Assembly (NCBI RefSeq): GCF_055900595.2 | Contig: NZ_CM148325.1 | Direction: 5' to 3' (one strand) | DNA length: 64,000 nt | Shown here: positions 1-64,000 of the stretch, one piece after another | How the letters are laid out: each line of letters opens with the position of its first letter | How positions within the stretch are numbered: the stretch's first letter is position 1 | The notes under the pieces: generated by a model | Seen by the model: only the letters and a program-made list of their open reading frames with translations | What the model was told of the DNA's origin: nothing | The model's database searches: none | Position numbers and translations under genes: made by a program

Positions 1-1814
<1,814 letters not shown>

Positions 1815-1865
1815 TGAGCCGGCGCCTGCACGATATGGTCACACCGACAACAGGCCAGTTTCGGA

Positions 1866-2370
1866 CTTGTGTTTCGATAACCTTAAAGGCGCAGCTGATA
1901 AGCTCCAGCTGCTCTGACACATCACATCCCAGAGAACTGAGTTCACCACCACAGGCAGGACAGCATTCCTCTTCTGGCCGGATAACCCGGGTTTCACGGG
2001 GAAGTGAGGCCGGTAACTGTTTACAGGCTGAAGACTGACGCAGGGCGGCGGATGGCAGTACCGGGTCATATTGCTCACCCAGCGTTTCCGCCATTTCTTC
2101 CTGAAGTGTGCTGATTCTCTCCTGTGCTTCCTGTATCTGTCGTTCGGTTTTTGCGCGAAGTTTTTCTGAGCTTTTACCGAAATGCATACGTTGCAGTTTC
2201 GCAACCAGCGCCTTCAGCCGGTTGATTTCAGAAGCATAAGCCGCCACCCTCTGTGAGAGCAGGCGGTTGTATTCAGCCATCTGGCGGATGGTGTCCTGTT
2301 GCGTCTGCAACAGTGCCCGCAGGCGGGGATTCTCATGAGCAAGTGAGGTGTCCATATACTCGCTTTGCAA
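1866..2370 (-). pseudogene. IS66-family transposase TnpC, N-terminal fragment truncated by the IS100-like element
   Basis: ORF 1792..2370 begins with IS66 TnpC-like leucine-zipper and CxxC region; similarity lost about 168 residues in. Confidence 0.65.
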
Positions 2371-2374
2371 CGGG

Positions 2375-2713
2375 TTATATCCGGATGCCAGGCCGTTCTG
2401 TCCGTTTGGGATGTTGCCACGCGATCCCCTCCAGTAGCATGGATAACTGAGCTGGCGTCAGGTGCACTTTCCCTTCCCGGGTCACCGGCCAGATGAAGCG
2501 GCCCCGTTCCAGGCGTTTGGCGAACAGGCATAACCCATCACGATCGGCCCACAGTATTTTCACCATTTTGCCACTGCGGCCCCGGAAGACGAAGATATGC
2601 CCGGAGAACGGGTCATCCTTCAGGACGTTCTGAACTTTTGAGGACAGGCCGTTAAAGCCTGTCAGCGCCAGTGATATAAGACGGTAATTCACCATTTGGA
2701 TTGTCCGCTCCAC
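2375..2713 (-). CDS. IS66-family TnpB (orf2) accessory protein, N-terminus probably altered by adjacent IS21
   Basis: 112-aa ORF with IS66 orf2-like motifs (ILWADRDGLCLF, HLTPAQLSMLLEGI). Confidence 0.65.
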   Translation of the reverse strand: MERTIQMVNYRLISLALTGFNGLSSKVQNVLKDDPFSGHIFVFRGRSGKMVKILWADRDGLCLFAKRLERGRFIWPVTREGKVHLTPAQLSMLLEGIAWQHPKRTERPGIRI

Positions 2714-2760
2714 CCAACATGTTGTTTCCTTAAGGTTCTCACACCAGAAAGGACATCAAC

Positions 2761-3933
2761 ATGCTGAGCAGAGAGGACTTTTACATGATAAAGCAAATGC
2801 GCCAGCAGGGCGCGTACATTGTCGATATTGTGACTCAGATTGGTTGCTCTGAACGAACGGTCAGACGCTACCTCAAATACCCTGAACCGCCAGCCAGAAG
2901 GACCCGCCACAAAATGGTTAAGCTGAAACCGTTTATGGATTACATCGACATGCGCCTGGCAGAGAATGTCTGGAATAGCGCGGTTATCTTCGCGGAGATT
3001 AAGGCAATGGGCTATACGGGCGGACGTTCCATGCTGCGTTACTACATCCAGCCCAAACGTAAAATGCGTCCGTCAAAAAGAACAGTTCGCTTCGAAACTC
3101 AGCCAGGATACCAGCTCCAGCACGACTGGGGCGAAGTTGAGGTGGAAGTTGCCGGGCAACGGTGCAAAGTTAACTTTGCGGTTAATGCGCTGGGGTTCTC
3201 CCGCCGCTTTCATGTCTTCGCTGCCCCAAAACAGGATGCTGAGAATACCTACGAATCACTGGTTCGCGCCTTCCGCTACTTCGGTGGTTGTGTGAAAACG
3301 GTGCTGGTTGATAACCAGAAGGCTGCGGTGCTGAAGAATAACAACGGGAAAGTCGTGTTCAACTCCGGATTTCTGTTGCTGGCTGACCACTATAACTTCC
3401 TGCCACGGGCATGCCGTCCACGCAGGGCCAGAACAAAAGGTAAGGTTGAGCGGATGGTGAAATACCTCAAGGAGAACTTCTTCGTCCGGTACCGCAGGTT
3501 CGACAGCTTCACTCATGTCAATCAACAACTGGAGCAATGGATAGCCGATGTGGCTGACAAACGGGAGCTTCGTCAGTTCAAAGAAACGCCGGAACAGCGC
3601 TTCGCGCTGGAGCAGGAATATCTGCAGCCGTTACCGGATACGGACTTCGATACCAGTTACTTTGACATCCGCCATGTGTCCTGGGACAGCTATATCGAGG
3701 TTGGTGGTAATCGTTACAGCGTTCCCGAAGCGCTGTGTGGTCAGCCGGTATCGATACGAATATCGCTGGATGACGAGTTGCGGATCTACAGTAATGAGAA
3801 ACTGGTGGCCTCACATCGCCTCTGTTCGGCATCGTCTGGCTGGCAGACAGTGCCGGAGCATCACACCCCGCTCTGGCAGCAGGTCAGTCAGGTGGAACAT
3901 CGACTACTGAGTGCCTATGAGGAGCTGTTGTGA
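2761..3933 (+). CDS. istA: IS21 transposase IstA
   Basis: 390-aa ORF, close match to my recollection of IS21 IstA (MLSREDFYMIKQMRQQG...). Confidence 0.9.
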   Translation: MLSREDFYMIKQMRQQGAYIVDIVTQIGCSERTVRRYLKYPEPPARRTRHKMVKLKPFMDYIDMRLAENVWNSAVIFAEIKAMGYTGGRSMLRYYIQPKRKMRPSKRTVRFETQPGYQLQHDWGEVEVEVAGQRCKVNFAVNALGFSRRFHVFAAPKQDAENTYESLVRAFRYFGGCVKTVLVDNQKAAVLKNNNGKVVFNSGFLLLADHYNFLPRACRPRRARTKGKVERMVKYLKENFFVRYRRFDSFTHVNQQLEQWIADVADKRELRQFKETPEQRFALEQEYLQPLPDTDFDTSYFDIRHVSWDSYIEVGGNRYSVPEALCGQPVSIRISLDDELRIYSNEKLVASHRLCSASSGWQTVPEHHTPLWQQVSQVEHRLLSAYEELL

Positions 3934-4470
3934 TGCATGAGCTGGAAGTCCTGCTGAGTCGCCTGAAAATGGAGCATCTGAGTTATCACGTTGAAAGCCT
4001 GCTGGAACAGGCAGCTAAAAAAGAGCTGAACTACCGGGAGTTCCTGTGCATGGCGCTACAGCAGGAATGGAACGGCAGGCATCAGCGCGGTATGGAGTCC
4101 AGGCTGAAGCAGGCTCGTCTGCCGTGGGTCAAAACGCTGGAGCAGTTCGACTTTACCTTCCAGCCGGGCATCTACCGTAAGGTTGTCCGGGAACTGGCTG
4201 GTCTGGCGTTCGTGGAGCGCAGCGAAAACGTGATCCTGCTGGGACCTCCTGGTGTCGGAAAAACTCATCTGGCCATAGCTCTTGGCGTGAAAGCGGTGGA
4301 TGCGGGACATCGGGTACTGTTTATGCCACTGGACAGACTGATCGCGACACTGATGAAAGCGAAACAGGAAAACCGGCTGGAGCGTCAGCTACAGCAACTG
4401 AGTTATGCCCGGGTGTTGATCCTGGATGAAATAGGCTATCTGCCGATGAACAGAGAGGATGTCGGAAACG
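3930..4470 (+). pseudogene. istB: IS21 IstB, C-terminally truncated; ORF runs on to 4676 in unrelated sequence
   Basis: Walker A GPPGVGKTH present; IstB-like sequence stops after YLPMNRED. Confidence 0.8.
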
Positions 4471-4597
4471 CCTTCATGCGAGGCGTCTCCTCACCGATGC
4501 GCGTGACTCAAGAAGGGCCTGACGGCTTGTCTCGTTACTGTCCTGTCCGGGTTATCTGTCTGGAGATTCAACTCTGTTTCCTCACAGGAGCTCTGTT

Positions 4598-5674
4598 ATG
4601 GCAGGTAAAGTTACGGAAACCGCTGTTGTGGGTGGCGTGGATATACATAAAGATCTGCACGTTGCCGCTGTCGTAGATCAGAACAATAAAGTTCTGGGGC
4701 CCCCGTTTTTCTCCACAACACGGCAAGGTTACCGGCAGATGCTGGCATGGATGGTTTCGTTTGGGGCATTAAAGCGAATTGGTGTTGAGTGTACAGGCAC
4801 CTATGGATCAGGTCTGCTTCGCTATTTACAGAATGCCGGGTTAGAAGTTCTTGAGGTGGCTGTGCCAGATCGGATGGAGCGACGCAAACGGGGTAAAAGT
4901 GACACGATTGATGCTGAATGTGCCGCTCACGCCGCATGCTCCGGAATAAGAACTGTCACACCCAAAACGCGCAATGGTATGATTGAGTCTCTGCGGGTAT
5001 TAAAAACTTGCCGAAAAACAGCAATATCAGCCCGCAGAGTCGCTCTCCAGATTAACCATTCCAATATTATCTCTGCCCCGGATGAATTACGTGAACAGCT
5101 CAGAAATATGACGCGCATGCAGCTCATCAGGACTCTGAGATCCTAGCGGCCTGATGCCAGTGAATAGCTCAATGTTACCAACGTTTATCGTATTTCATTA
5201 AAGTCCCTTGCCCGACGCTATCTCGAGTTACATGACGAAATCGCTGATTTGGATGTTATGATTGCGGCAATTGTGGATGAGCTGGCACCTGCACTGATTA
5301 AACGTAATGCTATTGGATACGAAAGCGCTTCACAGTTGCTGATCACTGCCGGAGACAATCCCCAACGATTAAGATCAGAATCAGGTTTTGCGGCACTGTG
5401 TGGTGTCAGCCCTGTTCCCGTATCTTCAGGAAAAACGAATCGTTATCGACTTAACCGGGGTGGAGATCGTGCTGCAAATAGTGCACTTCACATCATTTCC
5501 ATCGGACGTTTGCGAACTGACGATAAAACGAAGGAATATGTCGCCAGACGAGTAGCGGAAGGGCATACAAAAATGGAAACAATACGCAGCCTGAAGCGCT
5601 ATATCTCACACGAAGTTTATACATTACTGCGTAATCAAAACAGGCAGATCAACAGCACCCCGATAACTGCTTGA
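4598..5674 (+). pseudogene. IS110-family transposase split by a frameshift between 5146 and 5168
   Basis: ORFs 4598..5146 and 5168/5249..5674 together form an IS110-type transposase (N-terminal DEDD-like region, C-terminal GDRAANSALH region); reading frame changes between them. Confidence 0.7.
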
Positions 5675-5681
5675 CTCTTAG

Positions 5682-5888
<207 letters not shown>

Positions 5889-6538
5889 ACTGAATTTACT
5901 TTGAAAAAATGTAAAAACATTTAAATCATAGCCAGAAGCCGCGATTATTCAGTGCTTCTCATTTTATATTTTCTGCAAATTTATATGTGGTATAAAATAA
6001 CACCCTTGTCATTCAGGTATAAAATATCATCATCGTACAGTAAAGGATATATAAATATAAAATTATACTATTCAAAATATGGTGCATTCTTATTCATGAT
6101 AGGAATACTTAGAACATCATTTTTTCATTGTAGACCATGATTTCGGATTTGAAAAGTTCCTTCCCCAGTAATCTCTAGTTTTTATTCTCAATTCAACCCA
6201 ACTCTTCCCTATACAAACTAAAAAACATTGTTCTATTGATAGATACTTCTCAGTAATCAGATAAAAAACTATAATATTGCTGTGCATGATGTACATATTT
6301 AAAATGTCATGAGTACATCCCTTTTATTTGAAAAACAAACTAAAAGAAATCACTTAAATAAAATGTTTTTATATCGTGGTATTTAAGAAAACTTATATCA
6401 AAAAATAAGATATTGACCTTTATTTAAAATTAGATTAGATTGCAAAGATAAGAATACGTGTGATTATTTCTTTAAACACCTGTAAAAATTTATTAGAGCA
6501 TAGTTATATTATTGAACATTGTATTGCTTAGGTAAGGT

Positions 6539-7798
6539 ATGCTGGTATCTAACTATAATTATGTAATCAGCCGTCGTCGTTTACTGCAAGGTGCGGGCGC
6601 CATGTGGCTATTGAGCGTAAGTCAGGTCAGCCTGGCTGCGGTCAGCCAGGTCGTGGCGGTACGCGTCTGGCCTGCGTCCAGCTACACCCGCGTGACGGTA
6701 GAATCAAATCGTCAGCTGCAATATAAGCAGTTCGCGTTAAGTAACCCTGAACGTGTGGTGGTGGATATCGAAGATGTAAACCTGAACTCGGTACTCAAGG
6801 GGATGGCGGCACAAATTCGTGCAGACGACCCGTTCATCAAGTCGGCGCGCGTCGGGCAATTTGACCCGCAAACCGTACGCATGGTTTTTGAATTAAAGCA
6901 AAACGTAAAACCGCAGCTGTTTGCCCTTGCGCCGGTCGCCGGGTTTAAAGAGCGTCTGGTGATGGACCTCTATCCGGCCAATGCACAGGATATGCAGGAC
7001 CCGCTGCTGGCGCTGCTGGAGGATTACAACAAAGGCGACCTCGAAAAGCAGGTGCCGCCAGCACAAAGTGGTCCACAACCGGGTAAAGCAGGGCGTGATC
7101 GTCCGATTGTCATTATGCTTGACCCCGGCCACGGTGGCGAAGACCCCGGTGCGGTGGGGAAATACAAAACACGCGAAAAAGACGTGGTATTGCAAATAGC
7201 TCGCCGTCTGCGCTCTCTGATCGAAAAAGAGGGTAATATGAAGGTGTACATGACGCGCAATGAAGACATCTTCATTCCGTTGCAAGTGCGTGTAGCAAAA
7301 GCACAGAAACAACGTGCTGACCTTTTTGTTTCTATCCATGCTGATGCCTTTACCAGTCGCCAGCCGAGCGGTTCTTCCGTGTTTGCGCTTTCGACCAAAG
7401 GCGCGACAAGTACTGCGGCAAAATATCTGGCACAAACCCAGAACGCCTCGGACTTGATTGGCGGCGTGAGCAAAAGCGGTGACCGCTATGTCGACCACAC
7501 CATGTTCGATATGGTGCAGTCTCTGACCATTGCCGACAGCCTGAAGTTGGGTAAAGCGGTGCTGAATAAGCTCGGTAAAATCAACAAGCTGCATAAAAAT
7601 CAGGTTGAACAGGCCGGGTTTGCCGTGCTGAAAGCACCTGATATTCCCTCCATTCTGGTCGAAACGGCGTTTATCAGTAACGTTGAGGAAGAGCGCAAAC
7701 TGAAAACGGCAAGATTCCAACAACAAGTGGCAGAATCTATCCTAGAGGGAATTAAAGAGTATTTTTCGGATATAGACGCGTTAGCGAGAAAAGCATAA
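6539..7798 (+). CDS. amiC: N-acetylmuramoyl-L-alanine amidase AmiC-like, Tat signal; first residues differ from the AmiC N-terminus I recall
   Basis: 419-aa ORF with twin-arginine motif [19 protein letters not shown] and amidase_3 regions; preceded by 650 bp of AT-rich DNA without ORFs. Confidence 0.85.
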
Positions 7799-7979
7799 TT
7801 TAAAAATGTTTAATATTCTATGTTCTCGGTCATATTTTATTAATTTGGATGAATATATGCTGTTAGTGCTGTATTCTCCGTTTGGATACACCTTTACCTT
7901 AGCGATATAGTTGTGTTATTCATATATAAATATGCCCCGTTTTAATTCCATGCATTTTTATATCTTGGTCAAATAATGG

Positions 7980-8600
7980 TGTCGTCGATATTCTTCCAGC
8001 GTCTTATTGTTCAGTGATTCATGTGTGCGTTCATAGCTATATTCTGATAACCATTTCTCCGTAATTTCTAGAACTTCATTCAGCGTTCTGAACAGATAAA
8101 AATCGAGTATTTCTGTACGGTGTGTCCTGTTAAAACGCCCAATAAAAGCGTTCTACGTCAGCTTACCCGGCTGGATAAACTCCCGTTTTACTGCGTGTAT
8201 ATCAGCCCATTCAGCCAGCGTTAGAGAGATAAATTCCGAACCATTATCTATGCGCAGCATGACCGGATAACTGCGATTTGCCGCGAACCTGCTGCCTCAG
8301 AACCTGAAAAAGTTTTGAAAAACCGTATCGAGGATATCGCTCGTCCACTGCCTGCACCACCACAATAACGGGGTCGTACCACGTGGTATCCGGACGGTAA
8401 TGGGAAACCGTTCTGCTCTGGTTCAGACTCCGGCAGGCCTGATGGACACTGAGTCCAAATGTCGTTATCTGATGAGTAACAAGCTCACGCTTACAGGCTG
8501 GTTTTAAAGCTTTTTTCGATAATGTCTTTCAATGCCGGTTCTCTAGGCTAAGGTCGGCAAGCATCTGTTTTGGACGTCGGTTCTCGTCCTCAAGATCCTC
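7980..8600 (-). pseudogene. IS3-family OrfB remnant, heavily decayed
   Basis: minus-strand translation shows scattered integrase-core-like stretches broken by many stops. Confidence 0.35.
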
Positions 8601-8720
8601 GTTCTTTTTAATATCAGGTGACTCTATGCATCGTATCTGGGCTTCCAGTTCATGGAATGGAGTACCCCCTCCTTTTGCGGTTAACTGTACGAAATGCACT
8701 CACTCAGCAGGGGAATCACA

Positions 8721-9240
8721 ATGAATATCGTATTCCTGGGTATTGATCTGGATAAAAATATCTTTCAGCTCTGCGGGTTAAATTAGGTCGGTAATCCGGT
8801 TTATTCAAAACGTATTGGCCGAAAAGAATTACTCCAAATAGTGGCGAATATTCCGGCCTTCCTAATTGATGTAGGGCATCCACATGGGAATTTTACTGGC
8901 AGAGTGAATTTAAAAAACTGGGGCATAACGTAAAGGTCCTCAACCCACAGTATGTAACTCCCTTTGTCTGTGGGCAAAAAATGACGGTAATGATGCACAG
9001 GCCATCGCAGTGCTTCTGATGTAACCGACAATGCTGTTCATGCCTCCAAAAAGCTCGGAACAACAGGATATCTACGCTTTGCACCGGGCAAGGCAGCATA
9101 TTGTTAATGTGACCGTTTGTCAAATCAGGGGACTGTTGCTTGATTGGGGAATAACTATCGGCGCGGTAGTTTCAAGAGATCGTCGTGCTATGTCAACGCC
9201 AAGATTATTGGCCGTTTTGGGGATGCGGACGATTTCCTGG
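8721..9240 (+). pseudogene. IS110-family transposase N-terminal remnant with stops
   Basis: MNIVFLGIDLDKN..., NDGNDAQAIA motif, QIRGLLLDWGI region; interrupted by in-frame stops. Confidence 0.5.
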
Positions 9241-9249
9241 ACTTCTTTA

Positions 9250-10154
9250 TTATTCCAGCCTACATTGTTGGCGGTACATTTCAGGGCTGTCTTCACCCAG
9301 CGATAATTTTATACGCCGCTCGTTATACCCTCTGATGTAAGCATCCACATGCTGCATGAACTTTTCCGGCATGATGCCCGACCATTTACGCCCATAATAC
9401 ATTTCCGTTTTCAGTCTGCCGAAAAAGCCTTCGCATGCGGCATCATCCTTACGGGACATTGAGTGAATAAGACCTGCGGCATTAACTCTTTCCAGCCAGC
9501 CTGGCCAGCGATAATGCCCACCTCTGCCACTGTGTATCATCGGTCGTTCGCCAGCATTTAACGTTTTGACAGCGTTATCCAGCATAGCGTTAACCAGTTC
9601 TGCGTCGGGGCGTGTACTGAGAGACCAGCTCACAACTTTTCCATCGAAGCAGTCCACCACCTGTGACAGCCAGACTTTTCCTGCAGGAAGCTGGAACTCC
9701 GTTATATCTGTCAGCCATTTCTGATTAGGTTGATCCTCCTTAAAATCTCTGGCGATAAGGTTATCCGGATCCGGTCCGATTTCTCCGCAATATGAGCTGT
9801 AGCGGCGACGACGGTTACGGCTGACGACAAGCTGTTCCTTCACCATAAGTCTGCTTACAACCTTTTCTGATAGCTGACCCCCTCATGCCTGAGCATCGCA
9901 TGCAGGCGACGATAGCCATAACACTGGTAATTACTGTTAACTATATCTGTCAGCATCGTACGTATCGTGGCGTATTTATCACCGGCTTTCAGTGCAGCCC
10001 GGTGATAAAAATAACTGCTACGGGCAAGCCCCAGAACATGCAGTAATTCTGTCAGGGGATATGTTTGTCTCAGGGCATCAGCGATATTTGTTTTTTCTCT
10101 GTTGTTTAGGTGACTGATACTGATGCCCGGGTCTAATGAGATGGTCACCCCCAC
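9250..10154 (-). pseudogene. IS3-family OrfB transposase split into two ORFs (9250..9846 and 9855..10154)
   Basis: DDE integrase core (WLTDITEF, HSGRGGHY, KDDAACEGFF); stop between the N- and C-terminal parts. Confidence 0.65.
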
Positions 10155-10199
10155 CCTGTGAGCGGTACGCTGACAGGGTGGGTTATTTTAGAGGGCACC

Positions 10200-11190
10200 A
10201 TCATGTAAAACGTTGCGCTTATTGGTATCGATCTCGGTAAACATTCTTTCCATATTCATTGTCAAGATAAATCTGGCAATGCGCTTTTGCGTAAAAAGTT
10301 TACGCGTACGAAGCTGATGCAGTTTCTGGCAACATGTCCATCCTCAGTAGTTGTTATGGAAGCCTGCGCTGGTACGCATTTTATGGCCCGGCGTATCAGC
10401 GACATCGGTCATGAAGAAAAACTTATCTCTCCGTAATTCGTGCGTCCGTTTGTCAAAGGTATAAGAATGATTTTATTGATGCAGAAGCCATATGCAAAGC
10501 GGCTTCACGACCATCAATGCGTTTTGTCCAGCCCAGAACAGAAACCCAGCAGGCAATGAGGGCATTACATCGGGTCAGAGAATCGCTCATCAGAGATAAG
10601 GTGAAAAAAAACAACCAGATCCACGGTTTCTTGCTGGAATTTGGAATCAGACTGCCGACAGGGGATGCCGCAATAAAATGGTTATCTCTGGCGTTAGCTG
10701 AACACGAAATACCTGAATATCTGAGTCGCTTGCTGATGAAATTACATGCTCACTATCTTTATCGTATTGAGCAAATAACAGAACTGGAATCAGAGTTAAA
10801 CCAGTCAATCAAAGCTGACGCTACTGTGCAACGAATCATGACAATCCCCGGTGTTGGGCCGATGACGGCCAGCCTGCTATCATCCCAGCTTGGTGATGGT
10901 AAACAATTTTCGTGCAGTAGGGATTTTGCAGCATCCACAGGACTTGTTCCCCGACAATACAGTACCGGTGGTAAATCAATGCTGCTGGGGATCAGCAAAC
11001 GAGTCGGTTACTTGTTCTGTACGCCCGCTCGTTCATGATGCGGCTGGAGCATCAATAGGGCAGAGTTGCTGAATGGGTTCAAAAGCAACTCGACAATAAG
11101 CATTCAAATATTGTCGCCTGCGCTCTGGCAAATAAACTGGCCCGAATAGCCTGGGCAATCACTGCTCTGCACAAAGAATATCAGGCCTGA
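10200..11190 (+). pseudogene. IS110-family transposase with multiple frameshifts/stops
   Basis: N-terminal IGIDLGKHSF, central IPGVGPMTASLL, C-terminal KLARIAWAI motifs found in different frames. Confidence 0.6.
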
Positions 11191-11440
11191 TATAGATACT
11201 GACAAAACTCAATTAGCTTATTTTAAAAAATAAGATACAAGTTACCTGTCTGGTTTTGCGAAGACTGATTATTGATGACATGAACGGCAAATAGACCTGA
11301 TTAAAAACCTGACAGAAAAAATGGCTCACTGAAGCCGAGGGTCTTTTTAGGATTATCAGGTGCGGAACTCATCGAGGCGCGGGTCTCCTTGTCCACAGAG
11401 ACGCCGGATAGATTTAAGCAAGCCCACCATTAATCAAAAA

Positions 11441-12057
11441 TCAGTGTAGCAAAAACGGGGGTGACCATAGATTTTTTATGATTTTCTCCGCTTTTTTCAG
11501 AATATCCAGTTCCATCTGCCGGCGGCGTATTTCCTGATTCAGTCGGGCGACTTCCTCCCGCAACGCATCGCGTTCTGCCTCCAGGGAAGGTTCGTTATGT
11601 TTACGCATAGTCTGGTAAGCACTGTTGCCGATAATTTCATCTTTCCATTTATACAATACCGCACGACTGACACCAATACGCCTAGAGATTTCACTGGCTG
11701 ATATTTGTCGTGTACAGAATGCCATGACAGCCTGACGTTTGACTTCTGGTTCAAAGGGCGCAACCGGACTGGTCTTACTGGTAAATATACGTCGTCTGCC
11801 GGGGTAACGTTCATTAACCCAGCGAGCGAGCACATCGGTACAGGGATAACCCAGAGTTCTACTGGTAAACGCTAGGCAGCAGCCGTGGTTAAGATAATGT
11901 TCAACGGCAACTTGTTTTTGCTCATCTGTGTAACGGGGCTTATGGCGAATGGATTCTTTTGCTCCGCCACCTGATTCCTATGAACGGATCCAACGCCGCA
12001 GATTTCTTTTCGAAGGGTAGCCCAGTTCGCGTACGACGGGAGCCAGCTTCTTACCAT
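11441..12057 (-). pseudogene. HTH transposase (OrfA-type) fragment, IS3-like
   Basis: HTH region ISASEISRRIGVSRAVLYKWK followed by coiled-coil ending ILKKAEKI; upstream part in a different frame. Confidence 0.4.
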
Positions 12058-12059
12058 TG

Positions 12060-13300
12060 ACTAGTCTTGGTATAAGTTGACACTTTTCTGTCTGTAAAAC
12101 GCCTGATGAACGTCATAGGGCGTTTTGTATTTCAGAGCCAGGTGTGGCCGCTCATGGTTATAAATTGCCACGGACTCTTGGACCATTTCCCGGGCCTGAG
12201 CCAGGTCTGCAGGACGCGAGAGTAAAAACTCATTTTTCAGGGTACCATTTATTCACTCAGCCAATGCTGGTAGCAGTCATAACCATCAGTCATTGAACAG
12301 GTTATTTCATTTCTTTCATGAACTGACTGATAGAGCGCTGAACAGTATTGCAGCCCCTGCCAGAATGATGCACCAGGGGACTCGTCGTTTTTCTCAGCTT
12401 CAGCACCTGTCTGAACGCTTTTACCACATTTTCTGTCTGCAGGTTTTCCCCAACATGGTAGCCCATAATTTTTCTGGAGCAGGCATCGGTGACCAGACTC
12501 AGATAGGCCGAACTATTGCGCAGTGGAAGGTAAGTAATATCGGCGACCCGGACCTGTTCTGGTTCAAGAGCAGTAACCTGTTCAGGGCCTGGTTTAAGCA
12601 GGTTTGGATGTCGGTAGAAGCGATGATGGCTGTTGGTAGTTTTGTGATATGACCGTTTTACTGGCACCAGGAGTCGGTATTCATCGGGCAGGTTAAACAG
12701 GCGGTCTCGCCCGATATTCAGCCTTTTATCGGCCTGAGTGTTCAGCAGATAGTGCAGCTTACGCGCACCGATTCGGGGCTGACGACATCTGACACGGGCA
12801 ACAAAATCAAGAACCTGAGCATGATGTTCCTGCCGTTTTCTGCGCCTTGCATTGTCCTGATACCATGCCTGTCTGCTGTGTCCCAGGAACAGACTGCACG
12901 CGTCACAGTTATTTTGGGGACCGGACTTTGCGCGAGGACTTGCCGGGCCGCTTTTTACGATACTCACCCCGTAATCATTTTTCAGGACATTGATAACTGA
13001 CTCAAAAAACGTAGCTTTCTGGTTCGCCAGCTCAAGCTACGTTTCAAGTTCCCTGATTCTTTGCTCGGGTGTGAGCGGGATAGTTGTCTGAGTCACAGGC
13101 AGTTTCCTCTTCACCAGCTCAGGAAGTCCAGGATATTTACGTAACCAGACAAGAACGGTGGAGCGCCCCTGAATGCCATACCGCTGCTGGGCCTGTTTAT
13201 AAGTCATCTCGCCTTTTTCAACCTGCTCAACAACAGCTATTTTAAAGGATAGAGGATAATCACGTTGGGTGCGTTTGAGCTAAGTCATCATTACGTTCTC
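12060..13300 (-). pseudogene. IS3-family element, orfA plus frameshifted orfB
   Basis: ORF 12302..12967 carries DITYLP and rve core; C-terminal tail (YNHERPHLAL) continues in another frame below 12302; OrfA-like HTH upstream. Confidence 0.6.
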
Positions 13301-13532
13301 CGGATTTAAGTAGGAACGTGTCAACGCTATTCAGGACGGGTCACATATTTGAAATAAAGCTCAATGGCGCGGATTTTTTCTTCTTCAGTAAACATGTTTC
13401 ATCTCCTGAGAGTCCAGGAAATCGTCCGCATCCCCATTACTGTCTTATATCATTGGCGCTGACAGCTATTCTGCTGAGCCTTGAGGATGCATAAACGGGT
13501 TAAGAGCTTGTATGTGCAGAACGATAGCGGAA

Positions 13533-13535
13533 CTA
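13533..13535. repeat. left copy of TA target duplication within CTAG, flanking IS630
   Basis: c-TA immediately before the element; matching TA-g at 14689-14691. Confidence 0.75.
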
Positions 13536-14688
13536 AATAGCTGCGCGGAATAGTAGATCACTTTGAGGGAGCTCAGCCTGGATTGTGCGATCTGATCAAT
13601 CGCCAAATCAAAACAAATCACCAACCGGACTGAGCAATGCCGATCATAGCACCAATTTCCCGTGACGAACGACGCCTGATGCAGAAAGCCATCCATAAAA
13701 CACACGATAAAAATTATGCCCGCAGACTGACTGCCATGCTGATGCTGCACCGGGGCGACCGTGTCAGCGACGTTGCCAGAACGCTCTGCTGCGCCCGTTC
13801 CTCTGTTGGATGTTGGATTAACTGGTTCACGCAGTCGGGTGTTGAGGGACTGAAATCATTACCTGCCGGGCGAGCCCGTCTCTGGTCGTTTGAGCATATC
13901 TGCACACTGTTACGTGAGCTGGTAAAACATTCTCCCGGCGACTTTGGCTACCAGCGTTCACGCTGGAGTACAGAACTGCTGGCAATAAAAATCAATGAGA
14001 TAACCGATTGCCAGTTAAATGCCGGAACCGTTCGCCGCTGGTTGCCGTCTGCGGGGATTGTGTGGCGAAGGGCTGCGCCAACTCTGCGTATCCGTGACCC
14101 GCATAAAGATGAAAAGATGGCAGCAATCCATAAAGCACTGGACGAATGCAGCACAGAGCATCCGGTCTTTTATGAAGATGAAGTGGATATCCATCTTAAT
14201 CCCAAAATCGGTGCGGACTGGCAACTGCGCGGACAGCAAAAACGGGTGGTCACGCCGGGACAGAATGAAAAATATGATCTGGCCGGAGCGCTGCACAGCG
14301 GGACAGGTAAAGTCAGCTATGTGGGCGGCAACAGCAAAAGTTCGGCGCTGTTCATCAGCCTGCTGAAGCGGCTTAAAGCGACATACCTTCGGGTGAAAAC
14401 CATCACACTGATCGTGGACAACTACATTATCCACAAAAGCCGGGAAACACAGCGCTGGTTGAAGGAGAACCCGAAGTTCAGGGTCATTTATCAGCCGGTT
14501 TACTTGCCATGGGTGAATCATGTTGAACGGCTATGGCAGGCACTTCACGACACAATAACGCGTAATCATCAGTGCCGCTCAATGTGGCAACTGTTGAAAA
14601 AAATTCGCCATTTTATGGAAACCATCAGCCCGTTCCCCGGAGGCAAACATGGGCTGGCAAAAGTGTAGTGGTATTAGGCGCAGCTATT
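13536..14688 (+). mobile_element. IS630, complete
   Basis: exactly 1153 bp between terminal inverted repeats AATAGCTGCGC; flanked by TA inside a reconstituted CTAG target. Confidence 0.9.
13637..14668 (+). CDS. IS630 transposase
   Basis: 343-aa ORF matching my recollection of IS630 transposase (MPIIAPISRDERRLMQKAIHKTHD...). Confidence 0.92.
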   Translation: MPIIAPISRDERRLMQKAIHKTHDKNYARRLTAMLMLHRGDRVSDVARTLCCARSSVGCWINWFTQSGVEGLKSLPAGRARLWSFEHICTLLRELVKHSPGDFGYQRSRWSTELLAIKINEITDCQLNAGTVRRWLPSAGIVWRRAAPTLRIRDPHKDEKMAAIHKALDECSTEHPVFYEDEVDIHLNPKIGADWQLRGQQKRVVTPGQNEKYDLAGALHSGTGKVSYVGGNSKSSALFISLLKRLKATYLRVKTITLIVDNYIIHKSRETQRWLKENPKFRVIYQPVYLPWVNHVERLWQALHDTITRNHQCRSMWQLLKKIRHFMETISPFPGGKHGLAKV

Positions 14689-14699
14689 TAGATGATCTC

Positions 14700-15160
14700 T
14701 TTAACGATCTCGGTCGTAGTATAAACTTTTTTGATAAATAAATAGAGACCTGTCCAGGCAATCTGAATGCTGTCAGCGTATTGCAAAAGCTAAAGGCATT
14801 GGTCCTGAAATTGTCACGAGCGTTGTTGCTGTTATTATTGGCAAAGGCACTGAATTTAAGAATGATCGTCACTGTGCTGCATGGCTTGGTCTGCTTCCAT
14901 GCCTGCACTAGAGTTGCTGCAGGTAAGTTCTCATGAATATAACGAAAAAAGGCGACAAGCATCTGCAAACACTTTTTATTCATGGCGTCCGTGCTGTCGT
15001 TAGAGTTGCTACGAATAATAATGATGTATACCTAAATCAGTGGGTTAAGCAGTTAAAGGAGAGTCGCGAATTTAATAAAACTACTGTGGAGATTGCTAAC
15101 AAATACGCGAGAATAATCTGGTCGATGCTGATAAATGATACAGAATATCAGGCAGTGTGA
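14700..15160 (+). pseudogene. IS110-family transposase C-terminal remnant, host of the IS630 insertion
   Basis: AAWLGLLPC and KGDKHLQTLFIHGVRAVV C-terminal motifs, with stops upstream. Confidence 0.55.
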
Positions 15161-15169
15161 AGTTAATCT

Positions 15170-15510
15170 CTTTCAGCAAAAGTTGCAGCGTACTGAGAAA
15201 TGGTGACGGGTTGCACCTGCACAATCGGAACCTGATTTTTGTACTGGCCTCAGAGGTCGTCCAGTTGTAGAGGCGATTGTGTGTGGATTCCCTATTTGGG
15301 CACAGGTTTTCCTGATGCCGGATAGATGTAAGCAACAATCCAAAACCAGAATCAGTGCTTGCAAAACTGAGGTAGTCAATAGATGTAGTAAGTGGCTTCA
15401 GAAATACCGGCTTCCCGACAAACATCTTTAATTGTTCGTCCGGTTTCAACCGATTTAATTACAGCGATGATCTAATACTCAGTAATACGGGCTTTACGCA
15501 TAGCGATTTT
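15170..15510 (-). pseudogene. IS3-like OrfA (HTH transposase) remnant
   Basis: minus-strand translation IAVIKSVETGRTIKDVCREAGISEATYY with in-frame stops. Confidence 0.4.
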
Positions 15511-15824
15511 CTTCGTTATCAGATTGATTATTCCGGATGATCTCTAAATATGAATGGAGCGATTATGCGGGATACTTACAGATGGCTCTCACTTAATGAG
15601 AGTCTTCTTTCAAACAACAAAAACAGTAAATTGGGTAGAATGGGGAACTTAACTGCATCGTTAATTAATATATGGATGCGCTGTTGTAAAATATAGATGT
15701 ATCGGGGATAATAATACTTTACTCTGTTTCCAGCGAGTATGTTTGGTTTGCTGGACAAAGCGCCTCATAAAGTCAGAGGCGCTCAAAGTAGAAATATATT
15801 TCAGAGGGAATGTATCATAATGTA

Positions 15825-16109
15825 CTAGTGGTTCTTTGATGGTATATCAAAAATGTTTGTGTGAACTGTATAACAGCCCTCCAGTAGTGATGCTAGCCAT
15901 TTGAAAGATTTCTGCTGTTCTGAAGACCATCTGGAATTATTTGATTCAAAATGAATGAATGCCAGTATTTGTATCATCTGTTCCTTAGGAAGCGATGAAG
16001 CCAGATATGAAAATGCAACCGTGAGAGCATTCATGTCGTCTCGAAGCATTGACATGTACTCGAGTAATTCCTGCAGAGTAATTGTTCTATTGTCCATAAA
16101 ACTCCTCAT
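15825..16109 (-). CDS. hypothetical 94-aa protein, divergent from iha
   Basis: ORF only; no family recognised; may start at internal Met. Confidence 0.3.
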   Translation of the reverse strand: MRSFMDNRTITLQELLEYMSMLRDDMNALTVAFSYLASSLPKEQMIQILAFIHFESNNSRWSSEQQKSFKWLASLLEGCYTVHTNIFDIPSKNH

Positions 16110-16353
16110 TATTAATTATATTCACCTGTCTGATGTACGAAATATCCGATAGTGTATGATTAACATATCCAAGGACAAGAAACTGATAAAGATTGGATAA
16201 ATACCCATAGTGCAAAAATCCGATATGGATCGTCAACGATTGCTATCCGTTACTTTCCCCTAGAGAAAAGAACGTCCTCAACTGAAATTCGGGGTATAGT
16301 AGAACCTTATGTAATATTTTGTAATTTTTTGCTTTTTTATGTAAAAACCAAAA

Positions 16354-16372
16354 GCAAATCATTCTCATTATC
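16354..16372 (+). promoter_or_regulatory. putative Fur box upstream of iha
   Basis: GCAAATCATTCTCATTATC matches 14 of 19 positions of GATAATGATAATCATTATC, about 50 bp upstream of the iha start. Confidence 0.4.
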
Positions 16373-16421
16373 TCTTGCGTTTGTTTATCTTCTCTCTGAT
16401 TAATATAATCGGAGAGAAGAT

Positions 16422-18509
16422 ATGCGAGTAACCACTCTGGCTTCAGTAGCCATCCCTTGTCTCGGGTTTTCAGTCAGCAGTATGGCTGCGGAAGATGTGA
16501 TGGTAGTCACGGCGTCTGGCTATGAAAAAAAATTAACCAGTGCAGCTGCGAGTGTTTCAGTGATCAGCCAGGAGGATTTGCGATCCAGCCAGTATCATGA
16601 TCTGGGGGAGGCACTGAGATCCGTAGAGGGGGTGGATGTTGAAAGCGGTACGGGTAAAACAGGTGGGCTGGAAATCAGCATCCGCGGAATGCCTGCCAGT
16701 TATACGCTGATACTGATCGATGGTGTCCGTCAGGGCGGGAGCAGTGACGTAACCCCAAACGGTTATGCTGCCATGAATACGGGTTTTATGCCACCTCTGG
16801 CCGCCATCGAACGTATTGAGATTATCAGGGGCCCCATGTCCACTCTGTACGGCTCTGATGCCATGGGGGGCGTGGTGAATATCATCACCAAAAAGAATGC
16901 AGACAAATGGCGCTCTTCGGTTAATGCCGGGCTGAACCTGCAGGAAAGTAACAAATGGGGGAACAGCAGCCAGTTTAATTTCTGGAGCAGCGGTCCCCTT
17001 GTGGATGATTCACTCAGCCTTCAGGTACGTGGCAGCACACAGCAGCGTCAGGGCTCATCGGTCACATCACTGAGCGACACCTCAGCTACGCGTATCCCTT
17101 ATCCCACGGAATCACAGAATTATAATGCAGGTGGTCGTCTTGACTGGAAAGCGACGGACAAGGATGTACTCTGGATTGATATGGATATCGCCCGGCAGCG
17201 TTATGATAACCGAGATGGCCAGCTGGGCAGTCTGACGGGCGGTTATGATCGCACCCTGCGCTATGAGCGTAATAAAATTTCAGCAGGCTATGATCATACA
17301 TTCACCTTCGGAGCCTGGAAGTCATCCCTGAACTGGAATGAGACGGAAAATAAAGGCCGTCAGCTTGTACGTAGCGTACTGCAGCGTGATAAATGGGGGC
17401 TTGCCGGCCAGCCGAGGGAGCTTAAGGAGTCGAATCTTATCCTGAGCTCATTACTGTTTGCACCTCTGGGGGAATCACACAAGGTTACCGTCGGTGGTGA
17501 GTATCAGAACTCCTCCATGAAAGACGGGGTTGTTCTCGCCAGTACTGGTGAAACCTTCCGTCAGAAAAGCTGGTCGGCATTTGTTGAGGATGAGTGGTAT
17601 ATCACGGATGCATTTGCACTGACTGCGGGTAGCCGCTATGAACGCTATGAGGTGTTCGGAGGACACTTCAGTCCCCGGGCATATATGGTCTGGGATGTGA
17701 CTGATGCGTGGACGCTGAAAGGTGGGGTGACCACGGGATATAAGGCGCCCAGCATGGGGCAGTTACATAAGGGGATCAGCGGTGTGTCCGGTCAGGGGCG
17801 TACGAATCTTCTCGGTAACCCGGACCTGAAGCCGGAGGAGAGTGTCAGTTATGAAGCGGGCGTGTATTACGATAATCATGCCGGTCTGAACGCCAATATC
17901 ACGGGCTTTATGACAGAATTCTCCAACAAGATCGTATCTTATTCCATTGATGATAATACCCGCAGCTACACAAACAGCGGAAAGGCTAGGACTCAGGGCG
18001 TGGAATTTGCCGGCACACTGCCTCTGTTGTCAGAGGATGTGACTCTGTCTCTGAATTATACCTGGACGCAGAGTGAACAACGGGATGGGGATAATAAAGG
18101 TGCACCACTGAGTTACACCCCTGAGCATATGGTGAATGCGAAACTGAACTGGCAGATTACTGAAGAGGTGACATCATGGCTGGGTGCCCGTTACCGCGGG
18201 AAAACGCCACGTTTCACCCAGAATTATTCGTCACTCTCAGCTGTACAGAAGAAAGTGTATGATGAGAAAGGTGAATATCTGAAAGCCTGGACGGTACTGG
18301 ATGCGGGCATGTCGTGGAAAGTGACGGATGCACTGATGCTGAATGCAGCGGTGAATAATGTGCTTAACAAGGATTACAGTGACGTAAGTCTGTATCGTGC
18401 CGGCAGTGGTACGCTTTATGCGGGTGATTACTTCCAGACGGGGGCATCGACAACGGGTTATGTGATACCTGAGAGAAATTACTGGATGTCGCTGAACTAT
18501 CAGTTCTGA
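16422..18509 (+). CDS. iha: TonB-dependent outer-membrane siderophore receptor / adhesin Iha
   Basis: 695-aa ORF with signal peptide, plug domain, beta-barrel and C-terminal aromatic residue; matches remembered Iha N-terminus. Confidence 0.85.
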   Translation: MRVTTLASVAIPCLGFSVSSMAAEDVMVVTASGYEKKLTSAAASVSVISQEDLRSSQYHDLGEALRSVEGVDVESGTGKTGGLEISIRGMPASYTLILIDGVRQGGSSDVTPNGYAAMNTGFMPPLAAIERIEIIRGPMSTLYGSDAMGGVVNIITKKNADKWRSSVNAGLNLQESNKWGNSSQFNFWSSGPLVDDSLSLQVRGSTQQRQGSSVTSLSDTSATRIPYPTESQNYNAGGRLDWKATDKDVLWIDMDIARQRYDNRDGQLGSLTGGYDRTLRYERNKISAGYDHTFTFGAWKSSLNWNETENKGRQLVRSVLQRDKWGLAGQPRELKESNLILSSLLFAPLGESHKVTVGGEYQNSSMKDGVVLASTGETFRQKSWSAFVEDEWYITDAFALTAGSRYERYEVFGGHFSPRAYMVWDVTDAWTLKGGVTTGYKAPSMGQLHKGISGVSGQGRTNLLGNPDLKPEESVSYEAGVYYDNHAGLNANITGFMTEFSNKIVSYSIDDNTRSYTNSGKARTQGVEFAGTLPLLSEDVTLSLNYTWTQSEQRDGDNKGAPLSYTPEHMVNAKLNWQITEEVTSWLGARYRGKTPRFTQNYSSLSAVQKKVYDEKGEYLKAWTVLDAGMSWKVTDALMLNAAVNNVLNKDYSDVSLYRAGSGTLYAGDYFQTGASTTGYVIPERNYWMSLNYQF

Positions 18510-18550
18510 TAACAACAAACCCGATATAACGCATTATAATACGTAAAGAT

Positions 18551-18581
18551 GCTGCCTCTGTCACCTGAGGGCAGTGGCAGC
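18551..18581 (+). terminator. hairpin downstream of iha
   Basis: GCTGCCTCTGTCACCTGAGGGCAGTGGCAGC inverted repeat. Confidence 0.35.
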
Positions 18582-18995
18582 AACACACGATGCAGGTGTT
18601 TGATCACCAGTGACCCGCCGTTTACTCCTTTAGTATGGCATACTTCTGTTGTCACCTGTGACCAGGCGCGCGACTCTGTAAACATCCGGATGTATGCGTT
18701 CTTCTGACAGTTAATATTACCGGCAGGTAGTTGACGATGTGTGGGCTTGTGACCGCATCCGGGTAATAAAGAAATAATCCGCCAGCGGCTTTTATTCTTA
18801 TGGGCAGTAATTAAATACATCGCCATGTGGGTAAATATAAGTGACGGAATGAGAGTAACAAGTGATGCTGGAATTAAGATTTTGCTTTTTGCAGTGATAG
18901 CCAGAGCCTTTTACAGAAATGTGGTATGAGGTGCATTTTTTACGCTCACATTATTGTTTTATTATCGGCGTCAACCAGTGATCAGGAGGTGCAAC

Positions 18996-19247
18996 ATGCG
19001 TATATGTGTTTTTGGTTACAAAACATGTCCTTCAGTACACCGGATCATGCATCATGCGACAAATCTCCGGGATGAAACAGGGGCAGATGTCCTCTTTATT
19101 GATGCTGAGAAACATGGTATCAGTCTGAAGGTAATGTCTGAGCGTGCTGGATGTGCAGTTGAAAAATTCCCCTGTGTTTTTGTTGATGACGTCTATCTCG
19201 AACCACTGCCACCGGTGCCGGGACAACCTCATTATACTTATTGTTGA
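18996..19247 (+). CDS. small hypothetical protein, possibly thioredoxin/glutaredoxin-fold
   Basis: starts MRICVFGYKTCPSV; loose resemblance to NrdH-like layout. Confidence 0.25.
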   Translation: MRICVFGYKTCPSVHRIMHHATNLRDETGADVLFIDAEKHGISLKVMSERAGCAVEKFPCVFVDDVYLEPLPPVPGQPHYTYC

Positions 19248-19442
19248 AAATCACCACTTGGTATGAATCAGTTCCCCGGCTTTGTGAAAGGCCGGGTATA
19301 ATCACAGACTGTCTGTTATGCTTGGCAGATACACTTCCCCGGATCCCACCGTAATTTTTTAATCCCGTTTTTAATTTATTGCTGATAAATGAGCGCTTTC
19401 TTCGCACGCTGTCAGTCAGATAATATCTGACTGAGGTGTACG

Positions 19443-19838
19443 ATGTACCGGATTTTCTGTTCCCTGTTTTTCCTGCCGCTGGCAGCGTCTGCCGGCACAA
19501 CAATTTATACCGATTCTCAGCATCTTCCCGTTAATCCTCCTGATGGTGTCAGGGTGGTTCTGCTGGATGCGCCTGAGCAGCTTCAGAGCCGCTTTTGGGG
19601 CCTGTTGCCTGCTGATGCGGGTGAGGCTGAATCGGTGGTCAGGGTACGTATGAAGTCTCCCGAATGGCAGACGATGCAGGCGGAACTGGCCGGTCATTAC
19701 CGCGATGTGGCACATGCCTAGTCGCTGGGCGTGAAGAAATACCCTGCCGTGGTGTTTGATGACAGTGAGGTGGTTTACGGCACCATGGATGTGGTGATGG
19801 CCGGGAAAATCCGTGCTGAGGGAGGAGTGCAGCCATGA
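19443..19838 (+). pseudogene. secreted integrating-conjugative-element-type protein with in-frame amber stop at 19719-19721
   Basis: signal peptide; reading frame continues unchanged after TAG to 19838. Confidence 0.45.
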
Positions 19839-20812
19839 TGTCCCTGAAATGTCGTCTGCGTACCGGCGTGCTGTTACTGAGTGTGGCATCACTGCCCCTG
19901 GCGTCTGTATCACTGAACACCGCCAGCATTATCGCCAGTACTGCGGCACCGGACTATATCAGCTGGCGTGTCAGCGGGATTTGTTACTGGCTTTACTGCA
20001 GCGCGTCTGGCTGTACGGTCAGAATTTCCGTGAAGGTGACACATTTCATCCCGGAAGTGGTTATTTCCACCTATACGGCACCGGGTGGTAATCCCTGGAA
20101 AGAGATGTCGCTGGTCAGCCGGACCGCAGGTGGCCCGGAGAATGCCATCACTGACGGCCTGTCCGGGCTGAGTGCCGGCGGGGGAAATCCGGCGGATATG
20201 AAAATACAGGGGAAGCGCCGTTCAGCAATTCGTTTCAAATACGCAGATGCGCTGGGTCATCCGGCCACACAGCTTATCGGCGGGATGGTACCCGGATTCA
20301 GCTGTGATTCACCGGTGACACCGGCCATGGCCTATTTCCTCAGTACCCTGGACAGCATCGTCTAGCGAACGGGATTACCTGAATCCCTGTATCCAGAGGC
20401 ACAGGTTCCCGGCAAACGCGAGATTGGCAGCTAGGCCGATAAAAACATGTGGGGGAGCGTTTATCACCGGAGTGGTTTTGTGATGCAGAGCGATGATGAC
20501 CGGGCCGCGGCGGTGGGGGCTCAGCGGGTGGCCGACATTATCACGCGGATGGGGGAGTCGCATGTCTACAGGGAGGTTAAGGGCGTGAAACGTGACGGCT
20601 ACTGGCCCCCGGAGGCGGTGGAGGAAAACACCGGCACCCGCAATCACAAATGGCAGCGACTGACGCCGTCAGTGTCGCGTTCCTGTGCCGTTTTCCCGGA
20701 TGGTGAACACCAGGCGGCGGAGAACGGTAATGCAGCCTTTGCACTGTGGCAGCCTTACAGCTGCTTCGAAAAGCGCGGGCAGCGATTCCTTGGCAGTACG
20801 AATTTTTAAGGA
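19835..20812 (+). pseudogene. TraU-like conjugative transfer protein, disrupted
   Basis: signal peptide plus Cys-rich N-terminus; stop at 20365 then continuation in another frame to 20812. Confidence 0.35.
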
Positions 20813-20815
20813 ACC

Positions 20816-21550
20816 ATGATGATGAAGATGAAAACAGGTATGGTGGCACTGAGTGTGATGCTGTACTGCAGTATTCCGGCGATGGCTGATCTTCTTTCCC
20901 TGCCGAAACTGAATGACAGCACGTTCGGTTACGGGAAATCCGTGGATGGCGCCGTATCCGACAAACTGTTCTATACGCTGGGTGGCGGCTCGGTGATCTC
21001 ACAGTTGGCCACGCGCAGCAACATGCAGAAGCTGGGTATGGACCTGGGCTGGAGCAGCGATCTGATGTGCGGCAACTTTGACCTGAAGACCACGGTGGGT
21101 AATCATCTTAACGGATTGACCGACGGCTTTAAAAATCTGATGGGGGATGTGATTTAGGGGGCGACCGGCGCCGCTGCCAGTCTGCCGGCGATGGTGATAC
21201 AGCGTGCCAACCCCGGCCTGTACGACATGATCACCAACGGTGTGCTGCAGGCGAATGTGGCTTTCGACAAGGCGTAACTGAACTGCCAGAACATGGCAAA
21301 ACGGATGATGGACTTTTCTGATCGCAGCAAATGGACGCAGGCCAGCGATGCTGGAAGAGTACAAGAAGGTGGTGAACAGCGGTGACGGTGATGCGGTGAA
21401 AGGGGACGAGGCCGGACGTCAGGCCACCGGGAAGGAAGGTAAGAAATGGATTGGCGGGCAGCAGCGCGGCGGGGCAGGTCAGCCCGCCATCCGGCCGGTG
21501 CATGATCTGACAGCGGCTGGGTTTAACATGATGAACAGTCTGCCCGTGAC
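20816..21550 (+). pseudogene. secreted conjugation-module protein, frameshifted
   Basis: signal peptide MKTGMVALSVMLYCSIPAMA; ORF broken after 113 aa with continuation in other frames. Confidence 0.35.
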
Positions 21551-21559
21551 CAGTACGGG

Positions 21560-21945
21560 AGGTTACGATAAAGCCGACAGTGCAGGATGTGATGTTAGGA
21601 GCGATAGAAAAACGCTTTGGCGATAAAGGACCGGAACGAGCAATCCAGTGGCGGACGGATAACGGTTCGGCTTATACGGCTCATGAAACACGGCAATTCG
21701 CCAGAGAGTTGAATCTGGAGCCCTGCACGACGGCAGTCAGTAGCCCTCAGAGCAATAGAATGGCAGAAAGGTTCGTGAAAACGTGAATGAAGACTACATC
21801 GCGTTCATGCCGAAACTGAATGTAATAACGGCATTGCATAACCTTGCAGAGGCGTTCGAGCATTACAATGAAAACCATCCGCATAGTGCGTTAGGTTATC
21901 TCTCACCACGGGAATATCGACGTCAGCGGATAACGTTAACTTAAG
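21560..21945 (+). pseudogene. DDE (rve-type) transposase C-terminal fragment
   Basis: [25 protein letters not shown] ... [14 protein letters not shown] integrase-core tail with internal stop. Confidence 0.5.
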
Positions 21946-22243
21946 ATACAATAGCAGTCTGATATTGAGGGGGCAAGAACATCCGAACCACACCAGCCTG
22001 TGACTTATACCCTGTCTCTACGACCCAGAGAGTATTATTCTTAATAATCTCATAATATATACACAATAGGAAGTATCTATTAACAAAATAGAGAACATCG
22101 TTTTTACTATCAAATAGTTGCACTGTATTAATATGATTAAACTTTAAAAAAGTTTCAGGCTGATCAGGAGGAGTTATGAAAAAAATAAATATTTTAATTC
22201 TGTGTCTGTTTTCTGGAGCGTCGTGGGCAAGTGACGTAGATAA

Positions 22244-22252
22244 TGTTAAGTG
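22244..22252. repeat. 9-bp target-site duplication TGTTAAGTG, left copy
   Basis: identical 9-mer at 23582-23590 immediately after the IS10 inside end. Confidence 0.9.
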
Positions 22253-23581
22253 CTGATGAATCCCCTAATGATTTTTATCAAAATCATTAAGTTAAGGTAG
22301 ATACACATCTTGTCATATGATCAAATGGTTTCGCCAAAAATCAATAATCAGACAACAAAATGTGCGAACTCGATATTTTACACGACTCTCTTTACCAATT
22401 CTGCCCCGAATTACACTTAAAACGACTCAACAGCTTAACGTTGGCTTGCCACGCCTTACTTGACTGTAAAACTCTCACTCTTACCGAACTTGGCCGTAAC
22501 CTGCCAACCAAAGCGAGAACAAAACATAACATCAAACGAATCGACCGATTGTTAGGTAATCGTCACCTCCACAAAGAGCGACTCGCTGTATACCGTTGGC
22601 ATGCTAGCTTTATCTGTTCGGGCAATACGATGCCCATTGTACTTGTTGACTGGTCTGATATCCGTGAGCAAAAACGGCTTATGGTATTGCGAGCTTCAGT
22701 CGCACTACACGGTCGTTCTGTTACTCTTTATGAGAAAGCGTTCCCGCTTTCAGAGCAATGTTCAAAGAAAGCTCATGACCAATTTCTAGCCGACCTTGCG
22801 AGCATTCTACCGAGTAACACCACACCGCTCATTGTCAGTGATGCTGGCTTTAAAGTGCCATGGTATAAATCCGTTGAGAAGCTGGGTTGGTACTGGTTAA
22901 GTCGAGTAAGAGGAAAAGTACAATATGCAGACCTAGGAGCGGAAAACTGGAAACCTATCAGCAACTTACATGATATGTCATCTAGTCACTCAAAGACTTT
23001 AGGCTATAAGAGGCTGACTAAAAGCAATCCAATCTCATGCCAAATTCTATTGTATAAATCTCGCTCTAAAGGCCGAAAAAATCAGCGCTCGACACGGACT
23101 CATTGTCACCACCCGTCACCTAAAATCTACTCAGCGTCGGCAAAGGAGCCATGGATTCTAGCAACTAACTTACCTGTTGAAATTCGAACACCCAAACAAC
23201 TTGTTAATATCTATTCGAAGCGAATGCAGATTGAAGAAACCTTCCGAGACTTGAAAAGTCCTGCCTACGGACTAGGCCTACGCCATAGCCGAACGAGCAG
23301 CTCAGAGCGTTTTGATATCATGCTGCTAATCGCCCTGATGCTTCAACTAACATGTTGGCTTGCGGGCGTTCATGCTCAGAAACAAGGTTGGGACAAGCAC
23401 TTCCAGGCTAACACAGTCAGAAATCGAAACGTACTCTCAACAGTTCGCTTAGGCATGGAAGTTTTGCGGCATTCTGGCTACACAATAACAAGGGAAGACT
23501 CACTCGTGGCTGCAACCCTGCTTACTCAAAATCTATTCACACATGGTTACGTTTTGGGGAAATTATGAGGGGATCTCTCAG
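22253..23581 (+). mobile_element. IS10, complete
   Basis: 1329 bp; outside end CTGATGAATCCCCTAATGATTTT at 22253, inside end ...GGGGATCTCTCAG at 23581. Confidence 0.95.
22360..23568 (+). CDS. IS10 transposase
   Basis: 402-aa ORF matching remembered IS10 transposase (MCELDILHDSLYQFCPELHLKRLNS...). Confidence 0.95.
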   Translation: MCELDILHDSLYQFCPELHLKRLNSLTLACHALLDCKTLTLTELGRNLPTKARTKHNIKRIDRLLGNRHLHKERLAVYRWHASFICSGNTMPIVLVDWSDIREQKRLMVLRASVALHGRSVTLYEKAFPLSEQCSKKAHDQFLADLASILPSNTTPLIVSDAGFKVPWYKSVEKLGWYWLSRVRGKVQYADLGAENWKPISNLHDMSSSHSKTLGYKRLTKSNPISCQILLYKSRSKGRKNQRSTRTHCHHPSPKIYSASAKEPWILATNLPVEIRTPKQLVNIYSKRMQIEETFRDLKSPAYGLGLRHSRTSSSERFDIMLLIALMLQLTCWLAGVHAQKQGWDKHFQANTVRNRNVLSTVRLGMEVLRHSGYTITREDSLVAATLLTQNLFTHGYVLGKL

Positions 23582-23590
23582 TGTTAAGTG
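23582..23590. repeat. 9-bp target-site duplication TGTTAAGTG, right copy
   Basis: see left copy at 22244-22252. Confidence 0.9.
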
Positions 23591-24174
23591 TATTCGGGTA
23601 GATAGTAAAGACATTGAAAGGTTATTCGATCGCTGGAATGAATCATTAAAAACAGGTGATGCCAAGAAGGTTGCTGATAACTATTTAAGTGATGCGATCT
23701 TACTGCCCACAGTATCAAAAAAAATTAGGATTACAGATGCAGAAAGAGTTGACTATTTTGAGCATTTTTTGAAAAAAAAACCTGTTGGAGAAATAAACTT
23801 CAGAACTATTCGCATTGGATGCAATATGGCTCTTGATACAGGGAATTACACGTTTACTTTTGAAGATAAAAAACAAGTTTCAGCACGCTATAGTTTCGCT
23901 TATGAGTGGGATGGAAAGGATTGGAAAATATCATCCCATCATTCATCTGTAGTGCCAACAACATAATATATTGAGCCTGTTTACCATTCTCTGTTAATGC
24001 CTTCTCTTAAAAGTGACCGTCCAAGCGGTCACTGATTACCCATTCTTAATTCAGTGCAGGATTAAAATATATGTGCAAAATAATTTAATTCAGACAGCTT
24101 TTTATTTCACTATGGCTATCCCAGATATCGACGACGGATGAAAAGTGGCTCTTACGCAACCTGGATGGAGATTT

Positions 24175-24540
24175 TCATGCCAGTGGACTCATGACCCTCT
24201 GTCTGAGTAGTTCAAATCCGGCTCGACCATACATCTGGCCTTTCAGCATTTTTAGTCTATTTACATGACTTTCGACAACCCCCATTATTCCAGCGACTGC
24301 TGATTGCCTCACATATAGCCGCAGCATCAGCTGCCATCCTTGCAGCCACGCGCCGAAGTTACCACTTTCTCGTTGCTCTTTTAACCACTCCCTCCATGGG
24401 GCCAGAAGTCCTCGCTCTGGAGGCCGGGTTGACATTTCAGGGAATGTTCCTGAACACACCCAGAGACTGACTGTCACACGTGATAAGCCTGTAATACGGG
24501 ATACGGCCTGATTGTATCCAATCTGGAAGAAAAGTTTCAT
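24175..24540 (-). CDS. hypothetical HTH protein, possibly transposase-derived
   Basis: HTH-like ITGLSRVTVSLW and C-terminal HVNRLKMLKGQMYGRAGFELLRQRV resembling a transposase tail. Confidence 0.3.
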   Translation of the reverse strand: MKLFFQIGYNQAVSRITGLSRVTVSLWVCSGTFPEMSTRPPERGLLAPWREWLKEQRESGNFGAWLQGWQLMLRLYVRQSAVAGIMGVVESHVNRLKMLKGQMYGRAGFELLRQRVMSPLA

Positions 24541-24879
24541 GATTTTATGGGCGTTATCCTTATGGTGCTGGGCGACGAGAGTAATACTTCACGCCGGTTT
24601 TGTCGGATAATCCAGAAATATAGGGGCAAATCCAAACAGGAAAGATAGGGGGAGGGACGCGTTTCCGGCACAACCAGCGTTACGTCACCCTGCATTGTTA
24701 GTTACGAAAAGCGTACCGGAAACGCGGAACATTCTTTTAACACATTACAGGCATTCGCACACATCTTTTTTCTTCTTTGTGCTCTGAACACTGCAGTGCT
24801 CAATTAATATTAGCCACGTTTTACAGTAAGAACGGTATCTGTTCTCTGATTCTTCCGGCGTCAACCCACAGTGTAATTA

Positions 24880-24916
<37 letters not shown>

Positions 24917-24922
24917 AGCTAG

Positions 24923-25659
<737 letters not shown>

Positions 25660-25669
25660 CTCTGTTCAG

Positions 25670-25879
25670 GTGACCAAATTCAGTGTGCCATTTCAGTCTG
25701 TAATGCGCTGTGTGAAAAAGCTCACTGACAGTCTGAGTATTTGTCTGCAAAGGATGGAAGCCCGTCGAGGGTTCCTGAAAACCACTGGTGCGCTGGCGAA
25801 TAAGCTGACAAGAATCATCTGGCGTGTTTTGAGCGATAGTATTGATTTTAATATGCAGAAGGCCGTTGTGATGAATTAA
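25670..25879 (+). pseudogene. IS110-family transposase C-terminal fragment
   Basis: TGALANKLTRIIWRVL C-terminal motif. Confidence 0.45.
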
Positions 25880-26301
25880 AGAAAAACAGTAAGTTATAGA
25901 AAATATTTTTAACTGAGTTTACATTCACTGATGAGATAACGGCTACCGCCCCTGTAACAGTCTGAAGTTGACCTGGGTAATCAAATACCGGTGTAGTGAT
26001 TAGGAAATAGGGCCCGGATAACATCATGGCGCAGGTCATTGAACCTACTAACGACGCCGGATATATGGTCGCAAACCGCATCGAACCAGTACTTGCCTCA
26101 TCTGGGACGTCCATATATGCTCAACAAAAGAGAGCGTTCAGAATTCTAGCCTCACATCATACCTGAAACCGCGTCCCGACCATAGATGATTTTATCGCCG
26201 GTTTTTTATGACAATTGTTATATTTCCGTAACAATCTTTCCGTAGACTCACGTGCATAAAAATGATTCCCCTTGAAATCGATTTTTTGAAAGGAAACCGC
26301 A

Positions 26302-28281
26302 ATGGGCAGACCGTTAAAAACTTTATTCAAACGTGAGCATAGTGAAGAAATCAGTAACCCGAGCGATAACCGCGCGTTTTCGCAGGTGGCGGAAGTCTAT
26401 TTGTCACGCCGCCGTCTGTTACAGGCAGGCACGGTCGCCGGTGCCGCGGCAGCGTTCCCATTTCTGCTGAAACAGGAAAACGCGCTGGCGAAAGTGGTCT
26501 CCAAAGCAAGCGGTAACCTCGGCAAAGCGACGACGCTCGGTTTCACCAGCCTGCCGGTTTCCACGGAAGATACCGTTATCGTGCCGGAAGGATACATCGC
26601 GAAGCCCTTCTACAAATGGGGCGACGCCACCGGGATTGCCGGAAATCTGCCGGTTTTTAAAACCGACGGTAGCAACACCACGGAAGAACAGGCGGCGCAG
26701 GCCGGGATGCACCACGACGGCATGGCGTGGTTTAGCCTGCCGCAGGGCGGGAACAGCTCCGATCACGGCCTGCTTGCCATAAACCATGAATACATCGATA
26801 ACGGTCTACTGTTTAAAGATGGCGATGCCAACTGGAGCGCCGATAAAGCTCTTAAAGGCCAGAACGCGATGGGCGTGTCGGTCATTGAAGTAAAAAAAGT
26901 GCCCCTGGGCTGGGAAGTGGTGCGCCCGTCATCGTTCGCACGCCGCATCACCGTTAACACGCCGATGAAAATCACCGGTCCGGCGCTGCATAACCCACTG
27001 ATGCAAACAGTTGACGATCCGAAAGGCGAAATCATTCTCGGCACCATGCAGAACTGTGCCAACGGATTTACGCCGTGGGGCACCTATCTGACGTGTGAAG
27101 AGAACTGGTCCGATATTTTCGTAAAAAAAGCAGAGATGAACCCGCTGGAAAAACGTTACGGTATCAGCGGGAGCGACGACTCTTACCGCTGGAACGAAGT
27201 GGATAAAAGGTTCAGCGTCGACGCCACGCCGAACGAGCCGAACCGCTTCGGCTGGGTGGTGGAAATCGATCCATACGATCCGCATTCAGTGCCGCGCAAG
27301 CACACCGCGCTTGGTCGCATCAAACACGAAGGCGCAGCGGTGACAATTGCCCCGGATAACCGCGTTGTGGTCTATATGGGCGATGACCAGAAATTCGAAT
27401 ACATATATAAATTTGTCTCGGAAGGAAAATTCAACCCGCAGGATCGCAAAGCCAACATGCACCTGCTGGAAAAAGGCACTCTGTACGTGGCGAAATTTAA
27501 CGACGACGGCAAAGGCGAGTGGCTACCGCTGGTGTTCGGACAAAATGGGCTCGACGCCAGTAAAGGGTTTGAAAACCAGGGCGACCTGTTGATTAAAACC
27601 CGTCTGGCGGCAGACGCCGTGGGGGCCACTAAAATGGACCGCCCGGAGTGGATTGCGGTCGATCCATATCACGCCGGCAGCGTTTACTGCACGCTCACCA
27701 ACAACAGCGATCGCGGTAAGGAAGGAAAAGCGCCAGTGGATGCGGCCAACCCGCGCGCCAAAAACGTTTACGGCCACATCATTCACTGGTTGGAGCATAA
27801 CGGTGACCCGACCGCGCTGCAGTTTGCCTGGGATATTCTTGTGATGGGCGGTCGCACCGATACAGACAAACTGGAAACCAAAGGCAGCATGAAGGGTGCG
27901 GAATTCGGCAGCGCCGATGGCCTGAGCTTTGATCACCGCGGCGTGCTATGGATCCAGACCGACGTGTCGTCATCAACCATAAATATTAAAGATTACAAAG
28001 GCATGGGCAACAACCAGATGGTGGCGACGATTCCCGGTACCAATGAGTTCCGCCGCTTCCTGACCGGCCCGCGCGGCTGCGAAATCACCGGCATCGCGTT
28101 CACTCCGGATAACCGGACGCTGTTTATTAACATCCAGCACCCTGGCGAGCCAAGCGAAGGGCTTAGCGATCCGCAGCATCCGACGGCAGTATCAAGCTGG
28201 CCTGACGGCGATAAGGCTGGTCGTCCGCGCTCCTCAACTGTCGTTATCGTAAAAGCCGACGGCGGCATAATCGGCACCTGA
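26302..28281 (+). CDS. PhoX-family (DUF839) Tat-secreted phosphatase-like protein
   Basis: 659-aa ORF with twin-arginine signal SRRRLLQAGTVAGAAAAFP and beta-propeller-like repeats. Confidence 0.55.
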   Translation: MGRPLKTLFKREHSEEISNPSDNRAFSQVAEVYLSRRRLLQAGTVAGAAAAFPFLLKQENALAKVVSKASGNLGKATTLGFTSLPVSTEDTVIVPEGYIAKPFYKWGDATGIAGNLPVFKTDGSNTTEEQAAQAGMHHDGMAWFSLPQGGNSSDHGLLAINHEYIDNGLLFKDGDANWSADKALKGQNAMGVSVIEVKKVPLGWEVVRPSSFARRITVNTPMKITGPALHNPLMQTVDDPKGEIILGTMQNCANGFTPWGTYLTCEENWSDIFVKKAEMNPLEKRYGISGSDDSYRWNEVDKRFSVDATPNEPNRFGWVVEIDPYDPHSVPRKHTALGRIKHEGAAVTIAPDNRVVVYMGDDQKFEYIYKFVSEGKFNPQDRKANMHLLEKGTLYVAKFNDDGKGEWLPLVFGQNGLDASKGFENQGDLLIKTRLAADAVGATKMDRPEWIAVDPYHAGSVYCTLTNNSDRGKEGKAPVDAANPRAKNVYGHIIHWLEHNGDPTALQFAWDILVMGGRTDTDKLETKGSMKGAEFGSADGLSFDHRGVLWIQTDVSSSTINIKDYKGMGNNQMVATIPGTNEFRRFLTGPRGCEITGIAFTPDNRTLFINIQHPGEPSEGLSDPQHPTAVSSWPDGDKAGRPRSSTVVIVKADGGIIGT

Positions 28282-28331
28282 TTCTGTTTCATCCGTCATT
28301 AAAAACGCAGGCGCGGTTAGCCTGTGTTTTT

Positions 28332-28930
28332 ATGGTAAAGTCCTGTCAGTCCGCGCGCTGGCTTCCTTCAACGCTTTGTCGTAATTTTTGTCAGTCTGCT
28401 CGTAGTCTGGAATGCCCGGAATTCCTCAACGCTATGCCACTGTTCAGGCGCGGTGTGATGAGAGTGGCGTCGCTGGGTTATGCCTTTCCGGGCACGATTC
28501 TGGCGATTGGTTTTCTGACTCCCTAAATGACCGCTGGCTGGCGGAACTACTGGATTACAGGGGGTTACCTTTAATGTCTGTCGGTGTCCTGTTGGTGATT
28601 TGCTGTACGATGCGATTTCAGGCAATAGCCATCGGCGCACTTGATGTCCGGCTGGGACGTATACCAGAGTCACTGGAACAAGCCTCACGTCTGCTGGGAG
28701 AAAATGGTACAGGAACTTTTGTTCGGGTTCACTTTCCTGTGTTGCTCTGGTGAGCAGTGCCCTGCTGGTTTTCACTGATGCGATGAAAGAACTGCCAGTA
28801 ACACTTCTTTATGCTGAAGCAGCCCGTGGAACTTTTGAAGAAGGGGCCATCTCTGCTTTAATGATTGTTCTTGCAGGGACATTTCCGGTTATTTTGTTTG
28901 TTCCAGCTGAAAGACTGAAATCAGAGGATT
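28332..28930 (+). pseudogene. ABC transporter permease, C-terminal fragments with frameshifts
   Basis: hydrophobic permease segments spread over three frames. Confidence 0.5.
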
Positions 28931-28933
28931 GAT

Positions 28934-29600
28934 TATGTCTGAAGAAACAGCTTTATGTATTAATGATGTCCATGTTGTTTATCCCAATAGCCCATATCCT
29001 GTATTGCGGGGCGGGGGGTATGTCAGTCTGTAAAGGTGAACTGGCATGTCTGCTTGGTACATCAGGTTGTGGAAAAACAACAGTACTACGTGCTGTAGCT
29101 GGTTTTGAGCGCCTGAACAAGGGGAAATTTTTGTATCACAGCATTGTGTGGCCAGCGCAGATATGCATTTTCCGCCGGAGAAATGTCATGTCGGTATAGT
29201 CTTTCAGGAATATGCGCTCTTTCCCCACCTTACAGTTTCACAAAACGTGGCTTTGGTCTGAGAAGACTGCCGAGAGATGTACAGCGAACCAGAGTTACAG
29301 AACTGTTGAAAATGGTGGATTTATTCCACTATTCAGACAGCTATCCTCATGAACTTTCAGGAGGTCAGCAGCAACGTATTGCCCTTGCAAGGTCACTGGT
29401 TCCAAATCCAGATATCCTGTTGCTAGATGAACCATTTTCCAGCTTGGATAAAAAACAAGGGTAGGACTGAGCCGTGAAGTTCGTGATATTTTGCATGAGG
29501 CAGGGCAGACAGCACTTTTAGTCACTTACAGTGAACACGAAGCATATTTGATGGGGGCTCGTATTAGATATGTTAAAAACGGACAATATTGGGAAGGGTA
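28934..29600 (+). pseudogene. ABC transporter ATP-binding protein, multiple frameshifts
   Basis: Walker A LGTSGCGKTT, signature [15 protein letters not shown], Walker B LLLDEP found in different frames. Confidence 0.6.
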
Positions 29601-30080
29601 ACCTTGCCAGCAGACTGTCAAGATGTATTAAACAGGTCGATTAGCTGTAGGCGGGATAGCTCGCGGGATAAATCATCTGAGAATGTGCCATTTTCCGGGC
29701 TGTTATGGGGGACAGGCATTGCTGGTTGTTGGTTCGTTGATGGAGGGAAAGCTGCAGCACAGATAATGGGGCTTTAGGAAAAGGAAAGACATAATAACCA
29801 CGACAAAGTGACTATCAAAGTGGGCCAAGGACATTTGAATGTTTGAGATAATAAATATTGTAATGAAGCTGAGGCTATTGCTACCACCACACACTACAGA
29901 ACCTGCACCATTGGATGCCAAGAACAACTGTCCTAATACATAGAAATGCTCAGATAAAAGTGTTTATGTCTCATCCGGCATGAAAACGATGAGCACATTA
30001 TCTACAATCCACAGGCCCTCCTATTTTCCCGCTTATACATTCCCCATCTTCCATTTTTCCTCACCCGCGCCGGCACCACA

Positions 30081-30109
30081 CTGTCATCTTTCTGAGGTTT
30101 TACTGTCTT
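30081..30109 (+). promoter_or_regulatory. pho-box-like repeats of the ugpB promoter
   Basis: CTGTCAT at 30081 and CTGTCTT at 30103, about 22 bp apart, upstream of the ugpB remnant. Confidence 0.4.
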
Positions 30110-30218
30110 ACACATGTAATAAAAAGTTATTTTTCTGCAATTCGGGCATGATATGTAATCCCGCGAGCATAAAACGAGTGAATTTGCACATCAGGTACAA
30201 CAAGCAAGAGAGATAAAC

Positions 30219-30790
30219 GATGAAACCGTTACATTATACAGCTTCATCACTGGTGCTCGGACTGGCGTTAATGGGCAATGCACAGGCAGTGACGACCATT
30301 CCGTTTTGGAACTCTATGGAAGGGGAAATGGGCAAAGAGGTGGATACAACTGGAAAACTTTAGCGCCAGGAACGGTCTGCCGTTTGCCAGCAAAAACAAC
30401 GGTTTTGACGCCACGGACGCGGTGCTGGAGTTCAACAAGCCGGAGCAGGTGAAACACATCGTCATGCTCGAGGAGATGAACAAGAAGGGCGACTTCATCT
30501 ACGTCGGGCGTAAGGATGAATCCACCGAGAAGTTCTATAGAGGTGATTGCGCGATGACCACCGCCTCTTCCGGTTCTCTTGCCAACATTCGCGAGTACGC
30601 CAAATTCAACTACGGCGTAGGCATGATGCCTTACGACGCTGACGCGAAAGATGCACCACAAAACGCCATTATCGGCGGAGCCAGCCTGTGGGTGATGCAG
30701 GGCAAAGATAAAGAAACGTATACCGGCGCAGGCGAAAAGCTGGCGGTAGGGGAATCATCGGATCTTTCTGCTCATCCGGCGTTATCTCCA
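30219..30790 (+). pseudogene. ugpB: ugpB remnant: N-terminus, large internal deletion, 3' truncation
   Basis: [27 protein letters not shown] then stop; resumes [12 protein letters not shown]...[22 protein letters not shown]; diverges after about 30745. Confidence 0.7.
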
Positions 30791-30990
30791 TAGGTAATAA
30801 TTCAACGCCTGCGTCAGAAGTGGTTGTTACCGGAAGACGCCGCGAAACACGCCCTTCGTTTTGCCAGAGTCTGAGCCATTTGAAAATAACATTATCATTG
30901 ATGCCAGACTCTCGTGCAATCTGGGCCACACAGGCTCCGGGTAAAAGAGTTTGCTGAACAAGTCTCCATTTTTACTCTGGTGAAAATCGG
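30669..30990 (-). pseudogene. IS3/IS66-type OrfA (HTH transposase) remnant
   Basis: RRNRFSPE-KWRLVQQTLLPGACVAQIARESGINDNVIFKW with in-frame stop. Confidence 0.4.
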
Positions 30991-31024
30991 TTCCGACGGG
31001 TTTTCTCTGTTTTTACAGGCTGAG

Positions 31025-31272
31025 TCACTGTCGGGGCTGAATATTATCGCCCCGGGAAAAGAGCCCGGTCAGTTGCACGCAGGAATATTCACCAGAAAGA
31101 TGCCCGTCAGTGAATACCTGATGAAATCGCCTCACCAGAGAAAAAATAGCGGTTTTGCTGACACCGGTCTGTGCAGAAATGCGCGGGTACGACAGTGTCT
31201 CGTCAAATTTCAGTTGTAGCAAACGCAGGATCAATTCCGGATTATCTGCCAGTACCGCCTTTCGTGCATTCA
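31025..31272 (-). CDS. hypothetical HTH-domain protein
   Basis: MNARKAVLADNPELILRLLQ...YPRISAQTGVSKTAIFSLV; start taken at internal Met of ORF 31025..31393. Confidence 0.3.
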
Positions 31273-31556
31273 TCGTAAATGTCCTTTTACTGCGAAAATG
31301 GACATTAGCATAGGAAACAGGAAAGGGAGGCGAAAGACGTTTTAATGAGACGGTTACTTTTTCTGCGCTCCTGCTGTTTTTTCTTAATCTCATCCAGTCG
31401 CTTCCCCGCGTTCGCCAGGTGCTCCTGTGTCACCTTCCCGCATGGATGGTCTTTCAGGTCGTAACGCACGCCACCAGCCATCAGGGCCGGTAATGTTCCA
31501 CCAGCGGTATATATTCTCCCGAGTCACGCCCGCTGGTATCGTGTTTCCCCCGCCAG

Positions 31557-31877
31557 TTAATAACCGTCATCGTTAACGCTATCAGGGTAATCGCGCCATA
31601 TTTCATCAGTAAGCGACGGTAGCCCCATTTTTTGTATTGTCCTGTCTGCGGCCTTTCTGACTGTATGAATATCAATACGGCTTTCAGGTATCGGGCGTTT
31701 TGCCTTCCTGATACATTCCCTTGCTCTCATTACTGCAAGCTGTCTGTGACTGTCTTTCTCAAGAGTAATCATCACATCCTGCCACCTTCTGGCAGCACGT
31801 CGCCACAGTCCCCTGCTCTCGAGTTCTTCCGCTGTCGCGTCGCTTATTGTCCGGCTCTTCAGTGTGCTGTTGTTCAT
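31557..31877 (-). CDS. PerC-family transcriptional regulator (PerC/Pch-like)
   Basis: 106-aa ORF with LESRGLWRRAARRW, RECIRKAKRPIPE and WRDYP motifs. Confidence 0.6.
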   Translation of the reverse strand: MNNSTLKSRTISDATAEELESRGLWRRAARRWQDVMITLEKDSHRQLAVMRARECIRKAKRPIPESRIDIHTVRKAADRTIQKMGLPSLTDEIWRDYPDSVNDDGY

Positions 31878-31894
31878 GTTGCGCCCCGCTTAAT

Positions 31895-32167
31895 TCATAA
31901 GGGTATATCATCTCCGTAAGTGGCGTCGCCTCCCGTTGGTGGCTGATTACCCTGTGTACCTGTGGTTTCGCGTCTGCTTCCTCCTGGCCGCACCGTTTGA
32001 GTACTGATTACGCTGTCTGCGATAACCTGCCGTCCCTGCCGCGTTTTCCCGTTCTGCCCTGTCCACTGGCTGACCTGCATGTTACCTGCCACGCTTACCA
32101 GTTCGCCTTTCTGGTGTCTGGCCAGTGCTTCGGCCTGTCTGCCAAACGCCAGCACAGATAACCACAT
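31895..32167 (-). pseudogene. single-stranded DNA-binding protein, C-terminal fragment
   Basis: FGRQAEALARHQKGELVSVAGNMQVSQWTGQNG resembles the SSB OB-fold C-terminal half; Gly/Gln-rich linker; acidic tail DDIPL. Confidence 0.5.
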
Positions 32168-32339
32168 TGTCGCCTGTCCGTCATCGAATATGTTTTATCG
32201 CCACTTTCCGGAATATCAATTAACTTAATTAATAACGCGTCCATTTCCTTTGCGCAGATTAATGCATTTTCAGAGTGGATTAATACTTCAAAAGGGATTT
32301 TATTCATGGCTCACCCCTCACGAATACGCTGTTTCTTAT

Positions 32340-32984
32340 ACATAAATCCCCACCCGGGGTGAAATCATACACCTCGTGATTGATTCCAACGGGCTAAAAG
32401 TCTTTGGGGAAGGCGAAAGGAAAGCCAAAAAGCACGGCAAAGAGGGGCGTCGCATCTGTCTGTTGATGGCAACACACATGAAATTGTCTGTGCAGACCTG
32501 TCGCTGAACAACGTCACGGACTCAGAAGCCTTCCCGGGGCTTCTCCAACAGACTCACAGAAAAATCATGGCTGCAGCGGTAGACGGGGCTTACGCCCCCC
32601 GACTCTGTCACGATGAACTGAGGCGTAAGAAAATCAGCGCGCTTACCCCTTCCCGAAAAGGTGCGGGTTACTAGCCCGGTGAATACGAAGACCGTAACCG
32701 TGCAGTGGCTAATCAGCGGCTGACCGGAAGTAATGCCCGGTGTAAATGGACAACAGATTATAACCGTCGTTCGATAGCGGAAACAGCGATGTACCGGGTA
32801 AAACAGTTGTTCGGAGGTTCACTGACGCTGCGTGACTACGATGGTCAGGTTGCAGAGGGTATGGTCATGGCGCTAGCGCTGAATAAAATCACGAAAGTAG
32901 GTATGCCTGAGAGCGTGCGTATTGCCTGAAAGCACAACTAGCTACGGGGCTCTTACCCTAAATCAGATTTTTTCAACAAAGCCC
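32340..32984 (+). pseudogene. IS903-like (IS5-family) element, 3' part with frameshifts and terminal inverted repeat
   Basis: C-terminus ...AETAMYRVKQLFGGSLTLRDYDGQVAEGMV...GMPESVRIA; terminal IR GGGCTTTGTTGAAAAAATCTGATTTAGGG on the opposite strand. Confidence 0.7.
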
Positions 32985-33226
32985 AACTGGTATTAGAAAA
33001 CCTGTTGAATATTTAATACAACCATGTTAAATAAAAGAAATAAAGAACTGTTATATCTATTTTCTTAATGGTGAATCATTCAGCAATACCGAATAAAGTA
33101 GAATAGTTTTTAGAAATGCATCACATTTTCTTGTGTATACCCATATAGGAGATGTACATCCATAAAAGATAGAATAATAAAGTTAAATTGCCATGACGAT
33201 AATCACTTTCGAATAGGAGTAAATTA

Positions 33227-33616
33227 ATGAAGAAACAAAAATTCTTTATTGTGAGTTCTATACTTGTAATGTGTTTATCTACCAGTCATATATCTTTGGC
33301 TTCCGGACTGGATAAAAATATGCAGAGCCTTGCAAGAAATATGAGCACTCTACAATCCTCTGGTGATAAAAAATCTCTATTAAATGCTCTTGATATGATG
33401 GACAAAGCTGTAAATGCTTCCATGAATACTCTTCCTGAAAAAATAAACAGCAACGATAAAGTCGCAGTGGAAAGTTATAAGAATGAGTTGAAGAAACTAC
33501 AAAATGAAATCAATCTTGCAAAAGAGAAGGTTGAGTCGGGGAATATAGAGTCACTACGTGATGCTCTGGATAAAATGAATAATATAAAACTGGAAGGCCA
33601 CCGAAAATTCAGATAA
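33227..33616 (+). CDS. cytochrome b562-family protein, divergent
   Basis: 129 aa; signal peptide; predicted mature protein keeps Met7 and a His four residues from the C-terminus (HRKFR), as in cytochrome b562. Confidence 0.55.
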   Translation: MKKQKFFIVSSILVMCLSTSHISLASGLDKNMQSLARNMSTLQSSGDKKSLLNALDMMDKAVNASMNTLPEKINSNDKVAVESYKNELKKLQNEINLAKEKVESGNIESLRDALDKMNNIKLEGHRKFR

Positions 33617-35314
33617 ATAATATTCTATAGAAAAATTTAATTTTATTTCTAAATACGGCAAAGTATTTTACTGTAATTTGCCGTATTTAATAATGTGTTA
33701 AACCTTAAATTATCCAATCCTAATTTAGGAATGCACTCCACGGCCAAACAGTCATACTCACACCTACAACATATAACTATATATTAATTTTATTGATTTT
33801 CCTTCTTGCGTTTACACAAAAACTAACATTATGTGAAACTCCCCTCAGCTTATTTTACAAAATAACATCATGATTAAGTAAATCGGTGAATTTGCTCCTA
33901 TATGTCCAGACATCTGTTATCACTTACCCTGTTACGGCCCTTCAACAGCAGAAGATTCAGGGGTAGTCTAAGCGCTAAGAACACGTTCCCGAAAATTGAG
34001 GTAAACACGTTATGACAGCAACGTAAAATAAAACAGAGAACGTGCAGCGTTTTTTTAGTCATAATGAACATGTAGAGTCCGTTTGTTCATACTCTGTGGT
34101 TATCTTCAAGCGTTCATCCCTGGCGCTGCCAGATAGCGTTTTCGTTCTTACAGTCAATGCGCACCCGATACTGAATATCGGCTTTATTCCCCCTGGCGGT
34201 GAGATGCGCTGTGACTAAATTATCACCTTTACTTACCAGCTCACGAAGATTCACCCAGACAACAGGACGCTGCTGACTGAGGAGCACCTAGTCATCTTTC
34301 CTGTGAAGCACCTGTTTCTGGAGATAGTTCCGTTTGACGCTGGCTGAAACAGCCGATGCTTCCTGCCCTTCACATCGTGGAAAACTGACGGTTCTTTTTT
34401 ATCAGCAGCCAGTGATGATGCACAGATACCGAAGATGAGCAGAATTGAAGAGAGTGTTTTGTTCATTTACAGAATCCCATCATGGATAGCTTATTGCAAA
34501 GTTATACTTTAACAACACAAAATATCATTTTTTGAAACAATATTCACATAACTGCTTATCCCGTCACTTCCCGTTTTATATCGGCAGCACCGTCTGTCTT
34601 TCCTATTGATGCGATTCGTATAATTTATTTTACCCATGAGAAACTCACATTTAAATTTATGAGATGTAATATATGAAGAATAAGGAAATATCCGGATAGG
34701 TGGGTTGTGAAAAAGTTAGCGGCAATAACTTAACTACAATAACCGGCACGTTTTCAACGCTGGCGCAGGCAAGTGCGGACAAAACGGGATTCTTTATCAC
34801 GGGTAAAACTTGTGCATCTGTGACGGTATTAATCCTGTTCATCATGATGCCTCTGTACAAGAAAGCTATGCTGTGCCTCCGGATTATTACGGCCAGTAAT
34901 ATTAGGTATTATGAGGCTCTCAACCGAAAAATCAGTGCACGACATTTTGAGGGCATTTCCCAGTGGCTTACTGGTATAAGATCATGATATTACTGCATTT
35001 GATCCTGCTGCTAAAACTAATCGGGACACGGTTTTTATGATTTTTGACGGAAGCAGGTATATTCCTCTGAGCGTCCTGAAATCGAAGGATTTTATTTTCC
35101 TGGAAAATAAGTAAATCATCTGATAAAAACAATATATTCACAAAGGATAAAATTATTTTGATAAACAGTCGGAAATATTAAAAGTGTCTGTTGTATTCTC
35201 ATTGTCCATTATTCCCTGATTACATAGTAGAATACCCGGAGCCAGACATATCCTAAACCGCCCTGTTTTTACTCGGGGTATATTTACTGTATAACTAACT
35301 GGTGATAATGCTTT

Positions 35315-36157
35315 ATGTTGAATGCAAGACATCTTCCCGTACTGATGTACCATCATGTCAGTCGCTGTCCGGGGCTTGTGACACTTTCACCTGAAATATT
35401 TTGTGAACAGATAGAGTGGCTCGCAAAAAATAACTGGCGGACAGTAACATCCGCTGAACTTTAATATTTTTATCAGGGGGGAATGCTTCCAAGAAAGAGC
35501 TTCATGATTACATTCGATGACGGATATCTTGATAACTGGTTCCGGGCATGGCCGGTACTGAAGGAATACAATCTTCATACGCATATTTTTCTCATTACAG
35601 GGTTGATTGGTGACGGGAAGGTGCGTTACAGACAGAAACGGGAATATTCGCATCGCGACTGTGAGCAGTTGATTGCAGATAACCGTTCCGATGAAGTGAT
35701 GCTTCGCTGGTCTGAAGTCCGGGAAATGCGTGATTCCGGTCTTGTTGAATTCCATTTACATACCCATTCACATAAACGCTGGGACAGACTGTCTGTACCA
35801 CGTACTGAGCAGTGCCGACTCATGGAAGAAGCTATTATGACAGGCAAACAATGTCTGAAGGAAAAACTGGGATACTGTAGTCCCCATCTATGCTGGCCTG
35901 CAGGATATTATAGCAGAGATTATATTAATCTCACCAGAGAACTTGGTTTATCTTATTTATATACAACGGAAAGAAGAATGAACTGCCCTGTAAAAGGTTC
36001 ATTACTTATAGGACGTATTAGTACAAAAGAACGGGAATATTGCGGTTGGCTGAAACGGTGCCTTTTTATTATATCACGCCATTTTTCTCTTCATTACTGG
36101 CTCTTCATAAGGGGCCAAGATTACCAGAGAATTAATAATGAAGATTTTATTCACTGA
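35315..36157 (+). pseudogene. polysaccharide deacetylase (NodB-domain) with in-frame TAA at 35462-35464
   Basis: LPVLMYHHVS and ITFDDGY motifs in the same frame, separated by a single stop codon. Confidence 0.6.
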
Positions 36158-37080
36158 GTCTTCACCAGATATTGGTGGCCAGGAGTTACAGGCTCTGGCA
36201 CAGATGACAGCGCTCCAGAAACAGGGGCATTCTGTTTTACTCGCCTGCAGGGAAAAAAGTAAAATAGCTCATGAAGCCAGAACAATCGGACATGATGTTA
36301 CTTTTATTCCTTTCAGGAACAGTCTTCACCTTCCTTCCATCATCAGACTGCGGCAGGTAATCCGGTAATTCAGACCTGATCTGGTAATCTGCCACAGTGG
36401 TCATGACAGTAACATTGCAGGCCTGAGCCGTCTGATATGCTGGCATCGTTTCTGTATTACACAGAGAAGTCAGGCAACAGTTACCTCCGCATATTCAGGG
36501 ATGGACAGAATCAGCGGGCAATATCCCGCTGATTGTCCAGGTGGGTATGTTGCGTCCCGAGAAAGGGCATGAATTTATGCTCCGGGTGTTGCACCAACTG
36601 AAGATGGAAGGGAAAGTATTTCGATGGCTCGTGGTGGGCGCTGGTCGTGAGGAATACGAAGAACGCCTTCGCCTGCAGATTGAATCACTGGGAATGAGTG
36701 GTGATGTTTTCATGGCTGGTGCTGTTTTCCCGGCGTTACCGATATACCGGGTTGCCAGTGTGCTATCATGCCTTCTGAAAAATGAGGCATTTGGCATGGT
36801 CCTGGCTGAAGCGTCAGCCTCCGGTGTTCCCGTTATTGCCAGTGAGACTGGCGGGATCCCGGATGCCATTCAGAAAAATGTGACAGGAACACTTTTACCT
36901 GTGGGAGATATGACTGCATGGACCAGTGCGCTTCGGGATTTTTTGTCCCGCCCGGAACGCTTCAGGATGATGGTTGCCAGCGCCAGAGAAGATATCGAAT
37001 ACCGGTTTAATATCAACAGAACGGTACAGACCATTGTGTCTCTGGCTCATCAGACCGGGGGAAACGCAACAGGTAACTGA
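36138..37080 (+). pseudogene. GT4-family glycosyltransferase, disrupted (TAA at 36366, internal deletion, frameshift)
   Basis: N-terminal MKILFTESSPDIGGQE; C-terminal RPEKGHEFMLRV and E-x7-E-like region; intervening segment too short and out of frame. Confidence 0.6.
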
Positions 37081-37089
37081 GGAACTCAT

Positions 37090-64000: not shown

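What the first reader, a model, noticed from the sequence alone, without database searches (positions are those of the whole stretch)
13300..15160. Exact IS630 insertion with TA duplication nested inside an IS110-family remnant
The element is exactly 1153 bp between inverted repeats and flanked by TA on both sides within a reconstituted CTAG, the known IS630 target. The flanks on both sides translate as the C-terminal part of an IS110-family transposase, so IS630 inserted into a pre-existing IS copy, giving a relative order of events.
Basis: seen in the sequence. Interest (0 to 1): 0.35.

Follow-up and report, generated by a model that had tools for sequence, protein, structure and literature searches.

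The report
IS630 copy inside a shattered IS110 element
A complete 1153-bp IS630 jumping gene sits, with its textbook TA duplication in a CTAG site, inside a dead IS110-family element that is one layer of a four-deep pile of insertion sequences upstream of the E. coli iha gene; this is ordinary and already annotated in public genomes.

Summary
The IS630 observation is correct. The element is window 13536-14688 (1153 bp) and carries an intact 343-aa transposase ORF. It is flanked by TA on both sides, and excision restores CTAG. Three independent Shigella/EIEC copies lose homology at exactly these ends.

With IS630 removed and one TA kept, the flanks align without a gap to IS110-family genes elsewhere. 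The nesting claim therefore holds.

Two details are wrong. Only 71 bp of the left flank (13465-13535) is IS110. Positions 13300-13464 are the ends of two IS3-family elements. The IS110 copy is also not a C-terminal stump: its 5' half lies at 8651-9190.

The full nest is:
- An IS3-family element Z contains IS110-A.
- IS110-A contains IS630 and E, a 4.3-kb IS3-family element with a GCTA duplication.
- E contains X (IS3 family, CAT duplication) and a second, IS4321-like IS110-family element, IS110-B.

This IS630 variant differs by 2.1% from the S. sonnei copies. The differences are mostly non-synonymous. The same junction occurs in 58 of 5,426 complete E. coli genomes, and no empty-site allele was found.

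This is known biology that PGAP already annotates, so interest is low.

The parts
13536..14688 (+). IS630 copy, 1153 bp (an isoform 97.8-97.9% identical to Shigella sonnei IS630 copies)
13534..13535 (.). left copy of the TA target duplication (c-TA; the CTA half of CTAG)
14689..14690 (.). right copy of the TA target duplication (TA-g; the TAG half of CTAG)
13536..13564 (+). IS630 left terminal inverted repeat
14660..14688 (-). IS630 right terminal inverted repeat; two base differences from the S. sonnei copies
13637..14668 (+). intact IS630 transposase ORF, 343 aa. HTH plus DDE_3 domains; NF033545 at 244.6 bits; putative D181/D261/E297 (DD35E) retained; S290L lies in the YSPW motif
8651..9190 (+). 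IS110-A 5' part: left non-coding end 8651-8720, then the N-terminal half of the transposase pseudogene (ATG at 8721), with several frameshifts
13465..13535 (+). IS110-A middle piece (71 bp) between element E and IS630; its first 4 nt (GCTA) are the right copy of E's target duplication
14691..15160 (+). IS110-A C-terminal coding part (Transposase_20 domain), with one frameshift and two in-frame stop codons
15161..15384 (+). IS110-A right non-coding end (about 220 nt; end uncertain by 4 nt). More conserved than the CDS among relatives. Contains TCCAGTTGTAG (15260-15270), identical to the target site in Z across the insertion point, so it is a candidate bridge/seek RNA guide
9191..13464 (-). IS3-family element E, about 1.66 kb when intact and 4274 bp here with its two inserts. 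It lies inside IS110-A, has inverted-repeat ends, and is flanked by a 4-bp GCTA duplication (9187-9190 / 13465-13468)
10135..11471 (+). IS110-B, a second IS110-family pseudogene element (1337 bp) inside E. It has 12-bp subterminal inverted repeats (ATGGTCACCCCC), no duplication, and is 74-75% identical to IS4321/IS5075. Its right end contains GGGTCTTTTT, which matches its own target
12058..13343 (-). IS3-family element X (1286 bp, pseudogenised) inside E, with TGAC... inverted repeats and a 3-bp CAT duplication
7936..8650 (-). 3' part of IS3-family element Z, the outermost host, with an internal deletion of about 274 bp. The isrN Rfam match at 8363-8505 (+) lies antisense within it
15385..15580 (-). 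5' part of element Z (start of orfA and terminal inverted repeat ending at 15580)

Best explanation
A copy of IS630 (IS630/Tc1-mariner superfamily, DDE transposase, cut-and-paste) integrated at the TA of a CTAG tetranucleotide. That site lay in the inter-domain region of an IS110-family transposase gene, IS110-A, and the TA was duplicated on insertion.

IS110-A had itself inserted site-specifically into an IS3-family element, Z. IS110-A was also hit by another IS3-family element, E, which made a 4-bp GCTA duplication. E in turn received element X (IS3 family, CAT duplication) and a second IS110-family element, IS110-B.

The region 7936-15580, upstream of iha, is therefore a four-level insertion-sequence graveyard. 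Nesting gives this order: Z, then IS110-A, then IS630 and E (their relative order is unresolved), then X and IS110-B after E.

IS630 is the only piece with an intact ORF and intact ends. It is a locus-specific variant inherited with the island rather than a recently active copy, and I infer that it is quiescent or impaired.

Shown: boundaries, duplications, collinearity after excision, family assignments, and distribution among genomes. Inferred: the transposition chemistry, from family knowledge (Feng & Colloms 2007, PMC2170065; Tenzen et al. 1990/1991 as cited there), and the present activity state.
For: IS630 itself:
- Boundaries, TA/CTAG flanks and inverted repeats.
- 100% identity to PGAP-annotated IS630-family transposase loci.
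- Homology to three independent S. sonnei/EIEC copies ends exactly at the same bases, all flanked by CTA...TAG, with 24-25 nt differences and no indels.
- NF033545 at 244.6 bits (cutoff 100) and Pfam DDE_3 plus HTH domains.

Insertion into IS110-A:
- Excised flanks give a single HSP to IS110 genes.
- There is no gap at the junction.
- The right flank matches Transposase_20 and NF033542.
- IS110-A reconstructed without E and IS630 aligns in one HSP to the E308 copy (79.9% over 1460 bp).

The rest of the nest:
- An intact Z relative brackets IS110-A at 8650/15381.
- An intact E relative aligns in three collinear pieces that delimit IS110-B and X.
- The duplications GCTA and CAT, and the exact joint for IS110-B.

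Distribution and state of the copy:
- The IS630/IS110-A junction is present in exactly 58 of 5,426 genomes, the same number that hold a >=99% identical IS630.
- Differing codons are 4-5 synonymous against 14-16 non-synonymous; the DDE residues are kept; S290L is present.
Against: - No empty-site allele (the same IS110-A copy without IS630) exists in the 5,426 complete E. coli genomes. The pre-insertion state is therefore inferred from relatives only 80-84% identical, which read CTCTAT or CTTTAT where the window has CTAGAT.
- The ISfinder IS630 reference entry could not be consulted. S. sonnei plasmid copies that PGAP names 'IS630-like element IS630 family transposase' served as proxy.
- The order of the IS630 and E insertions cannot be derived from nesting.
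- The activity state is inferred, not tested.
- The ends of IS110-A are uncertain by 4 nt because AGTT and AGAT overlap at the junctions.
Confidence: 0.93

Rival explanations
1. One reading: the IS110 piece is a C-terminal-only remnant that starts by 13300, and both flanks of IS630 encode the C-terminal part of the transposase.
For: The right flank is the C-terminal domain. PGAP in SMS-3-5 also labels it 'transposase ... missing N-terminus'.
Against: IS110 homology on the left begins only at 13465. Positions 13344-13464 match the end of an intact IS3-family element, and 13300-13343 is the inverted repeat of X. The N-terminal half of the same IS110 copy is at 8651-9190, and it joins the rest in one HSP once E and IS630 are removed.
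Confidence: 0.03
2. The two flanks were brought together by homologous recombination between two IS630 copies at different sites, or by another rearrangement, rather than by one insertion event.
For: E. coli and Shigella genomes carry several IS630-like copies, so inter-copy recombination is possible in principle.
Against: Both flanks are adjacent parts of one IS110 gene. With one TA removed they are collinear with three relatives with no gap or loss. Both sides carry TA within one CTAG. The window holds only one IS630 copy.
Confidence: 0.02
3. The IS630 copy is still an active, recently transposed element rather than a quiescent passenger of the island.
For: It has an intact 343-aa ORF, a retained DD35E triad, complete ends and an exact TA duplication.
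Against: Copies >=99% identical occur in 58 records, the same number as genomes carrying this very junction. That points to one locus per genome and no spread. Differences from S. sonnei IS630 are mostly non-synonymous (14-16 against 4-5 codons). They include S290L next to the catalytic E, in the conserved YSPW motif, and two changes in the right inverted repeat.
Confidence: 0.3

Closest known systems
IS630 of Shigella sonnei (IS630 family, Tc1/mariner superfamily)
   Same: Length 1153 bp, a single 343-aa ORF, the same terminal sequences (AATAGCTGCGC...), and a TA duplication inside 5'-CTAG-3'. It is 97.7-97.9% nucleotide-identical to pSS_046/pINV copies with no indels.
   Different: 24-25 base differences and 13-15 amino-acid substitutions (R59C, R82L, P84S, G124D, A173T, Y214D, R251L, A253V, S273R, S290L, V323I, V330I and others), plus two changes in the right inverted repeat. 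PGAP names its product only 'IS630 family transposase'. The variant is seen only at this one locus.
IS110 family, IS1111-like layout (RNA-guided DEDD recombinases; Durrant et al. 2024, PMC11208160)
   Same: The host element IS110-A has the Transposase_20 C-terminal domain. It has a short left end (about 70 nt) and a long right non-coding end (about 220 nt). It made no target duplication. Related copies sit at exactly the same position in Z-type IS3 elements in three other loci. Its conserved right end carries an 11-nt copy of the target.
   Different: It is heavily decayed, with frameshifts, two in-frame stops and two IS insertions. No exact subterminal inverted repeat of 7 nt or more was found. 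No named ISfinder relative was identified. The N-terminal DEDD domain scores below the Pfam cutoff in the broken frames.
IS4321 / IS5075 (IS1111 group)
   Same: IS110-B (10135-11471) is 74-75% identical at its 5' end to annotated IS4321/IS5075 copies. It has 12-bp subterminal inverted repeats and inserted without a duplication.
   Different: It is a different, pseudogenised element inserted in an IS3-family transposase gene rather than in a Tn21-family inverted repeat.

Membership tests
IS630 (the element itself) | Length 1153 bp with terminal inverted repeats | tested here: met
   13536-14688 is 1153 bp. The terminal 11 nt are identical at both ends, and about 29-32 nt form an imperfect inverted repeat.
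IS630 (the element itself) | TA target duplication, preferentially within 5'-CTAG-3' (Tenzen et al. 1990/1991, as cited in PMC2170065) | tested here: met
   cTA|...|TAg. Three independent copies have the same flanks. CTAG is rare here: 32 sites among 3324 TA.
IS630 (the element itself) | High sequence identity to reference IS630 copies | tested here: met
   97.7-97.9% nucleotide identity and 328-330 of 343 amino acids identical to S. sonnei pSS_046/pInv and EIEC pINV copies that PGAP names 'IS630-like element IS630 family transposase'. The ISfinder entry itself was not available.
IS630 family | Single transposase with N-terminal HTH domains and a DDE (DD35E) catalytic domain | tested here: met
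   NF033545 at 244.6 bits (cutoff 100). Pfam DDE_3 at 80.2 bits plus HTH_23/32/29. D261 and E297 are separated by 35 residues. Assigning these as the catalytic residues is by analogy.
IS630 family | Transposition activity (cut-and-paste) | not testable with these tools
   Only an intact ORF and intact ends can be shown.
IS110 family (host element IS110-A) | C-terminal Transposase_20 domain | tested here: met
   PF02371 at 49.8 bits (cutoff 21.3). NF033542 profile positions 209-342 at 100.2 bits, which is below the whole-protein cutoff of 140 because only the C-terminal frame was scored.
IS110 family (host element IS110-A) | N-terminal DEDD (RuvC-like) domain | tested here: inconclusive
   PF01548 scores only 17.9 bits (cutoff 29) in one of the broken frames. 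At the DNA level, 8651-9190 aligns with the N-terminal half of annotated IS110-family genes.
IS110 family (host element IS110-A) | Site-specific insertion without a classical target duplication | tested here: met
   Related copies are at the same position of Z-type IS3 elements in L002, L003 and L005. Only a 4-nt AGTT/AGAT overlap is present at the junctions.
IS110 family, IS1111 group | Short left end, long right end encoding the guide RNA, and subterminal inverted repeats of 7-17 bp (PMC11208160) | tested here: inconclusive
   IS110-A has a left end of about 70 nt and a right end of about 220 nt. Its right end is conserved and carries an 11-nt copy of the target, but no exact subterminal repeat of 7 nt or more was found. 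IS110-B does have a 12-bp subterminal repeat. Rfam had no match in either right end.
IS3 family (elements E, X, Z) | rve integrase-core transposase, TG...CA inverted-repeat ends, 3-4 bp duplication | tested here: met
   NF033516 and PF00665 hits. The inverted repeats and the GCTA and CAT duplications. Intact relatives L004 and L009.

The most novel reading that the evidence does not exclude
The most novel reading left open concerns the host elements, not IS630. The IS110-A lineage may be a specialised 'IS of an IS'. It is found at exactly the same position of diverged Z-type IS3 elements in at least four loci. Its conserved right end carries an 11-nt same-sense copy of that target across the insertion point. 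IS110-B shows the same pattern for its own target (10 nt). This pile-up would then be a natural record of RNA-guided insertion of IS110-family elements into other transposase genes.
Probability: 0.5. Interest if true: 0.25.

Novelty: already known. Interest (0 to 1): 0.1.

Why it matters
It matters little beyond annotation. The result gives a clean, fully resolved example of nested IS insertions, with exact ends and target duplications at four levels, next to the virulence gene iha. It can serve as a lineage marker, because the junction is shared by 58 of 5,426 complete E. coli genomes. It also corrects PGAP's fragmentary 'transposase, partial' labels. It shows nothing new about how IS630 or IS110 elements work.

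Tried and rejected
1. I first took the ends of IS110-A from homology with the E308 copy (8465 and 15337). This was rejected. An intact Z element shows that 8288-8650 and 15381-15580 are Z, and the E308 copy is itself cut at its right end. The corrected ends are 8651 and 15380/15384.

2. I considered that the Rfam isrN match (8363-8505) might be the bridge RNA of IS110-A. This was rejected. The match lies inside Z, antisense to its transposase, which agrees with the published description of IsrN overlapping the transposase gene STM2765 (PMC2330248).

3. My first guess for element X (12068-13334, from an inverted-repeat search) gave no duplication. Alignment to an intact E copy moved the ends to 12058-13343, with a CAT duplication.

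4. I assumed the window was E. coli SMS-3-5. It is not collinear with it. SMS-3-5 carries an extra ISEc23 inside IS110-B and differs again beyond 19382.

5. I searched for an empty-site allele with the excised junction and with the right junction. None was found.

6. A search for an exact subterminal inverted repeat of 7 nt or more in IS110-A found nothing.

7. Tenzen et al. 1990 (PMC213363) is not held in the library. The IS630 target facts are therefore cited through PMC2170065.

Full report
**Observation.** Reading the sequence places the element at 13536-14688, exactly 1153 bp.
- The two ends begin with the same 11 nt in inverted orientation (AATAGCTGCGC). They continue as an imperfect repeat, with 32-nt arms including CTA/TAG that are 78% complementary.
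- TA lies immediately outside both ends, at 13534-35 and 14689-90. The next bases outward are c and g, so removing the element and one TA leaves CTAG.
- CTAG is strongly under-represented in the window. There are 32 sites where base composition predicts about 249, against 3324 TA dinucleotides. A chance CTAG context is therefore roughly a 1% event.
- The single long ORF, 13637-14668, is intact at 343 aa.

**Identity and independent confirmation of the ends.**
- The 1153 bp are 100% identical to loci that PGAP annotates as 'IS630 family transposase' in E. coli SMS-3-5 and others.
- In the plasmid collection the best matches are Shigella sonnei and EIEC invasion plasmids, at 97.7-97.9% identity. 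They are annotated 'IS630-like element IS630 family transposase'.
- I fetched three of these copies in unrelated contexts and aligned them with 50-bp flanks. Homology starts and stops at exactly the same bases in all four sequences, and each copy is flanked by CTA...TAG.
- Inside the element there are 24-25 substitutions and no indels.
- The protein scores 244.6 bits on NF033545 (cutoff 100) and has Pfam DDE_3 plus HTH domains.

**Do the flanks join?** Yes.
- The sequence with IS630 and one TA removed aligns as one HSP to IS110-family pseudogenes. In E. coli RM14723 the match is 83.6% over 964 bp, covering window 13465 to 15580. In E308 it is 82.2% over 723 bp.
- A four-way alignment has no gap at the junction. 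Relatives read GAACTCTATGATC or GAGCTTTATGAGC where the window reads GAACTA|GATGATC.
- The frame is continuous across the junction, reading ...RTIAEL|DDLFNDLGRSINFFDK.
- The right flank carries the Transposase_20 domain (PF02371, 49.8 bits) and matches NF033542 profile positions 209-342 of 343.
- IS630 therefore sits at about profile position 190, between the two domains.

- IS110 homology to the left of IS630 begins only at 13465.
- An intact IS3-family element from strain A28 (1662 bp) aligns to the window in three collinear pieces: 9191-10134, 11472-12057 and 13344-13464. So 13344-13464 is the inverted-repeat end of that element, which I call E.
- E is bounded by inverted repeats with a 26-nt perfect core and by a 4-bp duplication, GCTA, at 9187-9190 and 13465-13468.
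- The gap 12058-13343 is another IS3-family element, X. It is 1286 bp, has TGAC... inverted repeats and a CAT duplication.
- The gap 10135-11471 is a second IS110-family element, IS110-B. It is 1337 bp, has 12-bp subterminal inverted repeats, is joined exactly with no duplication, and is 74-75% identical to IS4321/IS5075.
- Left of E, 8651-9190 is the 5' end and N-terminal half of the same IS110 copy that hosts IS630. With E and IS630 removed, the reconstruction aligns in one HSP to the E308 copy, 79.9% over 1460 bp.
- An intact IS3-family element from EC361 shows that IS110-A is itself an insertion in a further element, Z. Z occupies 7936-8650 and 15381/15385-15580 on the minus strand.

**The nest and the order of events.** Z contains IS110-A. 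IS110-A contains IS630 and E. E contains X and IS110-B. Nesting gives the order Z, then IS110-A, then IS630 and E, then X and IS110-B after E. It cannot order IS630 relative to E.

**State of the IS630 copy.**
- Relative to the S. sonnei copies it has 13-15 amino-acid changes.
- Differing codons are 4-5 synonymous against 14-16 non-synonymous, which is roughly the neutral ratio.
- The putative DD35E residues (D181, D261, E297) are intact.
- S290L falls in the conserved YSPW motif just before the catalytic E, and the right inverted repeat has two changes.
- Copies >=99% identical occur in 58 records. Exactly 58 of 5,426 complete genomes carry this IS630/IS110-A junction.
- Every other hit to the junction query covers only the IS630 part. 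No genome has the excised junction at high identity.
- The variant is therefore known only at this locus and travels with the island. I infer it is quiescent or impaired, at about 0.6-0.7, but this is untested.

**Mechanism.** From established knowledge of the family, IS630/Tc1-mariner elements move by transposase-only cut-and-paste. The 3'-OH ends attack staggered positions at a TA, which is duplicated (Feng & Colloms 2007, PMC2170065). The CTAG preference of IS630 comes from Tenzen et al. 1990/1991, as cited in that paper. Everything seen here fits that chemistry. The chemistry itself is inferred, not shown.

**By-product on the IS110 elements.**
- Related IS110-A copies sit at the same nucleotide of diverged Z-type elements in L002, L003 and L005.
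- The right non-coding end, about 220 nt, is far better conserved than the CDS.
- That right end contains TCCAGTTGTAG at 15260-15270. This is identical to the Z target across the insertion point (TCCAGTT|GTAG). Only 3 of 2000 shuffles gave a match that long.
- IS110-B has GGGTCTTTTT at the equivalent distance from its right end, matching its own target GGGTCT|TTTT.
- This is what the published bridge/seek-RNA model for IS1111-type elements predicts (PMC11208160). It supports the element boundaries assigned here, but it is not new.

**Comparison, novelty and score.** This is a member (isoform) of IS630 inserted in a decayed IS110-family element. Both are already annotated by PGAP in public genomes. 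Nothing departs from known behaviour. I rate novelty as 'already known' and interest at about 0.1.

Noticed in passing
window 15260-15270 (IS110-A right end) and 11339-11348 (IS110-B right end): Each IS110-family element carries, about 125-130 nt before its right end, a same-sense copy of its own target site spanning the insertion point. These are TCCAGTT|GTAG (11 nt) and GGGTCT|TTTT (10 nt). The IS110-A right end is nearly invariant among four loci whose coding sequences are only about 80% identical. This fits a right-end-encoded bridge/seek RNA guide.
   Followed up: partly
window 8650/8651 and 15380-15385; loci L002, L003, L005: IS110-A-type elements sit at exactly the same position (after CTTCCAGTT) of diverged Z-type IS3-family elements in at least four different loci, including one plasmid. 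Either this IS lineage targets another IS, or the composite is ancient.
   Followed up: partly
window 8363-8505 (+): There is a full-length Rfam isrN match (RF01396, 138 bits). It lies antisense inside the IS3-family element Z, consistent with published IsrN overlapping the transposase gene STM2765 in Salmonella. It is therefore IS-associated rather than an island-specific regulator.
   Followed up: partly
window 11195-11202; L001 1112-3660: E. coli SMS-3-5 has an extra ISEc23 (IS66-family) insertion inside IS110-B, with an 8-bp overlap consistent with a target duplication. This adds a fifth nesting level that the window lacks, so the pile-up is still accreting in some lineages.
   Followed up: partly
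window 16422-18509 (+): The gene for the bifunctional siderophore receptor/adhesin Iha lies about 0.85 kb downstream of the end of Z, so the whole IS pile sits directly upstream of a virulence gene. Any effect on iha expression was not examined.
   Followed up: no
window 22298-22367 (-) and 51662-51704 (-): Rfam matches to RNA-OUT (97 bits, implying an IS10/Tn10-type element) and to the ES036 sRNA (42.9 bits).
   Followed up: no
other E. coli genomes, hits H183-H189: Unannotated 56-nt matches (98% identity) to the right end of IS630 alone (window 14636-14691) occur in several chromosomes. They could be solo IS630 ends or MITE-like remnants.
   Followed up: no
window about 8290: Element Z in the window lacks about 274 bp present in the intact relative L004 (query positions 527-800), which is an internal deletion in the outermost host element.
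   Followed up: no

Follow-up and report, generated by a model that had tools for sequence, protein, structure and literature searches.

A divergent iha, apparently ICE cargo, with a Fur-box-like operator in a decayed conjugative element

Introduction

The gene iha is a common virulence marker of STEC and ExPEC. In the window, the whole 64-kb stretch of DNA analysed here, an iha with an intact reading frame lies beside broken conjugation genes. An earlier note on this DNA had pointed to the gene and to a Fur box upstream of it, and had suggested that selection retains it. This raises the question of which iha this is, how it came to stand among pseudogenes, and whether its intact frame still means a regulated and expressed gene. 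In our reading, the locus probably holds a functional-looking, divergent iha with a Fur-box promoter, which was carried as an ICE cargo module and kept under purifying selection in a decayed element. The locus leaves existing knowledge of Iha or Fur function unchanged; its one feature out of the ordinary is the RNA hairpin over the ribosome-binding site (RBS), which is unusually tight.

The gene and its product

16422..18509, + strand: iha, divergent subtype (ORF and translation, NF010012, Pfam, AF2 barrel model)

The ORF has 695 codons plus a stop codon, with neither internal stops nor frameshifts, so that the gene is intact as claimed. Its product scored 1538.7 bits against the NCBIfam equivalog for Iha (NF010012, cut-off 924), with residues 1-695 aligned to the 696-position profile. 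The next-best NCBIfam model, CfrA, reached 484 bits and the CirA model 331 bits, each under its own cut-off. RefSeq lists the same sequence (100% identity) as WP_001266790.1 under the name 'Iha', and this exact protein was present on at least 1000 public contigs from several backgrounds. A BLASTP-type comparison with O157:H7 Iha, as the earlier note had proposed, gave 90% amino acid identity over the full length. The protein groups with Iha and with no other receptor. The named Iha proteins and the window protein formed one 90%-identity cluster. In a neighbor-joining tree, the O157/EC958/pO113 clade was the sister group of the window protein, which was nested well within the homologues from Citrobacter, Serratia and Shimwellia. 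Judged by profile score, identity and tree position, the gene is Iha, a member of the TonB-dependent receptor/adhesin family, in agreement with the earlier identification.

All parts of a TonB-dependent receptor were recognized: a signal peptide (about residues 1-23), a TonB box (DVMVVTA, residues 25-31, with DVMVVTAS aligned to the TonB box of CirA in 2HDF), the Pfam domains Plug (residues 39-151) and TonB_dep_Rec_b-barrel, a 22-strand barrel and a terminal aromatic residue, the Phe of ...NYQF. The AF2 model placed the barrel at about residues 164-695, with short periplasmic turns, and had low confidence across the plug region. The closest solved structure was that of the colicin I receptor CirA (2HDF/2HDI), also a Fur-controlled catecholate receptor with a plug, a 22-strand barrel and an ETMVVTA-type TonB box, but only a distant relative (partial alignment, E = 7e-79). 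By analogy with alleles that differ by 10% in protein, the ligand would be ferric catecholates, and the allele may confer adherence; the strength of purifying selection and the conservation of the predicted surface loops are indirect evidence for these functions. As in the rest of the family, the N-terminal TonB box would couple Iha to TonB-ExbBD for ferric catecholate uptake.

An iha module beside an ICE relic

13637-14668: IS630 transposase, intact, upstream of iha
15827..16099, - strand: small intact hypothetical ORF of 90 aa (WP_000370415.1), immediate upstream neighbour, no family match
16308..18582, + strand: mobile iha module (promoter, Fur box, leader, ORF, 3' hairpin), delimited by shared homology
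18550..18582, + strand: stem-loop 41 nt past the stop codon, without a U-tract
18583..19362, no strand: 780-bp spacer between iha module and ICE backbone, specific to this island lineage
18954-19247: weak glutaredoxin-like ORF remnant inside the spacer
19443..19838, + strand: TIGR03757-family ICE protein pseudogene, one nonsense codon (codon by codon against the intact gene of L005)
19835..20809, + strand: TIGR03756-family ICE protein pseudogene, two nonsense codons (codon by codon against L005)
20819..21558, + strand: truncated pseudogene of the next ICE protein, two nonsense codons and a +1 frameshift at 21344

Downstream of the spacer, positions 19363-21558 were collinear with ICE genes and 95% identical to them. 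Five nonsense codons and one frameshift were counted in 19443-21558, and in strain SFE8, whose DNA is identical here, PGAP annotates these genes as pseudogenes. The ICE homology stops at 21558, inside the third pseudogene, and the rest of the 42-kb ICE stretch of L005 had no further homology anywhere in the window. From the full PFGI-1/pKLC102/ICEclc-type gene set, only TIGR03757, TIGR03756 and the next gene were found, all broken; ATPase, coupling protein and pilus genes were absent from this stretch. By their sequence, the downstream genes are the relic of a PFGI-1/pKLC102-type conjugative element and would not be transfer-capable. The decayed conjugation module proposed earlier was thus confirmed and could be traced to intact ICEs. 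The accompanying claim of pseudogenes on both sides is right for the downstream side (five nonsense codons, one frameshift) but only roughly so upstream, where the ORF at 15827-16099 and the IS630 transposase are intact and the other neighbours are mostly IS pseudogenes. Upstream of 16308, the homology to the ICE breaks off. The window's exact IS pattern or core flank occurred in no complete genome of the collection.

An apparently intact ICE with an iha allele of 95% amino acid identity was found in VTB96815v and 23 other genomes. The gene sits there in the same slot, with the conjugative ATPase and a small gene on one side and the TIGR03757/TIGR03756 genes on the other. A classical-type iha (97% nucleotide identity to O157) occupied the same slot in an ICE of about 83% nucleotide identity, and the same ICE also occurs without iha. 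The iha module was the only stretch common to iha in other contexts, the homology extending over 16308-18582 for the ICE allele and over 16335-18519 only for the O157, EC958 and pO113 alleles. Its 3' stem-loop was kept in all iha alleles, with differing arm sequences, and may act as a terminator or stabilise the 3' end; a consensus terminator scan gave no intrinsic terminator.

From these slots, iha is best described as cargo in a fixed position of PFGI-1/pKLC102-type ICEs. An ICE-borne iha is already published for ICEEc8 (STEC O117:H7, pheV), which is reported to carry iha in part of its hosts and to lack it in the rest (PMC6455142). Compared by description, this pattern matches the occupied and empty slots found here. 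The likeness to ICEEc8 and ICEEc2 (pKLC102/PAGI-2 family, E. coli) lies in TIGR037xx-family transfer genes and type IV pilus genes; unlike these two, the window element is a relic, with three broken transfer genes beside iha. We propose that a compact module of about 2.3 kb, with Fur-box promoter, leader, ORF and 3' hairpin, was carried as ICE cargo. As the ICE decayed in the island, the transfer genes upstream of iha would have given way to IS debris and those downstream would have gathered stop codons, with the receptor gene staying under purifying selection. The locus offers a clean case of cargo that has survived the conjugative element which carried it, with intact, empty and decayed states to compare.

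Selection on iha

Retention of iha by selection, as the earlier note had suggested, is supported for the history of the ORF, which was one of purifying selection. Compared with the classical alleles, iha had a dN/dS of 0.08, and compared with the ICE allele one of 0.14; the adjacent relics had 0.46 (iha versus relics, Fisher p = 1e-4). On the window branch, 18 nonsynonymous and 19 synonymous changes were found, against a neutral expectation of 3.3:1 (p = 1.8e-4). These values describe the branch as a whole; the 59 copies in complete genomes are nearly identical, so that selection since the decay of the island is not directly measurable. At the rate of the adjacent relics, the Poisson probability of no disruption in iha was 0.003, under an assumption of the same time span that is weakened by a partly separate recombination history: dS is higher in iha (0.165) than in the ICE backbone next to it (0.071), and different parts of the gene are between 88% and 99% identical to the ICE allele. 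No clear mosaic with the classical alleles was found along iha.

Predicted extracellular loops were poor in replacements (10/189 versus 53/483, p = 0.03). Diversifying change of the kind seen in the surface loops of phage or colicin receptors was considered and rejected; the opposite was found, the loops being the most conserved part.

A leader hairpin over the ribosome-binding site

16386..16422, + strand: leader hairpin with a 17-bp stem and a 3-nt loop (inverted repeat I1, folding)

In the leader of iha, the anti-SD arm UAUCUUCUCUCUGAUUA is base-paired to UAAUCGGAGAGAAGAUA; this second arm comprises the Shine-Dalgarno (SD) sequence GGAG and the A of the AUG. The minimum free energy of the hairpin was -27.2 kcal/mol (z = -7.9), and none of 200 shuffles folded as well. 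Opening the RBS would cost 25.7 kcal/mol, compared with a maximum of 19.9 among 78 control genes and with 10.5-11.6 kcal/mol in the classical iha alleles; relative to the O157/CFT073 alleles, the RBS hairpin of the window allele is 10-14 kcal/mol more stable. From 25 to 42 °C, the SD had an unpaired probability of at most 0.001 and an opening cost of at least 23.5 kcal/mol. The hairpin is part of the mRNA only if transcription starts upstream of 16386. On these folds, it is predicted to lower translation sharply in comparison with the classical alleles. Since the hairpin locks SD and AUG beyond all 78 controls, the intact ORF need not mean that protein is made. Present-day expression of the window iha is not guaranteed, and the gene may be down-tuned or silent. 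The locked RBS is a caution that an intact ORF plus operator does not equal an expressed virulence factor.

We think it unlikely, though worth serious weighing, that the ORF is intact and the gene is nevertheless effectively silent or heading to decay, the palindrome, perfected in this lineage only, having locked the RBS too recently for lesions to appear. The stability of the hairpin, its barely temperature-sensitive opening cost and its presence in every examined copy of the allele speak for this. Those copies are only 0-1 substitutions apart and therefore have no resolving power for the time after the hairpin change. The N:S ratio of the window branch (18:19) is also nominally above that of the ICE branch (11:26, p = 0.15). 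On the other side, the whole window branch is far from neutral, the ORF has no lesion against six in the adjoining 2.2 kb, and the exact protein is spread over its at least 1000 contigs and several backgrounds. Moreover, the hairpin depends on the position of the transcription start, and sRNAs or standby ribosomes can open structured leaders.

Two regulatory readings of the same hairpin received less weight. We give little credence to the near-perfect 17-bp clamp being a post-transcriptional switch atop Fur that is confined to the poultry-associated island lineage, by which the receptor/adhesin would be made only once a factor opens the RBS. It is likewise improbable that the hairpin is a regulatory device and not damage, adding a layer over Fur and needing an activator, for example an iron-responsive sRNA acting as an anti-antisense like RyhB on shiA and cirA. 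Consistent with such a device, every iha allele, and likewise the orthologues from Citrobacter and Scandinavium, had SD/AUG pairing of some kind, the RBS structure of the ICE allele was in the top 1.3% of the controls, and PMC5286369 cites the activation of cirA by RyhB. But the classical alleles were in the ordinary range, with 22-28% of control genes as structured, which argues against a conserved strong element. Covariation in the leader was minimal (one compensatory pair in six close sequences), and an Rfam search at permissive E-values gave only chance sub-threshold matches for the hairpin.

An old conserved leader element was rejected on the ordinary RBS structure of the classical alleles and other-genus orthologues. 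A FourU/ROSE-like RNA thermometer was rejected as well, as folds at 25, 37 and 42 °C did not melt and Rfam gave no match. Compared with the ICE allele, the leader changed from TCGC to CTCT, every change being towards complementarity. One hypothesis is that the perfect palindrome arose by a quasi-palindrome template switch; this origin is less clean when the P0004 allele is used for comparison.

The Fur-box-like operator

16354..16372, no strand: Fur-box-like operator, -68 to -50 from the ATG (consensus score, conservation)

The 19-mer GCAAATCATTCTCATTATC matched the consensus GATAATGATAATCATTATC at 14/19 positions on the + strand, as the earlier note had it, with 49 bp between its 3' end and the ATG; read on the minus strand (GATAATGAGAATGATTTGC), the match was 15/19. 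It was the best match of the 64-kb window and the only site with at least 15/19, a score reached by 1/319 tiles of 200 bp. Under the same scoring, the proven K-12 Fur promoters fepA-fes, fepD-entS and fepB-entC gave 13, 16 and 15, so that the box is within the range of proven Fur boxes. The O157/CFT073 alleles matched at 13/19, versus 15/19 in the window.

The position of the box is orthologous to that in the promoter block of classical iha. Boxes of 15-17/19 were found at -62 to -79 in Iha orthologues from C. freundii, Scandinavium and S. odorifera and in a 76% E. coli homologue. The window box is orthologous to the CFT073 site beneath a Fur ChIP-seq peak; PMC7157518 (Table S5A and supplement) places the summit of this peak 39 bp before the start codon of iha. 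The same source gives an about 181-fold increase of iha in a CFT073 fur mutant, and Fur repression of iha is credited to Rashid 2006 in PMC6313751. By analogy with these alleles, Fur probably binds the candidate box of the window allele, and the Fur regulation claimed for iha is made probable by the orthologous box, the CFT073 summit and derepression, and the boxes across genera. In the presence of iron, Fe2+-Fur on the -68 to -50 box would block transcription; in its absence, iha would be transcribed and the protein exported, as expected from the family. A consensus scan gave no sigma-70 promoter on the + strand upstream of iha, and -10/-35 hexamers fitted by hand around the Fur box were not convincing.

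It is very improbable that the gene is free of Fur control and that the match arose by chance in AT-rich intergenic DNA. In a first-order Markov model, 14/19 or better arose in 4.6% of simulated 300-bp AT-rich upstream sequences, and other 14/19 matches without an iron link occur in the window; the Fur-like palindrome at 37705-37723 (14/19), for example, is inside the island integrase gene and was put down to chance. However, 15/19 on the other strand has a probability of 0.8%, this is the single best site of the window, its position is kept across all iha alleles and across genera, and it coincides with the in vivo Fur peak of CFT073.

A divergent iha lineage

The window iha had 86% nucleotide and 90% amino acid identity to the O157, CFT073-type and pO113 alleles. 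That it is another TonB-dependent receptor (CirA, IreA or CfrA type) mislabelled as Iha is hardly conceivable and is refuted by the equivalog scores, the protein identity and the tree: 86% is under the 90% threshold of the PMC6455142 survey, but the equivalog score is three times that of any other family, the Iha model alone passed its cut-off, the 90% amino acid identity holds over the full length, the clade is sister to classical Iha, and the promoter, leader and 3' hairpin module is common to the window gene and iha.

Compared with Iha of O157:H7 (OI-43/48, TAI) and UPEC CFT073/EC958 (GI-pheV), the window protein is equal in length within one residue. Domain order, TonB box, C-terminus, promoter block, Fur-box place, leader outline and 3' hairpin are alike. 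The DNA differs by 14% (dS about 0.6), and the flanks have nothing in common beyond -88 and +10. In the context comparison with TAI/OI-43 that had been suggested earlier, IS debris around iha proved to be shared, as it is also present in the O157/CFT073 islands, but flanks and ter genes were not: the window lacks ter genes, and nothing in it is homologous to the DNA after iha in OI-43/48, where the sRNA Esr41 is placed (PMC5286369).

The published iha subtypes are named EDL933, LAA/LPA and pO113 (PMC6920203), and differ from each other by 6-9% in DNA. Against the EDL933-type and pO113-type alleles, the published-subtype alleles that were compared, the window iha differed by 14-15%; it resembles the subtypes in being another lineage of iha on another mobile element. 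The window allele, the ICE allele and P0004 formed a separate clade. By divergence and clade, the window iha is a rare divergent subtype of a known gene and not the O157/CFT073 allele. Of 5426 complete genomes, 59 had the divergent iha, and most of these came from poultry. Published iha primers had 1-5 mismatches to the window allele, and a STEC survey applied a BLASTn threshold of 90% identity to virulence genes (PMC6455142). With 14-15% divergence, primer mismatches and an identity below that threshold, surveys may under-count this lineage, especially in poultry-associated and related human isolates.

Identity and allelic type of iha

The following features were recognized at the locus:

16354-16372, both strands, Fur-box-like 19-mer (14/19 on +, 15/19 on -), ending 49 bp 5' of the ATG
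16386-16402 and 16406-16422, leader stem, 17 bp with a 3-nt loop, perfect apart from one G-U pair
16422-18509, + strand, iha, an uninterrupted ORF of 695 codons
18550-18582, stem-loop after the iha stop codon, present in every allele examined
18583-19362, spacer of 780 bp between iha and the ICE backbone, found in the 59 island-bearing genomes only

The NCBI equivalog model for Iha, NF010012, matched the protein over its full length (1538.7 bits, cut-off 924), and in the profile search no other receptor family scored above its own cut-off. The domain search gave a Plug (residues 39-151) and a TonB-dependent-receptor barrel (221-647). The closest solved structure was CirA, with whose TonB box residues 25-32 (DVMVVTAS) aligned; the C-terminus was ...NYQF. 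The same DNA in strains SFE8 and SMS-3-5 was annotated as “bifunctional siderophore receptor/adhesin Iha” (WP_001266790.1), and the exact protein was found under the Iha name on at least 1000 public contigs. The model match and the annotation of identical DNA therefore confirm the identification as iha made in the earlier note. In the protein comparison proposed there, identity to O157:H7 Iha was 90%, and the protein did not group with another TonB-dependent receptor. In a neighbor-joining tree it formed a clade of its own with an ICE-borne allele (95% amino acid identity) and one metagenomic allele (92%). The classical clade was its sister, and homologues from Citrobacter, Serratia and Shimwellia branched well outside.

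As judged from its sequence, the window iha is not the textbook allele. At ≥99% identity it occurred in 59 of 5426 complete E. coli genomes, and ~1536 of the 5426 had an iha only 80-90% identical to it. The O157:H7, EC958/ST131 and pO113-type plasmid genes were all 85-86% identical to the window allele, with a synonymous divergence of ~0.6 (0.78 against the pO113 type). The three recognized subtypes, EDL933, LAA/LPA and pO113, differ from each other by 6-9% (PMC6920203). Published iha primers had 1-5 mismatches to the window allele, and its lineage is not singled out in the literature searched.

A mobile module and its decayed carrier

Homology to all other iha contexts was limited to 16308/16335 through 18519/18582; therefore promoter, Fur box, leader, ORF and 3' stem-loop move together, as a module of ~2.3 kb. 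The arms of the 3' stem-loop varied in sequence between alleles with their complementarity kept, and had no U-tract; the fold was strong in O157 (z = -5.2) and weaker in the window (z = -1.9). In the spacer, an ORF at 18954-19247 gave a weak, sub-threshold glutaredoxin-like match; its DNA was 70% similar to that of a gene for a thioredoxin-domain protein, present in six other genomes.

The chicken isolate VTB96815v has a conjugative element that looks intact, and 19363-21558, beyond the spacer, aligned collinearly with three of its genes at 95% identity. The relics were, in order:

TIGR03757, one nonsense codon
TIGR03756, two nonsense codons
the next “integrating conjugative element protein”, two nonsense codons and a frameshift at 21344; ICE homology ends at 21558

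These five nonsense codons and one frameshift bear out the decayed conjugation module of the earlier note. Its claim of pseudogenes on both sides stood downstream, where the relics are broken, and in part upstream, where IS fragments lie beside an intact IS630 transposase. Upstream of 16308 no ICE homology was left, its place being taken by these IS sequences and a small unassignable ORF.

The 95% identical Iha of VTB96815v is encoded within a complete complement of PFGI-1-class transfer and pilus genes; TIGR03757 lies on one side of it, and a conjugative ATPase together with a small gene on the other. This arrangement was found in 24 complete genomes. Five further genomes, with an ICE backbone only ~80-83% identical in nucleotides, carried in the same slot an iha of the classical type, 97% identical to O157. 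At least 12 genomes had a VTB96815v-type ICE with an empty slot. In VTB96815v (locus L005) a 77-nt direct repeat, 91% identical and duplicating the 3' end of the gene upstream of the module, brackets iha (17792-17868 and 20199-20275). An empty ICE (98% identical, locus L009, ~3519-3610) had a single copy, and a divergent ICE (L010) carried iha in this slot without such repeats. The repeats would fit an insertion with target duplication, or a precise loss by recombination between them. ICEEc8 at pheV in STEC O117:H7 carries iha and ICEEc8 of O91:H14 does not (PMC6455142), so the link between iha and ICEs is not new. The window iha was left behind when a conjugative element of a kind known to carry it decayed.

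Selection on iha

For iha, dN/dS was 0.08 when the classical alleles served as reference and 0.14 with the ICE allele, compared with 0.46 for the adjacent relics, the five nonsense codons being excluded from the ratio (N:S tables, p = 1e-4). When changes were polarized by an outgroup of classical alleles, N:S on the window branch was 18:19 versus a neutral 3.3:1 (p = 1.8e-4). With 6 disruptions per 2.2 kb, as in the relics, the 2.09 kb of iha would stay free of any with a probability of 0.003. The earlier suggestion that selection retained iha is thus upheld as a long-term signal, the 59 copies being too alike to show selection after the decay. The flanking backbone had a dS of 0.071, about half that of iha (0.165), and different parts of the gene were 88-99% identical to the ICE allele; therefore recombination blurs the time scale.

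Extracellular loops were assigned from the strands of an AlphaFold model (barrel pLDDT 70-90, plug poorly modelled):

predicted loops, residues 175-181, 210-230, 263-274, 315-333, 369-378, 442-471, 554-568, 593-622 and 646-685

Replacements affected 5% of positions in these loops versus 11% elsewhere, in strands, turns and plug (p = 0.03 against O157, 0.003 against pO113). Exposed receptors under immune or phage pressure usually have the opposite pattern, and the modelled loop conservation would fit a surface constrained by binding of a ligand or the host.

Predicted Fur operator

The Fur-box-like match that the earlier note placed about 50 bp upstream was recovered, and was the top-scoring site of a consensus scan of the 64-kb window. 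A score of 15 was reached in 1 of 319 200-bp tiles, and ≥15 in 0.8% of trials with a Markov model of the AT-rich 300 bp upstream of iha. Proven K-12 sites scored 13 (fepA-fes), 16 (fepD-entS) and 15 (fepB-entC) by the same measure. In an alignment of five iha contexts, the site fell in the most conserved promoter block, the orthologous 19-mers scoring 14 (ICE allele), 13 (O157/EC958) and 12 (pO113). Among Iha orthologues from elsewhere, those of C. freundii, Scandinavium and S. odorifera and an E. coli homologue of 76% identity had boxes scoring 15-17/19 at -62 to -79. In CFT073, a Fur ChIP-seq summit (3,450,905) lies 39 bp 5' of the iha start (3,450,866, minus strand; PMC7157518 Table S5A and supplement), and iha is up ~181-fold in the fur mutant (PMC7157518). 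By position, score, conservation and orthology, the predicted operator is therefore well supported. No -10/-35 hexamers could be placed upstream of iha. The gene is known, as is its regulation in general; Fur binding at the window allele is a prediction. Overall, the earlier interpretation of the locus is supported.

A predicted hairpin over the ribosome-binding site

The sole surprising element of the locus is its clamped ribosome-binding site. In the leader stem, GGAGAGAAG and the first AUG base are paired to an anti-SD run, and the Shine-Dalgarno sequence and AUG of iha are thereby sequestered. The leader folded at -27.2 kcal/mol (z = -7.9), compared with -20.8 for the ICE allele and ~-16 kcal/mol for the classical alleles. 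Freeing -15 to +13 would cost 25.7 kcal/mol, more than in any of 78 control genes from the K-12 ent/fep region, core genes and ICE genes (median 8.1, maximum 19.9). The ICE allele reached 19.6, and the classical alleles were unremarkable (10.5-11.6). Folding gave no melting of the clamp between 25 and 42 °C, and the leader clamp matched no Rfam family.

Relative to the ICE allele, the 5' arm had a tight cluster of changes, TCGC to CTCT (16392-16395), closing an internal loop. This suggests that the stem may have arisen by a quasi-palindrome template switch, a path that is harder to trace once a third allele is compared. If the transcript starts 5' of 16386, which is plausible if the Fur box overlaps the promoter, iha should be translated much more poorly than classical iha. 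The clamp bears on present expression and leaves the evidence for long-term constraint standing.

Island setting

The island begins 5' of the window start and ends at its integrase:

~37631-38818, - strand, tyrosine integrase, next to ynjA

No tRNA gene was found in the 64-kb window. The SMS-3-5 copy of this island is located at tRNA-Phe (pheV), and its integrase (locus L004, 37990-39426) is only 85% identical. Island DNA (1-38800) was 99.9-100% identical to SFE8, GF4 and SMS-3-5, versus only ~96% between the adjoining core genes (39000-64000, ynjA to katE and beyond) and the island-bearing genomes. Across the island/core junction, no complete E. coli genome matched above 97%. The difference in identity argues for a recent lateral transfer of the island between distant backgrounds, unless the host belongs to an unusual Escherichia lineage.

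At 28378-30742, PGAP annotates the identical SFE8 DNA with pseudogenes for a permease, an ATPase and a solute-binding protein, the remains of an iron ABC importer; an intact PhoX-family gene (~26302-28281) adjoins them. Iron-related cargo was thus not limited to iha, which is the one still intact. The IS4-family insertion at 22252-23582, whose 402-aa transposase is intact, was absent at this site from all complete E. coli genomes of the collection. Other nearby insertions were an IS3 at 19091-19096 in SFE8 and an IS66 at ~19382 in SMS-3-5. A second Fur-like palindrome (37705-37723, 14/19 on both strands), within the integrase coding sequence, is probably due to chance.

Follow-up and report, generated by a model that had tools for sequence, protein, structure and literature searches.

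A decayed fragment of an SPI-7/PFGI-1/pKLC102-class integrative conjugative element adjoining an intact iha gene in Escherichia coli

Positions 16308-21558 of the window (the whole 64-kb stretch of DNA analysed here) are very probably the leftover of an integrative conjugative element (ICE) of the SPI-7/PFGI-1/pKLC102 class that carried iha, in which the transfer genes are decaying and are kept by their linkage to iha. Three colinear genes of this class, i.e., a TIGR03757/DUF1525 gene, a TIGR03756/TraU-like gene and the first half of a TIGR03755 gene, occupy 19443-21558, and all three are dead (Table 1). The locus descends from an ICE of this class but is not functionally a member of it, as the defining machinery is absent and the reading frames of the transfer genes are broken, and it is not a functional ICE now.

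Table 1. Features of the ICE-derived fragment, its lesions and its surroundings (window coordinates)
Feature	Position	Strand	Evidence or change
iha segment of the ICE-derived fragment	16308..18582	+	93.5% nt identity to the matching part of the VTB96815v ICE
iha CDS, 695 aa	16422-18509		intact
Lineage-specific spacer, 780 bp, in place of 385 bp of the intact ICE	18583..19362	.	no homology to L002 or L005
Glutaredoxin-like ORF, 83 aa	18996-19247	+	weak GrxA-profile match, 33 bits vs cut-off 84
TIGR03757/DUF1525 pseudogene	19443..19838	+	profile match; one in-frame TAG 19719-19721; RefSeq 'internal stop'
Lesion, TIGR03757 gene	19719		TGG>TAG
TIGR03756/TraU-like pseudogene	19835..20809	+	profile match; TAG 20363-20365 and TAG 20432-20434
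Lesion, TIGR03756 gene	20363		TGG>TAG
Lesion, TIGR03756 gene	20432		CAG>TAG
TIGR03755-family 5' half, ~246 of 472 codons	20816..21558	+	profile match; two stops, +1 A, cut at 21558
Lesion, TIGR03755 gene	21155		CAG>TAG
Lesion, TIGR03755 gene	21275		CAA>TAA
Lesion, TIGR03755 gene	21344		+1 A; sole indel in 2195 nt
Lesion, TIGR03755 gene	21558/21559		everything past here lost
IS3-family 3' fragment, ISEc48-like, itself frameshifted	21559..21981	+	~90% nt identity to ISEc48 over ~423 bp
IS10	22253-23581
Island integrase, P4-type with arm-binding domain	37631-38848	minus

The region 18990-21960 was translated in three frames, and stops were replaced by X before the profile searches. All three reconstructed ORFs matched TIGRFAM ICE profiles, and the second one also matched TraU (PF06834), in agreement with the sequence-only reading, which had proposed from the letters alone that these genes are an ICE conjugation block. 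The matches clearly exceed what chance would give, and the outcome that was to refute this proposal, a lack of ICE-family matches for every reconstructed ORF, did not occur. The stop-masked TIGR03757 translation scored 115.2 bits against its family (cut-off 73.2, E 1.6e-33) and also matched DUF1525 (PF07511, E 2.6e-30), while the TraU-like gene scored 371.6 bits against TIGR03756 (cut-off 188.35, E 2.8e-111), covering profile positions 1-297 of 298. Its reconstructed product of 324 aa scored 160.7 bits against PF06834 (gathering score 26.5, E 7e-47, positions 24-303 of 306) and in this resembles the periplasmic TraU of F-type conjugation encoded by the F plasmid, but the window gene belongs to the ICE-specific TIGR03756 subfamily and is inactivated. 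The third gene matched TIGR03755 in two frame pieces, at profile positions 1-137 (192.6 bits, E 1e-56) and 135-205 (78.1 bits, E 6e-22), each under the cut-off of 270.45 because only positions 1-205 of the 419 in the profile are left; over its 5' half, the intact gene of the ICE in strain VTB96815v shows 95% identity to this remnant. The ICE class was assigned on the basis of the TIGRFAM ICE families and of the RefSeq names of the neighbouring genes in the intact relative. ICEs of the SPI-7/PFGI-1/pKLC102-PAPI-1/ICEclc class, which occur in Enterobacteriaceae and pseudomonads and use MPF-G type IV secretion, are the nearest known relatives of the block and have the same three genes in the same order and with the same overlaps. 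Judged by eye, the signal peptides of the three genes are MYRIFCSLFFLPLAASA/G, MMSLKCRLRTGVLLLSVASLPLASV and MMMKMKTGMVALSVMLYCSIPAMA/D, respectively. The G+C content of the ICE genes is 57-61%, and it is lower in the surroundings. Seven minus-strand ORFs of 90-165 aa across the block had no Pfam match and were rejected as genes, being antisense artefacts of G+C-rich coding DNA without any family match. Promoter and terminator scans gave nothing beyond the shuffled expectation.

An intact ICE of ~81.5 kb with iha in the transfer operon is present at the pheV locus of strain VTB96815v (NZ_CP178648.1, 839.8-921.3 kb), where its edges are a tRNA-Ser gene by the kps capsule cluster and the tRNA-Phe gene (pheV) by yqgA/speC. 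It starts with ParA, an SPI-7-type DnaB, ParB, replication proteins of the STY4528/STY4534 families and topoisomerase III, followed by a PFGI-1-class PilL2, TraD, a run of TIGR037xx ICE genes and a conjugative ATPase, and then by iha, TIGR03757, TIGR03756, TIGR03755, TraG, a type IVB pilus operon, TraI and a tyrosine recombinase. Window positions 16308-18582 and 19363-21558 align, in order, with positions 17342-19615 and 20001-22195 of this ICE (locus L002), and in the transfer-gene part, 2195 nt long, the two are 95.1% identical and differ by only one indel. Genomes matching at 93-95% have intact copies of the three genes. As iha lies directly upstream of TIGR03757 in the intact ICE and in the window alike, the ICE-derived fragment, judged by this alignment, spans 16308-21558 (5.25 kb, iha included) and extends beyond the 18996-21550 first proposed. 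The start of the block that had been placed at 18996 did not hold, this position being the ATG of the glutaredoxin-like ORF, which is not an ICE core gene and has no signal peptide. Assignment of this ORF to the ICE core was rejected, since it is missing from the intact ICEs and has a homologue, 69% identical, in a non-ICE island.

The iha gene of the window is identical to a gene of strain GF4 that RefSeq names 'bifunctional siderophore receptor/adhesin Iha', and it is closer to the ICE-borne allele (93.5%) than to the classical iha of O157/ST131 (only ~86%). Sister ICEs in SF-088 and S19-651 have no iha at that spot, and iha is therefore an insertion at exactly that position, flanked in the iha-bearing ICE by a duplicated stretch of 77-92 nt from the 3' end of the ORF upstream. 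On the other hand, the window differs from the VTB96815v ICE in the spacer between iha and TIGR03757, which was found in the 59 remnant-bearing genomes only and is unrelated to the sequence at that place in the intact ICE, so that the VTB96815v-type element itself is not the direct ancestor. No published description of an iha-bearing SPI-7-class ICE was found in the literature searched. ICEEc2 of strain BEN374 (Roche et al. 2010) is a published E. coli ICE of the class that targets pheV/pheU and is cited in PMC11537424; the title of the former and the citing text of the latter are the sources for its closeness to the remnant in the window.

The window keeps 3 of the ~80 genes of the VTB96815v ICE, all broken, and unlike SPI-7-class ICEs it has no integrase, relaxase, coupling protein, ATPase, pilus or att site. 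A tblastn search with all intact-ICE ORFs of at least 60 aa against the 64-kb window returned only iha, the three pseudogenes and IS66. No remnant of a relaxase, coupling protein, VirB4-like ATPase or ICE integrase was found within the window or in the annotation of the GF4 flank, and no further ICE gene was found across the >130 kb of surrounding island covered by GF4 and the window. Besides, the window contains no tRNA gene and no match to the pheV 3' repeat (att) with up to 3 mismatches allowed. Homology to the intact ICE ends at 21558 and the IS3-family fragment begins at the next position, which bears out the earlier view that the block was truncated by a transposase fragment. What is left of this IS is only the C-terminal ~120 aa of its transposase (IS2 TnpB profile positions 171-289 of 301, with rve and rve_3 matches); it scored 80.7 bits against NF033516 (cut-off 160), and neither a complete transposase nor terminal repeats are present. 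This fragment closes the ICE remnant on the right. On the left, an IS110 fragment is found ~730 bp past the end of the remnant. The IS10 copy of the window is found at this site in no complete RefSeq genome, and its RNA-OUT was the only Rfam match over 15000-23000.

The surroundings are an IS-rich mosaic island of >90 kb, which besides iha bears sit, sodC and the aerobactin genes (iuc/iutA). Both in the window and in GF4, this island stops 158 bp short of ynjA, and its integrase is 85% identical to that of SMS-3-5. The block corresponding to window 1-22252 is also present in SMS-3-5 (99.5-99.8%), where it lies within GI-pheV, of which the coordinates are given in PMC11537424. That the island of the window lies next to ynjA and not at pheV, with a P4-type integrase and no tRNA gene, counts against the ICE origin proposed here.

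Two routes may have led to this arrangement. The sequence-only reading had concluded that conjugation brought in part of the island, which afterwards became immobile. This is plausible, and an ICE at pheV may have decayed in situ. With close to an even chance, however, the island never was an ICE, and IS-mediated recombination or transposition copied iha and flanking ICE DNA from a co-resident ICE into an existing island with a P4-type integrase. The 5.25-kb piece is bounded by the IS3-family cut on its right and has the IS110 fragment near its left end, and it sits in an IS-rich mosaic with an integrase of its own that, with its arm-binding domain, is unlike the 329-aa recombinase of the ICE, thus making capture from a co-resident ICE equally possible. 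The lack of any other ICE gene in the surrounding island also speaks for capture, as does the fact that in some carriers the query matches more than one place (2 in GF4 and 3 in TUM9803). Since the island of the window and GF4 lies by ynjA, not pheV, with the fragment IS-bounded and isolated in it, IS-mediated capture or a later relocation is favoured there. The SMS-3-5 block, on the other hand, lies at pheV (PMC11537424), where the intact ICE integrates. This speaks for erosion on the spot and would fit a tandem or nested ICE that decayed there. Capture as a composite transposon with identical flanking IS was rejected, as the IS110 element on the left and the IS3 element on the right belong to different families, and the same difference counts against a simple transposon in the capture route. 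Overall, the two routes seem about equally likely.

To polarise the lesions, the window was aligned with further remnant-bearing genomes and with three intact E. coli ICEs, to which it is 95%, 94% and 80% identical. Every nonsense codon of the window is a sense codon in the intact ICE relatives of this alignment, and each of the five arose by a G:C>A:T transition. The inactivation of all three genes that had been proposed is thereby confirmed, as together they have five premature stops, a single frameshift and a truncation. The guess that the single in-frame TAG of the TIGR03757 gene at 19719 derived from TGG proved right, since TGG is found in 3/3 intact relatives (L002, L005 and L006). The other two genes had been described as broken by stops and frameshifts, which stands for the stops in both genes and for the frameshift in the TIGR03755 gene, but the TraU-like gene has no indel.

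Every carrier examined has the stops at 19719, 20363 and 21275 together with the +1 insertion and the IS cut, while 20432 is still CAG in VTB97379v and 21155 is still CAG in LH50-c, SMS-3-5, GF60 and VTB97379v. The distribution of the lesions over the carriers places the shared set first and the stop at 20432 later, and the stop at 21155, being absent from these four strains, is the youngest of the series. A sequencing error as the source of the lesions was rejected, as they recur in the independent assemblies of GF4, LH50-c, SMS-3-5, GF60 and VTB97379v. Strain-specific erosion by IS is also ongoing, with an IS66 between iha and TIGR03757 in SMS-3-5 and IS3 or IS1 insertions in others.

Constraint is relaxed in the transfer genes. 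Between the window and the intact ICE, dN/dS is 0.14 for iha, 0.69 for TIGR03757, 0.37 for TIGR03756 and 0.36 for the 5' part of TIGR03755, whereas two intact ICEs compared with each other give 0.16 for TIGR03756. On the window branch there are 86 substitutions (51 GC>AT vs 26 AT>GC), and in the analysed frames this branch has 21 synonymous and 41 non-synonymous changes (the 5 nonsense included), close to the 19.7 and 42.3 expected under the observed spectrum without constraint. Based on the dN/dS values and the substitution counts, iha is maintained and the transfer genes drift. In the same comparison dS is 0.165 for iha and roughly half as high, 0.07-0.09, for the ICE genes next to it, and the two parts may have partly separate histories, e.g., through recombination.

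Considering these results, we propose that iha had inserted in the mating-pair-formation operon of an ICE, between a type IV secretion ATPase-plus-small-ORF pair and TIGR03757, and that the rest of the element (partition, replication, TraD, ATPase, pilus, relaxase and integrase) has been lost from the locus. In this scheme iha stays intact under purifying selection, while the three periplasmic or secreted transfer genes, left without partners, decay neutrally and have gained five G:C>A:T nonsense changes. The pseudogenes are very probably inert now and would persist through physical linkage to the selected cargo iha. The fragment has likely survived because iha belongs to the same ICE-derived piece, and we infer that this linkage explains the retention of the pseudogenes.

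The number of stops allows a different reading. For the 62 coding substitutions of the branch, taken as unconstrained, 2.2 nonsense changes are expected and 5 were observed, an excess that is not significant (Poisson P=0.07), with a P of 0.03 if only three quarters of the substitutions are unconstrained. Besides, the remnant has one indel vs ~60 apparently neutral substitutions, which is fewer indels than expected for a long-dead bacterial pseudogene and counts against the scheme proposed above. Since ~2 stops are expected and 5 are seen, indels are few over 2.2 kb and the block is retained in 59 genomes, it is conceivable, although unlikely, that the stops are a selected silencing of orphan secretion parts and that the DNA is kept, e.g., as a homology patch for the exchange of iha alleles with incoming SPI-7-class ICEs. 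If true, such a route would have seeded a distinct ICE-borne iha subtype into ExPEC/APEC islands. Adaptive silencing as such, in which nonsense changes are selected because orphan periplasmic parts of a type IV secretion system on an iha-proximal transcript are costly, draws on the same excess of stops and on the single indel in 2.2 kb. We consider it quite improbable, as the excess is not significant, the stops that follow the first one in a gene bring no benefit yet still arise, and all five changes are G:C>A:T, matching the bias of the branch.

That the genes still function, either by amber read-through (through a suppressor tRNA or programmed) or as truncated N-terminal products of 92, 176 and 113 aa with a new role, is highly improbable. 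In its favour, TAG accounts for 4/5 stops, no stop is out of frame, full-length frames are preserved in the first two genes, and PGAP calls the 113-aa product a hypothetical protein. Against it, the stops are derived and more keep arising in sublineages, the ratio of non-synonymous to synonymous changes equals the unconstrained expectation, the third gene has a frameshift and no 3' half, the window has no secretion-system partners and no tRNA gene, and UAG termination is efficient in wild-type E. coli.

The decay of an ICE-derived block kept by linkage to iha is ordinary gene decay, and the pseudogene status of two of the three genes is already in public E. coli annotation. RefSeq records of the same remnant are ACHP5D_RS02125/RS02130 in GF4 and ECSMS35_RS15760/RS15755 in SMS-3-5. 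In GF4, PGAP names the first two genes as pseudogenes of the TIGR03757 and TIGR03756 families ('internal stop'). The IS piece is entered there as an incomplete integrase-core protein and the TIGR03755 fragment as 'hypothetical protein', and no connection between the block and iha is made. A cargo gene that outlives its mobile element is a textbook case and of little importance in itself. The iha-bearing ICE of this class is a small point of provenance and not a new kind of system, but it gives a concrete vehicle, i.e., a pheV-integrating SPI-7-class ICE, for the spread of this iha subtype, and the dated series of lesions could serve as lineage markers.

The window is E. coli chromosome, and its positions 18900-21600 are 100% identical to GF4 and TUM9803. 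Some match to this region is found in 116 of the 5426 complete E. coli genomes, always on the chromosome, and the same remnant in 59 of them. The plasmid collection gave only partial matches of 75-79%, to ICE-like genes of Pantoea and Duffyella plasmids, and hence no sign of a plasmid origin. Many members of the island lineage that bears the remnant come from poultry and human extraintestinal sources.

The iha gene and the ICE genes adjoining it differ in their divergence from the intact iha-bearing ICE of about 81.5 kb located at pheV in strain VTB96815v (NZ_CP178648.1). While the synonymous divergence (dS) from the intact ICE was 0.165 for iha (window 16422-18509), it was 0.07-0.09 for the adjoining ICE genes (19443-21343), i.e., about half the value of iha, which suggests that recombination has exchanged iha alleles separately from the sequences on either side. 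In the intact ICE, direct repeats of 77-92 nt and 91% identity were observed on both sides of iha (17225-17301 and 19632-19708 of its segment L002). These repeats are copies of the 3'-terminal stretch of the ICE ORF that lies upstream, hinting that iha may have entered the ICE via a target-duplicating recombination.

In E. coli SMS-3-5, the shared mosaic island block lies at tRNA-Phe (pheV; NC_010498.1 3,197,159-3,289,098), whereas in the window and in strain GF4 the island terminates at a P4-type integrase that is separated from ynjA by 158 bp (window 37631-39006), and neither a tRNA nor a pheV repeat was found at this ynjA-side end. Two chromosomal sites have evidently been occupied by the island or its parts. 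The integrases of the window/GF4 and SMS-3-5 islands share 85% nucleotide identity.

Features of the island in the window
Feature	Window position	Strand	Remark
Second amiC-like N-acetylmuramoyl-L-alanine amidase gene	6539-7798		intact; annotated in GF4 and SMS-3-5
AT-rich segment	15580-16307		35-36% G+C
94-aa ORF	15825-16109	minus	in AT-rich segment
Glutaredoxin-fold-like ORF, 83 aa	18996-19247		conserved; inside lineage-specific 780-bp segment
IS10/ISVsa5	22253-23581		complete copy
RNA-OUT of IS10	22298-22367	minus
IS10/ISVsa5 transposase	22360-23568

The IS10 copy disrupts a gene for an SgcJ/EcaC-family oxidoreductase within its 5' part and is missing from the otherwise near-identical GF4, the comparison with which reveals its target duplication as a 9-bp overlap. 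Its junction in the window had no match in any complete RefSeq E. coli genome.

The AT-rich segment, found in this island lineage alone, separates the ICE-derived fragment, at its left boundary, from an IS110 fragment, and its 94-aa ORF gave no family match. The glutaredoxin-fold-like ORF contains a single CPSV motif, and a homologue of 69% identity occurs in another E. coli island, with BON-domain and DoxX genes on either side. The second amiC-like gene is surrounded by IS debris within the island.

What the first reader, a model, noticed from the sequence alone, without database searches (positions are those of the whole stretch)
22176..23966. Complete IS10 with perfect 9-bp target duplication splitting a secreted NTF2-like gene
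Directly visible: a 1329-bp IS10 (22253-23581) is flanked by identical TGTTAAGTG repeats (22244-22252 and 23582-23590). Removing the IS and one repeat restores an uninterrupted 150-codon ORF with a good RBS, signal peptide and DUF4440/SnoaL-like C-terminus ending HHSS. Intact duplications and undamaged flanking frame indicate a recent insertion, unlike the surrounding decayed IS fragments.
Basis: seen in the sequence. Interest (0 to 1): 0.5.

Follow-up and report, generated by a model that had tools for sequence, protein, structure and literature searches.

The report
IS10 insertion splitting NTF2-like gene
A complete, intact IS10 jumping gene has recently landed in a small exported protein gene of unknown function on an E. 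coli genomic island; this is an ordinary, well-understood kind of gene knockout.

Summary
A 1329-bp IS10 (22253-23581) is flanked by identical 9-bp repeats, TGTTAAGTG. Removing the IS and one repeat restores a 150-codon ORF.

The restored sequence, with flanks (1063 nt), matches at 100% in at least 20 complete E. coli chromosomes; 48 carry the locus. There it is annotated as an intact "SgcJ/EcaC family oxidoreductase" (WP_029400372.1). None of the 5426 complete genomes has the occupied site.

The IS is identical at 1329/1329 bases to IS10-Left of Tn10 on plasmid R100. It has 15 mismatches to IS10-Right. It carries an intact 402-aa DDE transposase, RNA-OUT and both Dam sites.

The gene encodes an NTF2-like protein (Pfam CaMKII_AD, SnoaL_3, DUF4440; PDB 3H51, E=1e-30). 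It has a signal-peptide-like N-terminus and no known function. It lies in an IS-riddled island carrying iha, inserted between ynjB and ynjA.

Extras:
- The same junction occurs in four draft assemblies, with L-type or R-type IS10 and different flank SNPs, which suggests a recurrent hotspot.
- The supposedly defective IS10-Left type is multicopy in wild E. coli.

Verdict: a real, recent, textbook IS10 insertion. Already known kind; low interest.

The parts
22166..22171 (+). Shine-Dalgarno AGGAGG of the interrupted gene, 4 nt upstream of the ATG
   Evidence: Read directly from the sequence.
22176..22252 (+). 5' fragment of the SgcJ/EcaC-family (NTF2-like) gene: codons 1-25 plus 2 nt. It holds the signal-peptide-like segment MKKINILILCLFSGASWA|SD. 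In the occupied allele it terminates as a 26-aa peptide (…NVKC*) at a TGA formed just inside the IS.
   Evidence: The intact gene is annotated WP_029400372.1 in empty-site genomes.
22244..22252 (.). Left copy of the 9-bp target-site duplication TGTTAAGTG
   Evidence: family D11, spacing 1338. It matches the IS10 target consensus NGCTNAGCN at 4 of 6 specified positions.
22253..23581 (+). Complete IS10, 1329 bp, IS10-Left sequence type. The outside end is at 22253 and the inside end at 23581.
   Evidence: 1329/1329 identity to R100 (NC_002134) 36132-37460, the copy next to gltS/jemA. There are 15 mismatches to the tetD-proximal copy, IS10-Right. The gene order jemA…tetD-IS10-right comes from PMC5571418.
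22253..22275 (+). Outside-end terminal inverted repeat (17/23 match with the inside end)
   Evidence: alignment of the two ends. It is unique in the window.
22298..22367 (-). RNA-OUT antisense RNA gene, which represses transposase translation
   Evidence: Rfam RF00240: 97.3 bits against a gathering score of 41, full length 1-70.
22360..23568 (+). IS10 transposase, 402 aa, intact. DDE residues D97, D161 and E292 and the Y285/R288/K299 motif are all present.
   Evidence: NCBIfam NF033591: 402 bits against a cut-off of 152. Pfam DDE_Tnp_1 E=1.5e-24.
23559..23581 (-). Inside-end terminal inverted repeat, including the Dam site GATC at 23572-23575
   Evidence: GATC at IS positions 67 and 1320.
23582..23590 (.). 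Right copy of the 9-bp target-site duplication TGTTAAGTG
23591..23966 (+). 3' fragment of the NTF2-like gene: last base of codon 26 through the stop. It contains the whole NTF2-like domain.
   Evidence: PDB 3H51 aligns to residues 30-149.
23565..23966 (+). Chimeric 133-aa ORF. An ATG inside the IS10 inside end overlaps the transposase stop (ATGA). It reads out in frame into the 3' gene fragment (MRGSLSVKC-IRVD…) and lacks a signal peptide. NCBI annotates it in draft genomes as an 'SgcJ/EcaC family oxidoreductase'.
   Evidence: P0002. Whether it is expressed was not shown.

Best explanation
A single copy of IS10 (IS4 family, IS10-Left sequence type) transposed into codon 26 of a 150-codon gene. 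The gene encodes an exported NTF2-like protein (SgcJ/EcaC / CaMKII_AD family) on an iha-bearing, IS-riddled genomic island of an E. coli chromosome.

**Mechanism (established knowledge of IS10/Tn10).** The DDE transposase excises the element by double-strand breaks and joins its 3' ends to the target with a 9-bp stagger. Repair of the stagger produces the TGTTAAGTG duplication.

**Shown here:**
- the element is complete;
- the duplication is perfect;
- the empty site exists exactly as predicted;
- the flanks and the IS carry no post-insertion change, so the event is recent.

**Consequence (inferred).** The gene is knocked out. The 5' part now encodes only a 26-aa peptide (a signal peptide plus 7 residues). 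The domain-encoding 3' part has lost its promoter, RBS and export signal. At most it could be made as a cytoplasmic 133-aa fusion, from the ATG in the IS end and the outward promoters reported at that end.

**Selection (inferred).** The gene looks dispensable. Other strains carry a poly-A frameshift, an IS2 insertion and a further break in it.

**Recurrence (inferred, about 60%).** The same 9-bp site has probably been hit more than once in nature.
For: **Anatomy**
- coordinates, the 1329-bp element, identical 9-mers, and a 453-nt restored ORF.
- intact IS4-family DDE transposase (NF033591, 402 bits; D97/D161/E292).
- RNA-OUT at 97 bits.
- 100% identity to IS10-Left of Tn10 in R100.

**Empty site**
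- 100% identity over 100% of the reconstruct in at least 20 complete chromosomes (48 carry the locus), with an intact CDS, WP_029400372.1.
- collinearity with strain SCU-115, with the 9-mer shared between the two blocks.
- 37 genomes carry the 24-kb region at about 100% identity, minus only the IS and one repeat.

**Rarity and recency**
- no complete genome has the occupied site.
- the fusion ORF is on 5 contigs; the intact protein is on at least 999.

**Not an assembly artefact**
- the same junction appears in four independent NCBI assemblies. One 14.7-kb contig spans the whole IS without gaps.

**Target preference**
- 4/6 match to NGCTNAGCN, the best level available anywhere in the gene (7 of 445 positions). 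The consensus is cited from PMC4574204 and PMC10294622.

**Recurrence**
- occupied alleles carry L-type, R-type or mixed IS10 sequence and sit on at least four flank haplotypes. Two of those haplotypes also exist as empty sites.

**Dispensability**
- other disrupted alleles of the same gene.
Against: Nothing contradicts the insertion itself. The weak points are these:
- The target matches the classical consensus at only 4 of 6 positions.
- IS10-Left transposase is reported to be inactive or weak (PMC11148124 and PMC5571418). The source of transposase, whether the element's own or another copy in trans, is therefore unknown, and only this 64-kb window of the genome is available.
- Recurrence is not proven. 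All occupied alleles found are in one orientation, although the search was biased towards that orientation. The opposite-orientation fusion ORFs were not found. Mixed L/R patterns could come from IS-IS gene conversion or from short-read repeat collapse.
- The signal peptide was judged by eye only.
- No expression data exist.
Confidence: 0.95

Rival explanations
1. There was one ancestral IS10 insertion at this site, not a hotspot. The differences among occupied alleles (L-type, R-type or mixed IS sequence; flank SNPs) arose later. Possible causes are gene conversion between IS10 copies, homologous recombination of the island, or repeat collapse in short-read assemblies.
For: - All five occupied alleles have the same orientation.
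- Opposite-orientation fusion ORFs are absent from the protein collection.
- L004 has a patchwork IS, R-type at positions 24-47 and L-type from position 83 onwards, which looks like a conversion tract.
- L005-L007 are contigs of 0.7-1.4 kb that end inside the repeat.
Against: - Occupied or broken alleles lie on at least four flank haplotypes within 1.1 kb. Two of these also occur as empty sites. A single origin would need several recombination events very close to the IS.
- The look-up could only detect one orientation reliably.
- IS10 is known for strong site preference.
Confidence: 0.35
2. The IS is one arm of a composite transposon (Tn10 or a Tn10-like unit), or it was placed here by recombination between IS10 copies rather than by simple transposition.
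For: The element is identical to the IS10-Left arm of Tn10. That arm is described as transposition-defective on its own.
Against: - Each IS10 end occurs only once in the 64-kb window.
- No tet or jem genes are nearby.
- The same 9-bp duplication flanks this single copy. That is the signature of simple insertion and would not be produced by IS-IS recombination.
- The empty site differs from the occupied one by exactly IS + 9 bp.
- L-type copies are multicopy in many wild genomes.
Confidence: 0.02
3. Assembly artefact: an IS10 copy was wrongly placed into this gene by the assembler.
For: IS elements are common sources of mis-joins.
Against: - A mis-join would not create a 9-bp duplication of unique target sequence flush with both IS ends.
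- Four independent public assemblies show the same junction.
Confidence: 0.01
4. The insertion is adaptive rather than neutral. IS10's inside-end outward promoters (pIII/OUTIIp) and the in-frame ATG would produce a cytoplasmic, signal-less NTF2-like protein, or loss of the exported protein is itself selected. Either would explain why the same site recurs.
For: - The IS-borne ATG (23565) is in frame with the domain. It overlaps the transposase stop (ATGA) and gives a 133-aa ORF.
- Outward promoter activity from IS10 ends is reported (PMC4574204 and PMC11481808).
- The gene is disrupted in several independent ways in other strains.
Against: - An in-frame read-out has a one-in-three chance.
- There is no good Shine-Dalgarno before the ATG.
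- The promoter scan found no more sites than in shuffled sequence.
- Multiple kinds of disruption in a decaying island fit neutral loss.
- The allele is rare.
Confidence: 0.05

Closest known systems
IS10-Left of transposon Tn10 (IS4 family, IS10 group; named 'ISVsa5 family' by NCBI PGAP)
   Same: Identical at all 1329 bases to the IS10 copy next to gltS/jemA in Tn10 of plasmid R100. It has the same terminal repeats, a 402-aa DDE transposase, RNA-OUT, Dam sites and a 9-bp duplication.
   Different: Here it is a solitary chromosomal copy, not an arm of Tn10. There is no second IS10 or tet genes in 64 kb.
IS10-Right (the active arm of Tn10; GenBank J01829)
   Same: 98.9% identical, with the same length, ends and organisation.
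   Different: There are 15 substitutions. Six lie in the first 107 bp, which hold the pIN/pOUT and RNA-IN/RNA-OUT region. Four change the transposase (I266V, S381L, T389A, V398A, written window to IS10R).
Known IS10 insertion hotspots (consensus NGCTNAGCN; e.g. the pSU8 cat-promoter site and the pB1000 site)
   Same: Repeated insertion at exactly the same nucleotide with a 9-bp duplication (PMC4574204 and PMC10294622). Here the same junction occurs on several haplotypes with different IS10 variants.
   Different: TGTTAAGTG matches only 4 of 6 consensus positions. Independence of the events is inferred, not demonstrated.
PDB 3H51, 'putative calcium/calmodulin dependent protein kinase II association domain' (structural-genomics NTF2-like protein); NCBIfam TIGR02246 SgcJ/EcaC family
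   Same: The reconstructed protein aligns to 3H51 over residues 30-149 (E=1e-30). It passes the TIGR02246 and Pfam CaMKII_AD, SnoaL_3 and DUF4440 thresholds.
   Different: The E. coli protein has an N-terminal signal-peptide-like extension. No biochemical function is known for either protein. The 'oxidoreductase' label is a family name, not a tested activity.

Membership tests
IS10 (IS4 family) | Length of 1329 bp with imperfect terminal inverted repeats of about 23 bp (CTGATGAATCCCC… / CTGAGAGATCCCC…) | tested here: met
   1329 bp, ends match 17/23; each end is found once, at the expected coordinates.
IS10 (IS4 family) | Near-identity to a reference IS10 sequence | tested here: met
   1329/1329 to the Tn10 IS10-Left copy in R100 (NC_002134) and 1314/1329 to IS10-Right.
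IS10 (IS4 family) | Single intact DDE transposase of 402 aa with the catalytic residues D97, D161, E292 and the YREK motif | tested here: met
   NF033591 scores 402 bits against a cut-off of 152, and all residues are present.
IS10 (IS4 family) | 9-bp direct target-site duplication | tested here: met
   TGTTAAGTG on both sides; the empty site carries one copy.
IS10 (IS4 family) | Antisense regulator RNA-OUT at the outside end | tested here: met
   RF00240, 97.3 bits, full length.
IS10 (IS4 family) | Insertion at a site resembling NGCTNAGCN | tested here: inconclusive
   4 of 6 specified positions match. About 3.7% of window positions do as well, and this is the best level available within the gene. 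The relaxed consensus NPuCNNNGPyN matches at 3 of 4 positions.
IS10 (IS4 family) | Transposition activity of this copy | not testable with these tools
   Indirect evidence only: a perfect duplication, an intact ORF, and L-type copies at up to 44 places per wild genome.
Tn10 composite transposon | Two inverted IS10 copies flanking tetR/tetA/tetCD and jemABC | tested here: not met
   there is one IS10 in 64 kb and no tet or jem genes.
NTF2-like superfamily (SgcJ/EcaC TIGR02246; Pfam CaMKII_AD / SnoaL_3 / DUF4440) | Profile match above the curated cut-off | tested here: met
   Scores against cut-offs: TIGR02246 42.8 vs 33.95; CaMKII_AD 49.7 vs 22.1; SnoaL_3 32.5 vs 22; DUF4440 25.2 vs 25.2. PDB 3H51 matches at E=1e-30.
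   Inspection only: K2 and K3, a hydrophobic core I4-A15, and S16-W17-A18|S19 fitting the -3/-1 rule. There is no lipobox. No signal-peptide predictor was available.
NTF2-like superfamily (SgcJ/EcaC TIGR02246; Pfam CaMKII_AD / SnoaL_3 / DUF4440) | Oxidoreductase or any other defined activity | not testable with these tools
   The name comes from the family label. The closest solved structure is an uncharacterised structural-genomics entry.

The most novel reading that the evidence does not exclude
TGTTAAGTG in this gene is a natural IS10 hotspot. Both IS10-Left-type and IS10-Right-type elements have hit it independently in several wild E. coli lineages. The IS10-Left sequence type, treated in the textbook literature as the defective arm of Tn10, is an autonomous element that is actively spreading in natural E. 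coli populations.
Probability: 0.45. Interest if true: 0.25.

Novelty: already known. Interest (0 to 1): 0.1.

Why it matters
It matters little beyond correct annotation.

- The interrupted gene should be marked as a pseudogene. The 133-aa chimeric ORF that starts inside IS10 is at present deposited in public databases as an 'SgcJ/EcaC family oxidoreductase'.
- The insertion is a clean, recent strain marker for this lineage.
- The side observations are small corrections to common assumptions, not new biology. These are recurrent occupation of one 9-bp site, and IS10-Left-type copies present in 603 of 5426 complete E. coli genomes at up to 44 copies each.

Tried and rejected
- **Occupied site in complete genomes.** Searching 5426 complete E. 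coli genomes found only IS10 copies elsewhere; best coverage was 82%.
- **Plasmid origin.** Only a 173-bp IS-related flank matches plasmids.
- **Opposite-orientation insertion.** Four predicted fusion ORFs (L-type and R-type, two start codons each) are absent from the 15-billion-protein collection. This is not conclusive, because partial ORFs at contig edges would escape an exact look-up.
- **Contigs L008-L013.** They begin inside the 9-mer (TAAGTG…/AAGTG…), which suggests an IS at the same place in six more assemblies. The IS cannot be identified, and an IS5-type TTAA insertion is not excluded.
- **Promoter and terminator scan of 21900-24300.** No more sites than in shuffled sequence. It therefore says nothing about the gene's own promoter or read-out from the IS.
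- **tRNA search for the island's integration site.** None in the window.
- **Original IS10 papers.** Halling et al. 1982 and Martinez-Garcia et al. 2003 are not held in the library. Statements about IS10-Left activity and outward promoters rest on secondary citations.
- **Not run.** I did not run the large homologue searches or structure prediction. PDB 3H51 and three profile libraries already place the protein, and its function does not bear on the finding.
Full report
**1. The observation**

The sequence at 22000-24200 and a script confirm every coordinate in the finding.
- A 1329-bp element runs from 22253 (CTGATGAATCCCC…) to 23581 (…GGGGATCTCTCAG).
- Its ends are imperfect inverted repeats, matching at 17 of 23 positions.
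- The nine bases TGTTAAGTG lie immediately outside both ends, at 22244-22252 and 23582-23590.
- Joining 22176-22252 to 23591-23966 gives a 453-nt reading frame of 150 codons with no internal stop: MKKINILILCLFSGASWASDVDNVKCIRVD…HHSSVVPTT.
- AGGAGG lies 4 nt before the ATG.

Nine-base repeats as such are not rare in this AT-rich stretch; one search lists 14 chance families in 2.3 kb. What matters is the position, flush with both IS termini with spacing 1338 = 1329 + 9, and the test in section 2.

**2. The empty site exists**

- The in-silico excised sequence with flanks (1063 nt) matches at 100% identity over 100% of its length in at least 20 complete E. coli chromosomes; 48 cover at least 80% of it. 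The ORF there is annotated as an intact CDS, WP_029400372.1, 'SgcJ/EcaC family oxidoreductase'.
- The window is collinear with strain SCU-115 from 1 to 22252 and from 23582 to 49001. The two alignment blocks overlap on that strain's single 9-mer.
- Thirty-seven complete genomes carry window 12000-36000 at about 100% identity over 94% of its length. The missing 6% is the IS plus one repeat.
- No complete genome out of 5426 carries the occupied site.

**3. What the element is**

- The 402-aa ORF (22360-23568) scores 402 bits on NCBIfam NF033591, an IS4-family transposase model with a cut-off of 152. It also matches Pfam DDE_Tnp_1.
- D97, D161 and E292 and the Y285/R288/K299 motif are all present.
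- Rfam finds a full-length RNA-OUT at 22298-22367 on the minus strand, at 97 bits.
- The two Dam sites, at IS positions 67 and 1320, are present.
- The element is identical at 1329/1329 bases to the Tn10 copy next to gltS/jemA in plasmid R100. It differs at 15 positions from the copy next to tetD.
[quoted passage not shown] The window element is therefore the IS10-Left sequence type.
- Six of the 15 differences lie in the first 107 bp. Four change the transposase: I266V, S381L, T389A and V398A.
- NCBI's pipeline labels both arms of Tn10 'ISVsa5 family', so that label is only a naming difference.
- There is no second IS10 end in the 64-kb window, and no tet genes. This is a solitary insertion, not Tn10.

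**4. How it got there and what it does**

By established knowledge of IS10/Tn10, the transposase cuts the element out and inserts it with a 9-bp staggered cut. Repair of the stagger duplicates the target.

The classical target consensus is NGCTNAGCN, as cited in PMC4574204 and PMC10294622. TGTTAAGTG matches 4 of the 6 specified positions. That is the best level available anywhere in the gene: 7 of 445 positions reach it.

The insertion lies in codon 26, seven residues after the likely signal-peptidase site (SWA|SD, judged by eye). Its effects are as follows:
- The 5' fragment now ends as a 26-aa peptide.
- The 3' fragment, which holds the whole NTF2-like domain, has lost its promoter, RBS and export signal.
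- An ATG inside the IS end (23565) overlaps the transposase stop and happens to be in frame. It gives a 133-aa chimeric ORF.
- That chimeric ORF is deposited in NCBI as a family member.
- Outward promoters at IS10 ends are reported, but expression here is untested.

Recency is supported by three observations:
- The flanks show no difference from empty alleles.
- The IS shows no difference from a reference copy.
- The occupied allele is rare: the fusion ORF is on 5 contigs, against at least 999 contigs with the intact protein.

**5. The interrupted gene**

- Pfam matches are CaMKII_AD (E=5e-13), SnoaL_3 (1e-7) and DUF4440 (2e-5, exactly at its cut-off).
- NCBIfam TIGR02246 (SgcJ/EcaC) scores 42.8 bits against a cut-off of 33.95.
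- PDB 3H51, an uncharacterised structural-genomics NTF2-like protein, aligns over residues 30-149 at E=1e-30.
- No function is known, and 'oxidoreductase' is only a family label.
- Other E. coli carry different lesions in the same gene:
  - a -1 frameshift in the A9 run at 23772-23780 (93-aa product, on 90 contigs);
  - an IS2 end fused at about codon 19;
  - a break after codon 66 in strain SMS-3-5.
- The gene therefore looks dispensable and is decaying along with its island.

**6. Context**

- The gene lies in an island full of transposase pseudogenes. The island also holds iha (16422-18509), pseudogenised ICE genes and PhoX (26302-28281).
- The island ends with a tyrosine integrase (37631-38848, minus strand) next to ynjA.
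- The island is nearly identical to that of strain SCU-115, at 0-2 mismatches per kb. The adjoining core differs at 34-84 mismatches per kb.
- The core part of the window is 100% identical to only eight complete genomes. One of these that was inspected, E400634, has no island, and ynjB abuts ynjA. The island was therefore acquired horizontally by this lineage.

**7. Recurrence at the same site**

An exact look-up of the 133-aa chimeric ORF found four NCBI draft assemblies with the same inside-end junction. One 14.7-kb contig spans the whole IS and both junctions without gaps. The alleles are not the same:

| Locus | IS10 sequence type | Right-flank SNPs vs window |
|---|---|---|
| Window | L-type throughout | (reference) |
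| L004 | R-type at positions 24-47, L-type from position 83 onwards | none |
| L005 | R-type at inside-end positions 903-1300 | 24202, 24258, 24401 |
| L006 | L-type at the inside end | 24202 |
| L007 | R-type at inside-end positions 1268-1300 | 24116, 24202 |

Two of the flank haplotypes also occur as empty sites. Six further contigs start inside the 9-mer, but the IS responsible cannot be identified.

- I favour independent insertions at a hotspot, at about 60%.
- The alternative is one ancestral insertion followed by IS-IS conversion and flank recombination.
- Same-orientation bias and the negative opposite-orientation look-up keep the alternative alive.

**8. IS10-Left in the wild**

Secondary sources call the IS10-Left transposase inactive. 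However, IS10L insertions have been seen in a laboratory strain. In complete E. coli genomes the two inside-end signatures (IS positions 1240-1300) are distributed as follows:

| Signature | Genomes (of 5426) | Places | Maximum per genome |
|---|---|---|---|
| L-type | 603 | 2014 | 44 |
| R-type | 776 | 2983 | 42 |

So L-type copies are clearly multicopy in nature.

**9. Verdict**

This is a textbook, recent IS10 insertion that knocks out a small accessory gene of unknown function. The kind is already known and the interest is low. The hotspot and IS10-Left points are minor footnotes.

Noticed in passing
window 1-38900 (island) versus 39000-64000 (core): The iha island is 0-2 mismatches per kb from that of strain SCU-115, while the adjacent core (ynjA…astE) differs by 34-84 per kb. 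The core is 100% identical to only 8 complete genomes. One of these, E400634 (Kenya, stool), was inspected and lacks the island, with ynjB directly next to ynjA. The island was therefore acquired horizontally at the ynjB/ynjA junction. There is no tRNA in the window. The integrase lies at 37631-38848 on the minus strand.
   Followed up: partly
window 23772-23780: There is an A9 homopolymer inside the NTF2-like gene. A -1 frameshift allele (93-aa product P0004, …FLKKNLLEK) is present on 90 contigs of the public collection, including a 4.9-Mb one. It may be slipped-strand decay or homopolymer sequencing error.
   Followed up: no
L014-L017 (about window 22229-22233); P0010/P0014 (codon 66): Other strains carry an IS2-like end (…TGGAAATATAGGGGCAAATCCA) fused at about codon 19 of the same gene. 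Strain SMS-3-5 has the gene broken after codon 66. This small gene is hit repeatedly.
   Followed up: partly
L004-L007 versus window 22253-23581: The same 9-bp site is occupied in four NCBI draft assemblies, but with L-type, R-type or mosaic IS10 sequence and different flank SNPs. Six more assemblies have contigs that begin inside the 9-mer (L008-L013). This may be a natural IS10 hotspot.
   Followed up: partly
window 23492-23552 (IS10 positions 1240-1300): The IS10-Left-type signature occurs in 603 of 5426 complete E. coli genomes at 2014 places, up to 44 per genome. The IS10-Right-type signature occurs in 776 genomes at 2983 places. The arm of Tn10 reported as 'inactive' is multicopy in wild strains.
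   Followed up: partly
window 23565-23966: The chimeric ORF starts at an ATG inside the IS10 end. It is deposited in NCBI and UniRef as an 'SgcJ/EcaC family oxidoreductase' (P0002; for example MCV7823881.1, UPI000BE7DD83). This is an annotation artefact of IS insertion.
   Followed up: yes
window 16422-18509; 19446-20812; 26302-28281: The siderophore receptor/adhesin gene iha and a PhoX-family phosphatase gene are intact. They sit among pseudogenised ICE genes (TIGR03757/TIGR03756) and many degraded IS3, IS110, IS66, IS630 and IS21 transposase genes. Coordinates were mapped from strains XDL and SCU-115.
   Followed up: no

What the first reader, a model, noticed from the sequence alone, without database searches (positions are those of the whole stretch)
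26150..28290. Intact Tat-secreted PhoX-family phosphatase-like gene amid decayed cargo
A 659-aa ORF with a clear twin-arginine signal and DUF839/PhoX-like features is one of the few intact non-IS genes in the island, flanked by an IS110 remnant upstream and frameshifted ABC transporter genes downstream. PhoX-type phosphatases are not part of the E. coli core as far as I recall, so retention suggests ongoing selection.
Basis: partly seen in the sequence, partly recalled or inferred. Interest (0 to 1): 0.5.

Follow-up and report, generated by a model that had tools for sequence, protein, structure and literature searches.

The report
Accessory PhoX alkaline phosphatase gene cassette
This is an intact, already-catalogued PhoX-type secreted phosphatase gene that a minority of E. 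coli strains picked up as a single-gene cassette from a Cronobacter-like relative; it is real and probably functional, but an ordinary member of a well-known enzyme family.

Summary
A 659-aa ORF lies at 26302..28281 (+). It matches Pfam PhoX (PF05787) end to end (E 1e-165) and is 47% identical to the solved Pseudomonas fluorescens PhoX. It has a twin-arginine signal (SRRRLLQ, above the TIGR01409 cut-off) and keeps 42 of 43 family-conserved positions.

The gene is accessory: full-length copies occur in 98 of 5,426 complete E. coli genomes. RefSeq already names it "PhoX family protein" (WP_000533456.1).

New context: only 26202-28377 is homologous to Cronobacter DNA (92% nt, 96% aa). That block is a self-contained unit with a Pho-box-like motif conserved in six enterobacterial loci, a -10, an RBS, the ORF and a terminator. 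The decayed ABC genes downstream are unrelated neighbours, not its old operon.

The same module sits in several different islands. Diverged copies are on plasmids. In one strain it was copied by an IS1414-bounded 7.3-kb transposon.

Among four E. coli chromosomal alleles, 14 of 17 polymorphisms are synonymous, which supports purifying selection. However, about 370 other records keep only a 112-bp relic, so the gene is often lost.

Verdict: correct reading, known kind, low-to-moderate interest.

The parts
26202..28377 (+). Block homologous to Cronobacter chromosomal DNA (91.8% nt): the whole captured phoX cassette, comprising promoter, ORF and terminator.
   Evidence: blastn of window 24000-32000 against Cronobacter locus L005 aligns only 26202-28377. 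The E. coli plasmid allele L003 aligns only 26218-28381.
26216..26233 (+). Pho-box-like direct repeat TGTTATA-N4-CGTAACA (11-bp phasing); candidate PhoB binding site.
   Evidence: TGTTATA and GTAACA are invariant upstream of phoX in six aligned loci: window, E. coli plasmid, Cronobacter, Franconibacter, Klebsiella, Enterobacter. It is the single match in the window, with 0.03 expected by chance. It has 5 mismatches to the 18-bp E. coli consensus, so it was not found at <=3 mismatches.
26243..26248 (+). -10-like hexamer TAGACT (TAnnCT conserved in the orthologues), 10 nt after the 18-bp Pho-box frame.
   Evidence: Invariant T, A, C and T columns in the six-locus alignment; sequence read.
26290..26295 (+). 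Ribosome-binding site AAGGAA, 6 nt before the ATG.
   Evidence: Sequence read; the AGGAA columns are invariant in the alignment.
26302..28281 (+). phoX coding sequence, 659 aa: a PhoX-family alkaline phosphatase precursor.
   Evidence: It is identical to RefSeq WP_000533456.1, 'PhoX family protein'.
26302..26490 (+). Tat signal peptide (residues 1-63): long conserved n-region, S35-R-R-R-L-L-Q, hydrophobic core AGTVAGAAAAFPFLL, and A-L-A before K64.
   Evidence: TIGR01409 scores 21.4 bits, above the cut-off. RR is conserved in at least 95% of 72 PhoX proteins. The N-termini of orthologues align. The solved mature P. fluorescens chain starts opposite residue 70. The cleavage site is inferred from the sequence.
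28300..28332 (+). Intrinsic terminator hairpin (AAAAACGCAGGC-loop-GCCTGTGTTTTT), flanked by A and T runs, so potentially bidirectional.
   Evidence: RNA fold gives -19.2 kcal/mol, z -3.3. The consensus scan lists the site at 28324-28308 on the minus strand only. Sequence read.
24944..25879 (.). Upstream IS debris: IS3-family fragments on the minus strand and a weak IS110 C-terminal fragment at 25670-25876 (+).
   Evidence: NCBIfam IS3 E 2e-14; IS110 E 2.8e-4, below the cut-off. PGAP annotates pseudogenes here.
28378..29601 (+). Unrelated decayed neighbours: a truncated, frameshifted Fe3+-type ABC permease (28378-28932) and a frameshifted ABC ATPase (28935-29601).
   Evidence: PGAP annotation of the colinear SFE8 locus. 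The ATPase fragments hit PotA/PhnT2/ferric ATPase models. They lie outside the Cronobacter-homologous block.
30422..30790 (+). Fragment of a foreign ugpB (glycerol-3-phosphate binding protein), about 90% nt identical to the core E. coli ugpB.
   Evidence: NCBIfam UgpB E 7.6e-63, profile positions 225-335 of 439; megablast against E. coli genomes.
23972..24000 (+). Relic IS1414-like terminal inverted repeat. In strain NRZ14408 it serves as the left end of a 7.3-kb phoX-carrying transposon.
   Evidence: Sequence read. It matches the IS1414 end at 25 of 29 positions, by my manual comparison with the sequence printed. It is the boundary of the duplicated segment in L018/L017.

Best explanation
The ORF encodes a functional PhoX-family alkaline phosphatase, acquired horizontally and not part of the E. 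coli core.

[quoted passage not shown] There it hydrolyses organic phosphate monoesters using the Fe3+/Ca2+ active site typical of PhoX. This gives a second phosphate-scavenging enzyme whose metal requirement differs from that of Zn/Mg-dependent PhoA.

Inferred from a conserved motif: transcription is probably switched on by PhoB under phosphate starvation, from a Pho-box-type promoter that travelled with the gene.

Shown here: the gene arrived as a 2.2-kb single-gene cassette (promoter, ORF, terminator) from a Cronobacter-like enterobacterium. It now sits between IS debris and unrelated pseudogenes. It is carried in several different genomic islands and on plasmids, and can be copied by IS1414-mediated transposition. 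It shows the substitution pattern of a gene under purifying selection.
For: Family:
- PF05787 matches over its full length, E 1.2e-165.
- phmmer against PDB gives E 2e-167 to P. fluorescens PhoX 3ZWU. BLASTP identity is 47% over 600 columns.
- 42 of 43 columns conserved in at least 95% of 72 diverse PhoX proteins are retained. These include the NC(A)xG cysteine (C252, chain position 179) and E266/E267/N268.

Export:
- TIGR01409 scores above its cut-off.
- RR is conserved across the family.
- The n-region and start codon are conserved in orthologues.
- C. jejuni PhoX is an experimentally confirmed Tat substrate regulated by PhosRS (PMC3197622).

Regulation:
- TGTTATA-N4-YGTAACA is conserved in six aligned loci, 10 nt upstream of a conserved TAnnCT.
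- It is unique in the window.

Origin:
- The closest proteins are from Cronobacter species, 94-96% aa identity.
- DNA homology is limited to 26202-28377.
- In Cronobacter the gene is chromosomal and has different neighbours.

Selection:
- dN/dS is 0.06 against Cronobacter, 0.14 against the plasmid allele and 0.05-0.10 among E. coli alleles.
- The ratio is 14 synonymous to 3 non-synonymous, with the derived states absent from the outgroups. P(<=3 non-synonymous of 17) is 3e-7 to 2e-5.
- All three replacements fall in alignment columns that are gaps in most PhoX proteins.

Mobility:
- The same module occurs in other islands.
- It is on E. coli and E. albertii plasmids.
- NRZ14408 has a second 100% identical copy with 9-bp target duplications.
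- There are 121 places in 98 genomes.
Against: - No experimental data exist for this protein, and I found no paper on PhoX in E. coli or Cronobacter in the held library.
- One position differs: Pro, invariant in 72 of 72 diverse PhoX proteins (SPDGL), is Ala538 here. The change is inherited from the Cronobacter lineage.
- The Pho-box-like site has 5 mismatches to the E. coli consensus in this allele (C instead of T at 26227) and failed a <=3-mismatch search.
- The gene is rare (1.8% of genomes).
- About 370 E. coli records and about 190 plasmids keep only a 112-bp relic of a related copy, so it is dispensable and often lost.
- One copy (strain CM2) is annotated as frameshifted.
- Polymorphisms cluster in the 3' third, and allele patterns are incongruent. 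Part of the synonymous excess could therefore have been imported by recombination rather than filtered in E. coli.
- Only four chromosomal alleles were sampled.
Confidence: 0.85

Rival explanations
1. Neutral hitch-hiker. The gene is intact only because it arrived recently on a mobile module and has not yet had time to decay. It gives E. coli no benefit.
For: - Most chromosomal copies are 99.6-100% identical, so the spread is recent.
- Prevalence is low (98 of 5,426).
- A related copy was reduced to a 112-bp relic in hundreds of plasmids and chromosomes.
- IS1414 activity alone can explain the extra copies.
- Divergence in the flanks (0.3-2.2%) is not clearly higher than in phoX (0.6-0.7%).
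Against: - 14 of 17 polymorphisms among E. coli alleles are synonymous, against about 70-77% non-synonymous expected under neutrality.
- The three replacements sit in variable loops.
- phoX is the only intact gene in the core shared by several different islands, while every neighbour is a pseudogene.
- Promoter and terminator are retained intact.
Confidence: 0.12
2. Inactive or repurposed PhoX homologue. The protein is expressed but is no longer a phosphomonoesterase, because of the Pro-to-Ala change at an otherwise invariant position, or because this enterobacterial clade has a different substrate or function.
For: - P538A sits next to the conserved Asp539, at a position that is Pro in 72 of 72 diverse PhoX proteins.
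- PhoX enzymes differ in substrate range (PMC5768637).
- In Klebsiella and Enterobacter the orthologue lies next to a ZnuA-type metal ABC transporter. On one E. coli plasmid it is convergent with a phytase-like esterase gene. Both hint at specialised roles.
Against: - The Ala is shared by the Cronobacter representative and by 11 of the 120 closest homologues, including Buttiauxella. The Cronobacter-type gene evolves under strong purifying selection (dN/dS 0.06).
- All other conserved positions are retained.
Confidence: 0.03

Closest known systems
Pseudomonas fluorescens Pf0-1 PhoX (PDB 3ZWU, 4A9V, 4A9X, 4ALF, 4AMF)
   Same: Full-length homology: E 2e-167 and 47% identity. The same Pfam domain spans the protein end to end. 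The conserved Cys of the NCAxG motif and the E-E-N motif are retained. The precursor has a twin-arginine signal.
   Different: The long N-terminal n-region, several surface loops and Ala instead of Pro in the SPDGL motif. The gene is carried on mobile DNA in E. coli rather than being a resident gene.
Cronobacter spp. chromosomal PhoX (e.g. C. sakazakii, C. malonaticus; same 90% cluster)
   Same: 94-96% amino-acid identity, same length (659 aa), and the same promoter, RBS and terminator DNA at 91.8% nt identity. It also shares the P538A change.
   Different: In Cronobacter the gene lies between inositol-catabolism/MFS genes and a MetNIQ-like transporter. In E. coli only the 2.2-kb gene cassette is present, embedded in IS debris.
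Campylobacter jejuni PhoX (Cj0145, 'PhoAcj')
   Same: The same enzyme family. It is an experimentally shown Tat substrate, induced by a PhoBR-type two-component system, and contributes modestly to chicken colonisation (PMC3197622).
   Different: It is the sole alkaline phosphatase of C. jejuni and a core gene. Here PhoX is an accessory enzyme in a species that has PhoA as a core alkaline phosphatase (established knowledge of E. coli; not checked in these genomes).
E. coli PhoA (core alkaline phosphatase)
   Same: Expected role: a periplasmic, phosphate-starvation-induced phosphomonoesterase of the Pho regulon. This is established knowledge for PhoA and an inference for this gene.
   Different: The fold and family are unrelated. 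PhoA uses Zn/Mg and is exported by Sec, whereas PhoX uses Fe/Ca and is exported by Tat. This gene is not a member of the PhoA family.

Membership tests
PhoX alkaline phosphatase family (Pfam PF05787, formerly DUF839) | Full-length match to the PhoX profile HMM | tested here: met
   PF05787 E 1.2e-165, score 553, model positions 2-515 of 515, residues 80-615.
PhoX alkaline phosphatase family (Pfam PF05787, formerly DUF839) | Sequence homology across the whole mature chain to a structurally and biochemically characterised PhoX | tested here: met
   P. fluorescens PhoX 3ZWU: E 2.2e-167, query 70-658 against chain 2-585; 47% identity. The fold itself was not modelled.
PhoX alkaline phosphatase family (Pfam PF05787, formerly DUF839) | Retention of family-conserved (putative metal-binding and catalytic) residues | tested here: met
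   42 of 43 columns conserved in at least 95% of 72 diverse PhoX proteins are retained. C252 (chain position 179), N251, E266, E267, N268, D446, D539, D554 and H613 are present. The single exception, P538A, is shared with Cronobacter orthologues. That Cys179 is an Fe ligand is from my memory of Yong et al. 2014; I did not read the paper here.
PhoX alkaline phosphatase family (Pfam PF05787, formerly DUF839) | Twin-arginine (Tat) signal peptide | tested here: met
   S-R-R-R-L-L-Q at residues 35-41. TIGR01409 scores 21.4 bits against a cut-off of 16.7. Pfam TAT_signal is only E 0.016. RR is conserved in at least 95% of 72 family members. Actual export was not tested.
PhoX alkaline phosphatase family (Pfam PF05787, formerly DUF839) | Fe3+/Ca2+-dependent phosphomonoesterase activity | not testable with these tools
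   Needs purified protein, metal analysis and enzyme assays.
Pho regulon (PhoB-activated promoters) | Pho box (two 7-bp TGTCA-type direct repeats with 11-bp phasing) about 10 bp upstream of the -10 hexamer | tested here: inconclusive
   TGTTATATTTCCGTAACA at 26216-26233, 10 nt before TAGACT. The repeats are invariant in six aligned loci and unique in the window. However, there are 5 mismatches to CTGTCATAWAWCTGTCAY and no hit at <=3 mismatches. PhoB binding was not tested.

The most novel reading that the evidence does not exclude
The phoX cassette is a positively selected, mobile niche trait rather than passive cargo. It would supply a zinc-independent, Fe/Ca-dependent phosphate-scavenging enzyme that helps E. 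coli in bird guts or other hosts where zinc is withheld or organic phosphate is abundant. This would explain four things: its repeated capture into different islands and plasmids, the IS1414-driven copy-number increase (up to 4 places per genome), the over-representation of poultry isolates among carriers, and its pairing with a phytase-like esterase on one plasmid.
Probability: 0.15. Interest if true: 0.45.

Novelty: already known. Interest (0 to 1): 0.22.

Why it matters
The gene shows that some E. coli lineages carry a second alkaline phosphatase that needs different metals from PhoA. Many of the carriers listed here came from poultry. This could matter for phosphate acquisition when zinc is limiting. 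It could also confound phoA-based reporter or phenotype assays in such strains.

It is also a clean example of a single housekeeping-type gene being captured, with its own promoter and terminator, from another enterobacterial genus and then shuffled between islands, plasmids and core-genome sites by IS elements.

The enzyme family, its export route and its regulation are well established, and the protein is already correctly named in RefSeq. The finding therefore opens no new question.

Tried and rejected
- NCBIfam scan of the whole protein: no family hit. NCBIfam returned no match for the full protein; the Tat model hit only when the N-terminus was scanned alone.
- Search for the canonical 18-bp Pho box with <=3 mismatches: nothing in the window. 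The site was found only by comparing orthologous upstream regions.
- Idea that the downstream ABC genes were PhoX's ancestral operon partners, or a 2-aminoethylphosphonate or sugar-phosphate importer. Rejected as ancestral partners because Cronobacter homology ends at 28377 and the donor has MetNIQ-like genes there. The permease fragments hit no specific NCBIfam model, and the ATPase fragments hit many families about equally, so the transporter's substrate remains unknown.
- Idea that the ugpB fragment marks a phosphate-scavenging cluster. It is a piece of a foreign ugpB, separated from phoX by other pseudogenes and absent from the other islands carrying the module. I treat it as coincidental patchwork.
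- Attempt to read Yong et al. 2014 for the ligand list: the paper is not held, and a text search for 'Cys179' found nothing relevant. I replaced it with a family-conservation test.
- Literature searches for PhoX in E. coli islands or in Cronobacter: no relevant paper.
- CM2 'frameshifted' copy: the two compensating 1-nt indels lie in T4 and A4 homopolymers, so I regard them as probable sequencing errors. I did not count this copy as decay, but cannot exclude it.
Full report
**Observation**

The window holds one long ORF at 26302..28281 on the + strand: 659 aa, ATG start, no internal stop. The finding's coordinates 26150-28290 bracket it. A Shine-Dalgarno-like AAGGAA lies 6 nt upstream of the ATG.

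The window is colinear, apart from IS differences, with the chromosome of E. coli strain SFE8 at 99.97% identity over most of the aligned region (97.3% in the core-gene segment beyond the island). There PGAP annotates the ORF as 'PhoX family protein', WP_000533456.1.

The annotation of that colinear region shows an IS-ridden island:
- It includes iha, remnants of integrating-conjugative-element genes, and a tyrosine recombinase at window 37631-38848 next to ynjA.
- Most features are pseudogenes or IS elements.
- Upstream of the ORF are IS3-family fragments and a weak IS110 C-terminal fragment.
- Downstream are a truncated, frameshifted Fe3+-type ABC permease, a frameshifted ABC ATPase and, further on, a ugpB fragment.

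Only the 'IS110' label is weakly supported (20 bits, below the model's cut-off).

**What the protein is**

- Pfam PF05787 (PhoX) matches from model position 2 to 515 of 515, E 1.2e-165.
- The closest solved structure is the P. fluorescens alkaline phosphatase PhoX (3ZWU and related entries). It matches at E 2e-167 over query residues 70-658, with 47% identity by BLASTP.
- I searched 1.84 billion cluster representatives and aligned 71 diverse full-length PhoX proteins plus the 3ZWU chain. Of 43 columns conserved in at least 95% of them, the window protein keeps 42.
- The cysteine of the N-C-A-x-G motif (C252, equivalent to chain position 179), the E-E-N motif and several conserved Asp and His residues are present. 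From memory of Yong et al. 2014, that cysteine is an Fe ligand.
- The one exception is Ala538, where all 72 other sequences have Pro (SPDGL). Eleven of the 120 closest homologues share the Ala, including the Cronobacter representative and Buttiauxella. It is therefore inherited, not a lesion that arose in E. coli.

**Export signal**

- Residues 35-41 read S-R-R-R-L-L-Q. They are followed by a hydrophobic stretch (AGTVAGAAAAFPFLL) and A-L-A before K64.
- The Pfam Tat model is weak (E 0.016). TIGR01409 scores 21.4 bits against a curated cut-off of 16.7 when the N-terminus is scanned alone.
- The two arginines lie in columns conserved in at least 95% of the 72 diverse PhoX proteins.
- The unusually long 34-residue n-region before the RR is conserved in Cronobacter, Franconibacter, Enterobacter, Klebsiella, Buttiauxella, Atlantibacter and in Snodgrassella/Neisseria orthologues. 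The annotated start is therefore the real one.
- Tat dependence has been shown experimentally for C. jejuni PhoX (PMC3197622). For this protein it is an inference.

**Origin and anatomy of the cassette**

- The nearest proteins are from Cronobacter species, at 94-96% identity and in the same 90% cluster. Next come Franconibacter (81%) and Enterobacter/Klebsiella (76-78%).
- At the DNA level, similarity to a Cronobacter chromosome covers only window 26202-28377 (91.8%), and similarity to a diverged E. coli plasmid copy only 26218-28381. That is the ORF plus 100 bp upstream and 96 bp downstream.
- In Cronobacter the neighbours are inositol-catabolism/MFS genes and a MetNIQ-like transporter. The decayed ABC genes next to the E. 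coli copy are therefore unrelated neighbours, not a former operon.
- The 100 bp upstream carry a motif, TGTTATA-N4-YGTAACA, whose two 7-bp repeats are invariant in six aligned loci. A conserved TAnnCT hexamer follows 10 nt downstream of the 18-bp frame.
- This is the architecture of a PhoB-dependent promoter (established knowledge of E. coli pho promoters). In this allele, however, the site has five mismatches to the 18-bp consensus and escaped a three-mismatch search. The motif occurs once in the window, against 0.03 expected.
- The 96 bp downstream contain a strong hairpin flanked by A and T runs (-19.2 kcal/mol, z -3.3).

The captured piece is thus a complete transcription unit.

**Distribution**

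- Full-length copies are present in 98 of 5,426 complete E. coli genomes. Ninety-four are chromosomal at 99% identity or more, and four are on plasmids at about 93.6%. PLSDB holds 11 plasmids with a full-length copy, including a conjugative IncI plasmid of E. albertii from a pigeon.
- The same core (IS debris, phoX, first part of the truncated permease; window 24504/25520 to 28818) sits in other islands at other chromosomal sites in strains AR_0085, AH65 and ES1.
- The 98 genomes hold 121 places, with up to four per genome.
- In strain NRZ14408 a second, 100% identical copy lies between yhdZ and the rrnD 5S gene. It is part of a 7,276-bp segment bounded by an IS1414-like relic inverted repeat (also present in the window at 23972-24000) and an intact IS1414. 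A 9-bp direct repeat, GATTTGATG, lies on both sides, which is the signature of transposition.
- Conversely, about 370 further E. coli records carry only a 112-bp relic of a related phoX (gene positions 863-974, 91-94% identical to all three alleles). PGAP annotates it as an 'alkaline phosphatase' pseudogene, next to an autotransporter gene and a RelE/Phd module. These records include B strains and many IncF plasmids.
- About 190 PLSDB plasmids of E. coli, Salmonella, Shigella and E. marmotae carry the same relic.

**Is it under selection?**

- Long-term: dN/dS is 0.06 against Cronobacter, 0.14 against the plasmid allele and 0.08-0.13 against more distant orthologues.
- Among four chromosomal E. 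coli alleles that share the same pseudogene flanks, 17 sites vary: 14 synonymous and 3 non-synonymous.
- With 69-77% non-synonymous changes expected under neutrality, the probability of three or fewer is between 3e-7 and 2e-5.
- Most derived states are absent from both outgroups, so they arose in the island lineage.
- The three replacements (K473T, P524L, S562I) lie in columns that are gaps in most PhoX proteins.
- Eight of the nine copies whose annotation I inspected are intact. The ninth (CM2) has two compensating single-base indels in T4 and A4 homopolymers, most likely sequencing errors.

Caveats:
- Only four alleles were sampled.
- The differences cluster in the 3' third, and the site patterns are mutually incongruent, which indicates recombination.
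- Flank divergence is not clearly higher than gene divergence.
- The relics show that loss is frequent.

I conclude that purifying selection has acted since the module was assembled, but the benefit is conditional.

**Mechanism**

Shown here: family membership, conserved residues, signal motif, cassette boundaries, distribution, mobility and substitution pattern.

Inferred:
- PhoB-dependent induction.
- Tat export to the periplasm.
- Fe/Ca-dependent hydrolysis of phosphate monoesters, giving phosphate for uptake alongside the Zn/Mg enzyme PhoA.

**Comparison and novelty**

This is a regular member of the PhoX family and is already named as such in RefSeq. I found no paper dealing with PhoX in E. 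coli or Cronobacter in the held library, so it appears uncharacterised experimentally. Nothing in the sequence departs from the known kind.

What is new is the context: single-gene capture with promoter and terminator, spread through several islands and plasmids, an IS1414 pseudo-compound transposon, widespread relics, and a possible link to poultry. This has modest interest for E. coli genome ecology.

Interest is 0.22. Novelty class: already known.

Noticed in passing
window 23972-24000; related loci L017 6360-13635 and L018 6771-14046 (E. coli NRZ14408): In NRZ14408 a 7,276-bp segment carrying phoX is present twice at 100% identity. The second copy lies between yhdZ and the rrnD 5S gene. 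It is bounded by an IS1414-like relic inverted repeat and an intact IS1414, with a 9-bp GATTTGATG repeat on both sides, so it is a pseudo-compound transposon. Across the 98 carrier genomes there are 121 places, up to 4 per genome.
   Followed up: partly
L004 4000-4140 (E. coli B derivative T7Express) and L015 5000-5140 (IncFII plasmid); corresponds to window 27164-27275: A 112-bp relic of a related phoX, 91-94% identical, is annotated as an 'alkaline phosphatase' pseudogene beside an autotransporter gene and a RelE/Phd module. It occurs in about 370 E. coli records and about 190 PLSDB plasmids, including Salmonella, Shigella and E. marmotae. This implies an older, widely spread plasmid-borne copy that was deleted.
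   Followed up: partly
carrier genomes listed: 30 of the 60 best-matching carrier records are from chickens or poultry products, and 2 are from black kites. In a quasi-random set of 30 E. coli genomes (ugpB spread rows) only 1 is from poultry. Several records are clonal duplicates, and lineage effects were not corrected.
   Followed up: partly
window 27913-27915 (codon 538): Ala replaces a Pro that is invariant in 72 of 72 diverse PhoX proteins (SPDGL motif, next to a conserved Asp). The change is shared with Cronobacter and Buttiauxella orthologues. Its functional consequence is unknown.
   Followed up: partly
window 26302-26403 (residues 1-34): An unusually long n-region precedes the twin arginines (MxRPLK..F/LKxEHxxEISNxSxN..FSxV..). 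It is conserved from Enterobacteriaceae to Snodgrassella/Neisseria PhoX, which hints at a function such as chaperone binding before Tat export.
   Followed up: no
L003 9793-11136 (E. coli E8 plasmid p3); L010 and L012 8253-10827 (Klebsiella, Enterobacter): On a 34-kb poultry E. coli plasmid, phoX is convergent with an intact 'esterase-like activity of phytase' gene. In Klebsiella and Enterobacter, phoX is followed by a ZnuA/ABC-3-type metal ABC transporter; in Klebsiella an integrase gene lies just upstream of phoX. These are recurrent but differing neighbours that may relate to substrate or metal supply.
   Followed up: no
window 30422-30790: A fragment corresponding to UgpB profile positions 225-335 is about 90% nt identical to the core E. 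coli ugpB. It is a piece of another enterobacterium's Pho-regulon gene stranded in the island. I judge it coincidental patchwork.
   Followed up: partly
window 6539-7798: An intact gene scores above the NCBIfam AmiC cut-off (793 bits). It encodes a Tat-exported cell-wall amidase and sits in low-GC DNA (39-47%) among IS elements. This looks like an island-borne amiC paralogue rather than the core gene.
   Followed up: no
window 22253-23581: A 1.33-kb IS4-family element (402-aa transposase) is present in the window but absent from the otherwise colinear SFE8 and NRZ14408 loci. The alignment blocks overlap by 9 bp at the junction, consistent with a target duplication.
   Followed up: partly
L014 6076 and 6175 (E. 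coli CM2): The only phoX copy annotated as frameshifted has a -1 in a T4 run and a +1 in an A4 run 99 nt apart. This scrambles residues 26-58, which include the Tat motif. It is most likely a long-read homopolymer error.
   Followed up: partly

Follow-up and report, generated by a model that had tools for sequence, protein, structure and literature searches.

A decayed ABC importer and a truncated second ugpB as probable dead cargo of an Escherichia coli pathogenicity island

The region at 28332–30790 of the window (the whole 64,000-nt stretch of DNA analysed, to which all coordinates refer) is best read as dead cargo of a horizontally acquired E. coli pathogenicity island, produced by ordinary gene decay with no chromosome rearrangement (probability about 0.85). 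It carries remnants of an ABC permease gene and an ATPase gene, followed by a remnant of ugpB which, on comparison of alleles, is shown to be an extra copy independent of the resident ugp operon and appears to descend from an island-borne gene (ugpB2), the intact version of which is evidently the ancestral state. Features that an initial annotation had described here are present in the sequence close to where it placed them, with the corrections given below. The main features of the region and its surroundings are:

26202–28377, plus strand: Cronobacter-like phoX block
26302–28281, plus strand: phoX, intact, encoding a 659-aa PhoX
~28303–28333: terminator-like hairpin in the phoX block
28378–28932, plus strand: ABC importer permease pseudogene, 5′-truncated (~aa 361–554 of a 562-aa two-domain permease)
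28935–29601, plus strand: ABC transporter ATP-binding protein pseudogene, nearly full length (aa 3–218 of 227)
29602–29961: unassigned spacer of 360 bp, separating the ABC remnant from the ugpB2 segment
29962–30736: ugpB remnant overall (upstream region and codons 1–42, 461-bp deletion, nt 583–977, IS66 tnpA junction)
29962–30219, plus strand: ugpB2 upstream region, a homologue of the K-12 livF-ugpB intergenic region that begins at a REP element at −256
30071–30121, plus strand: PhoB-motif matches in 11-bp register, strongest at 30071–30088 (11.6 bits) and 30104–30121 (11.1 bits)
30220–30363, plus strand: 47-codon ORF (UgpB signal peptide and mature residues to codon 42, five frameshifted codons, TAG)
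30341–30345, plus strand: deletion junction, the single TGGAT left of two 5-bp direct repeats, with 461 bp lost (equivalent to nt 127–587)
30341–30736, plus strand: ugpB nt 583–977, not in the reading frame of the start codon; ugpB frame free of internal stops
30756–31357, minus strand: IS66-family tnpA pseudogene fragments replacing the ugpB2 3′ end (blastn homology to IS66-like tnpA copies)
37631–38848: integrase, abutting ynjA

The window is collinear with the chromosome of E. coli SCU-115, where an island of ~90 kb lies between ynjB and ynjA with backbone order kept. Its cargo in SCU-115 includes iuc/iutA (aerobactin), sit, an eib-like gene, ibrAB, sodC, iha and phoX, together with many IS pseudogenes. 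The clean insertion between ynjB and ynjA means that the large rearrangement raised in the initial annotation is not supported. Flanks of conserved backbone genes, a terminal integrase, virulence genes among the cargo, a high density of IS elements and a distribution limited to a minority of strains all mark this as a genomic (pathogenicity) island; tRNA-adjacent integration is not seen, ARAGORN finding no tRNA genes in the window, while a related module in BEN2908 is located at tRNA-Leu. The 2.5-kb block studied here was present in only 51 of 5426 genomes, was 99.9–100% identical across those 51 complete genomes and two metagenome contigs, and was 100% conserved among ~46 genomes. That the island spread recently is the simplest explanation of this conservation, with selection as a less likely one. 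AR13438 has a 52-bp tandem duplication inside the permease remnant, and in BEN2908 the block has an IS3-type truncation at 28818, BEN2908-type islands being without the whole ugpB2 segment; both changes are ongoing neutral variation. RefSeq already labels the ABC, ugpB and IS66 pieces as pseudogenes. No Rfam families were found in the region, and a scan for sigma-70 promoters and terminators gave nothing beyond shuffled expectation except the terminator-like hairpin of phoX.

Immediately upstream, the phoX block and a Cronobacter-type locus (iol-MFS-phoX-metNIQ-like) agree at 91.8% of nucleotides. The encoded protein, an intact PhoX family protein according to PGAP, shares 96% identity with a cluster representative that bears the name Cronobacter universalis. 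The end of this block (28377) abuts the start of the permease remnant exactly. An origin of phoX and the ABC genes as neighbours in one donor was considered and rejected, as the Cronobacter-type locus runs into metNIQ-like genes and homology stops at 28377. A literature search on phoX in E. coli islands returned nothing relevant.

The decayed permease and ATPase genes reported upstream of ugpB by the initial annotation were confirmed, with three and four frameshifts, respectively. The permease remnant has also lost 13 codons and contains an early stop codon (TAA at 28524), and the ATPase remnant has an H-loop His-to-Tyr change. Against the intact proteins of E. coli CX21, the permease remnant shows 71–85% aa identity per segment across three frames (tblastn, E 1e-62) and the ATPase remnant matches with E 1e-47 (tblastn). 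PGAP labels them ‘iron ABC transporter permease, frameshifted, missing N-terminus’ and ‘ABC transporter ATP-binding protein, frameshifted’, the former being a generic label. The nearest intact database relatives of the permease are 80–86% aa identical and carry PF00528; a protein search found no closer intact ABC transporter with >86% aa identity. Homology to a BPD_transp_1 two-domain permease and an ABC_tran ATPase relates the pair to importers of the Fbp/Pot/Thi/PhnS2T2U2 type, of which it lacks both intact frames and a cognate solute-binding protein (SBP) gene. Assignment to an equivalog (PhnS2/T2/U2 or FbpABC) failed, as even the intact relatives, whose best NCBIfam matches are the 2-aminoethylphosphonate PhnS2/U2/T2 models, score only 49–257 bits against cutoffs of 393–593. 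The best genomic contexts of these relatives are Klebsiella-type loci without phoX or ugpB nearby. The ABC remnant is unrelated to ugp. The spacer that follows it occurs only in island copies, and its ORFs have no Pfam match; nor does it resemble the L,D-transpeptidase gene that follows the ATPase gene in the intact relatives.

Alignment to the K-12 ugpB-livF region, as the initial annotation had advised, placed two parts of the remnant (29962–30345 and 30341–30736) on ugpB. The former begins 256 bp before ugpB and ends at codon 42, with 84% identity (118/126 in the coding part). The 5′ end is therefore real, as described; however, of the 48 codons said to be intact, the ORF has 47, of which only the first 42 are ugpB codons, four of them substituted relative to K-12. 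The signals for translation initiation (start codon and Shine-Dalgarno region) are intact, as is the signal peptide, and PGAP annotates the ORF as a hypothetical protein (WP_001470085.1), with the same ORF in EC17CM2. The stop, the large internal deletion and the 3′ truncation are likewise all present, except that the first two are a single lesion: the TGGAT repeats correspond to K-12 ugpB nt 122–126 and 583–587, and deletion between them shifts the frame. The nt 583–977 piece has 95.5% identity to K-12 and 94.9% to intact island ugpB, and is a mosaic of island-type and native E. coli-type sites plus eight unique substitutions, with the best native alleles 97.1% identical over 30346–30590. The last 340 nt of ugpB are missing, and homology to IS66-family tnpA begins at 30756, past a gap of 19 bp. 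PGAP labels this segment ‘IS66-like element accessory protein TnpA, frameshifted; internal stop’, and tblastn with an ISEc8-type TnpA gave no match because a different IS66 subfamily is involved.

Identity of the fragments with a different solute-binding protein is excluded, NF008211 (UgpB) being the only NCBIfam match for both (E 1e-11 and 8e-63), with profile positions 225–335 covered by the nt 583–977 piece. Scores of 44 and 212.6 bits fall below the NF008211 cutoff of 411 (full length ~438 aa), and this, together with the deletion, frameshift and 3′ loss, makes the locus a pseudogene that encodes no member of the UgpB family. The ugp operon context (ugpA, ugpE, ugpC and ugpQ downstream) is also absent, its place taken by the IS66 tnpA fragments.

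The intact ugp operon that the initial annotation proposed to look for does exist elsewhere: native livF-ugpBAECQ is present in 5421 of 5426 genomes, island carriers included, and in SCU-115 the livF-ugpBAECQ-yhhA-ggt locus is intact. The remnant has only 76% (promoter), 91% (first 126 nt) and 92.7% (nt 583–977) identity to SCU-115’s own ugpB. Its promoter is 72–79% identical to those of eight Escherichia alleles, which are 89–100% alike mutually, and nt identity of the remnant to E. coli ugpB ranges from 84 to 96%. Of the ‘displaced duplicate’ that had been suggested, the extra copy thus stands, but it is not a duplicate of the resident gene, and the remnant is therefore uninformative on loss of Ugp function.

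Three states of the island-borne gene were identified: intact (4 genomes), with the 461-bp deletion only (2), and with deletion plus 3′ truncation (46, including the window; SCU-115 and F11 are carriers of this state). Intact ugpB2 (WP_072643672.1; 438 aa, 1317 nt) is found in the complete E. coli genomes EC6563, LS45, XH992 and HCM-24C-3 in the order phoX, permease′, ATPase′, ugpB2, IS110′, phytase-like esterase, and is also an orphan, followed by IS110′ with no ugpAECQ. Window positions 24932–30345 are 99.83% identical to the EC6563 locus, with zero mismatches across 29935–30305, which covers the promoter, while 18 sites differ in nt 588–827. EC17CM2 corresponds to EC6563 minus exactly 461 bp, with the natural 3′ end kept. 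Relative to K-12, ugpB2 has 52 synonymous and 13 nonsynonymous codon differences, pointing to past purifying selection. The ugpB2 segment is bounded by REP elements homologous to those of the K-12 livF-ugpB and ugpB-ugpA spacers. The exact ugpB2 protein is indexed in 160 assembly-collection blocks, and in the blocks inspected phoX lay upstream and/or the phytase-like gene downstream wherever neighbours were listed.

Two scans for a donor of ugpB2 gave no candidate. Genome contigs containing a conserved 23-mer yielded only alleles of E. coli, E. whittamii and Escherichia sp., all of them no closer than K-12, and one 279-bp contaminant contig, and metagenomes searched with an island-specific promoter 25-mer gave only two contigs, both from the same island. 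This donor comparison did not extend to E. albertii, E. fergusonii, E. marmotae and E. ruysiae.

Pho-box-like repeats had been noted at 30081–30109, and these are real by homology: an array at ~30071–30142 is homologous to that of K-12 ugpB and keeps the same 11-bp register, with phased units at 30070, 30081, 30092, 30103 and 30114. A window-wide scan with the pho-box consensus gave 7 matches against 5.4 expected, not above chance, so support for the boxes comes from homology and phasing, not from statistics. Motif scores were obtained with a PhoB position weight matrix built from the 58 ChIP-seq sites of PMC10294691, leaving out the ugpB site. The homologue of the K-12 ChIP-mapped site (30082–30099) scores 4.0 bits here vs 15.3 in K-12, TGTCATCTTTCTGACACC of K-12 reading TGTCATCTTTCTGAGGTT in the window, and sites of at least 10 bits number 20 in the 64-kb window, as expected by chance in scanning. 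Differences from the K-12 promoter were initially considered as decay, an interpretation dropped as the identical promoter precedes intact ugpB2; the boxes are therefore those of the native ugpB2 promoter, not decayed K-12 boxes. PhoB may still be able to bind the promoter of the remnant, from which a short RNA for the 47-aa signal-peptide stub may arise. Titration of PhoB by this promoter, as the initial annotation had suggested, is implausible and unlikely to matter, because the PhoB concentration rises to the micromolar range when phosphate is limiting (PMC4447250), dozens of PhoB sites with no transcriptional effect are already tolerated by E. coli (PMC10294691) and the mapped-site homologue scores so low. 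We infer that the surviving promoter is physiologically inert.

The arrangement suggests that four pieces of different origins were brought side by side in a mosaic, IS-riddled island: an intact Cronobacter-like phoX; the last third of the permease gene plus the whole ATPase gene of an FbpBC/PhnU2T2-like importer from an enterobacterial donor; a REP-bounded Escherichia-like chromosomal segment of ~1.6 kb, carrying ugpB with its own PhoB-type promoter, beside an IS110-family element; and IS66 debris. ugpB2 would once have been a working orphan second copy, as it presumably still is in some strains. Deletion of 461 bp between the TGGAT repeats would have caused the frameshift, and the 3′ 340 nt and the downstream genes would then have been lost at the junction with the IS66 tnpA fragment, an order suggested by the three states only. 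Along the way the gene presumably recombined in patches with alleles of the resident ugpB and acquired point mutations. Substitutions cluster at the deletion junction (5 in the 40 nt to its left, 18 in the 250 nt to its right), and recombination and decay explain these clusters only loosely.

That the genes are otherwise intact, with frameshifts and a deletion created by errors of sequencing or assembly, has a negligible probability: homopolymer errors do mimic frameshifts in some long-read assemblies, but identical lesions recur in 51 independent complete genomes and the two metagenome contigs, and they include truncations at both ends as well as the 461-bp and 13-codon deletions, beyond the reach of single-base indels. 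Displacement of the resident ugpB, or of a duplicate of it, to the ast-chb region by a large rearrangement or duplication is very improbable. The fragment is unmistakably ugpB and this gene normally maps far from xthA-ast, as such a displacement would have it, yet the order ynjB, island, ynjA is undisturbed, the native operon is in place, identity to intact island ugpB reaches 99.8% against the lower values for SCU-115 ugpB, and where the island occurs in other chromosomal arrangements the fragment goes with it; for SCU-115-type carriers displacement is refuted. It is just as hard to sustain that the ABC genes and the ugpB piece formed one operon, with a UgpB-like binding protein serving the transporter. 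The pieces are adjacent on the same strand and both specify ABC importer components; however, the intact relatives carry their own, different SBP gene upstream of the permease gene, an unrelated spacer intervenes, the ugpB2 segment has its own promoter and REP-element bounds, and all copies of the ABC genes seen are already degraded, including those in strains with intact ugpB2. The ABC remnant is no operon partner of the ugpB piece.

Two further possibilities concern the promoter. Co-option as a PhoB-responsive orphan or decoy, driving the 47-aa stub or antisense transcription into IS66 tnpA′, ProQ/FinO′ and PerC, and thereby tying island regulators to phosphate starvation or buffering PhoB, is improbable. 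Consistent with it are the two in-phase PhoB-motif matches of 11–12 bits at 30071 and 30104, identity to the promoter of intact ugpB2, the intact translation start and signal peptide, and invariance of the block in 46 genomes. This invariance, however, equals that of adjacent junk (the frameshifted ABC genes) and thus reflects recent common descent; matches of such strength are at chance level, the ChIP-mapped site has fallen in score, a single site cannot titrate a micromolar regulator in cells where inert PhoB sites are common and tolerated, and BEN2908-type islands have lost the whole segment. Somewhat less doubtful, though still unlikely, is that the region is a wrecked accessory Pho-regulon module, in which three exported proteins for phosphorus scavenging (Cronobacter-like PhoX, orphan UgpB2 and a phytase-like esterase) from different donors would have been assembled on ExPEC/APEC islands, with some lineages keeping all three, the window’s only phoX, and the promoter of the ugpB remnant still a PhoB-responsive orphan. 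phoX, ugpB2 and the phytase-like gene each have a PhoB-motif match of 11–12 bits ~80–150 bp upstream of the start, that of phoX lying at 26216.

Dead cargo of an island remains the preferred reading, and it is of little general biological consequence. Mosaic pathogenicity islands commonly contain remnants of genes, and RefSeq already marks those described here as pseudogenes. The value of the analysis is mainly corrective, the locus being no evidence of chromosomal rearrangement, while the three-state ugpB2 series provides a small worked example of stepwise pseudogenisation. If phoX (elsewhere with ugpB2 and the phytase-like gene) is PhoB-regulated, ExPEC/APEC strains would gain capacity for phosphorus scavenging from the island, which, if true, would be of modest interest to the field of the Pho regulon and virulence.

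Compared with K-12 ugpB (b3453), the remnant shows homology between −256 and codon 42 and across nt 583–977, with the same signal peptide and 11-bp pho-box register, but its promoter is only ~79% identical, with a 1-bp deletion that shifts the proximal boxes, and it differs from K-12 ugpBAECQ in the 461-bp deletion, the loss of 340 nt at the 3′ end and the lack of ugpAECQ behind it. The intact ugpB2 locus has the same phoX, permease′ and ATPase′ flank as the window, but behind the gene carries IS110′, the phytase-like esterase gene, rpiR, a PTS gene and nanE, where the window has IS66, ProQ′, PerC and SSB′. The Klebsiella-type importer (WP_032669183/85/86 in E. coli CX21; beside ldt-cobTSU in other Enterobacteriaceae) has the order SBP (345 aa, SBP_bac_11/6 type), permease and ATPase, followed by an L,D-transpeptidase gene, and matches the remnant in its 562-aa permease and 227-aa ATPase; the remnant, however, is only 66–68% nt identical, lacks the SBP gene and the first ~360 permease codons, and is frameshifted throughout. 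With mosaic islands of ExPEC/APEC type (aerobactin, sit, iha) the island of the window has in common a terminal integrase, genes for virulence and iron uptake, densely packed remains of IS elements and pseudogenes, and a distribution that varies from strain to strain. It differs in its site, which is ynjB-ynjA, the window having shown no tRNA gene.

In the window, the ORF listing and a reading of 27800-31400 give only short broken frames, with no long ORF, from 28281 to ~31000. Alignment of the livF-ugpB region of E. coli K-12 to the window yielded two collinear ugpB pieces here, while tblastn of the proteins of intact ABC relatives (E. coli CX21) and three-frame translation mapped transporter remnants upstream:

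26302-28281, phoX, intact 659-aa gene preceding the broken-frame stretch; encodes a Tat-type alkaline phosphatase (PhoX), Cronobacter-like in origin
28378-28932, permease remnant, beginning at about residue 361; three frame changes, premature TAA at 28524, 13 codons missing
28935-29601, ATPase remnant, nearly full length; four frame changes, H-loop His-to-Tyr
29962-30345, ugpB piece 1, equivalent to the K-12 stretch that starts 256 bp before ugpB and ends at codon 42; 84% identity overall, 118/126 in the coding part
30341-30736, ugpB piece 2, equivalent to ugpB nt 583-977; 95.5% identity to K-12
30220-30363, ORF of 47 codons, 42 from ugpB (entire signal peptide) and five out of frame

The initial annotation had read this anatomy correctly, including the heavily frameshifted permease and ATPase genes, and its gene names hold: the UgpB equivalog NF008211 is the sole NCBIfam assignment for both ugpB fragments, rather than another protein. 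The reported 3′ truncation is also present, ugpB homology ending at 30736, 340 nt before the natural stop, with IS66-family tnpA homology starting at 30756 on the opposite strand. The start region of ugpB is retained, but with 42 intact ugpB codons, not 48, and the described stop and large deletion both exist but are one lesion rather than separate events. The two pieces overlap by TGGAT, found at ugpB nt 122-126 and 583-587, and a 461-bp deletion between these 5-bp repeats accounts for both features, since 461 is not divisible by three and a TAG follows five codons on.

The 2.5-kb block is 99.9–100% identical in 51/5426 complete E. coli genomes, where PGAP calls all of its pieces pseudogenes, a status already flagged in RefSeq. 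The window is collinear with the island carrier E. coli SCU-115, except for an additional IS10, and in SCU-115 the block lies within a ~90-kb island between ynjB and ynjA that carries aerobactin, sit, an Eib-like adhesin, ibrAB, sodC, iha, phoX and dozens of IS pseudogenes. K-12 backbone order is kept on both island flanks; the region is an insertion, and the large rearrangement proposed earlier can be set aside. A tyrosine recombinase gene (island integrase; 37631-38848) adjoins ynjA (39006-39554) at the island edge. No tRNA gene was detected within the window; for a large pathogenicity island, insertion at a site other than a tRNA gene, here between ynjB and ynjA, is unusual. The 1.3-kb insertion absent from the SCU-115 island (22253-23581) is identified as IS10 by its 402-aa transposase ORF and a full Rfam match to RNA-OUT (22298-22367, minus strand). 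The island also contains a sequence that matches the isrN Hfq-binding sRNA family over its full length (8363-8505; 138 bits) and, in a low-GC stretch (39–47%), a 419-aa gene named AmiC by PGAP (Tat-exported amidase; 6539-7798), presumably a second, island-borne amidase copy. Embedded in the island just downstream of the ugpB remnant (31557-32167, minus strand) are genes reminiscent of plasmid or ICE leading regions: a PerC-family regulator (PF06069, 97 bits), a ProQ/FinO fragment and a truncated SSB. The backbone portion of the window has a match to the Rfam sRNA family ES036 (CssrF; 51662-51704) that barely exceeds the gathering score (42.9 vs 37.6 bits).

An intact ugp operon does exist elsewhere: SCU-115 has livF-ugpBAECQ-yhhA-ggt at the normal position, and at least 80% of ugpBAEC is present in 5421/5426 genomes. 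Native ugpBAEC varies more than expected across E. coli (95.3–100% to K-12), and in E. coli 3CM a TPR-protein gene replaces livF upstream of ugpB. The remnant was compared with eight Escherichia alleles (K-12, MS 200-1, 3CM, E69, SCPM-O-B-8794, E. whittamii, Escherichia sp. E1V33 and SCU-115). Remnant identity to these is 72–79% in the promoter, 90–94% in the first 126 nt and 91–96% over nt 583-977, versus 89–100%, 95–100% and 93–99.7% among the alleles themselves. With only 76%, 91% and 92.7% identity in the same segments to SCU-115's own ugpB, the remnant is not a copy of the resident gene, contrary to the suggested displaced duplicate. E. coli-like ugpB 5′ sequence on a 279-bp low-coverage contig of an Alkalicoccobacillus porphyridii assembly (NZ_VLXZ01000181.1) is almost certainly contamination.

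With the ugpB piece as sole query, identical copies numbered 46; two genomes matched at 97.7% and four at 96.8%. Matches in EC6563, LS45, XH992 and HCM-24C-3 fall in two pieces spanning 1235 bp, indicating a copy without the 461-bp deletion. The EC6563 island carries, in order, phoX, the permease and ATPase pseudogenes, an intact 1317-nt ugpB (WP_072643672.1; here ugpB2), an IS110-family pseudogene, a phytase-like esterase, rpiR, a PTS gene and nanE. This locus is 99.83% identical to window 24932-30345, with no mismatches in 29935-30305. The pho-box region of the window is therefore the promoter of island-borne ugpB2 rather than a decayed version of the K-12 one. Relative to K-12 ugpB, ugpB2 is changed at 67/1317 nt and 13/439 residues, and its 52 synonymous and 13 nonsynonymous codon changes are the signature of purifying selection during its evolution. 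In the assembly collection, 160 blocks index this exact protein, with phoX upstream and/or the phytase-like gene downstream at the places read, wherever neighbours were listed. Upstream of ugpB2, homology to the K-12 chromosome begins at a REP element 256 bp away; downstream, it ends in REP-like sequence 55 bp past the stop, adjoined by the IS110-family element. These limits suggest capture of a ~1.6-kb chromosomal segment from an Escherichia-like donor. Scans of genome and metagenome contigs did not find this donor.

Decay of ugpB2 can be followed through three states:

State A, ugpB2 intact; four complete genomes
State B, deletion only; two genomes
State C, deletion and also truncation at nt 977, with a junction to IS66 debris; 46 genomes, the window among them

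EC17CM2 and HCM-27C-1 have the same 461-bp deletion and 47-aa ORF and keep the natural 3′ end and IS110-family pseudogene/phytase-like neighbours; EC17CM2 matches EC6563 at 99.9% either side of the deletion. Substitutions cluster on both sides of the junction (five in 40 nt, 30306-30343; 18 in ~250 nt, 30346-30590), with four differences in ~5.4 kb elsewhere in the sequence common with EC6563. The left-hand five are common to states B and C. The 18 sites (ugpB nt 588-827) separate state C from A and B; ten agree with native E. coli alleles, the other eight being unique, and the best native alleles reach 97.1% over the patch. Patchy recombination with resident ugpB plus neutral decay fits loosely; the recombination explains only about half of these right-hand changes. 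Further neutral variation includes a 52-bp tandem duplication within the permease remnant in some island copies, as in E. coli AR13438 (equivalent window 28428-28480). In the leuX island of APEC BEN2908, the remnant ends at 28818 in an IS3-type truncation, and phoX and a permease stub alone are kept. These two travel together in at least two island types (ynjB/ynjA and leuX).

The ABC remnant has no binding-protein gene, and only the last third of its permease is left. Distant blastn found intact relatives (68% nt identity) in a Klebsiella-like region of CX21, arranged as binding protein (345 aa), two-domain permease (562 aa) and short ATPase (227 aa). The best NCBIfam models for these are PhnS2/U2/T2 and Pot/Cys/Fbp-type, and every curated cutoff is far above their scores, so no substrate is assigned and 'iron' is a generic label only. 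The closest proteins in a 5.8-billion-sequence collection (80–86% identical) are encoded beside an L,D-transpeptidase gene and cobTSU, with phoX and ugpB absent nearby. A single operon of the ABC genes and ugpB2 is ruled out, as the former are already wrecked where ugpB2 is intact. The phoX block (26202-28377) has 91.8% nt identity to a Cronobacter-type locus, and PhoX shares 96% identity with a cluster representative that bears the name Cronobacter universalis; phoX is absent from the ynjB-ynjA region of K-12. This homology ends 96 bp past the phoX stop codon, exactly where the permease remnant starts, and metNIQ-like genes come next in the Cronobacter-type locus. phoX, the ABC remnant and ugpB2 are thus separate, unrelated acquisitions that lie side by side in the island. 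As a whole, the region is a pathogenicity island's ordinary pseudogene debris.

PhoB sites were scored with a position weight matrix from 58 ChIP-seq sites, the ugpB site excluded (Fitzgerald et al. 2023, Table 1, PMC10294691). The K-12 ugpB promoter has phased sites of 15.3 (the ChIP-mapped TGTCATCTTTCTGACACC), 12.1, 9.8 and 8.9 bits. The island promoter has matches of 11.6 bits at 30071 and 11.1 bits at 30104; the homologue of the ChIP-mapped site (30082, TGTCATCTTTCTGAGGTT) scores only 4.0 bits, and a 1-bp deletion in an A-run weakens the proximal boxes. Real training sites range from 6.6 to 23.4 bits, and the 64-kb window holds 20 sites of at least 10 bits. PhoB binding at these candidate sites is plausible. 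Titration of PhoB by the surviving promoter, as earlier envisaged, is unlikely to matter, since PhoB rises to micromolar concentrations when phosphate is limiting (Gao and Stock 2015, PMC4447250) and over half of 65 regions bound by PhoB are transcriptionally inert, apparently tolerated as noise (Fitzgerald et al., PMC10294691).

One mildly interesting by-product is a possible accessory Pho module. In some strains the island has three phosphorus-scavenging genes for exported proteins, all intact: phoX, ugpB2 and, 3′ of intact ugpB2 and outside the window, the phytase-like esterase (PF13449, with signal peptide; EC6563 locus 12070-13413). PhoB-motif matches precede not only ugpB2 but also the phytase-like gene (12.4 bits, ~80 bp upstream, EC6563 locus position 11990) and phoX (11.5 bits at 26216), hinting at a horizontally assembled module of which the window would retain phoX alone; the homologous Cronobacter-type site ahead of phoX scores 13.6 bits.

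What the first reader, a model, noticed from the sequence alone, without database searches (positions are those of the whole stretch)
31272..31877. PerC/Pch-family regulator encoded among IS debris
ORF 31557-31877 carries the PerC-family signature (GLWRRAARRW, RPIPE, WRDYP). PerC/Pch proteins activate virulence regulons (LEE ler) in EPEC/EHEC and are usually phage- or island-borne. It is intact here and adjacent to an SSB fragment and an IS903 remnant, consistent with a prophage or plasmid-derived module.
Basis: partly seen in the sequence, partly recalled or inferred. Interest (0 to 1): 0.5.

Follow-up and report, generated by a model that had tools for sequence, protein, structure and literature searches.

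The report
PerC-family gene in a phage-satellite relic
The ORF is a real, intact and already annotated PerC-family regulator gene, left over from a decayed phage satellite (PICI) inside an E. coli genomic island and closest to PchE, which does not activate LEE, so the finding is correct but ordinary.

Summary
Window 31557-31877 on the minus strand encodes an intact 106-aa protein that matches Pfam PerC (PF06069, E=7e-28). It is identical to RefSeq WP_001066120.1, 'PerC family transcriptional regulator'.

The interpretation needs refining. The gene comes from a phage-inducible chromosomal island (PICI), which is a phage satellite, rather than from a prophage or plasmid. Window 31360-32307 is a collage of PICI pieces in PICI gene order. 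An IS5-family remnant bounds it upstream and an IS66-family end bounds it downstream.
- the 5' stub of an early gene;
- ssb lacking its first ~120 nt;
- perC;
- the 3' end of a proQ/finO gene.

One carrier genome (ECCNB12-2) also holds an intact relative: int, alpA, icd, DUF4222, primase, ssb, perC (87% aa identity), proQ/finO, terS.

The protein is 50% identical to PchE of the O157 satellite Sp7/EcCIEDL933. It is only 32-36% identical to EPEC PerC and PchA. Published tests found that PchD and PchE had little or no effect on LEE, and that another PICI PerC-like protein represses LEE1.

The native promoter region is gone. The most likely reading is a weakly expressed or silent relic of an accessory H-NS anti-silencer type regulator. 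Interest is low.

The parts
31557..31877 (-). perC-family gene, 106 aa, intact; identical to RefSeq WP_001066120.1
   Evidence: ORF list. Pfam PF06069 PerC E=7e-28. RefSeq annotation in L001. Identity: 50% to Sakai PchE, 36% to PchA, 32% to EPEC PerC, and 87% to the PerC of the intact PICI L017.
31895..32191 (-). 3' two-thirds of a satellite-type ssb gene; the first ~120 nt are missing. It ends 18 nt upstream of perC, the same spacing as in the intact satellite.
   Evidence: NCBIfam SSB TIGR00621 E=4.5e-10, profile positions 52-125 of 165. 78-88% nt identity to ssb of the satellites L002, L005, L006, L010 and L017.
32198..32307 (-). 5' stub of a small PICI early gene, which in intact satellites lies between the icd-like and DUF4222 genes. 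It is fused by a deletion to the ssb fragment; DUF4222, primase and the 5' end of ssb are lost.
   Evidence: 84.5% nt identity to L010 8001-8110, the start of WP_000549005.1. phrog_2196 matches residues 1-27 only.
31360..31494 (-). 3' end of a ProQ/FinO-domain gene. RefSeq calls a 58-aa ORF at 31305-31481. A 372-bp deletion relative to the intact satellite removed the 5' two-thirds.
   Evidence: NCBIfam ProQ/FinO match to the C-terminal part only. 93.4% identity to L017 13001-13136, with L017 12629-13000 missing. L011 shows perC followed by the start of a full-length proQ/finO gene.
30669..31362 (-). IS66-family end and tnpA pseudogene. Its insertion cut the satellite off from its terS module.
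   Evidence: IS66 TnpA NF038385 E=1.3e-15. RefSeq flags it as frameshifted with an internal stop. Positions 31290-31362 match IS66-type ends in hundreds of records. Metagenome contig L012 continues past 31360 into a terS gene instead.
32349..32958 (+). IS5-family transposase remnant, 3' part only, which bounds the satellite relic upstream of perC
   Evidence: NF033579 IS5-family matches to two ORF pieces. RefSeq lists it as a frameshifted, N-terminally truncated pseudogene. About 87% nt identity to IS5-family copies on Klebsiella plasmids.

Best explanation
The ORF is an intact PerC-family gene of the PchE-like, satellite-borne branch. It survives as the only complete gene of a decayed phage-inducible chromosomal island (PICI). 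That relic lies inside a larger, IS-riddled genomic island carrying iha, ICE pseudogenes, PhoX and an integrase next to ynjA.

In an intact satellite the gene sits in the rightward operon: alpA, icd, DUF4222, primase, ssb, perC, proQ/finO, terS. It would therefore be made when a helper phage induces the satellite; this step is inferred.

By analogy with PchA, which has been studied experimentally, the protein is a small all-helical factor. It changes transcription of particular horizontally acquired or H-NS-silenced loci by disturbing H-NS/StpA/Hha nucleoprotein complexes, rather than acting as a classical HTH activator. This too is inferred from the family.

Given its closest characterised relatives, it is unlikely to activate ler/LEE. 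If it is active, effects of the PchE type are more plausible, such as repression of csgD/curli, adhesion or flagella.

In this window two deletions and two IS elements have removed the promoter-proximal part of the operon. The gene is therefore probably transcribed poorly or only by read-through, and it is best regarded as a relic that has not yet decayed.
For: - Family: Pfam PerC E=7e-28, and the invariant RRA..W core is present.
- Branch: 50% identity to Sakai PchE (ECs_1588), including the C-terminal WR(D/N)YPDS, against 36% to PchA and 32% to EPEC PerC.
- pchE context: it lies directly after ssb in Sp7, an int-primase-ssb-pchE-capsid-terSL element. This is the Sakai counterpart of the published capsid-forming PICI EcCIEDL933 (bioRxiv 10.1101/2022.09.08.507074).
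- Intact relative: L017 has int, AlpA (PF05930 E=4.5e-16), icd-like, DUF4222, primase, ssb, PerC (106 aa, 87% identity), ProQ/FinO and terS, spanning about 9.5 kb between cspD and clpS.
- Relic structure: the window aligns to L017 in two collinear blocks separated by a 372-bp deletion, and to L010 for the early-gene stub.
- Lost module: metagenome contig L012 (99% identical) runs past the IS66 junction into a Nu1-like terS (phrog_57, E=5.5e-63).
- Literature:
  - PerC variants are common accessory genes of E. coli PICIs (PMC6092414).
  - A PICI PerC-like protein silences LEE1 (PMC11773190).
  - Pch acts by relieving H-NS/StpA/Hha silencing (PMC4764244).
- Expression: no sigma-70-like promoter lies on the minus strand between perC and the IS5 remnant, and a terminator-like hairpin sits at the junction.
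- Decay: frameshifted alleles exist in some strains (P0005, P0006 and L004).
Against: - The ORF is intact and identical in most carriers. It was seen on at least 1000 contigs. dN/dS is 0.26-0.43 against two relatives. This leaves room for retained function rather than a neutral relic.
- The promoter scan is a simple consensus search and cannot exclude weak, non-sigma-70 or read-through transcription.
- No functional data exist for this allele. Its 50% identity to PchE does not guarantee the same targets.
- One review-type statement says that some PICI PerC homologues do activate LEE (PMC6092414).
- The H-NS anti-silencing mechanism was shown only for PchA, which is 36% identical.
Confidence: 0.75

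Rival explanations
1. This is the first reader's reading: a working virulence regulator that activates ler/LEE or another virulence regulon in its host, like PerC or PchA-C.
For: The protein has true PerC-family membership and an intact ORF. It lies in an island that carries the adhesin gene iha. PMC6092414 states that some PICI-encoded PerC homologues activate LEE.
Against: - Identity is only 32-36% to PerC and PchA, and it is closest to PchE.
- The PchD and PchE groups had little effect on LEE (PMC6265319).
- The EcCIEDL933 and EcCICFT073 PerC-like genes had no effect on LEE1, and EcCIMP1_025 represses it (PMC11773190).
- The native promoter is lost.
- The listed carriers come from chickens, swine, healthy humans and clinical samples. 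I could not test whether any of them carries LEE.
Confidence: 0.07
2. The gene is a domesticated regulator. It has been kept by selection after the satellite decayed, and it modulates host or island genes such as csgD/curli, flagella, or H-NS-silenced island genes including iha.
For: It is the only complete gene of the relic, while every neighbour is truncated or a pseudogene. The identical ORF is seen on at least 1000 contigs. dN/dS is below 1. PchE shows this kind of host-gene effect (PMC6265319, PMC7369912).
Against: - A 321-nt ORF can easily stay intact by chance in a recent relic.
- The dN/dS values mostly reflect history inside mobile satellites, and the numbers are small.
- Frameshifted alleles occur.
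- No promoter was found.
- The block is present in only about 51 of 5426 complete genomes.
Confidence: 0.15
3. The module derives from the leading or regulatory region of a plasmid, since conjugative plasmids also carry ssb and FinO.
For: ssb and FinO-domain genes are classic plasmid genes. PerC itself was first described on the EPEC pEAF plasmid.
Against: The block matches 1016 chromosomal places against 1 plasmid place. The best plasmid PerC homologue is 47.8% identical. Plasmid DNA hits to the region cover only the IS66 part. The ssb, perC and proQ pieces are 78-93% identical at the nt level, and collinear, with chromosomal satellites.
Confidence: 0.02

Closest known systems
PchE (ECs_1588) of E. 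coli O157:H7 Sakai 'prophage' Sp7, the counterpart of the capsid-forming PICI EcCIEDL933; 'group 3' pch
   Same: Both belong to Pfam PerC. They are 50% identical over 90 aa, including the C-terminal DEIWR(D/N)YPDS. Both genes lie immediately downstream of a satellite ssb.
   Different: The window protein has a 10-residue N-terminal and a 6-residue C-terminal extension. pchE is followed by a capsid module, whereas this lineage has proQ/finO and a Nu1-like terS. Here the satellite is destroyed. No functional data exist for this allele.
PerC gene of the intact PICI at cspD-clpS in E. coli ECCNB12-2 (WP_001066127.1; L017)
   Same: Both are 106 aa and 87% identical at the aa level. The gene order is the same (ssb, 17-18 nt, perC, proQ/finO), and the DNA is 88-93% identical and collinear.
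   Different: L017 is a complete satellite with int, alpA, primase and terS. The window keeps only fragments around perC.
PerC of EPEC pEAF/pMAR2, and PchA/B/C of EHEC lambdoid prophages ('group 1'), which activate LEE1/ler
   Same: Same Pfam family, the same invariant RRA..W core, similar size, and a mobile-element location.
   Different: Identity is only 32% to PerC and 36% to PchA. The genetic context differs: the per operon on a plasmid and the late region of lambdoid prophages, against a satellite replication operon here. LEE activation has been shown for those proteins and is not expected here.
EcCIMP1_025, the PerC-like gene of PICI EcCIMP1 (PMC11773190)
   Same: It is also a PerC-family accessory gene carried by an E. 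coli PICI.
   Different: That protein was shown experimentally to silence LEE1 in C. rodentium. I did not have its sequence, so identity to the window protein was not measured.

Membership tests
PerC family (Pfam PF06069) | Significant full-length match to the family profile | tested here: met
   E=7e-28, residues 11-99 against model positions 2-89 of 90.
PerC family (Pfam PF06069) | Conserved N-terminal core (D..A..LE..G..RRA..RW) and a small size of about 90-105 aa | tested here: met
   R26, R27, A28 and W32 are invariant in 66 sequences; D13, A16, L19, E20, G23, R31 and C55 are at least 90% conserved. All are present in this 106-aa protein.
PerC family (Pfam PF06069) | Transcriptional effect on target promoters (LEE1/ler for PerC and PchA-C) | not testable with these tools
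   This needs a reporter assay. Published data on the closest branch (PchE and PICI PerC-like genes) show no LEE1 activation, or repression (PMC6265319, PMC11773190).
Group 1 Pch (PchA/B/C, LEE activators) | Close sequence similarity to PchA and a location in the late region of a lambdoid prophage | tested here: not met
   36% identity to PchA. pchA lies in lambda-like Sp4 near the lysis genes, whereas this gene follows a satellite ssb.
Group 3 Pch (PchE-like, satellite-borne) | Best similarity to PchE and synteny with ssb in a PICI-type element | tested here: met
   50% identity, the highest among the named homologues. The ssb-perC adjacency matches Sp7 and the L002, L010 and L017 satellites. 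At 50% identity it is a distinct sub-branch, not an orthologue.
Phage-inducible chromosomal island (PICI), for the element around the gene | int, alpA, primase/rep and ori, packaging or interference genes, about 10-15 kb, own att site | tested here: not met
   In the window only four fragments or genes remain: the early-gene stub, the ssb 3' part, perC and the proQ 3' end. No int, alpA, primase or terS belongs to them, so this is a relic and not a PICI. The intact relative L017 meets the criteria.
ANR (AraC negative regulator) family, suggested for one PICI PerC-like protein in PMC11773190 | Profile match to an ANR family | tested here: not met
   The Pfam scan returns only PerC, plus a non-significant DUF7423 hit at E=0.3.

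The most novel reading that the evidence does not exclude
The PerC-like gene is the one piece of a dead phage satellite that the host has kept on purpose. Under this reading it is a domesticated H-NS anti-silencer or modulator that tunes expression of the surrounding AT-rich iha island, or of host adhesion and motility genes. It would act through a TPR-like protein-interaction fold rather than direct HTH-type DNA binding.
Probability: 0.12. Interest if true: 0.4.

Novelty: already known. Interest (0 to 1): 0.12.

Why it matters
It matters little beyond annotation hygiene. RefSeq already names the protein as a PerC-family regulator, and PerC variants are a described accessory gene of E. coli PICIs.

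The useful correction is that a PerC-family hit is not evidence of a LEE or virulence activator. This allele belongs to the satellite-borne PchE-like branch, sits in a promoterless relic, and should not be scored as a virulence regulator without experiment.

The case also shows that small ssb, perC and proQ/finO debris in E. coli islands can be traced to decayed phage satellites.

Tried and rejected
- Plasmid origin. Megablast of 30800-32400 against plasmids hit only the IS66 part. tblastn gave PerC homologues of at most 47.8% identity. Rejected.
- pchD and SpLE1 as the source, because both islands carry iha. pchD lies next to ibrA/ybdM, has no ssb beside it, and is 35% identical. Rejected.
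- The 71-aa 'hypothetical protein' variant seen on 323 contigs as evidence of N-terminal disruption. The DNA is identical, so it is only a gene-caller start choice.
- A solved structure by sequence. None was found.
- NCBIfam has no model that hits the protein.
- Distant blastn of perC against E. coli genomes found no DNA-level relatives of the ORF beyond the ~51 carriers. Relatives had to be reached through ssb, proQ and terS synteny.
- Porter et al. 2005 (PMC543544), the primary paper on PerC-like proteins, is not held. Its results are cited only through PMC6265319 and PMC11773190.
- The tRNA and Rfam scans found nothing in or next to the finding.
- I could not cross-reference the carrier genomes with LEE presence using the available tools.

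Full report
**Observation.** The window has an ORF at 31557-31877 on the minus strand, with an ATG start, 106 codons and a stop. Its product is MNNSTLKSRTISDATAEELESRGLWRRAARRWQDVMITLEKDSHRQLAVMRARECIRKAKRPIPESRIDIHTVRKAADRTIQKMGLPSLTDEIWRDYPDSVNDDGY. It matches Pfam PerC (PF06069) at E=7e-28 over almost the whole model, and PHROG phrog_994 at E=3.6e-28. RefSeq already annotates the identical sequence as WP_001066120.1, 'PerC family transcriptional regulator'. The exact protein occurs on at least 1000 contigs in public assemblies. The 841-bp block around it is at least 99% identical in 49 of 5426 complete E. coli genomes, and 51 genomes cover at least 80% of it. Across all 875 genomes with any match, which are mostly ssb-only matches, 1016 of 1017 places are chromosomal.

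**Family signature.** In a 66-sequence alignment of family representatives the invariant residues are R26, R27, A28 and W32. 'WRDYP' is shared with PchE only, and 'RPIPE' is not conserved across the family.

**Immediate surroundings.** All the pieces around the gene lie on the minus strand. In transcription order they are as follows.
- **32198-32307:** the first ~110 nt of a small gene. In intact satellites this gene lies between the icd-like and DUF4222 genes (84.5% identity to L010).
- **31895-32191:** ssb lacking its first ~120 nt. It matches SSB profile positions 52-125 of 165 and is 78-88% identical at the nt level to satellite ssb genes.
- **perC,** 18 nt further downstream.
- **31360-31494:** the 3' end of a ProQ/FinO-domain gene.

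An IS5-family transposase remnant at 32349-32958 lies upstream of this set. An IS66-family end with a tnpA pseudogene, from 31362 leftwards, lies downstream. The 'IS903 remnant' is right at the level of the IS5 family.

**Where the module comes from.** Following ssb and proQ/finO homology led to intact elements.
- In O157:H7, ssb and a PerC-family gene lie together in a 15-kb element next to phoQ. It carries int, HTH, icd-like, DUF4222, RepA/primase, ssb, PerC, capsid genes and terS.
- In strain Sakai this element is 'prophage Sp7, untypable', and the gene is annotated pchE (ECs_1588). It is the counterpart of EcCIEDL933, the published prototype capsid-forming PICI (bioRxiv 10.1101/2022.09.08.507074; PMC11773190).
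- Other E. coli carry satellites with ssb, proQ/finO and perC.
- The best match is in strain ECCNB12-2, which also carries the relic (H26/H121). It holds a ~9.5-kb element between cspD/yljB and clpS. The gene order is integrase, AlpA (PF05930, E=4.5e-16), icd-like, DUF4222, primase, hypothetical, ssb (136 aa), PerC (106 aa), ProQ/FinO (194 aa), Nu1-like terS and hypothetical.

The window aligns to the ECCNB12-2 element (L017) in two collinear blocks. Window 32185->31494 corresponds to L017 11938-12628 at 88.3% identity. Window 31494->31360 corresponds to L017 13001-13136 at 93.4% identity. The window lineage has therefore lost 372 bp, the 5' two-thirds of proQ/finO, and everything upstream of codon ~41 of ssb.

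A metagenome contig (L012) is 99% identical to the window and runs past the IS66 junction. It continues through a terminator-like hairpin into a terS gene (phrog_57, E=5.5e-63). A second contig (L011) shows perC followed by the start of a full-length proQ/finO. The gene is thus the last complete ORF of a decayed PICI.

That relic is embedded in a larger degraded island. The island holds iha, ICE TIGR03756/7 pseudogenes, PhoX, ABC-transporter fragments, a cytochrome b562 paralogue, and a tyrosine integrase next to ynjA.

A plasmid origin is rejected. Plasmid DNA hits cover only the IS66 part. The best plasmid PerC homologue is 47.8% identical.

**Which kind of PerC.** Pairwise identities are as follows.

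| Homologue | Identity to window protein |
|---|---|
| PerC of the intact PICI L017 | 87% |
| Sakai PchE | 50% |
| Another satellite PerC (L006) | 41% |
| PchA | 36% |
| PchD | 35% |
| EPEC PerC | 32% |

**What the literature says about the branches.**
[quoted passage not shown] PchD and PchE have little effect on LEE. PchE represses csgD/curli and adhesion (PMC6265319) and affects flagella (PMC7369912).
- PerC variants are common accessory genes of E. coli PICIs (PMC6092414).
- The PerC-like genes of EcCIEDL933 and EcCICFT073 had no effect on LEE1 fusions. The one in EcCIMP1 silences LEE1 (PMC11773190).

The window protein belongs to this satellite-borne branch, not to the LEE-activating branch.

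[quoted passage not shown] Pch reduces H-NS occupancy at the LEE1 promoter, which makes it an anti-silencer (PMC4764244).

In an intact satellite the gene lies in the rightward operon after primase and ssb. It would therefore be expressed on helper-phage induction through AlpA; this is inferred from the PICI literature.

In the window that promoter-proximal part has been deleted. The consensus scan finds no sigma-70-like promoter on the minus strand between perC and the IS5 remnant. A terminator-like hairpin sits at 32364->32348. My best reading is an unexpressed or weakly expressed relic. Any residual activity would more likely resemble PchE than PerC or PchA.

**Is it maintained?** The ORF is identical in every carrier locus I read (L001, L013-L016). 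The 71-aa 'variant' is only an alternative start call. Frameshifted alleles do exist (P0005, P0006 and L004). dN/dS is 0.43 against the L011 allele and 0.26 against L012. These values mostly reflect evolution inside mobile satellites and rest on few substitutions. Domestication cannot be excluded, but it is not indicated.

**Verdict.** The family assignment is correct. The 'prophage or plasmid' origin is refined to a phage-satellite (PICI) relic. The implied LEE or virulence-activator role is not supported. The gene and its family, including their presence on PICIs, are already known and annotated, so interest is low.

Noticed in passing
L017 (NZ_CP033635.1 1593993-1603467): One carrier strain (ECCNB12-2) holds both the relic and an apparently intact ~9.5-kb PICI between cspD/yljB and clpS. 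The PICI has int, alpA, icd-like, DUF4222, primase, ssb, perC (87% aa identity), proQ/finO and a Nu1-like terS. About 767 complete E. coli genomes have matches to its proQ-terS segment.
   Followed up: partly
L005 8982-9479; L006 8906-9430; L017 12646-13230: E. coli phage satellites repeatedly carry a ProQ/FinO-domain protein (166-194 aa) next to ssb and perC. The gene order varies: ssb-proQ-perC in some and ssb-perC-proQ in others. What an RNA-chaperone-type protein does in a PICI is not obvious.
   Followed up: no
L006 2693-2989 and 8637-8909: One satellite-like element next to rcnR carries two different PerC-family genes.
   Followed up: no
window 22253-23581: A 1.33-kb insertion is absent from the otherwise collinear island of strain SCU-115. 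It has an IS4-family transposase ORF (22360-23568, NF033591 E=1.5e-120) and an Rfam RNA-OUT match (22298-22367, 97 bits), so it is an IS10-type element.
   Followed up: partly
window 8363-8505 (+): Full-length Rfam match to the Hfq-binding sRNA isrN (138 bits, gathering score 44), in the distal part of the island.
   Followed up: no
window 51662-51704 (-): Rfam match to the ES036 (CssrF) sRNA (42.9 bits, gathering score 37.6), in the core-genome part near cho/nadE.
   Followed up: no
window ~10143-38848: The surrounding island is heavily decayed. Going by ORF lengths and the RefSeq annotation of the collinear SCU-115 island, iha (16422-18509), PhoX (26302-28281), a cytochrome b562 paralogue (33227-33616), a short YebF-family ORF (34114-34287) and the tyrosine integrase (37631-38848) look intact. 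ICE TIGR03756/7 genes, ABC-transporter genes, glycosyltransferase genes and many transposases are pseudogenes. The integrase abuts ynjA, and ARAGORN finds no tRNA gene anywhere in the window.
   Followed up: partly
L009 37944-40147 (Sakai SpLE1): pchD (ECs_1388) lies directly downstream of ibrA and ybdM (ibrB-like) in SpLE1. This is a different context from pchA (lambdoid late region) and pchE (satellite), so each pch group has its own genetic setting.
   Followed up: no

What the first reader, a model, noticed from the sequence alone, without database searches (positions are those of the whole stretch)
33000..33700. Divergent cytochrome b562 homolog with conserved haem ligands in AT-rich DNA
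ORF 33227-33616 encodes a 129-aa protein with a signal peptide (cleavage after ISLA). The predicted mature protein aligns end to end with cytochrome b562 (about 104 vs 106 residues), keeping Met7 (SGLDKNM) and the histidine four residues from the C-terminus (HRKFR), but is otherwise strongly diverged and Lys/Asn-rich. It sits alone in an AT-rich islet beside an IS903 remnant. A second, xenologous b562-like protein of unknown function would be unusual.
Basis: partly seen in the sequence, partly recalled or inferred. Interest (0 to 1): 0.55.

Follow-up and report, generated by a model that had tools for sequence, protein, structure and literature searches.

The report
Accessory cytochrome b562 gene, island-borne
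The ORF is a real, exported cytochrome b562-family haem protein carried as a lone gene on a decayed E. coli genomic island, but it is already annotated as such and belongs to a common group of mobile-element b562 genes whose nearest relatives sit next to the periplasmic catalase-peroxidase KatP.

Summary
ORF 33227-33616 (+) encodes a 129-aa protein with a Sec-type signal peptide and a 104-residue mature domain. That domain matches Pfam Cytochrom_B562 end to end (E 7.7e-16) and models as a confident four-helix bundle that superposes on PDB 256B (TM 0.90, rmsd 1.4 Å). It keeps both haem ligands (Met32 = Met7, His125 = His102) and the pocket residues.

It is not new. The identical protein is RefSeq WP_001354052.1, "cytochrome b562", found in 27 of 5,426 complete E. 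coli genomes. Canonical cybC is in 5,425 of them, so this is a true second copy.

It is also not unusual. Related accessory b562 genes occur on 586 plasmid records. Its sister clade (pO157 L7018 and relatives) lies 29-54 bp downstream of the exported catalase-peroxidase KatP, and 468 plasmids carry that pair intact. The window allele and a 71%-identical ColV-plasmid allele are lone ~570-bp modules with no katP, under purifying selection (dN/dS about 0.25).

Best reading: a periplasmic haem-b electron carrier descended from a KatP-partnered lineage. A role in peroxide defence is inferred, not shown. Interest is low to moderate.

The parts
33227..33616 (+). Coding sequence of the 129-aa cytochrome b562-family preprotein (identical to RefSeq WP_001354052.1)
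   Evidence: ORF list; Pfam PF07361 E 7.7e-16; annotated 'cytochrome b562' in 27 complete E. coli genomes
33227..33301 (+). Sec-type signal peptide, residues 1-25, with predicted cleavage after ISLA
   Evidence: Sequence features, plus alignment of the site with the CybC cleavage site; pLDDT below 50 for residues 1-24. No dedicated predictor was run.
33302..33613 (+). Mature four-helix-bundle domain, 104 residues (helices 28-44, 48-66, 78-103, 107-128 in preprotein numbering)
   Evidence: AlphaFold2 model with mean pLDDT 83 and blocks of 87-97 across residues 31-129; Foldseek against 256b_A gives TM 0.90, rmsd 1.4 Å
33320..33322 (+). Codon for Met32 (mature Met7), the predicted axial haem ligand
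   Evidence: Aligned with b562 Met7; the column is Met in 28 of 29 family members
33599..33601 (+). Codon for His125 (mature His100), the predicted axial haem ligand, equivalent to b562 His102
   Evidence: Invariant column, 29 of 29
33215..33219 (+). Shine-Dalgarno sequence AGGAG, 7 nt upstream of the ATG
   Evidence: Read directly from the sequence; largely conserved in allele B as AGGAA
33650..33689 (+). 3' stem-loop (13-bp core stem) that marks the end of the conserved gene module; probably the transcript 3' end or a stability structure. It has no U-tract.
   Evidence: RNA fold -20.7 kcal/mol, z = -4.6; conserved in allele B with a compensatory change, GGCAAA/TTTGCC versus GGCAAT/ATTGCC
33123..33693 (+). 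The ~570-bp single-gene module shared with the ColV-plasmid allele: about 100 bp upstream, the CDS and the hairpin. Homology stops on both sides.
   Evidence: blastn gives 77% identity over 33136-33687 only; pairwise alignment; nothing else is shared between the two contexts
32349..32983 (+). IS5-family (IS903-like) transposase pseudogene and its right end, which forms the left border of the AT-rich islet
   Evidence: NF033579 E 1.8e-13 on ORF 32705-32929; RefSeq pseudogene mapped from L001. The terminal-repeat resemblance to IS903 is from memory.

Best explanation
The gene encodes a Sec-exported, soluble periplasmic cytochrome of the b562 family. It is a four-helix bundle that binds one non-covalent haem b through Met32 and His125, and it most likely acts as a small one-electron carrier.

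It is an accessory paralogue, not the cybC orthologue. It belongs to a fast-evolving, low-GC clade found only in Enterobacteriaceae and carried on mobile elements. The sister lineages of this clade are encoded immediately downstream of an exported KatP-type catalase-peroxidase. The window allele has lost that neighbour. It now travels as a ~570-bp stand-alone module (own RBS, own 3' hairpin) inside a decayed integrative island next to ynjA.

The step that is inferred rather than shown is the function. I propose that the clade's ancestral job was to serve the periplasmic catalase-peroxidase, most plausibly by passing electrons to it during peroxide stress, and that the lone copy keeps a related periplasmic redox role with a different or trans-encoded partner.
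For: Identity as a b562-family protein (shown):
- Pfam PF07361 is matched full length, E 7.7e-16, and NCBIfam cytochrome b562 gives E 1.2e-19.
- The AlphaFold2 model is a four-helix bundle with pLDDT 87-97 across residues 31-129.
- All top PDB hits are b562, and 256B gives TM 0.90 and rmsd 1.4 Å.
- Only 3 columns are invariant and 3 nearly invariant across 29 sequences at 21-30% identity. These include both axial ligands plus the pocket residues Met58 (b562 Met33) and Leu91 (Leu68).
- There is no Cys in the mature protein, so the haem would be non-covalent.

Accessory copy (shown):
- cybC is in 5,425 of 5,426 genomes. This gene is in 27.
- The NCBIfam equivalog score of 70.9 is below the cutoff of 130.

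Still functional (supported):
- dN/dS is 0.23-0.27 against the 71%-identical ColV allele.
- The gene is intact and at least 99.7% identical in all 27 genomes.

Clade and context (shown):
- In the NJ tree, the window, ColV and Klebsiella alleles form a 100% clade. Its sister (91%) is L7018, P0055 and a Salmonella allele, and the two together have 100% support. Canonical CybC falls in a separate 100% clade.
- A ~730-738-aa PF00141 peroxidase with a signal peptide, 73-87% identical to KatP, lies 29-54 bp upstream on the same strand in L003, L005, L006-L010 and L012.
- 468 plasmids carry katP plus b562 contiguously.

Functional link in relatives (literature):
- The Y. pestis katY-cybC-cybB operon was verified by RT-PCR (PMC2231364).
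- In Y. pseudotuberculosis, cybB and cybC are induced 6.7-7.5 log2 by H2O2 together with the catalase-peroxidase (bioRxiv 10.64898/2026.03.04.709318).
- The L7018 protein was detected and rose 6.3-fold in vivo (PMC3686733).
Against: - No haem binding, redox activity or expression has been shown for this protein.
- There is no katP or katP remnant in the window, or beside the ColV or Salmonella alleles (tblastn). No cybB was found in any fetched locus. The proposed partner is therefore absent in cis.
- Whether the 27 host strains carry a KatP-type enzyme elsewhere was not tested.
- Other b562-family genes sit in unrelated contexts: an F-type leading region, an ICE, and beside DsbC. KatP linkage is therefore not a family-wide rule.
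- The outgroup node that supports an ancestral katG linkage has only 53% bootstrap.
- The surrounding island is full of pseudogenes, so this gene could be a passenger.
- No convincing sigma-70 promoter was found directly upstream.
- The Met-His geometry of the model could not be measured, because no coordinates were available to me.
Confidence: 0.8

Rival explanations
1. It is a periplasmic haem-binding protein that acts as a haem buffer, store or donor rather than an electron carrier. For example, it could hand haem b to Sec-exported apo-enzymes such as KatP, or sequester scavenged haem in iron-limited hosts.
For: - KatP-type partners carry Sec-type signal peptides with no twin arginine, so by inference they must acquire haem b in the periplasm.
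- Y. pestis CybC rises under iron starvation and is listed as Fur-associated (PMC2835676).
- The window island carries the siderophore receptor gene iha and iron-transport remnants.
- The b562 partner evolves much faster than KatP: about 30-60% identity against 74-87%. That fits a loose, low-specificity interaction.
Against: - The Fur-box-like sequence at 33192 matches only 14 of 19 positions. It occurs in 12% of shuffles of the islet and is not conserved in allele B.
- Bis-ligated Met/His haem in b562 is tightly bound and is the classic arrangement of an electron carrier (established knowledge).
- No haem-transport genes lie next to any family member examined.
Confidence: 0.12
2. It is a functionless passenger. 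The gene is a relic of a broken katP-b562 pair that persists on a decaying island and is silenced in AT-rich DNA, with no current role.
For: - The island is rich in frameshifted genes and IS elements: the YebF-like gene, the deacetylase, GT4, the ABC transporter and the ICE genes are all pseudogenes.
- There is no partner gene in cis and no clear promoter.
- Only 0.5% of E. coli genomes carry it.
- The near-identity among the 27 copies may reflect recent spread rather than selection.
Against: - The ORF is intact in all 27 genomes.
- dN/dS is about 0.25 across the deep A-B split, where dS is 0.6, and both lineages are lone genes.
- The haem ligands and pocket are retained.
- The RBS and the 3' hairpin are conserved, the hairpin with a compensatory change.
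- The lone allele B is kept on many ColV-type plasmids.
Confidence: 0.06
3. It is a haem-free four-helix bundle that has been put to another periplasmic use, such as metal binding or protein-protein interaction, and keeps Met and His only by descent.
For: - Overall identity to b562 is only 19-21%.
- The charge is reversed: pI 9.2 against 5.4.
- b562 Tyr101 is replaced by Gly, and Phe61 and Phe65 by Tyr and Leu.
Against: - The replaced residues are in fact the family-majority residues at those columns: Gly in 14 of 29, Tyr in 26 of 29, Leu in 17 of 29.
- The two ligand columns are among only six invariant or near-invariant columns.
- pI varies from 4.8 to 10 across the family with no pattern.
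Confidence: 0.02

Closest known systems
E. coli soluble cytochrome b562 (CybC; PDB 256B; Pfam PF07361)
   Same: - Same fold: TM 0.90, rmsd 1.4 Å.
- Same length class and a signal peptide cleaved at the equivalent position.
- Met/His axial ligands and pocket residues in the same columns.
- No Cys, so non-covalent haem b is expected.
   Different: - Only about 20% identical, and below the NCBIfam equivalog cutoff (70.9 against 130).
- Falls in a separate, 100%-supported clade.
- Accessory (27 of 5,426 genomes) rather than core (5,425 of 5,426).
- Low GC and carried on an island, rather than lying between pmbA and nrdG.
- Basic rather than acidic.
pO157 L7018, the 'putative cytochrome b562 family protein' encoded downstream of katP (WP_001172748.1)
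   Same: - Sister clade, with 100% joint bootstrap.
- About 50% identity, same 129-aa length and same 104-residue mature domain.
- Low GC and carried on a mobile element.
   Different: - L7018 lies 47 bp downstream of katP with a GC-rich hairpin in the spacer, and travels with katP on 468 plasmids.
- The window gene has no katP or katP remnant.
- L7018 is acidic, pI 4.8.
- L7018 has been detected as a protein (PMC3686733). The window protein has not.
Yersinia katY-cybC-cybB operon (exported catalase-peroxidase, b562, b561)
   Same: The architecture in which an exported KatG-type enzyme is followed by a b562-family gene matches the window gene's sister lineages. The operon is co-transcribed and peroxide-induced (PMC2231364; bioRxiv 2026.03.04.709318).
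   Different: - No cybB follows in any E. coli, Citrobacter or Salmonella locus examined.
- The window gene has neither neighbour.
- The position of Yersinia CybC in my tree was not determined.
ColV/APEC-plasmid cytochrome b562 (WP_000595317.1, for example on p1ColV5155)
   Same: - Closest relative: 71% amino-acid and 77-80% nucleotide identity.
- The same lone single-gene module, including the upstream region and the 3' hairpin.
- Both alleles occur in the same strain at least once: strain 135.
   Different: - A different replicon and different flanks: LysR and an fdrA/arcC cluster on one side and IS3 on the other.
- Near-neutral pI of 6.1.

Membership tests
Cytochrome b562 family (Pfam PF07361) | Significant full-length match to the family profile | tested here: met
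   PF07361 E 7.7e-16, 59.0 bits, residues 28-129 against model positions 2-102 of 102
Cytochrome b562 family (Pfam PF07361) | Up-down-up-down four-helix bundle that superposes on a solved b562 structure | tested here: met
   AlphaFold2 model with four helices and pLDDT 87-97 across residues 31-129; 256b_A TM 0.90 and rmsd 1.4 Å over 104 columns, and all top hits are b562
Cytochrome b562 family (Pfam PF07361) | Axial haem ligands Met7 (helix 1) and His102 (helix 4) present at the equivalent positions | tested here: met
   Met32 and His125 align with Met7 and His102 in HMMER and MAFFT alignments. The His column is 29 of 29 and the Met column 28 of 29. The S-Fe-N geometry in the model could not be measured, because no coordinates were available.
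Cytochrome b562 family (Pfam PF07361) | N-terminal signal peptide, so a soluble periplasmic protein | tested here: met
   n/h/c regions are present, with an S-L-A -3/-1 site in the same alignment column as the CybC cleavage site; the region is disordered in the model. This rests on inspection only, since no SignalP-type tool was available.
Cytochrome b562 family (Pfam PF07361) | Actually binds one non-covalent haem b and is redox active | not testable with these tools
   There is no Cys or CXXCH motif in the mature protein, and the pocket residues are conserved. Binding itself needs spectroscopy.
CybC orthologue (NCBIfam NF011632 equivalog) | Score above the curated equivalog cutoff (130 bits) | tested here: not met
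   70.9 bits. The protein falls in a separate clade from CybC, and cybC is present as well in essentially all genomes.
KatP/KatY-associated b562 gene pair | Groups phylogenetically with the b562 genes encoded downstream of katP | tested here: met
   100% bootstrap for the joint clade with L7018 and P0055
KatP/KatY-associated b562 gene pair | Encoded immediately downstream of an exported KatG-type catalase-peroxidase, on the same strand | tested here: not met
   tblastn with KatP finds nothing in the window or beside alleles B and D. The upstream neighbour is an IS5-family remnant.
Integron gene cassette (considered because of the single-gene module with a 3' hairpin) | An attC site with conserved R''/R' cores (RYYYAAC ... 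GTTRRRY) at the cassette boundary | tested here: not met
   GTTAAAC at 33698-33704 is not conserved in allele B, and homology ends before it.

The most novel reading that the evidence does not exclude
The mobile, low-GC b562 clade may be a set of dedicated periplasmic partners for Sec-exported KatP-type catalase-peroxidases, either as reductants or as haem donors. That would give the b562 family its first physiological role. On this reading, the lone copies (this island allele and the ColV-plasmid allele) are kept under purifying selection, and sometimes co-occur in one APEC/ExPEC strain, because they have been rewired to a different, still unknown periplasmic redox partner.
Probability: 0.2. 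Interest if true: 0.55.

Novelty: already known. Interest (0 to 1): 0.27.

Why it matters
As a gene call it adds little, because RefSeq already names this exact protein cytochrome b562.

The useful part is context. Cytochrome b562 is one of the most heavily used model and engineering proteins, for example as the BRIL fusion partner and in metal-directed protein assemblies. Even so, a 2012 paper still describes its cellular function as unknown (PMC3349551).

This gene's closest relatives form a tight, widely spread pair with the exported catalase-peroxidase KatP on EHEC plasmids, which mirrors the peroxide-induced katY-cybC-cybB operon of Yersinia. That gives a concrete hypothesis that can be tested cheaply: b562 serves as a partner of a periplasmic peroxidase. 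The lone alleles then act as natural 'partner-less' controls. If the hypothesis is wrong, the gene is simply one more accessory cytochrome on a decaying island.

Tried and rejected
1. **katP remnant.** I looked for a katP remnant upstream of the window gene, the ColV allele and the Salmonella allele. tblastn found none. The only hit was a chance signal-peptide similarity at 34333-34467, E 0.36.

2. **Fur box.** The sequence at 33192 matches the Fur consensus at 14 of 19 positions. A match at least that good appeared in 12% of shuffles of the islet, and the site is not conserved in allele B, so I rejected it.

3. **Integron attC.** The 3' hairpin is not an attC site: the core is not conserved and homology ends before it.

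4. **Charge reversal.** I tested whether a basic pI marks the lone-gene lineage. Allele B has pI 6.1 and the family ranges from 4.8 to 10, so it does not.

5. **Shared conjugative-element context.** I looked for shared context between alleles A, B and the F-plasmid gene P0069, such as ssb or ProQ/FinO. No DNA homology exists beyond the gene module.

6. **cybB downstream.** I probed for cybB with a sequence recalled from memory. tblastn found no hit in any locus or in the window. This is a weak negative because the probe was from memory.

7. **Genome-wide pattern scan.** It was replaced by eight contig look-ups.

8. **L011.** The ORF upstream of P0064 in L011 is not KatP-like.

9. **Promoter scan.** It found no sigma-70-like site directly upstream of the ORF.

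10. **Literature.** Searches found no open-access paper proposing a b562-KatG/KatP partnership. This is absence within that library only.
Full report
**1. The observation**

An AGGAG ribosome-binding site lies 7 nt upstream. The ORF sits in a ~1-kb stretch of 29-34% GC between flanks of about 50% GC.

The N-terminus, MKKQKFFIVSSILVMCLSTSHISLA|SG, has the n/h/c layout of a Sec signal peptide. Its S-L-A site falls in the same alignment column as the known cleavage site of CybC. The predicted mature protein has 104 residues, is rich in Lys and Asn, contains no Cys and has a pI of 9.2.

The left neighbour, ORF 32705-32929, is the C-terminus of an IS5-family transposase, which RefSeq annotates as a pseudogene. 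The specific IS903 name rests on my recollection of its terminal repeat and was not tested.

**2. Is it a b562?**

Yes, by every test available.

- Pfam PF07361 is matched end to end (E 7.7e-16).
- The NCBIfam cytochrome b562 model gives E 1.2e-19. At 70.9 bits it stays under the 130-bit equivalog cutoff, so the protein is a family member but not the CybC orthologue.
- A direct sequence search of the PDB finds only b562 chains, at weak E-values from 5e-4 upward. Met7 and His102 align to Met32 and His125.
- An AlphaFold2 model built from a 29-sequence alignment is a four-helix bundle with block-mean pLDDT of 87-97 from residue 31 to the C-terminus.
- Foldseek against the PDB returns b562 structures throughout the top ranks. 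256B gives TM 0.90 on the target and rmsd 1.4 Å over 104 columns.
- Across 29 family members that share only 21-30% identity with the query outside its own clade, three columns are invariant and three nearly so. These six include both axial ligands and two pocket residues, Met58 (b562 Met33) and Leu91 (b562 Leu68).
- Where the query differs from E. coli b562 in the pocket (Phe61 to Tyr, Phe65 to Leu, Thr97 to Ile, Tyr101 to Gly), it carries the residue that is the family majority.

I could not measure the Met-His geometry in the model or test haem binding.

**3. Already known, and not rare**

The 1.2-kb region is 100% identical in 26 complete E. coli genomes and 99.7% identical in one more, out of 5,426. 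There it is annotated as 'cytochrome b562', WP_001354052.1. Canonical cybC is present in 5,425 of 5,426 genomes, so this is a true second b562-family gene.

A more sensitive DNA search finds related copies in 152 genomes, with 128 of the 175 places on plasmids. A protein search of PLSDB finds the subfamily on 586 plasmid records.

A search of 1.84 billion cluster representatives shows that the subfamily is narrow. It consists of the query cluster, a 71% cluster, a 49% cluster, some fragments, and then ordinary b562-like proteins at about 30%. Every named member comes from E. coli, Klebsiella, Salmonella or Citrobacter and is called cytochrome b562.

**4. Context**

In the window the gene lies in a decayed integrative island. 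The island carries iha, ICE gene remnants, PhoX, IS elements, an ssb fragment and a PerC-family gene. It ends with an integrase next to ynjA.

The 71% allele sits on ColV/APEC-type plasmids, between a LysR-regulated metabolic cluster and an IS3 element. The two contexts share only about 570 bp: roughly 100 bp upstream, the CDS and a 3' hairpin. The hairpin (33650-33689, z = -4.6) carries a compensatory change between the two alleles. Homology ends right after it, which fits a self-contained transcription unit.

**5. The informative relatives**

- The ~50% allele on pO157-type plasmids (L7018) lies 47 bp downstream of katP on the same strand.
- P0055 (49%) lies 39 bp downstream of a 737-aa PF00141 peroxidase.
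- P0063 (29%) lies 54 bp downstream of a 730-aa peroxidase.
- P0065 (Citrobacter, 27%) lies 29 bp downstream of a 738-aa peroxidase.

All four peroxidases carry Sec-type signal peptides and are 73-87% identical to KatP. In PLSDB, 468 plasmids carry katP plus b562 as one contiguous unit.

In a neighbour-joining tree, the window, ColV and Klebsiella alleles form a 100% clade. It is sister to the L7018, P0055 and Salmonella clade (91%), and the two together have 100% support. The next outgroup (P0063 and P0065, both katG-linked) joins with only 53% support. Canonical CybC sits in a separate 100% clade. The simplest reading is that the lone state of the window allele is derived from a katP-b562 pair, but that inference rests partly on the weak node.

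Other family members are not katG-linked:

- P0069 lies in an F-type leading region.
- P0067 lies in an ICE.
- P0066 lies next to a DsbC-like gene.
- The Salmonella IncF allele lies near sodC, with no katP.

**6. Literature**

- The Y. pestis katY-cybC-cybB operon was confirmed by RT-PCR (PMC2231364).
- In Y. pseudotuberculosis, cybB and cybC are induced 7.5 and 6.7 log2 by H2O2, alongside the catalase-peroxidase (bioRxiv 10.64898/2026.03.04.709318).
- Y. pestis CybC rises under iron starvation (PMC2835676).
- L7018 has been detected as a protein in O157:H7 and was 6.3-fold higher in piglets (PMC3686733).
- b562 is described as a soluble cytochrome of unknown function in a 2012 paper (PMC3349551).
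- I found no open-access paper proposing a direct b562-KatP partnership.

**7. Is the lone copy alive?**

dN/dS between the window allele and the ColV allele is 0.23-0.27 at dS of about 0.6. The ORF is intact in every complete genome that has it. The ligands, the pocket, the RBS and the hairpin are all conserved. At least one strain (135) carries cybC, the island allele and the plasmid allele together.

These facts argue against a dead passenger, but expression has not been shown. The promoter scan found nothing convincing directly upstream.

**8. Mechanism**

Shown: this is a b562-family fold with conserved haem ligation residues and an export signal, it is an accessory copy, and it belongs to a clade otherwise linked to KatP.

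Inferred: it binds haem b in the periplasm and shuttles single electrons, and the clade's original partner was the exported catalase-peroxidase. The partnership could work by donating electrons for the peroxidatic cycle, or less likely by supplying haem to an enzyme that is exported unfolded.

For the window copy the partner is unknown. No katP or cybB is present in cis, and I could not test whether one is present in trans.

**9. Verdict**

The gene is already annotated and belongs to a common class of mobile b562 paralogues, so the finding is ordinary. The one lead of wider value is the conserved katP-b562 pairing in its sister lineages. That pairing offers a direct experimental route to the unresolved function of b562.

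Noticed in passing
window 34114-34466 (-): A YebF-family gene is split by a frameshift. The signal-peptide part is ORF 34251-34466. The C-terminal part is ORF 34114-34287, which hits NF041240 YebF (E 1.2e-11). RefSeq annotates only the 57-aa C-terminal piece, as an intact 'YebF family protein'.
   Followed up: partly
L003:7955-8000, L005:5963-6000, L006:5948-6000: The short katP-b562 spacer keeps a GC-rich hairpin whose sequence differs in each lineage: GAGGGAGG/CCTCCCTC, CAGGGGGAG/CTCCCCCTG and TTGGGGAGG/CCTCCCCAA. None has a T-run. The structure is conserved while the sequence changes. It may be an RNA processing or stability element, or a partial terminator that sets the katP:b562 ratio.
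   Followed up: no
L014:5001-5384 (Salmonella F-type plasmid) and L013:5001-5390 (ICE): b562-family genes from the canonical-CybC clade also occur as lone cargo on conjugative elements. One lies in an F-type leading region between SLT/TraM and PsiA/PsiB/ParB/SSB. Another lies beside TraU/TraG. A periplasmic cytochrome is an odd thing to find in a leading region.
   Followed up: no
NZ_CP080260.1 / NZ_CP080263.1 (strain 135) and other chromosome-plasmid pairs with consecutive accessions: Some APEC-like strains carry three b562-family genes at once: core cybC, the island allele and the ColV-plasmid allele. Only strain 135 is confirmed by name. The other pairs are inferred from adjacent accession numbers.
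   Followed up: partly
window 35315-37565 and 37631-38818 (-): There is a run of pseudogenes (a PgaB/IcaB-like polysaccharide deacetylase, a family-4 glycosyltransferase and a phosphoethanolamine-transferase fragment). It is followed by an integrase that abuts ynjA (39006-39554), which marks the right end of the island.
   Followed up: partly
window 22252-23582: About 1.3 kb is present in the window but absent from the otherwise near-identical island of strain NRZ14408 (L001). That island instead has two IS1414 copies and an ISEc12 element inserted between the IS5 remnant and the b562 gene. The island is being actively reshuffled by IS elements.
   Followed up: no
L004:5827-8000 (Salmonella IncF plasmid): The Salmonella member of the KatP-linked clade has no katP. 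It lies about 1.7 kb from a plasmid-borne sodC (periplasmic superoxide dismutase), and the gap between them is unannotated. This is another hint of a periplasmic oxidative-stress role.
   Followed up: partly
window 33302-33613: The mature window protein is basic (pI 9.2, net charge +3). By comparison, L7018 has pI 4.8, CybC 5.4 and the ColV allele 6.1. The charge flip happened within the lone-gene clade and could reflect a change of partner, but pI varies widely across the family.
   Followed up: partly
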